Assembly: GCA_036867785.1 (NCBI GenBank)
Contig: CP145410.1
Coordinates: 124,001 to 188,000 of the forward strand
Direction of reading: 5' to 3'
DNA from: Plasmodiophora brassicae
Lineage: Eukaryota
DNA length: 64,000 nucleotides
A program made the position numbers and the translations under genes. Below the pieces are notes generated by a model. That model did not search any database. It had not been told where the DNA came from and saw nothing but the letters and a program-made list of their open reading frames with translations. This document shows, piece after piece, positions 1 to 64,000 of the stretch. Position 1 is the stretch's first letter; each line of letters begins with the position of its first letter.

Positions 1-217
<217 letters not shown>

Positions 218-422
218 TCAAGGCAACTCAGAACATCTCCGCTCTGACCTGCCGATTTGTGCCGGGGGAAACTGCATCGCATCGCCGGGCCGGCGCGCCT
301 GTCCGCCCGGTGCGGGTGGGTTAGGGTCATACCTGTTTTTGGAGGGATTGTGAATGTATTGGATATGTTGTCGGTCGTGGCGATCGCCTCGGTCGACAGG
401 GGGGAGGGGGGTCGCCGGCCCG

Positions 423-1538
423 TCACATCATGGGCGCGGAGCCGGGGTAGGTGCTGGCGCGTGTGTTCGGTACCATGGACATATTAACGGGCAGGGCGGT
501 GTCGTCGACAGGGACGGCGCCTGGCCGGGCGAGGACGGGCGGCGGCGGTAGCTTGTTGGCGTCGTAGTACGCGTCCTTGTTGGCGAGGTCGTGGTGGAAT
601 TCGTTGGCGATCGTGTGGTGCTTGCCGAGGTTCGACGCCAGGTTCTGCATCAGTAGTTGTACGACCTGCCTGTCCATGTTGTCCATGCCTCGAAGTTGGT
701 CTACGTGGCCGGTTGCGGATGGGTCGAACAGGCTGCCCAGGAACGAGTAGATCTTCTGAAAGTTCGGCGCCTTATTTGCTGTCCGACCGAATCAGGTCGA
801 CACGTCATGATTGCGCGCCGTTCAACCCGTCTTACCGTCGTTGCCGTCCCCCTTCTTGTCTTCGCTGGAATGGGCAGCGATCGCCTGTTGCAGGTAGAAC
901 TGGGCCTGGCTCAGTTGTTCCTGTTGCAGTTCGGCCAGCTGTTGGCGTTCCCACAGGGCCCACTGCAGGGAGTTGCCGACGGAAGCCTGCTGGATCATGG
1001 GTGTCGTGGCCGGCGCGATTTGATGGACGATGCTGCTGGCGGGAGTTCCGAACGGGTACGCGGCCGCTATGTAATCCGGGCTGCTCATCGGGGAGCCGTT
1101 CGCCAACTGGAAATCGGCGGGCATCTTTGGCTTTGGCCGGTCCCGGACGACCTTCGGGTACGGCTTCTTTGATCGGCGCTTGGGTCTCGGCGGCGGAATG
1201 CAGTCCTGCTTGCCGCTCTTCTGCATCTTGAGGAAGTACTTCTGCGCGTGCGACCTGATCTGTATCACGGTCTTCGTCTTGATGTGCGATTCGATCTGTT
1301 TCCATTCCCGTTCGAACAGCTGCAGCGCTTCGAGGAACAGGTCGTGCTCCTCTTCCGTCCACGATTCTCGAGGCTTCGTTATCGTGTACGGCTTCCTGGC
1401 CTTCTTCTGCTCCTTCTGCGACACCCCGGCGTGAGCCTTCCCGGTTACATGGTGGAGGTGCTCCAGTCTGCTCACCTTCGACTGCTTGCCACTAGATTGG
1501 GTGTCGACCTCTTTGCGGTCGAGGCTATGGTCCGCCAT
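423..1538 (-). CDS. SHAQKYF-class single-repeat MYB transcription factor with C-terminal LCL domain (REVEILLE8-like); 2 exons, intron 779-835
   Basis: [55 protein letters not shown]...PPPRPKRR. Splicing the GT-AG intron joins in frame to [47 protein letters not shown]. Confidence 0.9.
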
Positions 1539-2020
1539 GATGGGCTCCAGTGTCGCTAGGGGCACTGGCGGCGGCCCGCGCGCTAGACGCTAGTGGCACG
1601 GGCGGGTTCGGGTGCGGACAATGCCACCGGCGACCACGACGCGAGGCCCTCGGCTTAGGGCAATTGATTAGGTAAGGCCGGGGATCGAACTGGAGTCCCT
1701 GTGCTCGCTCCCCAGGGGTACCCTTAATAGAGGGTTGATCCGGAAGGAGACGCCCTTGGAGCTCGGGGACGGCCCGGTGCGCTTTGCGGAGCCGGTTGGC
1801 CGGTATGCCGCGCGATCTCGGCCTGTGTCGACCGCGCGTGTGGCACCAACCCTTTGAATCTATTCGTATGCCGCCTTCTTTGACTCGCAGCAGTAGGTCA
1901 GCCCGGTGAGGCGCGGCCAACCCGGGACAAGAAGCGCCGTCCGCCTGCCGGGGATGCAACGCAGGACACCTGCTCGAACTGCACGTGTCACAGCGAGACG
2001 CGAACCTTCTCTGCGGACGG

Positions 2021-2041
2021 CACACACACACACACACACAC
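2021..2041. repeat. (CA)10 microsatellite
   Basis: cacacacacacacacacacac seen directly. Confidence 0.95.
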
Positions 2042-2803
2042 GGTTGAAATCTGATGCGAGATTGCACCCACGCCTCAAACGTATCATGGCATGGGCACGA
2101 GCCCCGCCTCGGTGACGCACGTCCCACCGGATTCGTTGTCGCGTGCCGTCACCCGACAGTGCACTGATGAACCGCAAGCGTGTGCCACGTGGTTACCACT
2201 GCTACACGCGTCGGCGGCACCTGCAATGGCATGCATCCCAGCACGCAATGGAACAGAAGAAACGTTACCGACCGATTAAACCAGCGATCTGATCTGGCCG
2301 CCCGCCCTTCGCCAGGCGATGTTCGCTGGAAGGCTAAAGAGCGAAGGACTGCGTGATTGTGACGTCAGGCTTCACAGCCGGCCGGCCCCGGTGGTGGTGA
2401 GACGCCTATCGAGGCTAACAATGGCTTGGATCGCTAGCCCAGACCAGGTCCTGCGGTCTCTCCTCGACCCATGTGTCGACGAAGCGGTCTGGGTCTCATT
2501 TAGAAGTTTCTGACGCGCTGCGACGACGTGGTGGTTCTTTCCGAGGCGCCGGGCTTTCCCTGGTAGAGTACTGCACGAACCTGGTCCCAGCGACGACGTC
2601 GGAGCATACATAAACGTAGAGCATGGAATGCATGATGCTGTTGTATTGCGTATTCCAGAGAACGGCAACCTATCAGTACTGCAGTCATTTGACATCAGAA
2701 GTCAATTCGATTGGACGTGAACGCGGTGGCGCAGGTTCCTACACAGTTCAGCCCATGAGGCCACCTGTTCGCCTCCATTATCACACACGACAACGCTTGT
2801 TCC

Positions 2804-5077
2804 TTACGTGGCAATGTGACTGTCTCTGTCCCAGCTTTTGCAGACTGAATTCCCAATGAGGACCCTGGACATATTGGTTCACCAACACGAAACCCAACCC
2901 GATGAGACATAATGCATACAGCTTCTGCAGTGATGACAATCCCAGGAACGCGCCGTTCGCGATGGACGATATCCGGTTGCAGCTCAAATTTCTGTGTGCT
3001 ATAAAGTCAGGCAGCCGCGATCCAACAGAGGAACGGTAGAGCGCGCAGGTACAGACAGTGTCTGTAGCGACGACAGCCCCTGGAAGGAATATTCGCCAAC
3101 CGCTGAGATCTGATTCCCGGTCAAATCCCTGCTGTCCCTTCAGATGGCCTTATCCGTTTGGCAATGCAGGCCCAACATACAGCCACTGCAGAAACGACAA
3201 GTCGCCGAAGGCGCCGTTCCCGATCGCGGAAATCCGATTGCCGCCTAGGCCCCTGTACGCGGGTGAGACAATGGCGATCCATTTGGCAGGGAGGAACAGG
3301 GGCGTACAGAGCCTGCAGCGAGGGCAGCGTCGCGAAGGTGGCCTTGGAGATGGTCGAGATCTGATTACCGCTCAAACACCTGTGTAGCAACGTTCAGCAA
3401 TCGCGATCCAGGTTGGCATGGGGCACGACGGCGCCTACAGACGGTGCACTGATAGCAATCCGTCGAAGGCGCCATCCGCGATCGTGGAGATCACGTTGTC
3501 GTACAGAATCCTGTGCCGCAGTCAGGTCAGGGCCACGATGAACCCATTGCAGATAGGCACAGCGAATGCATACAGCGATTGCAGCGACGACAGCGTCGCG
3601 AAGGCGCCCTTCCCGATCGCAGAGATTCGGTTTCCGTTCAAATAGCTGCCGACCAGCCGTCAGGCGACGTTGATCTGTACTTTCCAGGCGGCTGCAGTGA
3701 CGTCACATACAGGTACTGCAGAGACACCAGGGGCGCGAAGCAGACATCCACGACCGACCTGAGCTGGTTGCCGCTCAGATCCCTGCAGCGCACATGTCAG
3801 GCAATCGCGACCGATCGGCGGGCATGCACGTCGAAGGCACGCTTACAGCTGCTGCAACGAAGGCAATCCGTCGAAGGCGTTCTCCGCAATCGTCGAGATC
3901 TGATTATCGCCTAACAACCTGCGCCCCAGTCAGACAACCGCAAACCAACGGCAGGGCAGGCATACAATGCATGCAGCGATGGCATTCCTGCGAAGGTGCC
4001 GTCGGCGATCGCCCCGAGCTGATTGCCGCTCAAATTTCTGGGTAACTCTCATCAGACGATTGCGATCCACCGACAGCACGAGCCGCGACGCTTACAGCAC
4101 TCGCAGCAGCGCCAGTCCATCGAAGGCACCGCGTGAAATTGCTGAGATCTGGTTACCACCGAGGTTCCTGTACTGCAGTCAGAAGAAGGTGGCGATCTCC
4201 GATAAGCCGGCAGACGTACAGCTCCTGGAGAGACGAAAACCGTTCGAACGTGAACTGCCCAAGCACTGATTCAATAGAGTTCCGACTTAGATCCCTGCGC
4301 GCGGCCAGCAATCAGACCACGCCGTCCCACGCGCGACACAAACGATTCGAGATCAGCGTACACAATCTGCACCGATGAGACGTGCAGATTCGCAAACCAT
4401 TCCGAATGCAGGCAGCCCCAGATAGACTGGAGAGGGCAAATGAGCTCGCTGTCCGACAACCCTGACTGGCACTTATCCTGGAAGTTCATCAACGCCATTT
4501 GGGAAACGAACGTCTTGATGAACCAGACAGGCAGTTCAGGGACTCCAAGCCTACACGTGCGCCGGGTCATTGTCAGCGTGCGCCTAGGCAGTGAATGAGG
4601 CCAGGTGTACGTTTCAGAGTACTGCTCCAGTTGCTGTTTGACTGTCGTCGATGAGCACTGGTCGTCTGCGACCGAGATGGACTGCCCGATTGTCGAGCAG
4701 ATGCGCCCAAGGGTACAGTTCGCCTGTAAGTAATCGAGGGCTGTCACCATTCCGAGCAGCGCGGAATGGTCGAAATCGGATGGCACGTGATCGCTGCCCA
4801 GCGTTTCGATCATCTGCGTCGGTACGCCATGGTCAGTTCAGAAGTGACCTTCGACGACGACGTTACACAGGCGTACCGGGTCCAACAGCTCCGCGTCGAC
4901 AGGAACACGAACTCGGACGTCGCCCTCGGTGCCGACACAAAAGTCGACCATGGCTTGTATCAGCGCGCAGCGCTGGGCGACGCTCATGGGGATGGCGCGT
5001 CTGATGCCGTTGTTGCCTTCCAGGTAAATGGCAACGGGGTCGCGCGTCAGCTGAGCAGCGCACGCGCTCTCGTCCAT
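2804..5077 (-). CDS. Multi-exon leucine-rich repeat protein with N-terminal Skp1/POZ-like segment; about 11 single-LRR exons; boundaries approximate
   Basis: Repeated ~72-nt exons such as LSGNQISTISKATFATLPSLQAL, LGGNRISAIGNGAFGDLSFLQWL and NLSCNRISSIANGAFLGLSSLQKL, separated by short introns. N-terminal IYLEGNNGIRRAIPMSVAQRCALIQAMVD resembles Skp1/POZ. Confidence 0.8.
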
Positions 5078-5710
5078 GGTCCTGTTCAGGCGCGTTTAGG
5101 GATTGCAAATGCCAAGCAGACCGGTTGACCACTACAATCAGCAGGTGACCGAAAAGCTGCTGCGCTGGGAACCGGCTGCTGTTGATTTTCGCGAGAGCCC
5201 GACTCACAGAAATAGACCTGACGCCAAATCGGGATCGGGGCTTCCGCTGACGCGTGCGCAACGTTGGCGAGGGCGCCACGAACGCCACATACTCATTCCG
5301 AGTACGAACGCATCCTGCGACATTGGCTATGGGACGCCGCCAACGGGCGTCGTTCGATCTCCCGGCGTCGTCTGTTCCGGCTCCGCTCCTTCAGCCATGG
5401 CATGGTGAGGAGGAGGGTGGGGCACGAACCGCATCCGGGATATGGTGCGCCCCACAATACAATTTGGTCGCGCGCTGCCACGTGTCGCTGCTCCCATGAA
5501 CCGCAGTCGCCCGCGTGGAAGACATGTCAAGGTACCGGAACAGCTGGGCCGTCTGACCTGCCGCCGGCGATACGTTCGTCAGACGGTCGACGTGCCGGAG
5601 GAGGAGGAGGTTGCGTCGGCCGGGCAACAACGCCGTGGGAGGCGGGTGAGGGGCGACGTCCATTGGGCGACGTTGCCGGGCCGCCACCGGGGGGTGCCGG
5701 CGCGTGAGAG

Positions 5711-8355
5711 ATGCCGATCGAGGCGCTGACCGTCGAGTTCGTCGACGGCCTCGCGCGAACGTACCCGCACGTCGACACGATCGACCTGTCGCACAATCGT
5801 ACGGGCGGTGTTGTGTCAACGCATACACACACACGCGGCCGGTGTTCCGCCCGGTCGTCTGACATGGCGACACGCTCGCTGGGTAGGCATATCGCGGATC
5901 GAGAACCTGGACCCGCTGACCAACCTGGTCTCGCTGGACCTGTCCAACAACCGCATCGGCGTCCTTGGCAATTTGCAGGCGCTGCACCGTCTACGATCCG
6001 TCAATGTCGCGTGCAACCGAATGTACGTGTCGTCGTCGTCGTCGTCGTCGGGTGTGCTGGTTCCCAACACCCGTGCGCGCATGTAGAACGGATATCGACG
6101 CGTCCGTCGGCAACCTGCACCATCTGGAAGAGCTCGACCTTGGACATAACTTCATCGCGCAACTGTCGGCCTTGGCCCCGCTTGCCCGTCTTCCCGGCCT
6201 GAGGTCGCTGGTGCTGGAGGGGAACCCCATCTGCTCAGATAGGTCCATCCCAGGCGCTGGTTGCTCCGCGTGCCCCCCAACTCACCTCGCGCTCGTCAGG
6301 CACTATCGTCATCGTACCGTATCGTTATTGCCGCAATTGCAGGCCCTTGATGGTCGCCCAGTTCTCGTCGTCGAACGCCTCGGTGCACCAACGGTGTCAC
6401 CACCACGTGCGACATCCATGTCGCCGGATCGCCAGCCTACGTCTCGTCCTGCTCCGTCATTCTCGACTCGTTTACCGTCGAAGTCGGCTGCATCGGATAA
6501 CGACGCGGCCATGAAGGCTTACCTTGGGCGGCGCCTCGGGGAGAGACCCGCACCGTCACCGCCTGTCAGAAAGCATCAGGACGAGAGAGAAAGCCTGAGG
6601 CGGCAGGTCGCGCTGCGTGACATTCAAATTGCTAGCTTCGAGAAGATGTTCGACATGCAACAGCGTCTCGAGGGCGAAGGCCGGGACCTTCTAACCGGGT
6701 GGCGAGGGAAAGTGTTCGAACTGCTCGTTCAGCTGAAATCGCTCCAGATGGAGTTGAAATCTGTAGAACGGGCCCACGAATCGTACGCGTTGCGCTAGCG
6801 CATCGTTGGACATCGCTGACGTTTGCGCATGGAAAGGAGGCAGCAAGAAGCGTCGTCCGAGTGTGTATCGCTTCGTGCTCGGATAGATATGCTGAACAGC
6901 ATTCTAGAGAATCAGATGGCTGAAAACGAGCTTCTCATGGCAAGAAAGAAGGTATGGTCCTGTTCATCGACGGACGTAACGTTTGACGTCATCGATTTCC
7001 TGCAGGGTGCGGATGATGCTTTAGCGACTGAGGCGAATCGTGTCCAAGAAATGTTGCTTGACCGTCAGCGCCGCAAAGAAAGCGACTTGGCGCTCAAGAA
7101 GACAATTTGGCAGTTGTTCCTTTGTAGCCAACGCTCCGATCAACGGTTCAACGACGTATTTGACGAACTCGAGGGCTTCTCCCAGCGCATCCACTTTGCG
7201 CTTTCCCGAATTGCCATTGTCAGCGGTATGGCGTCATGGACTGCGCTGCACACTTTAGTCGCTACTAACTTGGGTCGTTTAGAGGTGTTCAAGCGGAAGC
7301 TGGATGATAGGAGCGAGGGCGGGTCGGACGTCATCAATTTCGGTGGCTTTAGCAGTGGCAGGTCCACTCCTGACGCGCCCCGGGTCCAGAGCTTGAAGCT
7401 CGAGATTGATCGTCTTAACCAAGAGTTGGTCGCGCGATGCTGCGATTCCCGCTCCTGGACTCAGCTTGGCCAACAGACGATCATCGCTTATCAATCAGAT
7501 CAGCGAGATAGGCCGGCGTGACCAGACTGCAGTCAAGCGACTAGAGCAAAGGTGCCAGGTACTCTCTGAAGAGCGAGACTCGGCACTACGCCAAGTCATT
7601 GACGCGAATAAGACCCAGGCCGCTCTGGAAGAGGTTTGCAATGGGCCACAGTGGCGGATTGATTGGTGCTGATTCGTTAATGTAGAGGGCGGACGTTCTT
7701 GAAAGGCGTCTGGAAGAGCAGCGTCAGCTGCTGCTGACAGAGCGGGAACAGGTCCAGAAAGAAATATCCGAACTTCGCAACGAGCGTGCCGCCTGGCTGG
7801 CGGAACGTTCGACGTTGCAGGCAAAATATGACAACTGCCTGCTGGATGCTGCGACGCAACTGGACTGTGTTTGCTCCGCTATGCACCATCAGCGTGCTGA
7901 TTGGGCGAGCGAACGCGAAGCCCTTCTTCAAGAGCTTCGTCGTTCTGCTTCCGTGGCACATGAAATGGCATCGGATGTCGCCACTGCTCAAGCTGCCAGC
8001 GCTGTTCGCCTGTTTGAAAACGAGCGCCAGATTGAGCAACGCGATGAGATCATCTGCTCTATGACGAGATCCCGTCATGAATTGCTGGTTAGCGGGCGCA
8101 GCGGTCCAGTTGATTGGATTCGGTTCTGAACGAATCGTATAGGAAATGATGGAAGACATGTGCCAGCAGTTGAAGCTGGAGCCCGGAAACGAACCAGTGC
8201 ATGCTGCTACCCTTGCTGATGCTGCACATCAAACCGATCCGATCAGCGTCGCGTCAGTTGGTACGAATACGTTGCCAGCGGCAGATGACGCGTCGCATCG
8301 TCAACAGAGACTACGACGGCTGGCTGAACGTGCATCAGTGCTCCTGGAACAATGA
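5711..8355 (+). CDS. LRR plus long coiled-coil protein with a CCHCR1/HCR-like motif; multi-exon
   Basis: SDS22-type LRRs (ISRIENLDPLTNLVSLDLSNNRI; LEELDLGHNFI; LVLEGNPIC..YRHRTVSLLPQLQALDG LRR cap), then coiled-coil exons including LLTGWRGKVFELLVQLKSLQME. Confidence 0.75.
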
Positions 8356-8414
8356 TCTCTACACGATTGTATTCTATTGTCTAAGCTACGGGCCAAACGG
8401 GGCACTGGTTGATT

Positions 8415-10372
8415 TCATGAAGGTGGCACATCTCCGTCAGAAGCCTGGGCAGGAGTGATGACCTGGGTCCTCCAGGGTCGGCGTCGCTGGGGAGTCCGCT
8501 TGCGCCTGCGCCGCCATCTCATGGAACCAGCGGGGTGCGGCCTGGCCGCACTGGTCCAAGACTTTCGCCAGGGCGGGAAGTAGCGGGATACAGGACTCAC
8601 CAAGCAGAGCGTGTGCCGATCCGCCTGCGGCCAGACGCGTGCGGCGGACGTACGAATCTGCATGAAGGTAAACCGCGGCGCCACATCACAGTTCGTAGCA
8701 CACGCCTGACCAATGTTCGTCGGCATGTCGAAGTTAACAACAAGGTCGACCTGTCAAGAGCTGTCATCAACTTTCGAGCGGCAACCTTAGCCGTGCTGAC
8801 CTTCGAGAACTGCTCGAAAACGTGGCTGGCAACATCTGTGGCGACCAGCATGGGAAGTTTTCCGTCTAAAAATATGCTGAGTGCCAGGTCGCGATCTTCC
8901 TGAAGGCGGCCGCCGTGCAGGCCTGCAACGTCGACGCCTTGCTCCTGAAGCCATTTGCATAGAGTATCCGCTGTGCGTTTGGTCGCGACGAACACTAGAG
9001 TGCGGGAACCGGGTTTGAGCTTCCTGTACACCGTTAGCAGCGCGCGACGCTATACAGGACAAATGTCACTCTCCAGGGTATTGTAGGTGTCGCAAGCCGT
9101 ATTACCCTGTGCAAGTCATCACGGACGAATTCCACTGTTTGGCTGATGCCAATACAGGAGACAGTTGTGTCTGCAGCAATGTAGACGTAATCGTTCTACA
9201 GCACGAGAGCCGTCAACCAGACAGCCTGGTGGTTACACTACCGCGTACCAGGAGGCTGTCGCAGAACGATTCTAAGCGCCGTGGAAACGCCTTGGTGTAC
9301 GCAAGCGTCTGGTGTTTCCCATCGATCATGCCTTCGAAGCTGACGATCCGTCTCAACTTGAGCTGAAGGCCGATATTGCTCTGTTTGACGCAAAGTTACC
9401 TAACCGAACAGCACCCGTAACCACCAACGCTAGGCAGCATATACCATATGGCCAGCTTCCCATAGAATCAGGACAGCAACATCGCCTAACGCAATGTAAC
9501 CTCGTTCCAGAAAGTCCATCAGTCGGCCAGTCGTTGCGACGAGGACGTCACATCCGCGCTGCAGTGCTTGCAGCTGAGGGCGACTGTCTTCCGCACCACG
9601 AATCAGAACTGCGCTGCATCCAGCTCGTCTCGTCTTTCGATTCGTGTCCTGAATCGATCATTAGCGCCTGTGACAGCAGTGAACGGGGACAGGTTTGTAC
9701 CTCAAAAAGACGCTCAGCCACCTCTTTCGTTGGTGCCAGGATCAGCACGCTCGGAGAAGCGACCTTGCTCATACGGGTGCGTTGGCTGATCGTGCCAGTC
9801 GAATTCATATAATCGGCTGGCCCGGCAGTGCGACGCTGATAGTACGTCTGCTGTGCAGGGCGCTCGAAGGCGTTGCGCTGGTTCACTAGACGCTGGAGAA
9901 TCGGCGTCAACAACGATGAAACGGCGACCTTTTCGTTCTGGGTACAGACAACGACGTTGCCACCTTGCTGAATGGCAGACAGTGCGGCGAGCTGGATTGG
10001 GTCGGTTGCACGTGGCGGTAAATTCTGTCGGTTATGTTGCGTCAAGCCCATGCCGCTGCGGTCAAACGGCGCCACTCCGGATCGGGACTGGCTTCGCGAC
10101 TCCACTTTTACCCCCTCGATCTTCAATGCCGGTAAATTCATTGGCAGGGCGTTGGGACTCATGCCAGTCGGCGCCATCGGCGTCGGCACGGGCGACGGCT
10201 TCGACAGAGGCCACATCTTGAACGTCGACGCGGTCGGCGCCAGGTTCGTGATCTGCTGCAGCGGTGGCCGTTGCGGGCGCCGAATCACGTTGCGTTCATC
10301 GCCGGCGGCGCCGCGCTGCGCCGGCTGGTAGACCAGCGCCTCGAACGCATCCGCCAGGGCGTGCACCTCCAT
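8415..10372 (-). CDS. DEAD-box (Ded1/DDX3/Vasa-like) helicase-fold protein with degenerate catalytic motifs; multi-exon; 3' end approximate
   Basis: VLILAPTKEVA (Ia), CDVLVATTGRLMDFLERG (Ib), TLVFVATKRTADTL (IV), LHGGRLQEDRDLAL, MLVATDVAS (V), FDMPTNI. Confidence 0.85.
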
Positions 10373-10460
10373 GACCACTCCACTGATGTGATCCCCACCA
10401 CACCGTTATCCAAATGACGCTCCGTTGCAGCTCACACTGTGGCTACGTGGGGTGCCGGTG

Positions 10461-10484
10461 CCCCCCCCCCCCCCCCCCCCCCCC
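10461..10484. repeat. Poly-C (C24) tract in the divergent intergenic region
   Basis: 24 consecutive C seen directly. Confidence 0.9.
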
Positions 10485-10653
10485 GAATGGTGCATTTTTG
10501 GACGCACACTGTCGTGCACCGCTTTGCAGTTATGACCCGTCGACAACGTTTCATCGCCGATGACTGCGACGAGTACGACTGGCTGGTCAGCGGCCGTGTC
10601 GTTTTTGTGGGCATTTCGTTACGGGTTGGCGCGCGCCATCCGTGTCGGTCGTG

Positions 10654-12064
10654 ATGCCGTCGTCGGCCTTAGGAGCAGCGGCAGCGGCGTATGCGGCGCG
10701 GGCGGACCGGCCACGTCGCGTGACGCGCCTGTCGGCGAACCTGACCGCACTGGCGGCGATCGGCGAGCCGTCGCCGGCGACGTCGCACAAAGAGCGGCCG
10801 CCGTCGCCGAAGCGATGGACACGGGAGACGCCCGGCGGCGTCGATGAAGACGGGACGATTCATCGGCCCGGTTCGCCGCTTAGGCTGTCGTCGTCGTACC
10901 TTGACCAAGCTGGTTCGAGGCAGTTCATGAGGAAGGTGTCCGGCGCGCGGTATACGAACGCGTTGCTCTACGGGTACCACATGCTTCTCGCCGTTAGGAT
11001 TACGCGTGCTGACGTGTCCAATCAGGTTGCTTCTGCTTCCACTGTTTGTCGTTGTCTTCCAAACGGCGTGGTGGCATATGCCGCGGCAGTCGGCATCGCA
11101 TGAGGGCCAGACGGCGTCGTTCCCTGGCGCTCTCGACGAACAGCAACTGCAGAGTCTGCAAGCGGACCGCGACGCTGCCGTGCGATTGTCGAAGAGCGTT
11201 ACTGACCTGGCCAGGCGCCACGATAACGCTGTCCTCCAGCTGAGCAACGTCAACGCTGAACTGCAAAAGACGATCGAATCGCAACAGGCGGTCATTGCCA
11301 CGCTCCAAGAGCGCCTGACTGCCGTTGAGAAGCGTCCCGTTGCTACTGGAGATACCGCCGATGGCGTTCGTCAACTTCGGTCCGACATTGCGAGACAGTC
11401 GGTTGCGGCTGACGCAAGGCTATCTGCGATTGATTCGCGACTTGACGCGCTGTCGACAGCCAGGACCGTTGCTGCCGCGTCGCATTCTTCCAGCGGATCC
11501 AGCGCTGACATTGACCGCGCTCTATATCGGTTCATGGCGGACAAGACCGAACTCGTCGACTTTGCCTTGGAGCTCACCGGCGGCAGCGTTCTTTCGGTCA
11601 GCGGCACGCACCGTATGCCGATGTTCTCGTCGGGACTGCTGTCGAAGTTCCTATTCATGTACCCGGCACGCAGCGAGAAGGAACTGCTGCGTCCGGATAT
11701 GACGCCGGGAAGATGCTGGCCGATGGCCGGGCGCTCTGGATGGGTACACATTGGCCTGTCCGCTGCCATCTATCCGACTGCTGTCACCGTTGAACATGTT
11801 GCACCTGAGATCGCGCCCAACTTCGAGACCGCCCCGAAGCTCTTCTCCGTATACGCAGTCAGCATCGCCGGCGTGCACGAACAGACGCGCCTCGGGTCGT
11901 TCGAGTACGTCAAACCTGGGCCAGGTGTTGCGCCCGTCGTCCAGACATTCGAGTTCAGTTCCCTGGTGTCGTCACCGGTCACCTCCGTCAACTTCACGGT
12001 CGAGGACAACTTCGGCGGCGATTACACGTGCCTGTATCGCGTCCGCGTACATGGACACACCTGA
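10654..12064 (+). CDS. SUN-domain nuclear envelope protein (TM, coiled coil, C-terminal SUN); one probable intron near 10974-11025
   Basis: DFALELTGGSVL...PGRCWPMAG...VTVEHV...TAPKLFSV...NFGGDYTCLYRVRVHG SUN signature; upstream hydrophobic segment LLLLPLFVVVFQTAWW. Confidence 0.92.
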
Positions 12065-12132
12065 CCGTCGCACCGTGCATATATAGATTAAAAACTAGAG
12101 AGTCGGATACGATGGCGCCAGGCACGTAACAG

Positions 12133-12893
12133 TCACTTGTTATTGGGTGCCGGCCGTGCGGGACGCTTCCTTCGGTTGTGCTCCAGAACGAGCGGCTCGA
12201 GTTTGGGCGATTCACGATCCAGCCACGGCAACTGTGGCACAGACGCCCGTTGCAGCAAAGGAGGCAGCACGGCCTGTGTAGCTGGTTGAGATGCCTGCAG
12301 TCAGGTATCAGTACCTGCCAACTGGATCAGGCAGCAGCGGCAGTCACCCTGAATGCCAGGGCTAAGGCCGTCGTCCTGCCGACGCACTGCCCCAGTCGCG
12401 TGCTCGGGCAGGCAACGGCAACGCACGCGACGTTCTGGACCGCACACATGACAACCAGGTGTTCCGATAGATGTGCTGGAGTGACATCCTGGCAGAGGAC
12501 CACGACAGCGATGCTCTTGGCGTCTGCAACGCGATCAGTAACGACGTACAGCAGACCCGGCGTCGTTTCACTACAATTTTCCATTGCTTTGGTTACAGCA
12601 TTTAAGCCGACGACAACAGCAGCACGCCGATCATCTTTGCTGGCCGACTGCAGTGCCGTTTGCAGATCATTCAGCAGGGACGCATCGCAAGCGGTCAGGT
12701 GCGTCTTGATGGCCAGCGGCGACTTGAACGACAACTTCATCGTCGCCGCCGCCGCCCCCTTCTTCATCTTCGTCATCGTGCGCGCCTTGCCGGCGACGAC
12801 CGCCGCCTTCTGCGTCCCCGCCTTCGCGTTCATCGCCCCGGCCCGGCCGGCAACGACCGTCGCCTTCTTCGGTGCCGCTGTCTTCGCATGCAT
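12133..12893 (-). CDS. L7Ae/L30e-family RNA-binding protein (RNase P/MRP Rpp38/Pop3-like); 2 exons
   Basis: VVVGLNAVTKAME...VVVLCQDVTPAHLSEHLVVMC...TRLGQCVG L7Ae pattern; Lys/Ala-rich N-terminus; last exon ..VPQLPWL..RPAPNNK*. Confidence 0.7.
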
Positions 12894-12965
12894 TACTGCG
12901 CCGCAACCCGTAGCCGAATCGGCGTTACGAATCCGAACCAGACTGTATTGGTTGGCAGGTGCAGT

Positions 12966-13817
12966 TTACTGCGCCATGCTGGTCCAGCGGGTGAGGCTGG
13001 GCGGCGCGTTCAGGCTGAGGCGCGACGATTGCCGGCGATGCAGCGACCGTAGTGACACGTGAGGTGGCGGTCGACGATGGATCAGCGTGCGAACGTATTC
13101 TGCGTATTTGAAGTCGCCATTCTTGTTCACGTCCAACTGAACCGCATTGTCAGTCCGGCGGGGTACTCAGACAGGCTCTGCAGCGTTACCTGCTGGATAA
13201 TCGATTGGGCCTGCTCCTGTGAGAGAGGAGGCGACCCGTCCGTGGTCAGCGCTTCCTCCAGATCCGCAACGTTGATGCGGCCTTTGTCGGGCGTCTTGGA
13301 GAACGACTGTAACAACGTCATCATTCAGGTTGCGGCAGATGTGCCGGGCGCCGTCAGACGAACGCGGAAAGCGCGCAGAACCTGATCCGGATCCATCGTG
13401 TCAACCTTCTTGGTGGACGCTGCCGCGAACCTATTTCCACGCATGAGTACGTCGGAGACAAATGAAGACTGGCGTAGGTACTCGTCGAACTGGATGACGC
13501 CGTCCTGGTTTTTGTCCATCTGTTTGATGAGCGCCTCGATCTCGTCCTGCGTGCCCGTACGCTCAGCGTCCAGCGCACAATGGTCGACTTTGGCATCGTT
13601 TGCCCACCTCCGTCATTGGTATTCGAAGAATGGACATCAGCAGCTTCAGTTCCGACCTGTCGATGGTCCCACCTTTTCAAAAACGGTAGACCACTTTACT
13701 AATGGCACTGCAATCACGCCCGCGTGCTGTCCTACATCGGTCCCTGTCGACCAACTCGAAGATGGTTTTCAGCTCGAGCATCTCCTCGTCGGTGGCGACA
13801 TGATCGCCGCCGACCAT
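12966..13817 (-). CDS. Calmodulin-like EF-hand protein; multi-exon
   Basis: Spliced reading: EEMLELKTIFELVDRD..GTIDRSELKLLM..DEIEALIKQMDKNQDGVIQFDE..VLRAF..GRINVADLEEAL..LDVNKNGDFKYAEYV. Confidence 0.85.
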
Positions 13818-13985
13818 CTCGCTACCACCTGATCGTCCCGCGTACGTCGCAATCTATCGATCCGCACCCGTGCCTGATCGGCGATCGCATTCCACGGGCC
13901 CCGGAACGGGGCAGCCGATGGATGGAAAACGGGGCCCGGAGGTCGGCTCGGCCATGAACGCATTCAATTGTCCAACCGACCGGCC

Positions 13986-14978
13986 ATGGGCAACTCACTC
14001 GTCGGCGAGGCCCGCGCCACCAGACGGCCAGTGGCAAACCGCCATTCCAAGTCGGCGACCGCCTTCTACAGGACGGCGCAGGACGATGACGCCGTCCTGG
14101 TTCGGCTGCTGCTGGACGGAAGGCGCATCCCGGATGAGCTCGTCGACCGGCAGCGCCGTCGCCTCGACTGCGTCGCGTCGACGGCGGACGACGGGAGGGC
14201 GGCGCTGGAGATCGCGACGCTGGGATCCGATCGCTGGCCGGACGAGCACGAGCGGATCGTGGCCGCCGGACGAGTCTCTCTTCAGGACAGGCACCTTGCG
14301 CAAGCCCTGCATGACGAATGGTACCGTGTCCGACGCGGCACCTGCATTGTCTGCCTGGAGGCGGGCCTGGCCCTGTTCCCGATGGACGACGGGTCGTACT
14401 GCCACGACGTCTGCCGGGGATGCGCTGCGACGTACGTCGCCGGGAAGATCAGGGACCGATCGTTCCCCGTACGATGCCCAGGCATTGGGTGCCCAGCCCT
14501 GATCACCCCAGAGACGTGCCGACGTGCCGGGCTTGTCTTCGAGACGGACACCGTTGCCGCGTTCGAGCTCGGGCACCTGACCGCATCGCTTCGTGACGCA
14601 TGGCCCGGCGGGGTGTTCTACTGCCCGAACGTGTCGTGCCAGCTTCCGATTGATGTTCGCGGGTGCCCAGGCGGCAGGGCATCGTGCCCGTACGGGTGCA
14701 GGCAGAGCATCTGCGGCCGCTGCCGTCTGTCGTGGCATCGCGACATGTCGTGCGCTGACGTCGACAAGATGCGGGAGACGATGGGCGGGTTAGTCGACGG
14801 CGACTTCCAGCTCACTCGGCTAATGCAACGGTGCCGATGGCGCCAGTGCACCCAGTGCCGGCACATTATCGAGAAGATCGACGGGTGCAAGCACATCACC
14901 TGCCGCTGCGGCTACGACTTCTGCTACAAATGCGGCCTGGCTGGCCACCACCTGTTCTGCTCCCCAACTCGCTCATAG
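13986..14978 (+). CDS. RBR (RING1-IBR-RING2) E3 ubiquitin ligase; single exon
   Basis: CIVC..CHDVCRGC..CPGIGC (RING1); CPNVSC..CPYGCRQSICGRCRLSWH..C (IBR); CTQC..KIDGCKHITCRCGYDFCYKC (RING2 with catalytic Cys). Confidence 0.93.
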   Translation: MGNSLVGEARATRRPVANRHSKSATAFYRTAQDDDAVLVRLLLDGRRIPDELVDRQRRRLDCVASTADDGRAALEIATLGSDRWPDEHERIVAAGRVSLQDRHLAQALHDEWYRVRRGTCIVCLEAGLALFPMDDGSYCHDVCRGCAATYVAGKIRDRSFPVRCPGIGCPALITPETCRRAGLVFETDTVAAFELGHLTASLRDAWPGGVFYCPNVSCQLPIDVRGCPGGRASCPYGCRQSICGRCRLSWHRDMSCADVDKMRETMGGLVDGDFQLTRLMQRCRWRQCTQCRHIIEKIDGCKHITCRCGYDFCYKCGLAGHHLFCSPTRS

Positions 14979-15924
14979 AGTCCCGCGTCCGCAGACAACA
15001 TAAACACCTGGAACGGGCCGTGGAATCGCATGTCTACTGGCCACCTGAGGAGGCACTAATCATTTGACGAGGGTGTCAGTTGGCATCGCTTCACACGTTC
15101 GTCCGGCCTGGCATTTCTGGGTCACGGGAGCGACCACCCCGACCGACCCCGGCCTATGTCATGTCATCGTGCAATCTTGGAATGTTTTCCGAAACGCCAA
15201 CTACAGTCGTCGTTGTACCAGGCCGGTGACGCCGTGGAGACACCTATTGTGCAATCCCGGCCCTCTTCTGTTTCCTGAACAACTGTCAACTGGCGACCAA
15301 CGCCGACAAGACACGCCCACCCATATGTCCATGTCATACTCTGACGTCGTCGAACTATACGAACAATTCCAGGTCGTCATGGAGACACGTGTTGGGCAAT
15401 CAGGCCCCCTTTTGTCTCTTGGACGCCTGTCAACTGGCGGTGGGCGCCGCCTCGCGTACGGTGCCCGCCGCCATTTCTATCGTCGGCGTCAGGTATGATA
15501 CAGCATCGGCCGGCAATCACCTTCGCCGCAGGTAAACAATAATCACGTGCATTGACAACCGATGAACAGTATTCTCATCGTATTCATTGCAGTCATCGCG
15601 GCGGCCGTCCTGGGCACAGCCACTTCTAGGTAGAATTTGTATGGGCGGACGCTCATCTTTTTAAGAAATCCCATTTTAAGGGATAAAAAGCCAGGGGTAC
15701 TGGTACCGTCTTGAATAGGCTGAATAGCGCGTTATGTCAGGCGGTCCCTCCCGGAATGCGCGGCGCGGGACAGTGACCGGAAAAAGGTGCCTGAAAAACA
15801 GGGCCTGCACCGCACTGTACGCGGCGTGCTGTGGTGCGCTCGGTCATCTGGCCAAACGCAGACCGCTATCAGCATTCAGCCCTTCGGACGTCGTCGAACA
15901 TTGCCGCTGCCAACTTCACAAGCA

Positions 15925-16812
15925 ATGCCCAGCGACCCAAGCACCTGCCGTGGCAAGCCTCATGTGCTGCATGTGCATGCTGCCCTTCTGTCGCTCATGA
16001 TGGCTCAGCTCATGGGGGCTGGGAGCGCTGTTATTGTATCCGGTGATAACAACGACCGACACACCATCCCCAACGATATTGCCGCCAAGCATTCCGTTGT
16101 GTTCGCCGCGCATGGCCTCGGTGAGCTAGATGAGGTCCGTGTCAAAGACGTCCGCCGCGAAGACCTGAACCTGCTTGTGAAATTCGTGGAAGAAGTCTCC
16201 GCGGTACGGTGACGCCATCGCCTCTCGCTGGGATTCCATGCACTGATTGTCACTTGTTCGCGACCAGGTCGAGCAAGCGCAGCAGTGGATTGTGCTTGAG
16301 CTGGGACAGCGACCTGACACCGGCCGTATACAGCGGCTGCTGTCAGGCGCGTTGGAGCTCAGGATGCTCACATTCATGGTCGCAATAATGTTATATGTGC
16401 CGTGCCCAGCGTATGGTAGAACAATTACCACCCTGGATAATCTCAAGAATCAAGATCCTGCGCGGCATCCCAGTTTTGTGTCCATGAAATCGGATAATAT
16501 TGCCGTCCTGTAGTACCGCCCGTTGTCCTTGCCAACGTGTGTTCGTGTACGTCTAACCTTTGTTTTAGGTGCCCCCTCTGTAACGAGATGACAGGAAGCT
16601 CCCAAATCGCGTTTCGACGGCTGCGCTGCGGGGATTTGTTCCACAAGGAGTGCATCGACAACTGGATACGCGGACGCTACATCTGCCCAGTCTGTAAAAT
16701 GGAGGTTCGCGCCTGGGCTGAAGTATTAAGCGACGGCGGCAACTTCGAGATTTTCCAGGACGATATGGCTTGGATTGCACATCAATGGGGCGTACCGCTG
16801 CCGCCGAATTAG
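15925..16812 (+). CDS. Putative secreted Skp1/POZ-like plus RING-H2-variant E3 ligase; about 3 exons
   Basis: Hydrophobic leader VHAALLSLMMAQLMGAGSA; Skp1-like IVSGDNNDRHTIPNDIAAKHSVVF..VKDVRREDLNLLVKFV; after an intron near 16510-16568, CPLC..RCGDLFHKECIDNWIRGRYICPVC. Confidence 0.7.
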
Positions 16813-17762
16813 TCGCCCGCCTAATTGAGGCACAGCCGATGTCGCGATATGACAATGAATGACGCCGCAACAGGTTTAGAGAGCCACAATGGGGCAACAT
16901 TTCTGTAATTGCGAAGCGGCACTACTAGGTACATATATAGGTAGTTGTTTAGATATAGTGATGTAGGCCGGCACGCGGCACCTTGACTAATCGGCCACGA
17001 GGGACGGCGTCTGACCTGTTTGATGACGACGGCACCCTTGTCGAACTCGTTCAGGCCGAACAGAATGCACGCTCAAATTACGAGTTTCGCTCTTGAAACA
17101 TCTTGATGCCTGCGCTACAGCCCTCTCAGGGCTGGCATCCGATCATCAGACTGGTGCCGCTGACTGACGCTACCCAGATAACGTGCCATTGCCGATGTGA
17201 CTCGTTACCGTTGCTAAACAATGTAGACCGGATCGCCCAGCTAGGCCACGAGAGCAGGGTTGGCGCTCTATAGCTAAAGTACTACGCGTACACTCATTTG
17301 GTGTTTGTTCAACGGGCCGGGTTCGACAGTTAGCACCTCACCACCTGCATCATGCGTTTCCAGTGGGGGATCCGCAAGGTGCACATCGGACGAGGAGTAT
17401 GGTCGAGGGAAGATTATTCGTCTATCAATTGAAACCAAATTAGGCGCAGTCAAGGAGCCTGGGATACAGGACAACGGACCAGATAGCGGAATGGTGCCCT
17501 AAGGCTGCGAGGTGAGGCACTCCGCGGACTCGAGGTCGCAGCAGTGCCTCAATTCTACAATATTGTGTCATAACTCATAACTGGTCGACTACTCCTACAT
17601 GAGTAGGTGGACCTCAAAGTTCATTGCGCTCGCGGGGCAGGGTCGTGCGTTTTGCGCCGACAGTCCTCAGGAGCCCGAACCATATTTTTGGAGTACACAG
17701 GATCGACTTTCGTCGCAGGCCGCAGCAGCAGGGTCTGCAGATCGGGAGGGGGAGGAGGACCG

Positions 17763-19916
17763 ATGCGATCCAGGGCGGCGACGCTCCTGCTCGTTGCCTG
17801 GGCAGCCGTCGTGCTCGCAGACGAGAGCACGAATGAGGTGAGCAGGATCGAGTGGGGGGCGCGCGGGTCCGTCTGACAGATGCTGTAGTACGAGGATGGC
17901 GAAACCGTAGTGGTCTGGGTCAACAAACTAGGGCCGAACCACAACCCTCAGGAGACGTACCGGTATGATTCGTTGCCGTTCTGCAAGCCCGCTGAGAAGG
18001 TCCTCGCGTACAAATCGGACTCCATGGGTTCGCTTCTTGAAGGCAACGAGCTGACAGGTTTCGATAATCGAATGCCGTTCAGGTGTCGCAACGCGTCATT
18101 GACCGTATGCTTTCCGATCAGACAGCGGCATTCTTGTTCAGTTCAAGCGGAACCGGAAGTCGTCGACGATATGCGAGCAGGATCTGTCGCAGCTGCCTAC
18201 AGTGATGCCGTTCGTGAACGCCGTCCAGATGAACTACTGGTACCAGATGTACATCGATGAGCTTCCTGTCTGGGGGCTCGTCGGTGAAATGTCGCAAGAC
18301 GAGCCTGACGGTTTGTGGCGTGTGATGTCGTTGTCAGCTTGTCGGTTAATCGAGTTTCCGTATATATAGACCCTAACACGCTGGCCTATATGTATTCACA
18401 TAGAAAACTGTCGATATCGTTTAACGGCAATCGCATCATCCATGTGAATCTCACGTCCGACCGTCTGGTCCCGCTTCTCAAAGGGAAGTCGTTCCCGATG
18501 ACGTTTGAGGTTGAATGGATTCCTACGACCGAGCTGTTCGAGGATCGTTTCGATCATTACCTCGACGTCGATTTCTTCGAGCACCAGATACATTGGTTCT
18601 CAATCTTCAATTCATTCATGATGGTGAGTTACGAAGCCCAGCACCGACCTGACAGCTCGTCTTACATTGACATTGCACAGGTTTTGTTCTTATGCGGCTT
18701 GGTCGTTCTTATCCTTATGAGGACACTGAGAAACGATTACGCCAAGTACTCGCTGGAGGACGATACGCTGGATATTGATACCGTTGGTGAAGAGTCCGGC
18801 TGGAAGCAGGTCCATGGAGACGTGTTCCGTGCTCCATACCGATTGCCCCTGTTTGCGGCCCTGATTGGGATTGGCCATCAACTGTTCTCGCTCGTCATCC
18901 TCCTTTGTTTCTTTGCCATTGCTGGGAACCTGTACAAGTACGGTTGTGTGATCTCTCCGTCCTCGTCCGCTGCCTGAATCGTCGCCGTGTGTGCCAGGTG
19001 GCGTGGCCTGTTATTGAACAGCGCAATAACAGCATGGGTTCTAACATCCATCATCTGCGGTTTCTCATCGGGATCGTATTACAAACGATGCGGTGGCCGG
19101 CAGTGGAAGCTGGCATTTGGCCTTGCTCTGGGAGCTCCGCCTGTGGTGATTGGCTGTCTGATGTTTGTTTTGAACACCGTCGCCGTAATGTACTCGTCGT
19201 CTGCTGCACTTCCTTTCCTGACTGTTCTCGGCGTCATTGCGATTTGGGTACGTACGTGCACGTAGACGTTCGCTGGTACTGATTCGGGCGCTTGCCGCAG
19301 CTGGTCTTATGTGTGCCCTTGACTCTTGTTGGCACCCTGATTGGTCGCAACGTCACCAAGGCAGGCGACTTCCCATGTCGTGTGTCGAACATGCGACGAC
19401 CGATTCCTCTGGGTCCCTGGTACTCAAGAGGCTGGTTCCTGGCTCTCCTTGGCGGCATCCTTCCGTTCGGCTCCATTTTCATCGAGATGCATTTCATCTT
19501 GACTGCGATCTGGAACTACAAATTCTATTGTAAGAGCGGCAAACGGTTACCCCAATCGTGGCCTGACATACGGACGTGCAGATGTGTTTGGGTTTCTCCT
19601 GCTCGTCTTTGCGATTCTCGCTATCGTCACCATGTGCGTCACCGTTGTGTTGACGTACTTCCTGCTGAACAGCGAGGACTACCGCTGGCACTGGGTTGCC
19701 TACGGTTCCGGTGGCAGCACTGGCATCTACGTATTCCTGTACTGCTTGTATTATTTCGCCGTTAAGACGCGCATGTCGGGGTTGCTGCAAACCGCATTCT
19801 ATTTCGGCTACTCGACCCTGCTCGCCCTCTGCATCGGCCTCATCTGTGGCTCAGTCGCCTTCTCTGGCGCGCACCTATTCGTCAGCAGAATATACAAGGA
19901 CATCAAGAGCGACTGA
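17763..19916 (+). CDS. Nonaspanin / TM9SF (TM9SF3-like) protein; multi-exon
   Basis: Signal peptide MRSRAATLLLVAWAAVVLA; NKLGPNHNPQETYRYDSLPFC; HQIHWFSIFNSFMM; EESGWKQVHGDVFR; GGILPFGSIFIEM; C-terminal IYKDIKSD. Confidence 0.95.
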
Positions 19917-20953
19917 CGACAACGCCCTCGTGACCGTGACGGCGGTATCAGTCTGTTGCTATCCCGAAAGCATTGTCAGTAAACACCATTCAACCAACTC
20001 CAATCACAAGTGTGTTACCCACAGCACATTATGTCAGGCCCGCCAAGTGTCAGGACTCACGAATGTGAATGTTCAGACTGGGCGATCGGCGGCTGCTTGG
20101 CTTCTCCAAGGACCACAGTGCGCACACCGGCTTGTGAGTCTCCCTGGTCTCACGATGTGCTCTCTGGGTGGTCCATCTGTCCTCTTCAAGGTCATCTTTA
20201 AACACCTGGGTTACCAATTAGCCGACGTGCGTCCAGAACCAGACTCCCCACCTGCCGCATGAATCTTGGCTCGATAGGAACATGTTCATGAACCATAACT
20301 CCAAACAGCGCGACGGCGACTGTTGGCAGCGAGCATCTGAAGCACATTCACAATACGGGTAGGCCTAACCTGGGGCGACGGGGCATGAACTGCTCAGAAC
20401 GTTAGCTCCGTCGATGTATTACAAACAATGCCAGCGGTTAGAAACCAATCTCATTCAAGCACAAGGCCAAAGAAGGTCGGTCGGAATAGGCGGCAAATGT
20501 ACAAGCTTCTGGGAAACTCATACCAGGGGTTGCTAACCTACTTGCAGCAGTTGGAAGGAGAAGCGTCGTCCGCCGAGCACATATGCCTTTCGACACAGGC
20601 AAGGTCCAGGTCCAGCTGGATGCCATCGTTTGCACCGCCAAATCCTGGCGTACTCGTCAATGCCTTTATTGATTCGGTTGAAGTGGCGTCGCCATGACCA
20701 TGCAGGGTGTCAACGTCGAGGCGTTCGCGGGCGGGTGGACTACAGGCTTCCTCTCGCCCGATATGACTGTTCGCGCACCTGTGACAGGTATACCCATCAC
20801 AGCATACGATCCAGACCCGTACCTGCGATTTGTACTGTACCCGGACAGTGTAAACGACTGCCCTGATTCTTCGGTACGGCCGGGATATCGTCCGAACGGG
20901 GGCAGTCCCAGACAAACGTCAGTTGCTTATTGGTGTCACGACGACGGGTGACG

Positions 20954-22060
20954 ATGGTGTCGTCGGGCAAGCAAGGTTCGTGGGGTTCCACCGCCGCCAT
21001 GGCGCTCGTTCTGTTGATCCCCGGGCTGTGCGTCCTCATCGCGACGACGGCCATCGCTCTCGCCATCCAGTTCGACCCTCGCGCTGGCCTCGTCCTCGTC
21101 GTCATCATCGTGACGCACTCGATGTACCCGACCATCTTCTCGTGGTACACGTCCGGCTGCTGCCGATCGGTGCGGGTGCGCCGCGCGACCATCTTCAAGA
21201 CCATGGCGTTGTACTTCCAGCAGGGCATCGCGGTCGTCGCCCCTGAGAACATCCCGGACTCGACTGCGTTCCTCCTGGGCATGAGCCCGCATGACATCCT
21301 GCCGTTCGCCGGGTTGATCTGCTTCGCAGCGGGCGCCGTTCTGCGGACGACGGCGAACGTTCGCGTCGGGACGCGGACGCTCAACCTCCGCATCCCCATC
21401 TTCAGCCAGCTCCTGAGCCTACTCGGTGCGGTCGACGTCTCGCGGGCGTCGATCATGAACGTCCTGAATCGAGGTGCCGGCAATGGAACCAGCGTCTCTG
21501 TTGGTGGCGCACGCGAAGCCGCTCACGCCGGACCGTCGGGCGCCGCTATCGTTCCCTGCGTCAACGTCGGCGAGCACGAATCCTGGAAGCAACGCCAGTG
21601 TGCGACGCCAGGAATCACGCGACTTCAAGGCTTCGTGAAGGCCTGCACCGGCGTCTTCGTTTCGGTTCTGCAGACGGCATTGCCCGACCCAGGCGCTTCT
21701 CTGCGTCTCGTCATCGGTCAAACCATCGACACAACCGACGCGAACGCGACCGCTGACGTCCTGTACGATCGCTACTGCTGTTCTGCCCTGGACCTGATCA
21801 TCAAGGAGCACGATCCGCAGGCGAAGGTGACGATCAACGGCAAACCGGCTCCTGCATGTCCCTGTAGCGGTACTCCCGAACGATCGGGGAAGTCCAGCAC
21901 ACGTGCAACCAGGCCGCGGCCGTTTACGTTCGCACAGTGCCGTTCGCCGGCGAGGTGCTGCGCGTGCACCAACGCAAACCCGCGCAAGACGACGCACAGG
22001 CGCAAAGCGGGTTCCAAGCGGGCATCTCCATACTGGACGCGTCCAATGTGGAGATACTGA
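20954..22060 (+). pseudogene. Degenerate DGAT2/MOGAT (DAGAT-family) acyltransferase-like sequence
   Basis: TM pair, then FLLGMSPHDILPF (HPHG position), LLSLLGAVDVSRASI, VGGAREA and IVPCVNVGEHE. The RxGF-containing segment is missing and flanking coding-like frames do not join cleanly. Confidence 0.55.
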
Positions 22061-22979
22061 ATACGGGTTTCCAGGTCGCAGCCCGTTGACGAACACTCGT
22101 GTACATATAAACCGTGTCCTGCTGCGCCCTTGGCCATATCGATCGAACAGATTCGTTGGCGACATGCAGCAGACCGCTCTGTGGGACGTCATCACGTCGG
22201 AACCCGCAGCACGCTTGACAGCCGTCCGTCGTGCCTCGGTCCAGAACGTCATTGATCGATGCTTATCGGGGGTATTCAGCATCCGGATGACCCGCACGTG
22301 TATGTACATGGCGCAAGTCCAGATTGCCGCGATATGATTGTTTAAACGGTCTACGGTCCGCCCTGAATGTTATTGAGCAGTTGTCGGATTCAAAATACTG
22401 CAACCACATGGCCTTACGCTAAACGCCAACGTTTATTGTACCACGCCTACAGTGCTGGACTCGACACGACGTTAGCCACGCCGCCGAAGTAGGACAGGAC
22501 GGGCTGCCCCGCAATATGGGTGGCCATGCTCGCTGCGAAGAAAGCGGACGCGTCTGATGAGAAGCGGTGCTCGGATGAAGAGCACCCGCGCATGGGCGCC
22601 TCCGGAAACCGTGCGCTTCCCGCTGCTGAACCCGAGGCTGCCCGTCAGGAACGCTTCGTCATCAACGAGTGGCCGATGTCGGCCGCATCGCGGAGGAAGT
22701 TGTAAACAACGAAGTGCCCAGTGAATGGCGCTTGGGCTGCGACGAGCCCACCTCAGATGCGCCGGGAACTACGTCGGTAGCGTTAGCAGATCGGAGCGCC
22801 TGATGCCGCCAGCGTTATCAGGAGAGATGGTGCATTTTCGAGCGAACATAGTATTAAGAAGGCCGCACGAATACAAATACATTGGGAAATCCGACGGTGG
22901 GGCTGATAAAATTCATCCGACCCCGCTTTGGAAATCGTGGGCCTTTCTTTATACTCCGCGAGTTGTTCTTGAACGTAAT

Positions 22980-23981
22980 CGGAAGGACGACGACGCGAAG
23001 AAGCCCAAGCTGAAGTCAGCCAGCCAGGCGGACCTGGTGAAGTGGTTCAGGCAGCTGAAGGTGTAGACGACCATTTGCTGACGGCGCTGCTCACGGTCGA
23101 CCGCTGGGATGACACGTACACCGTCGACACGGTGCCCGACGACATCCTGGTCGACATCCTGCGCAAGCGGATGGAAACGCGCGCGGTTCGCCGAATGAAT
23201 CGCAACATTCAGGAAGCAGGTGTAAATTGGGTTACAGCGCCCAGTTCACGCGGATCGTCAAAGAACGTGCATGCGAACACATGTTCACCGGCACTGATGG
23301 CGAGAAGCTGAAGGTCAAGCTGCTCCTGCGGGGCATCTGGCCGGTGGAGCTCCGGGTGGCCGTGAACGAGCTGCTGGCAACCTCGATGAAATCGATGAAG
23401 ACCAACGCGAGGGGCTTTCTGCGGCTGCTGGAGGAGAAAGCCACGACGTCCGACGAGGTGCTGCACTACCAGCACCTGGCGAGCGTCCGGCGTGGGGCGG
23501 CGGAAGACTCCGGCAGCCGCAGGAAGCGTTGGCCTTCATCGATTTCATCGAGGTTTCCAGCAGCTCGTTCACGGCCACCCGGAGCTCCACCGGCCAGATG
23601 CCCCGCAGGAGCAGCTTGACCTTCAGCTTCTCGCCATCAGTGCCGGTGAACATGTGTTCGCATGCACGTTCTTTGACGATCCGCGTGAACTGGGCCCTGT
23701 AACCCAATTTACACCTGCTTCCTGAATGTTGCCGCAGATCGCGGAAGTTGTCGGCGAACAGTGCCCCCGTCGTGGTGTGAGCGTTTCCATCCGCTTGCGC
23801 AGGATGTCGAGCAGGATGTCGTCGGGCACCGTGTCGACGGTGTACGTGTCATCCCAGCGGTCGACCGTGAGCAGCGCCGTCAGCAAATGGTCGTCTACAC
23901 CTTCAGCTGCCTGAACCACTTCACCAGGTCCGCCTGGCTGGCTGACTTCAGCTTGGGCTTCTTCGCGTCGTCGTCCTTCCG
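22980..23981. repeat. Long inverted repeat (arms ~22980-23432 and ~23508-23981, ~75-nt spacer)
   Basis: The same peptides (RKDDDAKKPKLKSASQADLVKWFRQLKV; AQFTRIVKERACEHMFTGTDGEKLKVKLLLRGIWPVELRVAVNELL) occur on both strands, and the nucleotide arms are near-identical reverse complements. Confidence 0.95.
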
Positions 23982-24400
23982 GACGAGCGTAGCGAGCCGG
24001 ACCATTGCTTGTGTCCGTCTGCCTCCCGCGCCCTTCTGCCGGTCATCGGCAGCGTCGATACCATCCCGGTTCGTCGTGTCGCTGTCTGTGTCCGAGCTAT
24101 GTTGTCTGTTGTCGATAGAATCGATCACCTGCCTCAGCTGGGCGTCCATGATCTTCACGCTCTCGTTGGCTCTCGTTGTGGCGCTCGTTGCCCAATGAAC
24201 GAGATCCCGTGGTTGGACACGCGACTTCATATCTCTCGCGCGTGCGTGTGCCGCGTCACGCGTCTGCCACGCCGGTGTCCTTCTTGGAACGTGATCTACG
24301 CGCGTCCCTTTGCTGGATTCGCGACTACAGTGTCCGTCAACCTGGCTCTCATCTTCACATCTTCCGATGGGATTACAACCTGTCCTCGCTAGTTTACCCA
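23508..24400 (-). mobile_element. Decayed gag-like retroelement fragment
   Basis: Intronless, helical-looking coding fragments broken by stops and frameshifts, duplicated in inverted orientation. The gag assignment is by general resemblance only. Confidence 0.4.
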
Positions 24401-24579
24401 TAACCCAGCCTCGTTATTGATCAGGTTGCGTAGCTTATCCTGTGTGAAGAAAGGCCCTGCTTTCGTATCTGCTGAATCGGAGGTTCAACCCCGTTCAGTC
24501 TCCTGCGCACAGCTGTCGAAACCTCTCGCCGCTCGTCAATGACGAACACCCACTGTGCATGTCGTGCCCTCTAACTTCG

Positions 24580-26303
24580 TTATTGACTGGATATGGATCG
24601 TTTGACCCGGTGGCATTGTTGCCGGTAGAACGCCTGGAGGCCGACTTCAGCGACGAACAGGGCGGTGACGATCGCGTAGACGGTGATGGCAGCGGCCTGG
24701 TCGAACGTGCACTGCCTGGTGGCCGGGTCCAGCCCCATCACCAGGTAGTTACTGCAGTCGGGGTCCTGGCACGCGTTCAACGGCGCCCAGTACGTCTGCT
24801 GCCCGATGCAGGGCGCTGGCGCCTTGCAATTGTCATTCGCCCCCGTCCCGTTGATGCCCGGCTGGTTGGCCAGGCCCACCCGCTGCGCCGACGACATGTC
24901 GAACGAGGCGAACAGGGCCGTCATGGCCAGCGCGCCGAACGAGATCGGGCGCAGCTGGACCGCCGTCGACGAGAACGCGTCAATGTCCCGAAACATGCAG
25001 ATCCTGTCGTCCTGCTTGTCAGCGCCCCTTGTTCTGCCGCACGGCTCATGCGACCAGGCTACCTTCGTCTGCCCCCGCTTGCCGGCAGAAGCAGGTTCTG
25101 AATCGGCAGGTAGATGGGGTCCCCGCCGTTCGTCACCGTGAACGACAACGACGGCAGGTTCACGACGGTCTCGTTGACGTAACAGGTCTGGTACATCATG
25201 CTGCCGTACTGGCCGTTGACGTGCACCGGCGCATCGCACGACGACGGGATCCACGCCATCATCATGTCGAAGAACTCACCGGGCAGCGACAGACACGACG
25301 CGCCCGTGTCGACGATCGCTGTCGAACGCATGTGAGCACGGGTGGTGCGGCATGGGGTGGCGCGCGTGTGTCCCCCACCGTCCCAGTGCTGCGTGTAATT
25401 GGCGAACATGGACACGCCGCAGACGGACAGCGAGTGGATCGTGAAATGGTGGAAGAACGGCCTGCTGTATGGGATCCGGTCGCTCCATTGCACGGGGGGC
25501 GCACGAGCACCTGCGACCACGTGGTGAGGCGCTCTGGACAAGACTGTGCGCGACCAGGGGCCGGTACCGGGCACGTCGCCGATGAGAAGCTGAGGCGCAG
25601 GCCCCCCGAGGTCGATGGAGACGAGCGGCCGATAGGACATGCCGGTGAATCCGGCCAGGCGCTCGAACGGCGTGCAGGACGCGTTGGCGCGCCCGGGGCA
25701 GGACAAGGTCGCGATGGATTCGTAGGCGAGCCCCAGCAGGCCCTGCGCGCGATGCAGCGCCTGCAGAGGCGCGCCGGGAATCGGATCGCTGATGACGAGC
25801 CGGTTGATCAGGGAGAAGGTCACGCGCACGGGATGCCCGCCGGGTATCATTGATGCGACGTCGCTGGCGACTGTCGACCCACTGCTGGACACGGTTTCGC
25901 CGTCGACCAGCAATGCCAGGCCGCCATCGAGCCCAGGTAGGGCGGCTGTCACGCGATGCAATCAGACGACGCGTTCGGCCCGCATGCTGCCCGTACTGAT
26001 CGACGACGACGCTGCCGGGTTGAAGCACGGCGTCGACGGGCCACAGAGCGTCGCCTCCTCGAAGACACTCTGCCAGGAACGGTTTCAGAGGCACAGCGCT
26101 CGAGGCGGCGGTCGCGTTTCGCATCGTACGAATTCGGAGCTGCCCGTGTCGACGATGACGTTCAGGGTCTGGTTCGGCGTGCCAAGTTCCAGGGCCATGA
26201 GGAAGTGCAGGCCGTCTTCGGAGCGCGTCAACGGGATCGTCACCAGCGCGGTCGACACCGCCTGCGTGAACGCGACCCAGAGGACCGTGCCGCTCCAATG
26301 CAT
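24580..26303 (-). CDS. Membrane-anchored pepsin-family (A1) aspartic protease; multi-exon
   Basis: Signal peptide; LELGTPNQTLNVIVDTGSSEF; GLLGLAY; second catalytic motif AIVDTGASCLSLP; Cys-rich linker and C-terminal TM (ITVYAIVTALFVAEVGL). Confidence 0.92.
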
Positions 26304-26732
26304 GTCCGAGGTCTACGCGGCGCCGGCAGCAATTCCAGACTCTTGGCACGCCGACACTTGCATTGTGACCGGCTGGCAGTGGCACCCGACTACCTACCTA
26401 CAGCACCGATTATGCGAAACGACGACGCTGCTGCTGCCGCATTCAGCCGGTAGCGCTGACTGTCCTGTTCCGTCCACGATCAACCAGGTTGTATCGCCGC
26501 GCGACGCCCGGAACTAGGTCACGTGTTCAGGCAGCGGTTGTATTGGCGGCGGGACGTCCTTGGGCCGGTACAAACGCAAAGCCAACCCCACGAGACGTCG
26601 TGCACGAGACATGGCGCACTGGTCGGCGACGCGGGCAGGTGTCGCCTGTCGTTCCCCGCAGGGCATGAAGGCACGGCGCGTCCGCGACTGCGCCGTCGTC
26701 GGCAGCTGCGACGTGCGACGGACTGCGGGTCG

Positions 26733-28762
26733 ATGTCGTTCCGGGCGCGGAAGGCGCGCGCGTCCGTGTCGCGTCAGGCGCTGGCCGACAACGGCGACGA
26801 CGACGGTGATGGCGACGCCGTTGTTGTTCGGCGTCGTGCGCGCATCGCCAAGGTGGGTGTGCGCGCGCCGGGATTCACAGGGTGTGGGCGCCCCGCCTGA
26901 CATTCGCGTGCAGGTGCCGAGACCACGTGCGGCGATCCCCGAGCAATCCATGTCGGCTGCGTACGCGGCGGAAACTGCCGGATTGTATGCGACGATCGAC
27001 GAGATGAGGGCGCAGCAGGCACCGCCGCCGCCGCCGCCCGCAATGGACGCGGGCTCGTTAAGGGGCGCCATCCCGAGCCAACAGGCGATCGCCGCCGCGA
27101 AGTCCCAACGACAACAGGCACGGGCCAAACCGGCTTCGTATATACCGCTGGAGAAATCGGGGCGGATCGACGTTGCCGGCGGCGTGTATGGCGTCGCTCC
27201 TGAGGACGGCCGCGGTCGGCTCGCTGTTGACGAAGATGACGACGATATGGCCGATGTCGTGATGGACGATCGAGGCGGCAAGGTTCCGCTGTCGGCGTCG
27301 ACGCGGACGCGGACGGAGGAGATGGAGCTGGAGGATGATTTTGACCTTGAGCAACTGAGGATTGGGCGAAGCGCCGGGAAACTGGTCGACACGACGGTCG
27401 ATAGCGACGATCTCGCACCGGCTTCCAAACAGCCCTTGCCGGTAAGGCATTGCTATCACGACAGCCTGGATCTGGACCTGACTCTCGCAATTCGTTCCAA
27501 GGTGTGGTCGGAACCTGAGATTCACACTGCGATTGCGTCGAAGCTTGCTGTGCTTCGATCGGAACAGCAGGCCAACGGTGCCGAATTATCTCATCTCGCC
27601 AATGCGATCGTCACGTCCCAGAGGGATCGCGAGCAACTCGACGATCAACGCCAGGCGGCCGAACAGAAGGTACAGTCGTCCATCGCGTACTGGCCTCCGT
27701 GCTGACCGGCGACCACAGTACCGACATATGCAGGGCATGGCGTCTGAGCTCGGCGCTCTGCTTGACTGTGTCGCGTCCAAGCAGAAACACATTGACGAGT
27801 TGTACTCCGAGTTTCAGGAGATTCGCTTGGACCGCGCTGCCCACATGTCGGATGTCACGCTGACGCACTGGAGAGACCTGGATGACGGTGTGGCGATCAC
27901 CTCACGTCCGCCGGTATCCGATGACGTCGACGAGTTCGGACGGCCTCGCTCGTCGAAAGACGCTGTCCTTGCTGAGCGACGGCAACGCTCTCGAGCGCGA
28001 CGCAGCGAACTCGCTTCCAAGCACGACCTGTATTGCGAAGGGTGGACGTCGTATGGCGATACCGACGTCGAAGTCGAATGTGTCCAGGCCCTCGATGACC
28101 TCAGGGCGTCTGCGCGCACCGTGTTCGAAGACGTTGTCGACAAGTTTGCATCCATCGACGGTGCCCTGAACGTGTTCTCCAGGTTCCGCGCTGAGTTCCC
28201 ATCTGAATACGCGAACGTTTACGCGGATCTCAGTCTGCCCACGCTGCTGGCTCCTTACCTTCGCCTGGCGCTGATCGGTGCTGAACCTCGAGCGCCATCC
28301 GGGATGTCTTCTGTCATTGAGATCGCCCGGAAGATTCGCGCGTACAACGCCGATGTTGAAGTGGCTCTGGCCAAATCGGTCGTTGCGCCCTTTGTCGGGC
28401 AGTGCCTTGAGCACGACTTCCTACCGTTTTCCTTGAAAGATGCACAACGGTGTCGCGACTTTGCGGCTGATGTCGCGTCGTGCTGGCCCACGATGGACCT
28501 GGCGATGTCATTGCGTAGCACCCTCCTGAACGCGTCCACCAGTCTGTCAAGAGCAAACAAATCCAGCCAACGTGCTTGGGGCCGCGCCCTAAAACTTCTC
28601 GCGTTCATGATCGAAGTACGGCCGGTCCTCGGCAAGCAGTCCGAATTCCTTATCACGGCGCATGTCAACCAGCATCTAAAGCCCGTTGTTGAAGGCGGCC
28701 AACCTGACAACCCCTCTGTCGAACGAAGAAGACGGCAGCTTCAGCAGCTTCTGGATAAATAA
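26733..28762 (+). CDS. GCFC2/PAXBP1-like (GC-rich sequence DNA-binding factor) spliceosome-associated protein; multi-exon
   Basis: GAIPSQQAIAAAKSQRQQAR..YIPL; DDVDEFGR; VFEDVVDKFASIDGALNVFSRFRAEFPSEYANVYADLSLPTLLAPYLRLALI (GCFC domain). Confidence 0.85.
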
Positions 28763-29238
28763 CTTGTCGTATTCATATTATTCCTCCACCGTTTAGAAGG
28801 GCTCCAGCCATCGGTACGAACTTCGCTGGCTTTCCGCCGCTTAACCGTGCGCGGCGTTGTTAAAATGCATCTCGGGCTCCCGTATCGGCGTGCGGGTGGA
28901 CATCAACGGGCTCCTCCTGGGTATACCGTATACGGCAAAAACTGGCATTCACCGGAGCGACATCATTCTGGCCGCACGCATTTCCACTTAGGGGAGCTGC
29001 AGACGGACAGAGGACGGCTCCGGCATAAGTCAATCGGTCTGGTTGTGGGAGGTTGGCGGCGTTGTGGGAGGCGCGGGCGCGGCTGATGGTGAAAGGAAAG
29101 GCGGCAACAAGGACGAGGCGGGGTGCGGGCGGGGGTTCCGACGGATCGCGACGGTTCGGTGACGATCTGACGAACTCGATCGCGGCGGCCCGTCGAACAA
29201 GTGGGGGAGACAGCCTGAATATATTGCGACTGTGAGCC

Positions 29239-29781
29239 ATGGCGTCTGACGAGTGTTTAGGACCGCGGCAGGCGAAGACTCTGACCAAACTGCTGGCTGA
29301 GAAAGCAGGGAGCTCGGAGGACAGAGGTACATCGCTGATCGCATTGCCCTGATGGCAACAGCAATTTCTCACGCGCGTCGCCAGGCAATGATACGGACGG
29401 TTACGATTCCGACAAGACTCCAAATCGAGCCGTGGCCAATGCGAAAACTTCGACCAAGAAGGGGAAACGTAAGACGAATGCTATTCCATACGTAGCGATA
29501 TGGCAGACCCCACGACCCATGCAGGTACACATCGACGGCAGTCACGCTTGCCGCTTGTGAAAGAGAAGTCCAGCGAATCCGGCGACGATAAGAGCAGCAA
29601 CGAAGGCGATATCCGGCCGGAATTGCCATACAAGCGGATCCGAACGTATTCCAAACTGCCTGACAAGCAGTGGGCGTTCGTTCAGCGCCCGCAGGAGACC
29701 TTTCCGTACGGCCCACTCAACATCGACGATTGGCTTCAGAAGGAACGCCAGCAGACCCGGGGCAAACTTGTCCCCAGCTGA
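29239..29781 (+). CDS. Hypothetical protein, probably multi-exon
   Basis: ATG at 29239 followed by GT donors and short coding-like segments ending ..FPYGPLNIDDWLQKERQQTRGKLVPS*. No recognisable domain. Confidence 0.35.
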
Positions 29782-29979
29782 CGCTCCGACGGTATCACCC
29801 GGCAACGAATATAACCTATGCCCCGTTCGCGAGTGGCATGGTGCGCGTTTGCAATGTTTACCAATATGCGGGATGATGACGATCTGTCAGAACTGATGTG
29901 GTTTTGCAGATACCTTAAACGACGCGCGGGCATTCGGCGAGCGGATAACGAAGTAGACTGCACCATCCATGGAGCATAG

Positions 29980-30497
29980 TCAGACACGTGTCCAGAGGCG
30001 AGGCTCTCCCATATATATACCTCCAACAAGAGAAAAGAAGAACGTCCAGAAGACGTGCATATGAATGGAGAGCAGGTGGCGGTTTCGCATGACGACCATC
30101 GAACACACGCATGCGGTCAGGCCGGTCAGCAGGCTTTGCCGCTTGGTCAGGATCGGCTCGGCCAGCAGCTGCATGCAGAGGGCCATGCCCGCCAGCCTGC
30201 GGAACCGGTATCAGAACAGACCCGCATGGCTCTAGAGCGTGTTTCACCCGTAGAGACGCCCAAAGAAAACGACAGTCGAATGAACGCTCTCGTCCGAGTT
30301 CAGGAATAGGACCCTGGCGACCGACAATGGAGCCACGAACAGGTAGATGCAGTTCAGCAGCAAGAACCACCCGTAGGCCTGCCACAGAACACGTCAACTG
30401 TGTGCTGTATACAACATCGATGGTTCGCTGTCGATACCTTTGTGAAGAGCGGGTTCGGCCCGCCGTACCGAACCAGCTTGTCGCGGTTCGTCGTCAT
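29980..30497 (-). CDS. Small multi-pass membrane protein (~4 TM); 3 exons
   Basis: Spliced reading: MTTNRDKLVRYGGPNPLFTK/AYGWFLLLNCIYLFVAPLSVARVLF..FFGRLYG/LAGMALCMQLL..FWTFFFSLVGGIY. Confidence 0.6.
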
Positions 30498-31170
30498 TCG
30501 CGTCGGCAGCGCCTGGCGCGCCGCCTGGCCGGCGCCGACGGATGCCACCATCAGGACAGGTTGATGATGCCGGAGCGCGCCCGGTATCGGCCAAGCACAG
30601 CGTCCGTAACAAGGCCGCGCTCTGCCCCAAAAAGTTCGCGATCAACCGACGGCGGCCCGCCTCACTGGTGAATCAGCACGCGCCCGAACGTGCGCGCTGC
30701 CTTCGTGGAACTGCCCGCAACCGCGGCAGGCCTGCAAACGCCTAGGGTGTCGGCGAGAGCGCGCCTAGCCTGGGCCTGGATTCTGGAATCGCCGATGGGA
30801 CGTACGGCGGCCGAACGGCTCCCCAGCGTGCGCAGAGCCGCACGTCACACAGCCGTGCGAGGTCCCTGCTGAGTGTGCACGATGCAGATTATAGTTCTAC
30901 CGCCCGTGCAGGCTGCGCATAAACGGAAGCGACCTGTGCGTCGTCCAACTTCTTCTCCGACTGCCACTGTAAATCCATCGACATTTTCCACCCAGTCGCC
31001 TCGATGTAGAACGAACGTTGGTGTTAGATCGACGAGGAGTCTGTTACTAACGTGAGACAGCATGGCATGTTTAGCGCCCCCCGGCCGTGGTCCAGGTTTG
31101 CGACGTCGCCCCGTTTCGCCGTCGCGGCGTTGCGCAAACGCCGCGCAGTCGGATTCAGGGCGGGACCAGC

Positions 31171-32529
31171 ATGCCAGGGTCGCGCGACAGCAGTGTCAGC
31201 AGCAGTGCGGCATCGTCCGAGGAGGCGGCCCCTCGCGAGGTACGTGTGTGTTGCACCCCCGTCGCCGTCCGCCGGTGCTCTGACCCGGCCCGTAGGTCGA
31301 TGAGACGCTGAACAACCAGGACGTGGTCACCAAGTACCGCGCCTGTGGCGACATTGCCAACCGCGTCCTCGGCAAGCTGGTGTCGCTGGTCAAGCCGGGC
31401 ACGAAGATCGTCCAGCTGTGCCAGGTCGGCGATGCGCTGATCGCCAAGGAGCTCCAGCCGATCTACAACAAGAAGCCCAAGGTCGACAAGGGCGTCGCGT
31501 TCCCGACCTGCGTTTCCGTCAACAACGTTGTCGGGCACTTCTCGCCGCTCACTGGCGACGCCACCGAGATTGCGGTCGGTGACGTCGTCAAGATCGACCT
31601 GGGCGTTCAGATCGACGGGTACTGCGCCGTTGTCGCCCACACGGTCGTCTGCAACCCAGAAGGTGGGGTTATCACTGGCCCCGTCGCCGATGTCATCGTT
31701 GCCGCCTACACGGCCGCCGAGCTGGTCGCGCGCATGCTCGTTCCTGGCAACAAGAACAGCCAGTGCACGGAGATCATCGAGAAGGTCGCCAAGGACTTCC
31801 ACGTCAACCCGATCCAGGCTGTCACGAGCCACAACCTCTCCCGGAACGTCATTGCTGGCAAGAAGGTTCGCTGTGTCGTACATTGTCTCCGTTGCGGATT
31901 CGGATGCTGAGCTGGCCTTGCAGGAGATCCTGTCGCGATCGAACACGGGCCACAAAGTCGAGCCGATGACTGTCGAGCCGCTGGATGTCTGGGCGATCGA
32001 TATCCAGATGAGCACCGGAGACGGCAAGCCGAAAGAGGTTCGCATGATGACGCCACCTGCTGTGCTCAGGCTGAGACGTTCCGTTTGATAGCTGGACAAA
32101 GCCACGACTGTCTTCAGGCGTATGCCCGATGTGAGCTACCGGCTCAAGATGCAGGCGTCGCGTTTCGTCGCGAGCGAAATCAAGTCCAAGTTCGGGGCGT
32201 TCCCGTTCACGCTGCGCAGCATCGAGGACAAGCGCGCCAAGCTCGGCATCGCCGAGTGCAAGACGCACGGCCTGGTGGAAGCGTTCCCCGTCCTGGAAGA
32301 GAAAGCCGACGCCAAGGTCGCCCACTTCAAGTTCACCGCCATGATCATGCCGTCCGGGGTGATCAAGGTCACCGGCCTGCCCATCGACCTGGCCGCCGTC
32401 AAATCGGAACACGCGCTGTCCGACGAATCGCTGAAGACCCTCCTGGAGCAGCCACTGCGAAAGAAGAAGGCCAAGAAATCGTCGACGCCGTCCGCCGCCG
32501 GCGCTGCCCCCATGGAGGCGGACGCGTAA
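31171..32529 (+). CDS. PA2G4: Proliferation-associated 2G4 / EBP1 (MetAP2-like fold); multi-exon
   Basis: VVTKYRACGDIAN..KGVAFPTCVSVNNVVGHFSPL..VKIDLGVQIDGY; YRLKMQASR..FPFTLR; Lys-rich tail. Confidence 0.95.
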
Positions 32530-32756
32530 TCCGACGATGATCATCGTTCCGCAAATACATTCCGCAAATGTGTCATGTGACGCGTGTGCTGCGTCGCGCG
32601 GGCCGCACTCGGCACTGTCGTCGGCGCCGCGATCATTTTATTTCCGCGCGGACCCAACTTCGCGGCAGTTCGGCACCGCAGTGCGTCTACAAACTTCGCG
32701 GCAGCCAGCACTGCCGTCGCGTCACGGTCACGGGCAGAGGCCATTTTGCAATTGGG

Positions 32757-33886
32757 ATGGTGCGGGCATGTCAGGTGGCGTTACGCCTGCGCGGTCGGCC
32801 CGTCGTCAGCGACGTCCTGGTGCGGGATGGCGACCCGCGCCGGTCGGCGCATACGATCGTCATGTTCCCGGGTGAGTCGCCAGATCGCTGCGATCATATT
32901 GCCGCGCTCGTGTCGACGCTATTGGTGTGCTGCAGGCAACCCATCCGTCCTGCCGTATTACATGAGGTTCATGCAGCTGATCGTGAACGGCATCCCCGAT
33001 TACGTGCCAATGCACACAGGTGAGCGGGCCTGTCAAAGGACGCTCCATCGGCGTTGACGGGTCTGGCTCAGTGGGTCATGCGGGGTTCAGCAATGTCGAC
33101 CATAATCGCGGCGAGCTGTTCGATCTGGACGACCAGATCGATTTGAAGATTGCGTATTTGGATGCCCTCCTGGAGAAGTCGCCGGCATCGCGTTTCATCC
33201 TGATGGGGCATTCCGTCGGCTCGTACATGGTTCAGCAACGCGTACGATGCAATGTCACATTGCTCAGTATCACGACCATGTAGGCCATGGAGGTGCTGTC
33301 TCGAAGACCCGATTTGCCTGTCGATGGCAACGTGTTCTTGTTTCCGGCGTTATCGCAGCTGGAAGTGGCATGGCCGATCCGCATACTGCAGGTTCCTGTC
33401 GCGCGCGAAGGAATCGGCTTCCTCGTGAACGTGTTGCCCAAAACGGTTAAGTCCCTGGTTATCGGTATGATCCCATCGGTTCGCGACGAAGCCATCATGC
33501 TCGGTGAGCACTTGAACGCGCATACAGGTCGGGTTTCGTGCTCGCGTTGAACGCTCCGCCTCTGATTGCTCGTGACAGTACGAAACGGACTGGCGCTTAC
33601 TCGTGACGAGCTTGCCAAGATCCGCCAGCTGCCCGAATCTAGGTTGGCGACCCTGAAGCGCCATGCGTCCAAATCGTTGTACATCTTTACGCCGTTCGAT
33701 GAATACGTGCCCATGCATCTGGTGGACGACCTGCGAGCAGCGGTCCCCGACGCTAAGCACCATGTCTTCTCGCACAGCGATGGCGTTCGCCACGCTTTTG
33801 TCCTCAGCGACAGCGACGTTGTCGCTCAGCACGCGTTGATGCATTTGTCCGAGTTCTTCCCTGAGCGCGCCCCCGCCGATGCATAA
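32757..33886 (+). CDS. LDAH: Lipid droplet-associated hydrolase (LDAH-family alpha/beta hydrolase); multi-exon
   Basis: IVMFPG/NPS..YY; GHAGF; FDLDDQI; nucleophile motif MGHSVGSY; LFPAL; DEYVP; HAFVL. Confidence 0.85.
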
Positions 33887-33989
33887 ATGCTTCTTGACCC
33901 ATGTCGGTCCAGGCCAGATCTTTCTATGACAGGTCTAATTCCGTGGATTGGGGTAGGTACTCGATCGTACCCTTGACGCGGCGCAGACG

Positions 33990-36900
33990 ATGGTGCTCGC
34001 TGCTGACGATGGTGTCAGCCCGATCCCGCCGATGGCCGCATGCCCGAACATGGTGCCGGTCACGATTGCTGCCATCGTGTTCGGATGGTGGCTGGCGCCG
34101 ATCGCTGCGATCCTGGGCGTCCTCGAGATGACCACGAAAGGGTGGTTCGTGTCGCGCTACCAAGCCGCCGTGTGGATCAGCCAGGTCAAGGTCTGGCAGC
34201 TGGAACGGTACCCGCGCTCCTCCTTCATCTGGGCCATCACCCGCCTGCTCGACACGTACCACGCCGTCCAGTTCCCGTTCCGCACGCTGGACCCAGGCAA
34301 CCTGGGCGCCAGGAACACCCCGCGCACGCCAGGCGACTACATGGTCCTGTTCGACGGCGTCTTCGCCCTCTCGAACCACGATGCCGCCGCGCTGATCATG
34401 TCGGAGCGGCAGGCGCGTTGGGCGAATCTCGTTACGTTGCCGATCGCCGTCCCGCAAGTCCTCGATCCTCGAACGTTGATCTTCCTGTCGAGCCCGTCCG
34501 CGTCGCACGACCGCCAGCTGGCCGCCATCGCCTCGCTGCTGTCGTCACGCGTTCCTCGGGTCGCCCTGCTGGGCGACCGGTTCCGACGCTGGTCCAGCCA
34601 GCGACACGCCACCTGGGACCTGCTCGTCACGCGATTGACCGTCGACGTCCTGTTCAAAGCGGTTCTGGACATAGACCTGACGAACCACGAGCTGGATATG
34701 TGCAACGTATACAAGATGATGATCGGGCTGATTGGCCTGCCGGGGTCCCTGTATCGCGCCGTCTTCGACCTGCCGACGTACCCGATCATGTACGCGAGGG
34801 ACCTGCTGGCCACGGCGATAGAGACGCGGGCACCCAAGTCGATCTTGAGGGACCTGGCGGCCAGCGGTGCGTACCTGCCCAACGAACGCATCGCTCTGCA
34901 CGTCGTCGACATGGTCCTGTTCGCCGGTACCATCGGGACGGGCGCCGCGCTGGGCGCATGCCTGAAACGCCTGAACGAGAACGGCGACCGTGTCGGCATG
35001 TACCTGGCGAACCCGTTGCACTTCATCTACGAGAGCTTGCGCCTCGATCCGCCTGTCGGTGCGATCCACACGATCACGACCGAGGCGGCCACGCGAGTGC
35101 AGGTCAACGGCAGGCCAGTGTGCCTACCCGCAGGCACACAGCTGTGCGCCTCCATCGAGGACGCGAATCGCGACCCGAAGGTCTGGGGGTCGAACGCCAA
35201 CACCTTCGACATGCAGCGCGACTATAGCCGCCTCCTGACGTGGGACGGCCTGCAAGGCAATGGACCGAGAACCTGCCCTGGACAGTCGCTCTCCATTGCG
35301 ATCTGCACACAGGCGCTCAACGCCTACGTCCGTCGCGACAAGGCGATCACGTACAAGATTACGATCGCCAACGAGGACGTCCTGGCAGTGCCCTTGCTGA
35401 GCAAGTCGGTGTACGTGATCCTGGAGGGCGACGCGGGCACGTCGGACAAGATCCACGTGCCGGCGGCGTCGACGGCGACGTACAGGTCCACGGTCGACCT
35501 GGGCCGGGTGCTTCGCGTTCAGATCGGGTTCGCCGGCTGGGGCATGCTATCGCCGAGATGGTTCGTGAAGTCGGTGGACGTTCGTCGGCAGGACCCGGGG
35601 TCCACGTGGCGGTTCCCGGTGAACCAATGGCTCGGTGCCAGCTCGCCTGTGCTGTCCGCCCTCGAGGGCACGCCATCGCTGTTGACAGCGTCGAGGATTG
35701 AGAACAGGTTCCGGGACGAGGAGATGGCCGCTCGTCGACAGGCGTACCGTTTCGCCGACAAGCAGGCTCTGGTGGGGGAATGGGGTACGGCTCTGCCGGC
35801 GTCAGTTGCAACGACAGCGCTCGGGCGGGTCCCTTCGATTCCCTTGCAGGAGCGCCCGCCTTTGAACATGCTGTACTCGTCCGTGAAGGACCTGTTGCAT
35901 GACGTCGCGCGGCGTGCCCGCATGCTGGTCGACAAGATGACCACCCTGGACGACTATCGCCAGGAATGTCTCCGCGGCAGCGACGTCTTCCGAGATCAGG
36001 GCATTCTCCCCGCGTACCCGCTTCAGAACTGGCGAACAGATGAAGAGTTCGGCAGACAGCGCCTCGAAGGTTTGAACCCGATGACTATTCGCGTGGTGTC
36101 AAGTTTGCCAGAGTAGGTGACAGCAGGTCGCGCTTCTCCCGTGCTCTGACCTGCGCGAACAGATCATTCGGCGTTACGTCGGCGATGGTGGAACCGTTCT
36201 TACCTCCAAACCGGACGCTTGACCAGGAGCTGGACGCCAGGCACCTGTTCATGCTGGATCACGACTGCATCGAGGGGATGGACGGCGTGCACTTCGCCGG
36301 CGTCCGCTACCTGGGCCAGCGGCCGCGTCGGTTCCTGTCGGTGCCATACTGCCTGCTGCATGCCGACATGGCCAACGGGTACAAGCTGAGGCCAATCGCC
36401 ATCCAGCTGTCCCGTCAGCCGGGGTCCTTGGTGTACACGCCAGCGGATGGACCATTCGACTGGCTCATGGCGAAGCTCGTCGTCAACAACGCCGACTTTG
36501 TCGTTCACCAGTTCAAGTACCACGTACGTGTGTTTGGCAATGCTGGTCGAGCACCGTGCTCTAAATCTGCTATCAGGCGTTGACTTGTCATCTCGCACCC
36601 GAGGCGATTGTCTGCTCGCTGCAGAGGAACCTACCCAGTGTGCACCCGGTCTACAAGCTTCTGCGCCCGCATCTGAACGGGTTGGCGTTCATCAACAACC
36701 TCGCCCGGGGCTTGCTCTTTATCACCGACGACAAGTACCGGACGCCGCTGACAGTCATGGGTGACATCACGACAGTGGGAGCGACTGGCAATTCCAAGGT
36801 CGCCATCAGCGCGTACCGCTCGTATTCGTACGCGGAGACCGACTTCAAACGGGCCATGGGGAGCGCTGGCTTCACGAAGCCGTCCGGCGTCACCGAATTC

Positions 36901-37600
36901 GCGTTCTTTGACGACGGCCTGCTCGTCTACGAGTAACAATGGGTAAAGTGAAGGCTGAACAGCAAAGTCTTACGTTGAGCACAGGGCCATTGAGGAATAC
37001 GTCGGCGACATGATCGGCCTGTGGTACACGGACGACAAAAGCGTGACGGGTGACGAGGACCTTCAGCGCTTCTACGACGAGTTGGCCAGCGTCGGCCAGC
37101 TTCGAGGTGTGCCAAACATCACAAGGGGAGTCGTGCCGCTCCGAGAGTTCTGCGTCACGTGCATCTTCACGGCTAGTGCCTTGCACGCGGCACTGAACTT
37201 CTCCCAGATCGACTACGCTGGCATCGTCTGCAACTAGTACGTCGCATGCAAACCTGGTCGACGCGCGACTGACTCGTTCAATAGCCCGGCAGCCTTGTTC
37301 CGAGCGCCGCCTCTAGAGAAAGGCGTTGTCGATGAGCAATTCATCCTGGATATGCTGCCGCGGGGCGAAGGCTTTCTGACGCAGATCGGTCTGATGTCGT
37401 TTCTCTGCCAGAAAACGACGGACCTGCTGGGACGTTTCCGGTACCCGACGTTCACCGATTCTGCGAGCCTGGCCGCGATCGCCAAGTTCAACGAACGGCT
37501 GCAGAGGGTCGAGTCGATCATCACGGAGCGCAACGCGAAACGTGCTCTTCCGTATCTATACCTGCTGCCGTCTCGTATCCCAAACTCGACGGCCATCTGA
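33990..37600 (+). CDS. Cytochrome P450-PLAT-lipoxygenase fusion protein (~1135 aa); exons 33990-36112, 36163-36523, 36577-36932, 36985-37236, 37285-37600
   Basis: P450: FAGTIGT, ESLRLDPPV, ANRDPKVW, GPRTCPG. PLAT: YKITIA..VYVILEG..WFVKSVDV..FPVNQWL. LOX: WRTDEEFGRQRLEGLNP, WLMAK..HQFKYHALTCH, HAALNFSQ, C-terminal IPNSTAI. All four GT-AG introns keep frame. Confidence 0.95.
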
Positions 37601-37620
37601 TGCATCGCCAATCAATACAT

Positions 37621-37907
37621 TCACGAGTGTCGGAAGAGTTTCAGGCCGAGCCAGTTGACGTAGACGGTTGAGGCGAGCACCGGGGCGCACAGCGGCACGA
37701 GCAGCGAATAATAATGGTCGTCCCGCAGCCAGTCCAGCGCCGAATGGTTCATAACGGGCATGAACTTCGATACGACGACGGCGTAAATCACGACCGTCCA
37801 CACGACCAGCGCCAGCAGCAGTAGCAGGTACCTGCCTGCAGATCAGAATCGCCGATCCCGCGACCGTCGCAGGCAGGCCGCACACACCCACACAGGACGA
37901 CACGCAT
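37621..37907 (-). CDS. PIG-Y-like GPI-GlcNAc transferase subunit; 2 exons
   Basis: YAVVVSKFMP..LDWLRDDHYYSLLVPL..YVNWLGLKLFRHS matches my recollection of the small PIG-Y family pattern. Confidence 0.8.
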
Positions 37908-38599
37908 CCGCGACACCCTCGGCTGCTCCACAACGTGCGGATCCATCCCGCGGCCGGCGGCGCACCCCGATCTCCCAAATGACAGTCCGGGCCTGGCAGT
38001 GACACCGACCGACACGCGCGTGCTGCACAAAAAAGGTAACACGTCTGCCCTGGCAGAGCCATGGTTCATGACTCGGGTGGGATGGGTTCTGTCTGTCGGC
38101 TGCTCGACGAGTGTGCAGCTTCATTTTGGAAATCGTGTTGGGGACGACAAGACAGGGTGGGCGGCGTCGTTGCCGCACGAGATGGGCGAGCCGGTGTCCT
38201 GCGTGAGGCGACGGATTGCACGCTGGATGCTGTGCGAAGGCAGCGCTGGACGCGTGGTCCATGAGTTGCACGCGGCAGCGACTGGGCAGTTGCCCTGGGT
38301 GACGCTGCACATCGACCTGATGCTCATGCTGGAGTTCGACGCCCACCTGGTCGGAACCGCTGAACCAAAAGGAGATTTGGTGCTAATGGCGTCTGGAATT
38401 GCAGGGACATCTATTGTGGGCGAAATTTCCGGAGCTTCGTGACGAGTTTGAATTCGTTGCCAAGAAGTTTCTGCTTTCCTCACTGTTTGGCGGGTCGCCA
38501 ACCAGCGGAGATGATACCGTCGAGCAGTGCCAGATTGTTCTTCGCGTCACTACTCACCCCGCCCTGCCTATGTGACTCCAATACTGTAACATTTTCTGG

Positions 38600-41000
38600 T
38601 AAGGATACTGATCGTGCTCCACGATAACGTAGATCGAGGACTTATAGCGAGAGAGAAACGGGCAGTGCCCTAGTTGCATTCAGAGGTCTTGTCATCAGTT
38701 GCGGGTCGTCCGTCGATATATGGTACTGCAGTCTTGAGCTTCCAGAGGCTTTAACTGAATGTCCACACGCTTCTTATGGTCAGCTCTGCTGGGTCTTCAC
38801 AATGTTACCCAGTCGCCGGGACTATGAGGACCCAAACGATTTCTATCATCCTGAGCGCCGCTGAAACCATCACGCGTGACGCGTTTGGAATGCGGAACCA
38901 GTTCAGCGTATTAGTATGTATTTGGTCTAGACGTTTCTGATTATGGGCATTTAGAACATGCGACCTGGTTGTTACACATGAGCACGTTGAGCGCTTCGCA
39001 GTTGGTCATCTCGTTCAGGGTATAGGAGCTCTGTCGATCAGCGATATTCCTGAATGGAAAACCTATGCGTGCTTTGGTCAACCAAAGAATGGTTAGCTTG
39101 TTGCTCCTTCCCCAATGCAGTCAGGTTAAAATTGGGCTGGGACAATAGGAACCTTCCAGAGATTTGTGTCCCGGCTTCAGATACAAGTTGTCCATATTGA
39201 TCTGTCGACAAGCTTGCAGTTTGCTATTGAGTCGCCGAGACGTGGTCTGCCATCGGAACAAAACAGTCGTGGGTGTCCTCCATCGATGAAGTTGAAGTCG
39301 TACTGGAGGGAGGTAATCGTAGTGAATCGTCGATGAACACAAATATTGGATATTAAATCGTGCGAGGCTGGTAGATTCTCGATGGTCTAGTTGAACCAGC
39401 ACCAACCGTGGCGACGAGTCCGAAGACCCAACAAGCTCGACAATGGGCAATTACTTACGAAATTCTTCGCGAGTTCGGGCGTAGGCCCGACGCTAGGTTT
39501 TCGTGACTTGCTTCTAACGGTTTACTGATTGTCTAGGAGGCGTGGTTGCACACGAACTCTACGACAAAGCGAAATTGATGCTGCTTTTAAGCCTCGTTTC
39601 GCTTCCGTCGTTTCGATGTCTTGCCCCTGAAGGCACATCACGTGATCCGACGCTGTCGGTTATGATCGCACATTCCGTCGACACCGTCTCGGATCTCAGG
39701 TGACTTCGCCCAGGGATGTTGAAGTTCGAGACCGAGTGTATTGGAAACGGGTATCAAGTTCGGCATCTGTGGACTACAGCGTGACCGGGTCGGAAGGGTC
39801 CTGGAAGTTCTCTGGCGACGACGAGAACGAGTCTGAAGCCATTTCACTGTTGTTTCTTGCGGATGATCCACAGCTATCAGATTTGGTGAGCAGGTTGGTG
39901 CATGGATGTAAACGTCGCATTTGAATGGTTCCTCGAGGTGAACTGGGCATATGAGATGTACCCGTCCCGGCTGAGATTGTCCTTGTTCTGTTCCGCCAAC
40001 CCGGCGGCCGTCGTTCCTCCAGGATCGCTTCTCCTCACTCAAGGAAACTGTCTCGGCAAGCCATCCCAGCTGCGCCAGCTAAAGTCTGCCAAGTCGCGAT
40101 CCTGTTTCACGTGGTCTCTATGCCCTGCAGCACTGCTCGGCAAAACCGGTCACCGTTCCAGTGATCTGATCAAATGCCTCAAGTAAGGTCGCATTGTACA
40201 GGTAGCTGGAGCACCTCCGCATTGCTTACGACGAGTCCAGCTTTTACGAAGGTGTCGTCAGTGGCCCGAGTAACACCAACGGAGACGATGAAGTCGATTC
40301 AGTTCTGTGTGGTTCCGAGCCAACGGGTTCTAACAGGAGCGCATCTGCCCAACTGATAAGCCGACAGCTCTGTCACGTAGGGCAATCGCCTCGTTTCAAG
40401 TGAATGATTGTAGGCTGAACGTCAACACTAGTTCCTCGATGTGTGTCGGTCCGTCTCAGTAAGGTAGACATACGGCTTTAAAGGTAGGTCGCGAACTGGT
40501 TAACTGTGGTGCAGGTTTGGACAGGAGTGTCGCCGGTTGATCAAATCATTCTTCTTGGTGTGCCGGTGCCAAGCGCAGTATCCGATGTCGGTGACGCGTC
40601 TTCTCAAATCCACTGTAACCCGTTGAAGGCGTAGCAGGTGGTACCTCGGCGTCCTGATTCGTTTCGCTCGTGCGCACGCTCGCCTGCACCTGCGTTCCAC
40701 TGTTGAAATTGTCGACGTCCTCGTTGGAATCATGGCAATGGAGGAGACGCGCGTCGCTCTGGACCCGATGGCACCGACCGTGTTGCAATTCCAGCGAAAC
40801 GAAAGTAGGCCATACGCTCTCAGCGCGGGATCATGCTATGACGGGCGGACCGTAAGATCGCAAACGTGTTGGCGAATACCCAATCTCCAGCGCGTGTTTG
40901 AACAGGTAACGTCAAGGTTCCTCAGCTTCTATGCGCACGTCCTGGAAGCCATCCGGAAGTTCGATGTTTCGCAGGGTCCTTAACCGTGACGACTATGGAT
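38600..41000 (-). mobile_element. Gene-free, lower-GC stretch; possibly a decayed retroelement
   Basis: No spliceable gene and many short broken frames. A RIATW-like word near 40100 (minus) is reminiscent of LINE endonuclease starts. Weak support. Confidence 0.25.
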
Positions 41001-41138
41001 GAATCGACGTCCAGGGCAGTCGCTCACAGGGCCGTGTATCACTGCTGTTATATTATTATGATGATGAGCTATGTAGAGGGAGATGCTGCATGAATAGACG
41101 GGTAAATAATGGACCCGGCCCCCCTGTGTTCCCGAGCG

Positions 41139-42209
41139 TCAAAGCATCAGCATGATGCGCTCGCGAATCAGAGGCAGGTCGTCACCAATCAACGACGGGT
41201 AGTTGGTGAGCGCAGCGAGAAGATCGAGAAGGCCGACCGACGACGACGACTGTTCGTCGCTGAGCACCGGTCGCTCCCCATAGCGGACCTGCTCGACGAC
41301 CCGCAGGACGATCTGTCTCAGGTGCTGTTCCAGCCCAGTCATCACCGCGGCGACCGCCTCGTCCGACACGTGCTTCAGACCCGCTTCGCGCGCTCGTCTT
41401 TGCACAGCGAGACGAACCTCCGCATGGTCGTTCGCATCGCACGGGTCCGCCGGCCCACGTCGCCGGTGCAGGAAATCCTTGTCCAGGCCCGGTGCACCGA
41501 CATGTCGCATCACCTGGTGCGGGACCTCCGCTGCACTCGTCGACGACGGTGTCGACGGTTGCAGGAACGGCGGCATCGTCAACCTCTGCAGGAACGGGCT
41601 GAACACGGGCTCGGCCGGCTTCTTCTTCTTCGCCGGCCGTGACATCGCCTTCGCCTGCAGCGACCCGCCAGGCGACATCACCAGCGGCGATGCCGATCCA
41701 GGCGGCGCCGTCGGCGACGACTTTGCTGCCAGCACCCTATCAGACAATTGCCCTTTGTCCATGACGTCATCGCCGAACGGAGACGCCTTGGGCGGCGCCG
41801 GTGGCGGTTTAACGCGTCTGGGCGGAGGCACCTCGGTGCTGGCAGCGTTGTACAGGATGGTGAGGAAGAAATCGTTATGCAGTGCCATGTGGTCGAGGCC
41901 GACAGTGTCCAGGACGATCTCGAGGAGTTCGTCCCTGGAGATCTTGGCGGTCAGGTATTGCTCGACGGCGACCCAGTAGTCCGACGCCCTCTCGCCCAGC
42001 ACATCATCGAGCCGTCGTTTCCTTTCCATCAAATCCAGTCGTCGGACGGCTTTCACCATTTGTGGAGCCTTGGACGGCGCCGGCGCTGTCGTCGCCACCG
42101 TGGCCGTCGTCTCCGACGGTGTCGGCGACATGGCCGACGCTGGCTGGCCCGCCGTCGGCGACACGAGCCCGATGGGCGTCGTCGGCGCCGGATTTATATC
42201 CAGCTCCAT
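41139..42209 (-). CDS. SAGA subunit Tad1/HFI1 (TADA1-like); single exon
   Basis: RLDLMERKRRLDDVLGERASDYW..YLTAKISRDEL..LHNDFFLTILYNA; histone-fold AREAGLKHVSDEAVAAVMTGLEQHLRQI. Confidence 0.85.
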   Translation of the reverse strand: MELDINPAPTTPIGLVSPTAGQPASAMSPTPSETTATVATTAPAPSKAPQMVKAVRRLDLMERKRRLDDVLGERASDYWVAVEQYLTAKISRDELLEIVLDTVGLDHMALHNDFFLTILYNAASTEVPPPRRVKPPPAPPKASPFGDDVMDKGQLSDRVLAAKSSPTAPPGSASPLVMSPGGSLQAKAMSRPAKKKKPAEPVFSPFLQRLTMPPFLQPSTPSSTSAAEVPHQVMRHVGAPGLDKDFLHRRRGPADPCDANDHAEVRLAVQRRAREAGLKHVSDEAVAAVMTGLEQHLRQIVLRVVEQVRYGERPVLSDEQSSSSVGLLDLLAALTNYPSLIGDDLPLIRERIMLML

Positions 42210-42409
42210 GGCCGGCTACCGGCCACGCCCACGCCGCCGTAGTCGGTGATACAGTCCCGTCACCACACGCAGCCGCGACGATGGCGTCCCCGACCTGCGC
42301 AGATCCGCAGCGGCTGCGCGAACAACGATCGACACCTTCCCGACACCCCCCGACGCTCGCCGACAACACCCATACACATAGCGCAATTGACAAGGTTTGT
42401 TATTGCTAG

Positions 42410-44628
42410 TTACGCTTTGACGACGATGCGGTTGGACGCCTGCTGCTGCTTATGCTGTTTCTTCTTCTTGGCCGGTTGCTGACTCTGCGACGGCTCGGGC
42501 ACGCTGCTGCTGCTGCTGTTGTTGTTGCGATGACGCTTCTTGTTGGAGGGCTTCGAGGATGACTGGGCGGGTGCCTCTGCTGGTTTCTTCTGCTTGCCCT
42601 GGGTCGGTTTCTGTTTCGGGGTCGATGGCTTCGTTTTAGGAACAGAGGCGTCCGCACCCGGTTTCTGGTCCGGCTTGGCCCGCTTCTTGGATTTGCCCTT
42701 TTTCCCAGTGGGTTTCGCTTCCGGTTTCGGTCGAGGTTGTGCATCCTGCGGTGACCGCCATGACATTGTGATGGCGTCCAGGGTGAAGACGGGTTTCGGT
42801 TTCAGCAAATCCGCCGTCATCGTCGACAGGTTCTTCAGGGCACGGATCGGCTCCCTGAGCTTCGTTATCGATTCCCTGCACGGCACGGAACAATCAGCGA
42901 GCCATGTATCGACACATCCGGGGCAACGTACTTGATAGATATCTGCTGATCGCGCTCCTTAGCCTCTCTCAACAGCTCCTGGTAGTGCGCGGCAGTCCCC
43001 TCGAGCTTCTTCAACTGCTGCGAGACGTCCGCACTGAACGACGTAACGAACGAGTTGAACTGCTCCTTCTTGGCAGCGAGGTCACTCCGCTGGTCAGACG
43101 GTTGACCGGTCGGAACAAATATGCCAAGTTCCTGAATCCAAACATCACGACGGTGAATACACACAGGAGGCCGTTCATCGATACACCACCCGTCTACCGT
43201 CTTCTGTAGCCCAGGCGCTTTGTTCGCGACGGAGATGAAGGCCGAGATGAGGCACTCAGCGAACGCAATGTCCTTGGCAGTCTGAAGCATTCTACCGCGT
43301 TTCCACGTCGACAGAATGAACGGCCACAGATTTGTGAAGGCGTTTCTACAGGCTTCCGCGCCAGCACCCCGGGCGGCATTGTGCAGCACTCGCAATAGAC
43401 CCGTCCAGGCATGGTCTGTTACTGCACCTGCGGACGCTCAGCAATGCAACACAACAGAATTGGGTTGTAAACCCCCGACCTTTCGTTTTAGGATCTTCCA
43501 GCGCCGGCAGCAGAACCGACGTGAATACGTCGAGATAGTCGTCACACGCGGACTCTCCCTTCATCATTTTCGGCCCCTGCTCTGACCATATCGTGCTGAA
43601 GTGCTCGGCAACCTGTGCCAGATCCGTCGACGCGGTCCAGCTTCTCTTGAAGCTTTCAACTAGGGCCTAGTCAAACACCCATCAGCACACACGCCGACAC
43701 GTCCATGAAACGGGGGGGCGAACCCGGCTGAGATCGTCGAGAGACTGCTTGTTGGTGAAACACAGCTTCAAAGTTCTTGCACGGGCGAGCACGAACTTCA
43801 CATCTTCCTTCGTGAGCAACATGGTAACCATCAGCATCCGCCGGAACTGCTCAACAAGTAATCGATGCTTCTCCAGGTCGTTCTTGAAGGACGGTTGCTT
43901 CAGCATTGCCGGCAAGTGTTCGCGCAAGAACGCGACCTGCTGACTGCGAGTCGCAGGAGTCGTCTCTTTACGTACACAGTTCAGCAAATACGGCTATCGT
44001 TAACCACTCGTAAACATACGCGCGTTTGTGATCATGTCGACCAGCGGGACGATCGATGCCGCGAAATCAACGCGCATCGTTCCAGCGAACGAAGCATGAA
44101 CAGCTTTGAGCTCTGCACAGCAAACATCAGAGACGACGACAACGAACTGGACAGAGCCGCGTGTGTATACCCTGGACGTCCTCGGCACATAGCAATTGGG
44201 CCAGAACGTCGGAAATGCGTCCGACAAGGCTGCGCGACTTCTCGCAAACGCGTTGCAGGCCTTTGATTGCAGAGATTCGTACGATCGACTGGACGCATTA
44301 TTCAGCCTGGGACTGGGCAGGTGCGCGAAATCGCGCGCGTGCTCACCTCGGTGTCCTCGCACAGGTCGAACAGGGCATTGATAGCCGTCTCCGACGGGTT
44401 GTAATGGAGGAACGTCGGAATCTCCGTCGCCAGCAGGTTCCTGACTTTCACATCCTCGCTGCCGACCGCCGACACCAGCGCGTCCAGCGCCGACTTCGCG
44501 TCGGCGGACGCCGCCGACCCCGCCGACTCCACGTCCTTCAGCTGCTCCAGCGCCGCATAGATCCGCTCGACGTTGTCCGCACCACCGCTGGTCTTCGCCG
44601 CCGCCGCCGCCGCCTTCTTCACTGCCAT
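42410..44628 (-). CDS. API5: Apoptosis inhibitor 5 (API5)-like protein; multi-exon
   Basis: VERIYAALEQL..KVRNLLATEIPTF..AINALFDLCEDTE, next exon ..QAIKGL..RISDVLAQLL; late exon ALKNLSTMTADL..ITMSW and a Lys-rich tail. Confidence 0.85.
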
Positions 44629-44883
44629 CGCCAGCTCCTGATCGAGCTGCAACCAACAACGCGGACGACGGACGGGTAACGTGCCGACGGCACTCTGCTG
44701 GGCGAGGCAGTTCGCGCACAATCGACCGGACTTTTCAACACCGTGCGTCCTTTGTTTTTTGGTGAAGCTGCTGCCGCCTGCCGACAGGTGCCGAATGCAG
44801 CAATGGCCAACGAATGGTATTATCAAGGAAACGGGTGACAATGACCGGCGATTTATGATGGCAGACGTTGACGGGGAGGACGG

Positions 44884-46514
<1,631 letters not shown>

Positions 46515-46847
46515 TCAACGGCTACAGCATGCTCAGATGACCGGTCGTTGGTGTCACGTCCCTCCGTCTCCAAGACCATTAGCGGCGTCTGCATGGAACT
46601 CGGGCAAAAGGCGCCCGATCTCGAACGAGGCAACGTTCCTCGCAAAGGCAGAGCGCAGATCTTGTGACTGCCAACGTCATCACACGTTAGACGCGTTGCG
46701 TTTCAGGACATGGTCGAATCGAAAGTCGAATCTCAATACAGCATCGACATGATAACGCTCAGATGAATGCCGATAATCGAACGGACAGCGTCCAAGGGGC
46801 CGGGTCTCGGGATCCAGTCACGGAGCGCGGCGTGACGGTGTTTGTCG

Positions 46848-47700
46848 ATGGCGCACGCGCAGGCGACGTTCCAGCGGTTCGAGTCGTCGTACCATGACCT
46901 GGGCAAGTCGCTCAGCCGACACATCTCCAATATTCCGTCAGCGCGAGGAGGTACGCGACGTGTCGCCGATGTCAGGAGGTCCAAACGGGTAATCTCCTGC
47001 TCGCAGATGACCTGGCCAGGGAAATCCGATCCGCCGAAGCAGACGTTGCTGCCATGGGCGCTCTTGTAGGACGTCTGTCCTACGATTTCCGATGGCCGGA
47101 CTAACTGTATGATGCAGATCAACCAAATCGATCGGGATATGGCGCAGTTCCCATTCCACCTGAAGACGAAATACGACCCGCTCGTCCGGCGATTGAAAGC
47201 GGCGTTTAACGGCCAGCAACAAGACCTGAAGAGGGTTACTGATTCGCAGCGCCATCGATCACCGGTAGACCAGGTTCGATGAACGGCTTGCTGCACAATC
47301 CATTATGTACCGGCTAAAATGATGGTTCAGCAACGTGCTCAGATCCTGTCCAACCGGGCCAGTTCGAACAGGATCGATGAATCGCTGACTGGCATCATGC
47401 GCACCAATGCCGAATCGGAAGAGATCGGCGCCAGCGTTGCGGTTCGCCTGCGGGAACAACGGGAGCAGTTGCTCCGCGCGCGGGACGATATCGATTCTGT
47501 TGACGTTGTCGTCAACCAAGCCAAAACCATCATGTCTAGAATGGGTAATTCGTGCTACTGCTGGGAAGGGCTTGGTAGGCGAGTGACTCCAATCAGGTCG
47601 TCGTGTTGTCACCGACAAGCTGATTCAGGGTTTGATCATCATCCTGGAGCTGGGCATTATCGGCGTCATCGTTTACATGAAATGGCTACGACCGTATTGA
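46848..47700 (+). CDS. VTI1: VTI1-like Qb-SNARE; multi-exon
   Basis: FQRFESSY N-terminus; SNARE motif ESEEIGASVAVRLREQREQLLRARDDI..AKTIMSRMG; C-terminal TM KLIQGLIIILELGIIGVIVYMKW. Confidence 0.88.
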
Positions 47701-48704
47701 CGAGTGACCGCACACAAACGTTTACGTTTCGTCTTAATATACGTGGCCATTGTACTGGACCTGTACCCAGTCTCCGTAGCATGATGCGGTGAGCCGTAAC
47801 GTCGCTGCCGCGCGCACCCTTGGAACGAGTTCCTTACACGTCGACTTGACTCGATTCGTGAATGGAGTCGGGACCTTGTCGACTCGGACGACGCAGGTCA
47901 CCCGGCGAAGTCCACTTGGCCGTCTTAAGGCCACTGACCGTAAAGGCAGTTTTTCGCGCGGAATCCTCGGCAGATTAATAATTGTACAGGTCCTTGAAGT
48001 CGTTCAGGTTGCTGGCATTTTCAGGGAAACGTTCGAACGCGCGGCGGCACCCTTCGTCCGCGCCCAGGTCGGCAACCATTGCATTTGTTCAAGCGCCCCA
48101 GGCGCGGACTCAACCGCCGTAAAATGCGTGGCGGGCGATTCGAAACGCGATCGGGCGTGTGGAGGGTGACGGACTGGAAGCGGTACGTGTTTCCACGTGT
48201 TTAGTACCAGCACGGCTTCATTCATACGACACACCTTCTCGAAGTCGTGGAAGCCGCACGAAGTGCACGTTCCGCACGCTGGCGGCGTTGTTTAATGGCG
48301 TTAGTCGACTTTCCCATCGACTTCGCAACCGCTTGATCGCCTTGGGCGAGTATGATGGAACGGAATTGGTTGATGTCTTCAGTTTCTTTGGTGGCGTCGT
48401 GGTCAACACTCATCGTGAACCTTGACGGCGTGTGACGTGGGGCTTTCAAAGTGACAATAAAGTACGTGTCTGGCTGGCTCTTGTAGTGAACGGGCGACTC
48501 GGGAAATGTGATCTCTCGTAGGCGTTGGCGGACGCTGTAGTACGTAGAGGGGCCAGAGAAATGAAATGGGGCCCTTCGGATCGGACGTTCAGCTTGGGCA
48601 GTGTTCGTCCAGGGTCCGCTGACGGGTCAGCATGTGGGGACGTATTTCGGCAAACAAATGGGGTAATAGAGCGCCTCATCGGGCACCTGATGGAAAAGAG
48701 AGGA

Positions 48705-49210
48705 TTGGGTTCAGGATTCTCTCTATTTTAGTGGGACACCTTCTGAGCGTCGCCGTTTTTTTTTAATAGAGAGCCTTGGATTTACGACACTCTCGTCTTT
48801 CTCTAATAGAGAGGCTTGGAATTACGAGGCTCTCTAGTTAGATAGCATCGTGATTCCAATGCTCTCTATTTATATACTCACTCCCTTATATAAAGAGAGA
48901 GGCTTGGAATCACGATCCTCTCTGTCTATATAAATAGGGAGGCTTGCAATCGCGATGCTCCCTATTTAAATAGAGGGGATTGCATTCACGAGGCTCTCGG
49001 GGCGGTTGAGCAAAACCTGGGGCGGTTGAGCAAAAACTGGGGCGGTTGATAAATAGAGAGGCTTGCATTTGCGATCCTCTCGCGGGGAGGTCCGCGATTT
49101 ACCGGGATAGTAGGTCCCAGTGGGCTCGAAAAACTGCGTCGGTGCATTCGTAAACTGCGTCCAGTGCATTCGTGAAAGGTGCGTCAGTGCGTTCGTACAC
49201 TGCGCCAGTG
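48705..49210. repeat. Array of ~8 imperfect hairpin units plus two short tandem repeats upstream of the transposase
   Basis: Units like AAATAGAGAGGCTTG(G/C)AATCACGAT(C/G)CTCTCT; GGGGCGGTTGAGCAAAA(A/C)CT x2.5 (48999-49050); AAACTGCGTC(G/C)(G/A)GTGCATTCGT x3-4 (49131-49210). Confidence 0.85.
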
Positions 49211-49248
49211 GGTTCATCCAAAACATCAGCAGGAACCTGTAACGATCT

Positions 49249-52200
49249 ATGGGGGAATCTGCGCGCAATCGCAAGAAGAGCGGCGGCATGCCGCGTGGTG
49301 GCAAGCGCTCAGGCAGCGGCCGTCCGTCAAAAGCTGCTCTGTTGGACCGTGAGAAAGCGAGGCAGCACGAGGCACTCCAGGCTCAGCTTTTGTTTGCTCG
49401 ATGTTCGTCCAGGAACTCAGCTCCATCCGATGTGGTTCCTGTGCCGCCAGCGGATGTCGATTCTGGTATTGAACCTTATGCCGAGCCCTGTGCCGCAGCT
49501 AATGTTCCGTTCCCGCGTGTTCCAACTTCAGTTGGTATGGCTGGACCTTCCTCCGCCGTACCTTCTCCGTCTGCAGTTGCTTCCCCTTGTTCTGCTAATG
49601 CTGATAACTCTGCGGCGGCCTCAGCGTACCCTCCTGTCACTAATTCGTCTACGCCAACTGCCATTGAGGCTTCTCGCGCTTGTTCAAATGCATCTCCTGC
49701 TGTTCCGTCGGCAGCCGTTGGTTCCAGTGCAGCCGCTGTCGTAATGTCGTCGACTGGTTTGCTGTCGCAGGGAACACTGTCTTTGCTTGCCAGCAATCAG
49801 TTCCTAAAGGTCGACGACGTTGCGGGTTATCAGGAACCTCTGCATCACGACCAAACTGGGTCACTCTTCAATGAACGTTTACGACACAATCGCAAGTGGT
49901 GTCCCAAGGGATCGATCCTTGAGCAACAACTTCGCAAGCTTCGAGACGCATTGCGTGCTCCTACGCCGAAGCAGGATGCAGGATATTTGTATAAGCAGGG
50001 TATCCAGTCGTTTCGTCCTGAAGACCCGTTTGTCCAGCTGTTCAAGCTGGATCGTGCACGGCTTCGACCATATGGATTGTTTTTAAAGGAGGCGTTCTGT
50101 TTTGACCCGTTTGCAATCGACCCCCGTTTGCGTCGGTGCCATGTTTGTAAAACTGGAAAGCTCGTCAGCAACGGGTTTACCGAAGCTCGCCGGGCTGTCG
50201 GAATCAACGATATTTGTTTGCTGCTTGGCAAAGACATTCTCTGTGCGTCGTGCTCTTACCGTGGATCAACATTCGAAGCCTCGTATATGGGTTCTCTTCC
50301 TCCTCACGTTGTTGCGTCTTTCCCGTTCGTTATCATGGATCATAAGAATGCCTGGACGAGGGAGCTGTACAACGCTGTGGCCGAGCTCTTCGGTAACGGC
50401 ATGAGCTCAGAACAGGTTCGTGGGTTTGTCCTTCATCTGCATTCCTTGCGGTTTGCCGAGAAGAAGCGCATGTTCGAAAGCCTTGTAGCGTTTCGATATC
50501 CTGAGGGGAATTGCCCGGCTTCGATTCCCCTCGTCGGTGACTGGGCAGACCCCTTCAGAAATGCCGGTTTCGTTCCGTGCACAGAGACGTTCAACCGGGC
50601 CTTCCTGCACTTCGTTAACGCTCATCAGCAGTATATGGATCACTCCATGGAAATTCTGCCATGTACGGTCGCATCCTCGGATCACACTATGAAAACGGTG
50701 AAGATGTTATCGCCGGCGTTTGGTGCCCGCACTTTCAATTCCTTGCATAAGGTGACAAATGAGGATGGAATGATTCGATCGTTCACTTTTCAGCTCGGCA
50801 GTGGACACAATGATGAAGTTGAACCTGTGGTAACGGGGATATGCAAATCGTTATTGTCGTATGGGTATCCGAGGCCCATAATTTGGAATACTGATCGGTA
50901 CCACGCCGACCGTACCATGCTTGAACGTGCGTGCCCCACGCTCTTGCGCTCTGTACGTCAATCTGCTCACATTACTCAGAACATTCCTCGCGGCCCATTG
51001 GCTCATGCAATCACAGAGCTGCCGCAACTGGTCGCCTTGGCAAACGACATCCTTGACGATGCTAGCTCATTTGATGACGAAACCCAGCTCGTGCTGTCTT
51101 TGGATTGCGAGTGGGACTCTGATAATACGTTGCAATGCGATGTTCTTGGCATTTCGTGCGAGGTTGGACGATCTAAGGGAGCCTATGCTATCCAAATTGA
51201 TCGCGTATTCGCGAACGAGAAGCGGGATGTCGATGGTAGATATCTCGTACCTGTGTCCGTCGTCGAAGTCTTCCGATCTGTCAACGTGCTGTTAGTTGGG
51301 AAGGCCATCCACGGGGATTTGCGGCGGCTCGGAAGAACCATTGGTATCGATGAGGACGATTGTAACGGGGTTATCGATTTGGGCCACCTCTGCAAGCAGC
51401 GTCGCGTTAAGAAACGAGACGCCTCACGTGCCGTGGTACCTGCGTCATCGTCTCTCGACAAACTTGTCTATGCGTGTACGGGCCTGCATGTCCCCAACAA
51501 ATCAGGGCCTGTTCGGGTTTCAAAAGCATGGTCCAGACATGTTCTTAGTGATGAACAGCTCGAGTACCTCTCTTATGATTTACAGGCTGGGCATATTGTG
51601 TACAACCACGCTGTTGCTCTCCGCGATCCGGACCGCCGTCTCAATTTGCAACTATGTCAGGCGTTGCTCGAAAGTGGCCAAAGCAATGTTGATATTATGC
51701 CACGGGTTGCCGGGTCTGCAGCAATCTGTCGGGGTCAGCTGCTGGAACTTTGTCCAAAACCAGCCGTTTCATCTTGGTTCTCAGGGCCCGGTCCGCTAAC
51801 CCACGCTCGTGTCCTTGTCGTTCACGTCCTTGTTTCAAACGCGTTGTTGCATACGAGGACATTTCACCGCGATGGTATATCGCACGCTCTGGCGCCGCGT
51901 TCTTCTACCGCTTTATCTAGCTTTGGTGATGTTCCATTCGACGTCGTCGTTCCATTTTCCCGTTTACGCGACGGTTGGGCTGAGGAAAACGACGCCCAAG
52001 AACCAGAACCGGTACCATTGCAAGACGCTTCTGATCCCGGGGACGCCACGCCGAAGCGGCCTGAAGCCGCTGACGCGAATGATATTGACTTCGTCCAGCT
52101 TGGCTGTACACTTCTACAGCATTGCGATGCACCTGAACTTCCTGATTGCCAACACGACGATAAGAAGACGCTCGAAGCGTTTGGCAGGTTCGTCGAGTTT

Positions 52201-54455
52201 CTGTACATTTGCGACATGGGTCACGCCTACAGTCATCGCAGTCCACATGAATCAGGCGTTAAGCAAGACATTTTCCATGGCATGCGACGTCTGGAACCAG
52301 CACCACTGGGACACCCTTTGCGCAAGCATTGGATGTTCGCTCTGAGCGACGCGTTCTCAATGTACGACGCCGACGACTACGCGAATGTCATGTCCTATCT
52401 TACTGACCTGCATGGCGGTGACGATTCCGCGGCGATGGCCGAGTTTCTACGCCGCAAGCACAACCCCAGCGACAATTTTGTGGCGAAGCATATCAGGCTG
52501 CTTAAACCCCTGCCGTTGGATATGTTCCGACGCGTCCTGTCGGTTATCTTGACCTTCGGGTTCATGCGCACCGGGTCAGCGCCGTCTCAGCCTCTGTTCT
52601 CTTCAGACAATTGGCACGAGGCCACGTCTCTGCTCGGCGACATTCTAGAGGGCATCTACAGTGATCACCCTGACGTGAATTACTATTTTGAGGACGGACT
52701 CGATGCTAACGGTTTGATGACATATCGAACGTTACGAGGCGAGAACGATGTCGAGGCAAGTTTCCACGTGGACTGGAAGCACCTTGACTCGTTCAGTATT
52801 GGCCCCGAGCGCCTTGAGGCAAATACTCGATGGCGATATTATCGTTACAACAACACCGTGAAGCGAAACCGGGGATACATTCCAGATCTTCGGCATCATC
52901 ACTCTTGGATCGAAGACGACATCCAACTCTTCACGAGAATTTCTCGTGGCTATGTCGAATATCCGGATCGTGTCATTCCGGCAGACTTCGCGCCATTGGG
53001 CGAAAGTTTCGGCATAGTTCCCAGTCCGTTGGTTGTTGAGACGAGTGCAATGGTGACTGCGTGTCGGAAACTCAGCAACATTCAGCTGAGTCCATCTTAT
53101 CGCTTTCTCGCCAGCAGGCTTGGCACCGTGTTGCCATTCGTAAATTTCTCCCATGCCGATGAGCTCAAACTGCTGAACTATCTGGTCCGAACGTTTCCGA
53201 ATCTGTCTGCCGACCGCCTTTGTAGGAGATGGCATGATGTTGACGAGAACGGTGACTTCGTTTATATCAACGGTTCAACTGTTCTACCAAAGACGACCGT
53301 TTTTATTGAGCATCGATTGAAGAGGATGTCAAAGGCCGATTCGATCCTTGCTGACCGCCGGAAGTATCAAACAGCCATCGACAATCTTCGGCGATCTGCT
53401 ATGCTCGATTCTATGGTGAGGGTCGCGCCTGCAATGATTGCCAGGCAGTCTGCGCCAAGGTTGCTTAACGCGGAAACCGTCATACAAATTCCGCGCGTTA
53501 ACGACCCAGAATACGTTTCTATTCCTCGCCGGGCTCGACGGTGCCGCGGGCAAAGAGAAATCAGGAACGGTGTCGAATTCGCCTGCTGCAGGACAGACTG
53601 TCCTGGTACGGGAGGGTCCCAGTTCTGCCAAACATCGCCGTCGGAGCTGACTCCATGGCGCGTCAGAGACCGCGCTCCTGTCGAATCGGTTGGTTACAAA
53701 TGCATTATCGTCAACCGCCCTTGTTTACTTCATTGTTCAGCCTATTATTGACGACATGGAAGTGGAAACGCGCTTGTTGCTGGTGTCCGATGAACCGACC
53801 GTCTTACCTCCGGGTGCTCGACAGGTCAGACGATTTAATTAGGTATAAGCCGGCATACCGATGTATTGACGGTCAATGTAGACGATTCCTTCTTCGCCAC
53901 CGCACCAGGTTGTCAGGCTTGCCAGGCAGTTGGAGTCAGAACATGAAGACCGCGTGGTCCCCGCTATTCAGGTCATACAATTACGTCTGCACGCAAAAGC
54001 AGCCTAATCAAGAACTGATTTATGTAGCCCTCTATGCCCTTACAGGACCCTGTCGCAGAGGACGCCTCAGGAGCCGTTGACGCGAATACGTCAGAAGCAG
54101 TCGTCGCGAGTATCCGGCCAGATGCAGTCGTTATCGCGCAGGTACCGTGCTTTCAACGAATCGGCACAGACGCTGAAAATTAACAATCACATCGTTGCAG
54201 GAATCGTTCCTTGGTGCTGGTTACCGTGGGCATCTTCCCAGCTCACAGGCTATACGCCGCCCGACGGTACAGCATGCGGTTACCAAGAGACGTCGGTGTG
54301 AACCCACCTGCGCGAATTTCATGATCATCCATGGAACCTACATGGTATGCGGCAAGGCCAAGTGCCCCGGCATTAGGGACAGGGACAAATGCCCCACTTC
54401 TCCCGCAGACTTCGTCACGCGAGCCAGCATCCGCAGGCGCAAGGATTCACAATAG
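49249..54455 (+). mobile_element. Mutator-like DDE transposase gene with inserted DEDD 3'-5' exonuclease; 1500-aa open frame to 53751, probably extended by spliced exons to 54455
   Basis: N-terminal CxxC..CxxC; SSDHTMK (D478), WNTDRY (D549), KQDIFH (D1007, DxxH), RGENDVEASFH (E1169); exonuclease LSLDCEW, GKAIHGDLRRL, LEYLSYD. Confidence 0.8.
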
Positions 54456-54779
54456 TCAATAGACATTCATTCGTGGCCCGCTGCTAGACAGATCTTTCCA
54501 TGCCTCTGCACAATCACTAGGAGTACCTCGAACGTGCATTTTGAATCTCGACTGGTCGGAGGCGCCTCGCTCCGCTCGGCGTTTGATTTCTTCCGGGCGG
54601 TTTGATTATTTTCGGCCATCCCGGTAATACCGGGGCCAGCGCTCTCGCGCTGGGGCGGTTGAGGTTTATTCTTCTGCAGATACGGATAACCCCTCACCAC
54701 TGCGCAGTCTGCACTGCGCAGTGCGCAGAACTCCGCTGCGTCGACGGACAACTTCAGTCGGCATTCTCAGCCCGTGAGA

Positions 54780-55616
54780 ATGGTCAGGAAGGGCAAACGC
54801 TCGGCGTCCGCTTCCTCGTCATGCGGACCGGGGAACCAGGTGCTGCTGCTCAACCTGTCCGACATGCTCACGCAGATGGAGTATCAGAAGACAGCCGTGG
54901 ACGCGGTCCGTTCGATTAACGGCTTGCGCCTGAGCATCATCAATTCCGTCGATGAATTCGTTCGCGAAATCGCATATCGTCCACTGATGGTCCTCGTTTT
55001 CGACGCGGGGATTGCCGAACGGAAAGAAACCAACGCGCGTCGTCTGCTTCGAGATTATGTCCAGAACGGCGGGTTCGCCGTCTTCTGCGGCCTGTGCCCG
55101 TCATTCCTCGACACGTACATGTACAATCGTTTGTTCCGGGATGCGTTCTGCCTGGAATGGGAACGCGGCGGGTACACGCGCAGCGATCACGTCCTTAGCA
55201 ACCTCGGCAAGAAGATGGATGTCGACCTGCCTGTCTCGTTCAACTGCAAAGCGTCGATGCTGGCGAATGTCGACCCAGCCCATCGGCTGTATACCTGCGA
55301 GGAACGCCCTAATGATTGTGGAGCGGCGATGAGGCGTGTCGGCGCGGGATTTATCGCCTACCTTGGCGATGTGAATAACGAGGATGCCACCGTCCAGATT
55401 CTGGCCCGGATCTGCGAATGGGGTGTCAAGACGATTCCATTCCTGGCCGACCTGGAAGCCGGCCAGCCGGATTTATCACGACCCTACGATGGCGGTATTC
55501 ACGAGCCCGACATTCCCGACGAAGACGATGACGACGACAACGATGATGACGATGAGATCTACTACTTTGGCTCATCTATGGCCTTCTTAGCCAAAGCAAT
55601 GAAACGTTCGGATTAG
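54780..55616 (+). CDS. Hypothetical protein (possible class-I GATase-like fold) with acidic tail; single exon
   Basis: Long open frame with LRDYVQNGGFAVFCG and AYLGDVNNE; Asp-rich C-terminus. Confidence 0.65.
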   Translation: MVRKGKRSASASSSCGPGNQVLLLNLSDMLTQMEYQKTAVDAVRSINGLRLSIINSVDEFVREIAYRPLMVLVFDAGIAERKETNARRLLRDYVQNGGFAVFCGLCPSFLDTYMYNRLFRDAFCLEWERGGYTRSDHVLSNLGKKMDVDLPVSFNCKASMLANVDPAHRLYTCEERPNDCGAAMRRVGAGFIAYLGDVNNEDATVQILARICEWGVKTIPFLADLEAGQPDLSRPYDGGIHEPDIPDEDDDDDNDDDDEIYYFGSSMAFLAKAMKRSD

Positions 55617-56145
55617 GACTGTTTGCGACGAAAGCGCTGGGCGATATCAGTAGGCCATGTTGATCAGGGCTGCGATGCAGGCGTCTTCGATGACGAGCGA
55701 AAATCATCTCAGTTCGCAGCGAGGTCATTTGTGACCTGGATCCGCTGGAGGATCGGGGTGCACCGTTGTCCATTTGCCAGATGACGGAGATGAAGGCAGC
55801 GCCGGGCGCCGTAGTCGCTGCTGGCAAGACAGACAGTCGTTGCCGCGTACTGGACAAGAAGCTGTTCACAGTAGATAGGTACACCGCCTATGTACTCGAA
55901 CAAGTTCCCTACGCCGATGTCCCTCTGGAAGATGGAGTTGTCGTTGCCGCCAGCATACCGCATGAAGTACCTGTCGTTGTAGATTCTCCAATTCGGAGAA
56001 AGAAAATCAGCTGGACGACGAATGTTTCCACATTGATCGCAGCAAGTGAACACATGGCTCTTACATAACATAACTCTATGAACGCACTGATCACGACGAT
56101 GAAGAGCCCTACAATGGGCAAAGGCGACGACGAGGTCCCGCTCAT
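55576..56145 (-). CDS. Possible small secreted or membrane protein; multi-exon
   Basis: MSGTSSSPLPIVGLFIVVISAFIEL hydrophobic start followed by GT donors and coding-like segments. Splice pattern ambiguous. Confidence 0.3.
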
Positions 56146-56333
56146 GACAGGAGCTAACTACTGAGTACCTCACCGTGAAGAACCTCGACGGCGCTGGTCG
56201 GGATCGATCCCAGAACCAGCGAATGCTGCTCTACGGCAGTGCATGGTTGTTCGCTGCAGAAGGCACCGTGTAGGAGACGTTTCGAACGGATTCCGCTGCG
56301 TTGCTGCTGTAAAACGTGACACGAGCGTCCGAC

Positions 56334-58057
56334 TTAACGCATGGTGACCATCTCCTCAGCAGCGGTTGGATGAATGGCGACGCACGAGTCCAGGTCCGCT
56401 TTCCTCGCGCCCATCTTGACGGCGACGGCGAAGCCCTGGATGATTTCGTCACACGCCCGACCGATCATGTGAACGCCGACAACGCGCTCGTCTTTGCCCA
56501 GGCAGACGATCTTCATGGCCGTCTGGGGCTTGTGCTCTCGTTCACACATGGAGTAGAACATGTTCGGGAAGGCCGTCGTGTAAACCTTCACCGGATGCTC
56601 GGCGCTCGCCTTGGCCCTGGCTTCGTCTTCCGTAATTCCAACTGTTCCGATGGGCGGGTGATTGAACACGACCGTTGGCACGTTCGTGTAATCCAGGTGG
56701 GAGTCCTTGAAGCCCGGGCCCCCATACAGCCTGTCTGCCAGCTTTCGTCCAGCGGCGACCGCGACAGGTGTCAACTCGATCTTCCCGTTGACATCACCGA
56801 TCGCGAAGATGCGATCCACGTTGGTCTTCTCGAACTCGTCGGTTCGGATGTATCCGGCGGCGTCGACCTGAACGCCACAGGTGTCCAGGCCTAGCGCGTG
56901 CGTGTTGGGGACCCGACCGATAGCGTACAGAACGTGGTCGAACCCTGACAATGGAGCAGCGTGCGAGCCAACGTGAACAGCTATGGTCCCTGTCGGTTCC
57001 TATTCGCAAATGGGATCGGATCCCAGTGTGGCCTGACGTGGGCGATCTACCTTTGACAATCTGGAGACGATCGAGTGCCTGTGGACGGTGACGCCGTTCT
57101 GCTCGAGTTCGTCCATCGCGTGCTCCTGGATGATCGTGTCGAACTTCCGCAATGCGGAGTCGTATCGGATGAACAGGTGAGTCTCGCTGCCCAGCCCGTT
57201 CAGCACGCCCGCAAGCTCGACAGCGATGTACCCGGCGCCGACAACAGCAACTTTAGCGGGAAGCTTGTCCAGTGCAAAGAAATCATCTGACCCCAGGAAT
57301 GGTCACGAGATAGCATTCCAAGAGCGCCTTACGTCGACATACCCGAATTGATCGCCAGCTCACCGCCCGGGATGTTCACTGGACTGGGAAGGCCCCCGAC
57401 GGCGATCACGATCCGTTCGCCAGTGTATTCGATGCCGTTAACCTCCACCGTCCTGCACTCCAAGATCTCAGTTGCACCACTAATTCAGGGGCAACGGGCC
57501 CTCCTACTTGGGACCTGTGAAACGTCCCCGTCCGCGTATTAACGCGATTTTCTCTTCGTGAAGGCTGTCTTCGTAGGCGCCGTTCAACCACGTTATGTAG
57601 GCGTCGCGCTTCTTCTTCAGGGCAGCGTAGTCTAGGGATGGGCGCCCCTCCTGCTTGATGTTAAACCCATACTCTCTAGCGTACTCCACGGCTTCGGCGA
57701 GGTACGACGTGTTGTACATGATTTTCTTTCACGCGAACGTGAACCCACTACATAGGTGCCTGCGGACAGTGCTTCCGATGACGTACCTTCGGGATGCAGC
57801 CGACCTAATGCAACATTGGTACGTGGTGGGTGAAAGGCGCATCATTGCCGTGCGTAGCTAGCAACTTACATTGACACAGGTACCCCCGAGGCGGCCCTCT
57901 TCGATGACAGCGACTCTCGCGCCCCTTGATGCTGCCCGGTCGGCGCCTACCCGCCGACTGAGGATCCAGGGCCATTCGCACATCGACCCTGCTTACAGCT
58001 GACGCCGCCGGACCCGCCACCGATCACCAGCAAGTCGAACGCGGTAGACGACGCCAT
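56334..58057 (-). CDS. GSR: Glutathione reductase; multi-exon
   Basis: [84 protein letters not shown]. Confidence 0.96.
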
Positions 58058-58353
58058 TACTGTGTAACGAAACGCTCGTCAGGTCTGACAGCGGTCCCGG
58101 TGGGCCCTGTTGTTGCCTGCCGCCACCCGTTATGTAACGGGCGTCATCTTCAGAACACGCTGCTAAACCGCCCTTTATTTGACAAGAGCCGTGCCTTGTT
58201 AAAACGACCCATCAATTGTGAGCTGCTGTCGATCAATAGTGTGTGCGCTCGTGGAAAGCAGAGATGGTGACGATTGCCTGTCGCAACCAGTTGATCGCGT
58301 TCGTGCCAGGTTTCCCGTGGACCAGCGGTGCGCGTGCGCGTGCGCGGCTGCGG

Positions 58354-59132
58354 ATGTCGACGGGCGCCATCTCGGACGAGTGCGTGTACGACCTGGATGT
58401 CGACGGCGTGGGCGAACCCGTGCGCGTCGCCCAGGACCCGTTGGCCAAGCTGAGTGCCGGGTCGGGCACCACAGGTGCTGTCTTGTGATAGTTCCGGCCG
58501 TCACTGTCGCTGAGCAGCGCTCGTCGTTACCCTAGTCTGGGATTCAGCGATCGCCCTCTGTGGGTATCTGATGCGGTCGATGCGATCACGCCCGAGGACG
58601 GCGCTCGACCTCAGCGCCGGCACGGGCATTGTCGGCCTAACATTGGCACGTACGGCTTGGTCCAGGTTATTCCCCTTCTTCTACTAACTGACCTGTCGTA
58701 GGTCTGGGCGTCGAACGCGTTCTCCTGTCTGATATCCCCAACAGCGTCCCGCTTCTCAGCCACAACATCGAGATGAATGACCTGGCGGATCGCGTTTCCG
58801 CCCTGCCGCTGAAATGGGGCGACGCGGGCAACACCCACGACATCCGGCAGGCGATCGACCCGATCGACCTGATCGTCGCGTCCGATCTGTTCGCATGGCC
58901 GGACCTGTACCTGGACCTGGCACGCACGATCGACGCGTTAGCGTCGACGACGACGACCGTCCTCCTCGCGTACGAGGAACGGAACCCGGCCGTCGAGGGC
59001 GGGTTCTTTCGCATGCTGCATAAGAAATTCGCGATTCGCGAGATCCCGATTGAGGCTCTGCACCCGGAGTATCGATCGCCTGAGCTTCACATCTTCGAGG
59101 CTCGCCGTCGTGCAACCAGAAGTGACGACTGA
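58354..59132 (+). CDS. METTL21/METTL23-like protein lysine methyltransferase; multi-exon
   Basis: GTTGAVL/WDSAIAL; LKWGD; DLIVASDL; LLAYEERNP. Confidence 0.85.
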
Positions 59133-59159
59133 ATAGACGGTTATATCACAGGGTCGTTA

Positions 59160-60104
59160 CTATACTCGTCGCCGTCGCGACCTGGATCGCTTGGGTCCAG
59201 CTCCGTCCGAATCAGAATCGGATGCCTGCTGTCGCCGTTTCCCCTGTCGCTTCTTTCGTGGTGGCCGCTTAGGAGACGCTGCCAGCAACGTCTTGCTGTT
59301 GACCCATTCGACGGGCGTCACCGTTGCGATCGTATCGCGGACGCATGCGCCGAGGACGTAGGGGTCGAGCGGCACTGGGACGACCACCACGTCGTCGTCG
59401 TCGTCGTCGTCATCACCCGCGTGAGCGTCATGCTCCTCCTCATCCACAGTCTTCTCGCCATCCGAGTCGACGGTCGCGTCCGACGCGTCTTCGCGTTCCG
59501 GTTCGATTGCAGCGGGAACCACGACAATCGTCGGCATGGCGAACCGAGCCAGACGACGACGACGGTCGTCGTCGGGATCTCTTACAGCCACCGGCTGCCC
59601 TGCCACGTTAATGACGTCAAATGTCTCACCAATGTCCAGATCAATTTCGGAATCGGACGGCACGCTGCGCCTGCAACCGTCGTCCCCGACCAAGTCGGGG
59701 GTCGCAGGCAGACGCGCTTGACGTACACCTGGACAATGAATAGCATCGGCGTTCGACTCCACAACGTCGCCTGCGCTGGGCACATGCGGCGACGCGCGAT
59801 CAGGCAGCGGCTCGTCGACAGGGAGCGATCCACCTTGATCAGCGGAACCATTCACTGGAGAGCGAACCAGTTCGTCGACAGGGTCACAAGGCCGCTCAGG
59901 TCGCACCGGGTTCGGGCCGGTCAAGGCACTGCCGGACGGGTCCAGCTGCTTCTCGTCGTCGACAATGGCGTCCGGTGGTCGGGCTGTCGGCGCGCTCGAT
60001 CGCCTCGTGGGTCGCGCAGGCTTCTTCTGCCCATAGTTGGGCAGCGTACGCTTCTTGCGCATCTGGCAAGCTCCGTAAACGGCCTCGCTGGCACTCGCAT
60101 TCAT
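59160..60104 (-). CDS. Hypothetical low-complexity acidic/basic protein (314 aa)
   Basis: Long ORF with a poly-Asp stretch and NLS-like basic ends; no domain recognised. Confidence 0.6.
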   Translation of the reverse strand: MNASASEAVYGACQMRKKRTLPNYGQKKPARPTRRSSAPTARPPDAIVDDEKQLDPSGSALTGPNPVRPERPCDPVDELVRSPVNGSADQGGSLPVDEPLPDRASPHVPSAGDVVESNADAIHCPGVRQARLPATPDLVGDDGCRRSVPSDSEIDLDIGETFDVINVAGQPVAVRDPDDDRRRRLARFAMPTIVVVPAAIEPEREDASDATVDSDGEKTVDEEEHDAHAGDDDDDDDDVVVVPVPLDPYVLGACVRDTIATVTPVEWVNSKTLLAASPKRPPRKKRQGKRRQQASDSDSDGAGPKRSRSRRRRV

Positions 60105-60120
60105 CGTTGCACAATGTATT

Positions 60121-61361
60121 TTATAAGGCGGCGGCGGGTGCGAACCTGCCGACTACGTTGGCGGGTAGGGCGTAGACCGGGTCAATAACAGGCAACGATG
60201 ATCGGCCCAGGAGCGATAACGCAGCCAGGCCGAAGAACGTGTGGAACACGTCGGTCATATTGCCGGGGCGATCGGATATGCCGCCGTGGTCGACATCCTG
60301 ACAGTCGATGACGTACCGGACAAGCGCGTCCTGGTCGATCCAGTCGAGTCGCCCCAGGATAGACAGGGCAGACAGGACCCACCTACCAACAATGTCAAGT
60401 ACTGTCCGAAGAGCGCCATCAGACAACGCGCTCCAACCATGAATAGCAGACGTCTTCCTTCTTCTCAGGGCGTCCGTTAAGGCCACCACACGGTAGTTGC
60501 CGTTCGCAGAGCCACCATGACAGCGTGTCCGCATCGAACGCATCGTCCAGAGCTCCAGCAATCCGCAGAGCAGCAACGCAGCAGAAAACTAAACACGAAT
60601 CAGAACGGGTCGACCGTACAGACCATCAGCCCAAGCACCGGACCTTGACCGGCATGGGATTCCGATCCCGGGACGCAGCCGAACCCGCCGTCAAAGTTCT
60701 GGCATTGCAGAATGTATCGTACGGCGGCGTCCCAGTCGATACGGTGACGTTGCTCGAGAATGGCCAGCGCACTCATTGCACAGTACGAGAACCTCGTGTC
60801 CACTTCGCCCCATTCATCGCCTTCGCAGGCCAAACGTCAGGTCGTGTTGCGCCAGACGTTAAACGATACCGCACCCGTGAAAGACCCATCCGGTTTCTGC
60901 AGGGCGGCGATATAGCTGGCAGTGAGTTCGCGATCCAACAGGTCCAGCTTGCCGAGCACGGCTAGAATCTGGATCGCGCTTAGCGTGTACAGCAAATGTG
61001 GGTCGTGATTGACGTTGCCGCCGAAACCCCCCGACTTGTACTGGCACTTCATGACGAACTCGACAATGTCGTCTAGCGGCAGGCGATGCGTCTCCCCGAG
61101 CAGCTCCATTGTCATCAGCGCCCAGTACACACCCGACATTCGCAAGTGCTCCCTGGAGCGGACACAGTAAGCTTCGACACCGAGGCCAGCGCGTCCGACG
61201 CTGGCATACATTGCATAGTGCTCGAACGAATCCGGGTTCGCGTCCAGCGCCAGAACGAACTGGACGTCGTAAGTTCGCGGCACGCGGTACCAGAGGCTGT
61301 GCAGCGGTCACCGTACCTTGATGTGCGCGTCACGTGCGACTCTGTCGTCCCAGCCGGACAT
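60121..61361 (-). CDS. RABGGTB: Rab geranylgeranyltransferase (type II) beta subunit; multi-exon
   Basis: [88 protein letters not shown]. Confidence 0.96.
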
Positions 61362-62420
61362 GACGCTGCTCGCCTACCGACCTACTCCGCTGCGCACAGG
61401 GTCAAACCGATTGCCGCCGCATTGCCAACCAGTCTGCCCGCGAGGTTCGCGTCTGACTGAATCCAGTTGCTTGACGAGGAGAGGGTCGGCAGCGCAGCTG
61501 TCCCTCGCCCGTCGCAACACCAGGAAACCTCCCGCGAATCACGACAATAACTCGCATATTCAATAATGAGACATAGCTACTAGAATATGAATTTATTCGC
61601 GAACCCGTACGCCGATATCGTTCCCTGTACACCAGCAGGAACACAACATTCAAACGTCCCTGTACACAGTCGTCAGAAACGCGCGCATTCGTGGGCATGG
61701 TCAAATAAATCTTTTCAAATCCTTCAGGCAATCGTAATGCTCCTTCCTCAAAACTAGCAGAACGCCGTTAATAGGAGGTCCAGAGATATAACATTGGCGT
61801 TCATCACAAGGACGTATAGCACTATAACAAAAGATTTAAGTACCTAGGTGATTTTTACAGCTGTTGCCTCAGAAAGCGTGCAATCGTCACCGCGTCTGTG
61901 CATTGTCGTACAGCGCTCTGACTGACGTGCAAATATCGCATATCGTCATCGACAACGGGAGCAAAGCTGAGAGGACCGATGCAGTCAAATTTCAGACTGC
62001 AGATCAGTCATCTGAGCTATTGCAAGAGCCAATATCAGTGCTGACCACAACGAGAAGGAACGCACGTCCACAGTGCAGCAGCAGCACACTGTGTCAGTTG
62101 CTTCACGTTGTGGACTCGTGGATTTCTCAGCGTCGTTTGATCAATCAATGAAGCCGGCTGCGGAGTCCGTCGCGCAGTCCGACTCGTCTGACATTGAGCC
62201 GCGGCCCGCGGACAGACGATTCTATAGCGCCGCCCCTAATACTGAGGTTCGCAGCGGATTCGAACCTATCTAATGCCTACGAACCGCAACACACATAGGC
62301 CATGGTTCGCTCGTCTTAAACCTTCGTACTTAACGCCCCCTTCACTCTCACACGCGCCATCTTGTCCAACTACCTCAGTCGTGGACGATCGATAGCCATA
62401 CTTTCATAGGGTTCATTCAT

Positions 62421-63776
62421 TCATTCATAGCATCCGAGACGGTAAAGCAACACTCTGCCTCGATCGTTTCCAATGGCTAAATGCCTGCTATCAGGGGCGA
62501 ATGCAACAGCGGACACGAAATGCAGCGGGGTCTGAGAGGTCGGCCAGGACGGGAACACGGTCCTCGTCGGTACATGCACAATTCGCAGCGCATCCTGCTT
62601 CTGGCGAGACGCCATGATGAGCAGATTGCCGTCGTGGTTGAACGTCAGGTGGTCAATAGCTGTTGTAAGCGACATGATGGACTTGACTGGGTTCGGTGCC
62701 CCATCAGCGTACAGGTTCACGACTCCCGTGCTGGACCCGGTCGCAACGATGTTCTTCGAATTACCTGCAACAGCCACGCGGGTCGCCTTGACGCATCCGT
62801 GATCAGAGAACCGCGTCCTGCACTTTAGGCTGCCGACGTCGAATACGTAAACGTCGCCATCGGCACTGAAAGCCGTCAGTTCCGAGCCATCGCTGGAGAA
62901 CGCGACAGATCGAACACTGCCGTTCACACGAACCGTGCCAAGGCACTGCTTCGATTTTGCAGATACAATGGCAACGTAACCGTCCTGGCACAGGAATGCG
63001 ACATGTTTGCCATTAGGCGATGAAACGAACTTGTGGAATGACGAGTCGGGTCGGCCACGAACGCCAGGGACCTTCTCAACAGCACCGCGCTCAATGTCGA
63101 ACGTGTAGAAGAACTTTCGCGGCCCTGACATCCACACCTCGTCGCTACCGACAAACGACGCGCACTGAATCGGCAGGTCAGCAACGTGGACAGACTGGAG
63201 TTTGTTGTTCTGGTGCCCGTCAACGTTGAACAGTCGCAGCGTACGATCCATGCCGGCGGTCAGGAGAAGCTGCCCGTTGCTATGGAAAGCAACGCTTTGG
63301 ACGACGCTTTCCGACACGCCATTAACGTTGGCGTCCTTCAATCGAGCGATACGGAAACTGGTAGTGCCCAGTCGTCCACCGGCGCCACGCGCAAGAAGGG
63401 GCTGCGCGCTACGAAGATATGCATCTTCGTCATCGTCCTCATCAGAAGCACGACCGTTATTGTTCGCCCAGTCTGCGGTCCGGTGAAGCTTCCGGAACTG
63501 GGTTCGAAGACGCTCCACGTATTCTTTGCCTGACACGGTAACCTCGTCCTCTACCTGGCGTAGTTTCCGGTTGCGGGCTGTGCTTGATAAGTCAACGCGC
63601 ACGCATTCGTCATCCTCATCGACCCACGCCGGCTTCTTCTCCAACCTCGTCGCATCCTCCTCGTTACGCCGATCAACATTGTCGGCTACGACATCACCAA
63701 ACAGCTCTTGCTCCAACTGATGCTCAACGAGTTCGTCATAGGAGCGCTTCTCGCCAGCTCGGAGCAGAGCAGGCAT
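62421..63776 (-). CDS. UTP18: U3 snoRNA-associated WD40 protein UTP18; single exon
   Basis: KPAWVDEDD; RLKDAN; LLLTAGMDRTLRLFNVDG; ALRIVHVPTRTVFPSWPT..TPL; LAIGNDRGRVLLYRL. Confidence 0.95.
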   Translation of the reverse strand: MPALLRAGEKRSYDELVEHQLEQELFGDVVADNVDRRNEEDATRLEKKPAWVDEDDECVRVDLSSTARNRKLRQVEDEVTVSGKEYVERLRTQFRKLHRTADWANNNGRASDEDDDEDAYLRSAQPLLARGAGGRLGTTSFRIARLKDANVNGVSESVVQSVAFHSNGQLLLTAGMDRTLRLFNVDGHQNNKLQSVHVADLPIQCASFVGSDEVWMSGPRKFFYTFDIERGAVEKVPGVRGRPDSSFHKFVSSPNGKHVAFLCQDGYVAIVSAKSKQCLGTVRVNGSVRSVAFSSDGSELTAFSADGDVYVFDVGSLKCRTRFSDHGCVKATRVAVAGNSKNIVATGSSTGVVNLYADGAPNPVKSIMSLTTAIDHLTFNHDGNLLIMASRQKQDALRIVHVPTRTVFPSWPTSQTPLHFVSAVAFAPDSRHLAIGNDRGRVLLYRLGCYE

Positions 63777-64000
63777 GTTTCGGGACAACACGATGCTGGA
63801 TCCCTCACGGAGTCCGCCACGGACTATCAACCACCGTGACCGTCCGCGAGTTCACAGTCACGCCAATGCAGCAAAAATATGTCGCCTCGCGCCCCTGGTG
63901 CAAAATCCACTTGATCAGACTCGAGAATAGACAACGAAGAAGCAGAGCCATGCTCTTTTGACCGTATTCCTGATCGCCATCACGCAGAGCGCTGGCAAAT

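Follow-up and report, generated by a model that had tools for sequence, protein, structure and literature searches.

The window analysed here, a 64,000-nucleotide stretch of DNA from the clubroot parasite Plasmodiophora brassicae, carries on its forward strand, at positions 33990-37600, a real and expressed gene in which a cytochrome P450, a PLAT domain and a lipoxygenase are fused. From stop to stop, the frame 33957..36116 (+) spans 719 open codons and holds the P450, the PLAT domain and the start of the lipoxygenase, and a Pfam search of this frame returned p450 at 31.5 bits (cut-off 22.8 bits), PLAT at 29.8 bits (cut-off 23 bits) and the start of Lipoxygenase. Coding exon 1 (33990..36112, +), delimited by the open frame, Pfam, contigs and identity to the public protein P0155, encodes residues 1-707 plus 2 nt and includes the membrane anchor, the P450, the PLAT domain and the lipoxygenase start. 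It is followed on the same strand by exon 2 (36163..36523), placed by contigs, P0155 and the alignment with 5-LOX, whose last codon is the iron ligand His828 (36521-36523); exon 3 (36577..36932), with the iron ligand His833 (36589-36591); exon 4 (36985..37236), with His1014 (37184-37186) and Asn1018 (37196-37198); and exon 5 (37285..37600), in which the codon of the C-terminal iron ligand Ile1135 (37595-37597) is followed by the terminal TGA (37598-37600). Joined, the exons form 1135 codons with one terminal stop only, so that the single spliced frame and the order of the domains can be read directly.

To define the splice joints we used contigs of the public runs X3, X4, X8 and X13, which are presumed to be RNA, their type being a guess. 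Contigs from these four sequencing studies removed exactly the four predicted GT..AG introns. Intron 1 (36113..36162, +, 50 nt; joint 36112>36163) and intron 2 (36524..36576, +, 53 nt; joint 36523>36577) were spliced out in all four runs, the latter in X13 with a 29-letter side only, while the joint of intron 3 (36933..36984, +, 52 nt; 36932>36985) was found in X4, X8 and X13 and was absent from X3. For intron 4 (37237..37284, +, 48 nt; 37236>37285) the joint was present in X4 and X8; X3 retained the intron and X13 had no joint there. One contig each from X4 and X8 covered 33957-37700 with all four introns out and otherwise no differences, placing the fusion on one spliced transcript, in accordance with the preliminary description, which had one exon running through the P450 and PLAT domains into the lipoxygenase. 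Its four frame-preserving introns were borne out as regards the exact joints and a spliced product that stays in frame, but not in the sense of intron lengths that are multiples of three. One low-depth contig of X13 omitted 35303-35354. Read on the sense strand, this omission would cause a frameshift and truncate the protein at residue 452, immediately behind the P450; since its ends are CT..AC, it fits an antisense transcript better.

Upstream of the coding region lies the 3′ end of a leader exon (33879..33902, +), which includes an in-frame ATG (33879) as well as the stop codon of the preceding gene (33884-33886); the consensus of the loose contig ends in X3, X4 and X8 corresponded to 33873-33902. 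All contigs broke at 33957 and resumed with sequence ending at 33902, which defines a leader intron of 54 nt (33903..33956, +, GT..AG), and 33957 is the splice acceptor of this fifth, upstream intron. The start codon may be 33990, which the public models use; the alternative, the in-frame ATG 33879, would add 19 residues. The preceding gene (32757..33886, +) encodes a lipid-droplet-associated hydrolase (LDAH) of 302 aa, identified by Pfam LIDHydrolase (1.3e-43), tblastn placement and the name in the source annotation. Contigs of X3, X4 and X8 extended upstream of 33957 into its 3′ end by 997, 122 and 2868 further letters, respectively, so the transcription start is not fixed by them, and the same contigs also entered the convergent downstream gene. 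An Rfam search of the whole window gave no match.

The spliced 1135-aa product was letter-for-letter identical to P0155, whose public name is only 'Lipoxygenase domain-containing protein', and the locus is represented by the accessions CEP00685.1, SPQ93830.1 and XXQ30595.1. In the supplement of a 2016 study it appears as PlasB_00600 'ALOX5.3', a plain lipoxygenase with RPKM values of 36.2, 41.9 and 18.2 in three samples (PMC5118790). The gene itself is therefore not new, since it is already in public annotation. In contrast, no earlier description or test of the fused design seems to exist: in agreement with the preliminary description, a literature search, the coverage of which left out most subscription journals, found no described or characterized P450-lipoxygenase fusion. 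Users of the older e3 model (CEP00685.1, 617 aa), which contains residues 519-1135 only and lacks the P450 half, or of the eH model (SPQ93830.1, 1435 aa), which joins LDAH to the fusion protein, would miss the P450-PLAT-lipoxygenase design.

These discordant models correspond to two structural alternatives, a split gene and a larger fusion. That the P450 and the lipoxygenase are separate genes brought together by an assembly or annotation artefact is what the truncated e3 model would imply, but the 719 codons run without a stop across the P450, PLAT and lipoxygenase boundaries, the same DNA was present in 20 runs from 9 studies, single contigs bridged the entire region, and the layout is equally continuous in the three closest relatives, which come from other organisms, a single alignment running across the P450, the PLAT domain and the lipoxygenase start. 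For practical purposes the artefact is refuted. A three-enzyme product, LDAH-P450-PLAT-lipoxygenase, as in the 1435-residue SPQ93830.1, is highly improbable. It would account for the contigs of X3, X4 and X8 that continue past 33957, in which the LDAH 3′ end passes directly into the leader of the fusion gene, and it has a parallel in P0055, in which a relative of this P450 is fused to alpha/beta-hydrolase domains. However, the exon kept in the contigs includes the LDAH stop TAA (33884-33886), which the 1435-aa model avoids only through a 58-nt intron whose ends would here be TT..GT, and the two genes are separate in the 2016 model as well as in the most recent public annotation; moreover, the contigs are unstranded and the genome is compact, so that neighbours merge, as the convergent downstream gene did.

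The N-terminal half begins with a hydrophobic anchor at about residues 22-46 (34053..34127, +), where the best 19-residue Kyte-Doolittle window, starting at residue 26, had a mean of 2.19 and the model helix starts at residue 22. It is followed by a cytochrome P450 fold at about residues 115-453 (34332..35348, +), recognized by AlphaFold2, Foldseek and Pfam. The AlphaFold2 model (pTM 0.77) was confident over approximately residues 115-450, with pLDDT values of 78-98, mostly above 88, in the block 121-450. Foldseek returned at least 500 matches to it, and all among the matches listed were P450s, with target TM values up to 0.67; on the full protein, Pfam assigned p450 at 30.4 bits to residues 345-444. 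The K-helix ExxR (E348 and R351; 35031..35042, +) was invariant in 42 of 42 sequences and in all 27 fusions, and the haem thiolate Cys429 (35274..35276, +, read from the codon), in NGPRTCPG, was likewise invariant in 42/42 relatives, both at the positions given in the preliminary description. Within the haem loop, which conforms to GxRxCxG, R427 and G431 were nearly invariant, as was the meander R410 in FDMQR, while the usual Phe seven residues ahead of the haem Cys was missing from the alignment. The haem loop, the ExxR and meander Arg, and the fold and Pfam score place this half in the P450 superfamily PF00067.

The I-helix, by contrast, departs from the usual pattern. The segment FAGTIGTG (residues 311-318; 34920..34943, +) has Ile-Gly in place of the acid-alcohol pair: instead of the O2-activating motif (A/G)Gx(D/E)T(T/S) it reads AGTIGT, with Gly316 at the Thr position, the corresponding residues of two canonical P450s aligned with it being AGSDTT and AGMVTT. 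Across the P450 relatives, A312, G313 and G316 were nearly invariant. In P450s that act on peroxides, such as thromboxane synthase and the fungal 8S/9S-AOS, a non-polar residue replaces the proton-delivery threonine, according to PMC13049297. An I-helix without the acid-alcohol pair thus fits a self-sufficient enzyme that would act on hydroperoxides; such a loss is suggestive rather than diagnostic of hydroperoxide chemistry. As for relatives, the nearest solved structures were ordinary bacterial P450s, and the ESM Atlas gave bacterial P450 clusters only. A word-indexed homologue search with exon 1 (8000 scored candidates) matched solely the fusion protein itself, and a search with the P450 alignment gave nine matches, namely the fusion protein, one relative and ordinary bacterial P450s; neither word-indexed search found a P. 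brassicae paralogue.

The PLAT domain (about residues 455-565; 35352..35684, +) follows with no linker, the last P450 helix of the model ending at residue 453; Pfam placed PLAT at residues 473-550 and the 5-LOX alignment began at residue 472. On the full protein, Pfam scored Lipoxygenase at 1.3e-47 (163 bits) and PLAT at 29 bits. The best solved relative was human 5-LOX (PDB 3o8y), with which residues 472-1135 aligned over chain positions 40-691 at 2.1e-79 to 2.9e-79, compared with 9.2e-70 for coral 11R-LOX, 1.6e-63 to 1.8e-64 for the 8R-LOX of coral AOS-LOX and about 1e-35 for soybean lipoxygenases; judged by these sequence similarities, the enzyme is of the animal/coral rather than the plant type. 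Both the PLAT domain and the five iron ligands align with 5-LOX, which is itself a soluble, stand-alone enzyme: H828, H833, H1014, N1018 and I1135 correspond to H367, H372, H550, N554 and I673. They lie in the motifs noted before, HQFKYH-ALTCH (H828 and H833), HAALN (H1014 and N1018) and the C-terminal Ile (I1135), and the relatives P0003 and P0004 also have all five, the partial P0002 being without the C-terminal Ile. The ligands and the full-length similarity identify an iron lipoxygenase (PF00305) with an N-terminal PLAT domain (PF01477). Positional and stereo specificity (S or R) cannot be read from the alignment with 5-LOX, owing to a gap of 7 residues next to the Ala/Gly stereo determinant.

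Compared with known systems, the P450-PLAT-lipoxygenase protein is a variant on the haem-enzyme-lipoxygenase fusions. The AOS-LOX of the coral Plexaura homomalla (PDB 3dy5, 2fnq and 3fg1) has the same order of haem enzyme, PLAT domain and C-terminal iron lipoxygenase, its lipoxygenase half is clearly related over about residues 503-1135 here, and the expected logic is the same, with the lipoxygenase hydroperoxide passed to the haem domain (PMC5617202 and PMC3925239). The coral haem domain, however, has a catalase fold, whereas the present protein has a P450 fold with a thiolate ligand and an N-terminal membrane anchor, and neither Pfam nor Foldseek detected a catalase family at its N-terminus, which separates it from the coral and cyanobacterial AOS-LOX group. 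The fungal DOX-P450 fusions (Ppo, linoleate diol synthase, 8-/9-DOX-AOS and 10R-DOX-EAS) also combine a hydroperoxide-forming oxygenase with a self-sufficient isomerizing P450, as described in PMC13049297. Their oxygenase is of the animal-haem-peroxidase/COX-like type, in contrast to the non-haem iron lipoxygenase with PLAT found here, and the domain order is reversed, the P450 coming first in P. brassicae; a Pfam search of the full protein gave no An_peroxidase match, which sets it apart from the fungal DOX-CYP group.

The P450 half showed no specific likeness to plant CYP74 enzymes in sequence, fold, haem loop or I-helix, and is not CYP74-like. No CYP74 structure was among the best 60 by sequence or by profile (a profile that included two ordinary bacterial P450s), and guayule AOS (3dan) ranked 48 by Foldseek, with scores like those of many bacterial P450s. 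A CYP74 hallmark is an insertion of roughly nine residues in the haem-binding loop; here this insertion is missing, the loop being no longer than that of a bacterial P450. Plant AOS carries in its I-helix FN321TwGGMKI an Asn next to the haem (PMC13049297), and the alignment showed no I-helix Asn in FAGTIGTGAA, unlike plant AOS, PGIS and fungal LDS. In P. brassicae itself, CYP50918A1 (CEO97746.1) is a hydroperoxide bicyclase that converts 13-HPOT and 15-HPEPE to oxylipins (PMC12843491 and PMC10813956). As a P450 of the same organism that converts lipoxygenase hydroperoxides, it may serve as a natural functional analogy for the P450 half. The two were set apart by accession (CEO97746.1 versus CEP00685.1/SPQ93830.1/XXQ30595.1). 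The P. brassicae genome reportedly holds two expressed CYP74-related P450 genes.

We consider it probable that the gene encodes one membrane-anchored P450-PLAT-lipoxygenase in which the hydroperoxide made by the lipoxygenase is then rearranged by the P450, with no need for O2, NADPH or a reductase. This order, lipoxygenase first and P450 second, was anticipated by the preliminary description and fits the missing acid-alcohol pair; the conservation of catalytic residues in both halves is observed directly, and the two activities and their coupling are predicted from it. In this scheme the PLAT-lipoxygenase half would oxygenate a free polyunsaturated fatty acid to its hydroperoxide, and the haem-thiolate P450 half would rearrange or dehydrate this to an allene oxide, an epoxy alcohol, a cyclized product or a cleavage product. 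Arachidonate or eicosapentaenoate would be the likeliest substrates of the lipoxygenase half: according to PMC5118790, resting spores contain more arachidonic acid than any other fatty acid, and 20:4 and 20:5 are plentiful in P. brassicae lipid droplets. Since the lipoxygenase is of the animal/coral type, eicosanoid-type products from arachidonate are at least as likely as the jasmonate-like ones suggested earlier. The source organism did turn out to be a plant parasite. A possible P450 partner listed in the 2016 supplement, PlasB_04008 (EC 1.14.-.-), was rejected, being by eye membrane desaturase-like and not a P450.

Two other functions were weighed against this one. The P450 half might be a conventional reductase-dependent monooxygenase, such as a fatty-acid epoxygenase or hydroxylase acting either ahead of the lipoxygenase or on what it has made; the closest solved structures and Atlas clusters are indeed ordinary bacterial monooxygenases, including the fatty-acid-binding P450 BioI and BM3, and the haem loop is of normal length. 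We regard this as unlikely, given that nearly the whole family has Gly instead of the proton-delivery Thr and Ile instead of the acid before it, that Pfam found no reductase or ferredoxin domain in the fusion protein and an ORF scan from 24 to 47 kb revealed no reductase or ferredoxin gene, and that this type of P450 recurs fused to hydroperoxide formers, namely lipoxygenases and a haem peroxidase/dioxygenase. Alternatively, the P450-like half could be catalytically silent, serving as a membrane anchor or as a lipid-binding or regulatory module of what would be a membrane-tethered lipoxygenase. The domain is short, at about 340 residues, its Pfam match is weak (30 bits) and confined to the final third of the P450 profile, and the 2016 study treated the protein as a plain 5-lipoxygenase (PMC5118790). 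We nevertheless doubt this reading: the entire P450 fold was modelled at high confidence, and the ExxR and haem Cys were invariant, with Arg410, Arg427 and Gly431 nearly so, in relatives only 20-29% identical, which would be hard to explain if haem were not bound.

The P450-lipoxygenase architecture is not unique to P. brassicae, judging by the relatives' domain composition: in 26 of the 46 long relatives scanned, a P450 of this type was joined to a lipoxygenase. Their sources include a chytrid, a diatom, a chlorarachniophyte and a cryptophyte, and many are marine sequences. At 20-29% identity these P450s nonetheless retain the haem-binding residues, and many 'group B' relatives have 7-10 extra residues in the haem-binding loop. 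With the P450 half of P0027, a haem-peroxidase-P450 fusion, that of the P. brassicae protein shared 26% identity across 240 residues (E 3e-20). In a P450-domain tree of 64 rows the fusion protein lay near the root on a long branch, a placement that gives no indication of its origin; with 31 chosen rows and a simpler model, holding it with P0002-P0005 cost 0.09 log-likelihood units (p-AU 0.497), so that a single origin is compatible with these data but not demonstrated by them.

Taken together, these results allow a more tentative reading, which we judge possible but somewhat short of an even chance: that the protein is the first recognized member of a broad family of self-sufficient P450s (I-helix FAGxxGT; haem loop (S/T)W(N/D)G...PRxCPG) that microbial eukaryotes have repeatedly fused to hydroperoxide-forming enzymes, a third independent invention that in P. 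brassicae would turn arachidonate or EPA into a new eicosanoid-type product. If so, it would be the third independent design to place a dioxygenase and a hydroperoxide-converting haem enzyme on one chain, the product would be made at the membrane or lipid-droplet surface, possibly from acids released by the neighbouring LDAH lipase, and it could have a role in the dormancy or germination of spores, or affect the host. Natural fusions reveal which enzymes work together, and the coral catalase-type AOS-LOX and the fungal DOX-P450 each opened a field of oxylipin biochemistry; the P450-PLAT-lipoxygenase would be the third such design, a ready-made two-step catalyst. P. brassicae is an important crop parasite that is not culturable and is hard to manipulate, so a separately expressible enzyme is among the few direct routes to its lipid signals, and the relatives in chytrid, diatom, chlorarachniophyte, cryptophyte and marine sequences point to a side of protist oxylipin chemistry that is still unexplored. 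The partners seen across the putative family comprise the classical PLAT-lipoxygenase, a divergent lipoxygenase-like domain and a haem dioxygenase, and hydrolases as well.

The P450-PLAT-lipoxygenase (LOX) fusion encoded at 33990-37600 (+) is real, expressed and recurrent in protists, with a function that is predicted only. A plus-strand frame running from stop to stop (33957..36116) contains 719 codons without a stop, and on this frame Pfam placed a P450 match (31.5 bits, cut-off 22.8), a PLAT match (29.8 bits, cut-off 23) and the start of the Lipoxygenase domain, the remainder of which lies in downstream frames. The junction sequences define four GT..AG introns on the same strand (36113-36162, 36524-36576, 36933-36984 and 37237-37284), and scripted joining of the exons gave 1135 codons followed by a single terminal stop. 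The spliced product is identical to the gene's own public protein, P0155 (XXQ30595.1), which carries the name 'Lipoxygenase domain-containing protein [Plasmodiophora brassicae]'.

In 20 public sequencing runs from nine studies, the kind of run being guessed only, 50% or more of the words sampled from 33900-37700 were present, and several reached a share of ~0.91, which we infer to be the level expected after loss of four short introns. Contigs were examined from four runs belonging to four studies (X3, X4, X8 and X13, run kind likewise guessed). The joint 36112>36163 was observed in all four, as was 36523>36577, whose shorter side in X13 comprises 29 letters only, while 36932>36985 was found in X4, X8 and X13, and 37236>37285 in X4 and X8. 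X4 and X8 each yielded one contig over 33957-37700 with the four introns gone and otherwise identical to the window. The preliminary description had called for a cDNA-type check across the domain boundaries, and these two contigs supply it, bridging P450 to LOX with the introns removed; P450, PLAT and LOX therefore share one spliced molecule, and an artefactual origin of the fusion is scarcely credible.

Every contig breaks at 33957 and then carries sequence matching 33873-33902, and we therefore place a fifth intron in the leader (33903-33956, +). Its removal leaves the frame open back to an ATG at 33879, a start that would add 19 residues; public models start at 33990. Upstream, the contigs continue into the gene for the lipid-droplet-associated hydrolase LDAH (32757-33886, +; PF10230, 1.3e-43), whose 3' end is joined to the fusion leader via the leader intron, and the public model SPQ93830.1 (1435 aa) consists of the fusion protein preceded by 300 residues of this hydrolase. 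A triple fusion that includes LDAH is nevertheless very improbable, because the LDAH TAA sits within the exon kept in the contigs, and SPQ93830.1 skips this stop only via a 58-nt intron with TT..GT ends. We read the contigs that contain both genes as overlapping or read-through transcripts. The position of a lipase adjoining a lipoxygenase is suggestive. On the other side lies the convergent PIG-Y gene (37621-37842, minus strand; PF15159, 1.4e-17). A loose T-run in X3 places its poly(A) site at 37598, where the stop codon of the fusion gene begins, so that the genes overlap at their 3' ends. No further P450 or LOX copies were found within the 64-kb window.

Two contigs carried an additional joint with CT..AC ends, omitting 52 nt in X13 (window 35303-35354) and 47 nt in X3 (window 36927-36973). 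Both read as canonical introns on the minus strand (GTACGT...CAG and GTAAGA...TAG), which points to a spliced antisense transcript across the P450-LOX gene. If it were on the sense strand, the 35303-35354 skip would cause a frameshift, and the protein would end at residue 452, just past the P450.

Other public records cover the gene in different forms. CEP00685.1 (617 aa) corresponds to residues 519-1135 only, without the P450. PlasB_00600 is listed as 'ALOX5.3' (EC 1.13.11.34) in a 2016 lipid-droplet study of P. brassicae (PMC5118790); in the supplement, this entry starts with the same residues as the fusion protein over the ~400 shown, has a sequence cell of 1136 characters and is given RPKM values of 36.2, 41.9 and 18.2. 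The main text of that study does not contain the term P450. Given the public models and this listing, the gene as such is no novelty, having been public under a plainer lipoxygenase name; what seems to have gone unremarked so far is the fusion architecture. Our search of the mostly open-access literature found only catalase-type allene oxide synthase (AOS)-LOX and dioxygenase-P450 fusions, and passages of reviews and papers, including PMC13049297, agree with this. The same supplement names two more stand-alone PLAT-lipoxygenases in P. brassicae, PlasB_01596 and PlasB_01602 ('ALOX5.1/5.2'), of which PlasB_01602 has the value 25 among the proteins of the supplement table; both lie outside the window. 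Between strains, the window gene product differs from the eH-strain model by 11 amino acid substitutions (P0154 and P0151 being the models compared), six of which are common to the e3-strain model over the compared residues 519-1135, and none of the 11 affects a catalytic residue named here.

Residues 472-1135 match several solved lipoxygenases end to end. The matches to human 5-LOX (E 2.1e-79), coral 11R-LOX (9.2e-70), human 15-LOX-2 (4.5e-67) and the 8R-LOX of the coral AOS-LOX fusion (1.8e-64) are far stronger than those to soybean LOXs (~1e-35), so that by sequence comparison this half is of the animal/coral type. In the printed alignment, with the numbering offset verified, the five iron ligands of 5-LOX are matched by H828, H833, H1014, N1018 and the C-terminal I1135.

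The Pfam p450 profile picks up only the last third of the P450 domain; with a threshold of E<=0.001, a scan of 1.84 billion representative proteins retrieved 253 relatives. Aligning 42 of these showed E348, R351 and C429 to be invariant and A312, G313, G316, R410, R427 and G431 to be near-invariant. The AlphaFold2 model built on this 42-row alignment is confident over residues ~115-450 (mean pLDDT 78.9, pTM 0.77), and the structures listed as matching it are all P450s. A hydrophobic anchor occupies residues 22-46, and PLAT begins directly after the last P450 helix, which stops at 453. We considered a CYP74-like identity and rejected it, as there was no specific likeness: neither the sequence nor the profile comparison had a CYP74 structure in its top 60, guayule AOS ranked 48 by fold, the haem loop has no insertion and the I-helix has no Asn. 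CYP50918A1, the characterised hydroperoxide bicyclase of P. brassicae (CEO97746.1), was also rejected as the identity of this half, being set apart by accession only.

The preliminary description had proposed a single-polypeptide oxylipin synthase. The I-helix of the fusion protein reads FAGTIGTG, compared with AGSDTT and AGMVTT in two ordinary P450s aligned with it, so Ile-Gly stands in place of the acid-alcohol pair, which supplies the protons for O2 activation, and most of the family likewise has FAGxxGT without the pair. According to a 2026 review (PMC13049297), peroxide-isomerising P450s, among which it names thromboxane synthase, prostacyclin synthase, plant AOS and the fungal AOS/LDS/EAS partners, are self-sufficient and have Asn, Thr or a non-polar residue in the acid-alcohol place. 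It is unlikely that the P450 half is instead a reductase-dependent monooxygenase, and marginally less likely still that the P450 module is silent. The enzyme is probably an oxylipin synthase. It would be kept at a membrane or lipid-droplet surface by its anchor and PLAT domain; the LOX would add oxygen to a free fatty acid (arachidonate, EPA or a C18 polyene), all of these being reported as plentiful in P. brassicae (PMC5118790), and the P450 would then turn the hydroperoxide over without external electrons. The product class is not predictable from sequence.

The fusion design is not unique. We scanned with Pfam 46 of the 149 non-self matches listed, chosen by length and match to the P450 part and leaving aside 34 PLAT-only matches and short ones. 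A Lipoxygenase match at E<=0.001 was present in 26, 24 of them at or over the Pfam cut-off; among the remaining 20 are proteins with a P450 alone, P450+PLAT pieces and one fusion each of the peroxidase-P450 and P450-hydrolase kinds. The three best relatives, P0002 from the chytrid Nowakowskiella, P0003 from the diatom Stephanopyxis turris and P0004, are 26-28% identical, each aligning in one stretch from P450 through PLAT into the lipoxygenase.

The 27 aligned fusions fall into two kinds plus one separate protein. Group A, comprising the fusion protein and these three relatives, combines PLAT with ligand motifs of the classical form. The 22 members of group B are 890-1739 aa long, lie within the handles P0016-P0120 and include P0036 (Amorphochlora) and P0059 (Rhodomonas). 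They have a divergent LOX-like domain of low Pfam score, with DHLxxxH, HxHVG in place of HxxxN and SVSI at the C-terminus, and their haem loop is usually longer by 7-10 residues. To our knowledge, no function has been described for these P450 + divergent LOX-like proteins. The separate protein, P0132 (1200 aa, metagenome), is an independent fusion in which a canonical P450 (1.8e-45) is combined with PLAT and a LOX of plant type. P450-domain trees do not place the fusion protein firmly, and group A may have a single origin, which is not rejected (p-AU 0.497). The same P450 type also occurs with other partners, namely alpha/beta-hydrolase and FSH1 domains in P0055 (1331 aa) and, in P0027 (1072 aa), an animal-haem-peroxidase domain, behind which the P450 half is 26% identical to that of the fusion protein over 240 residues (E 3e-20).
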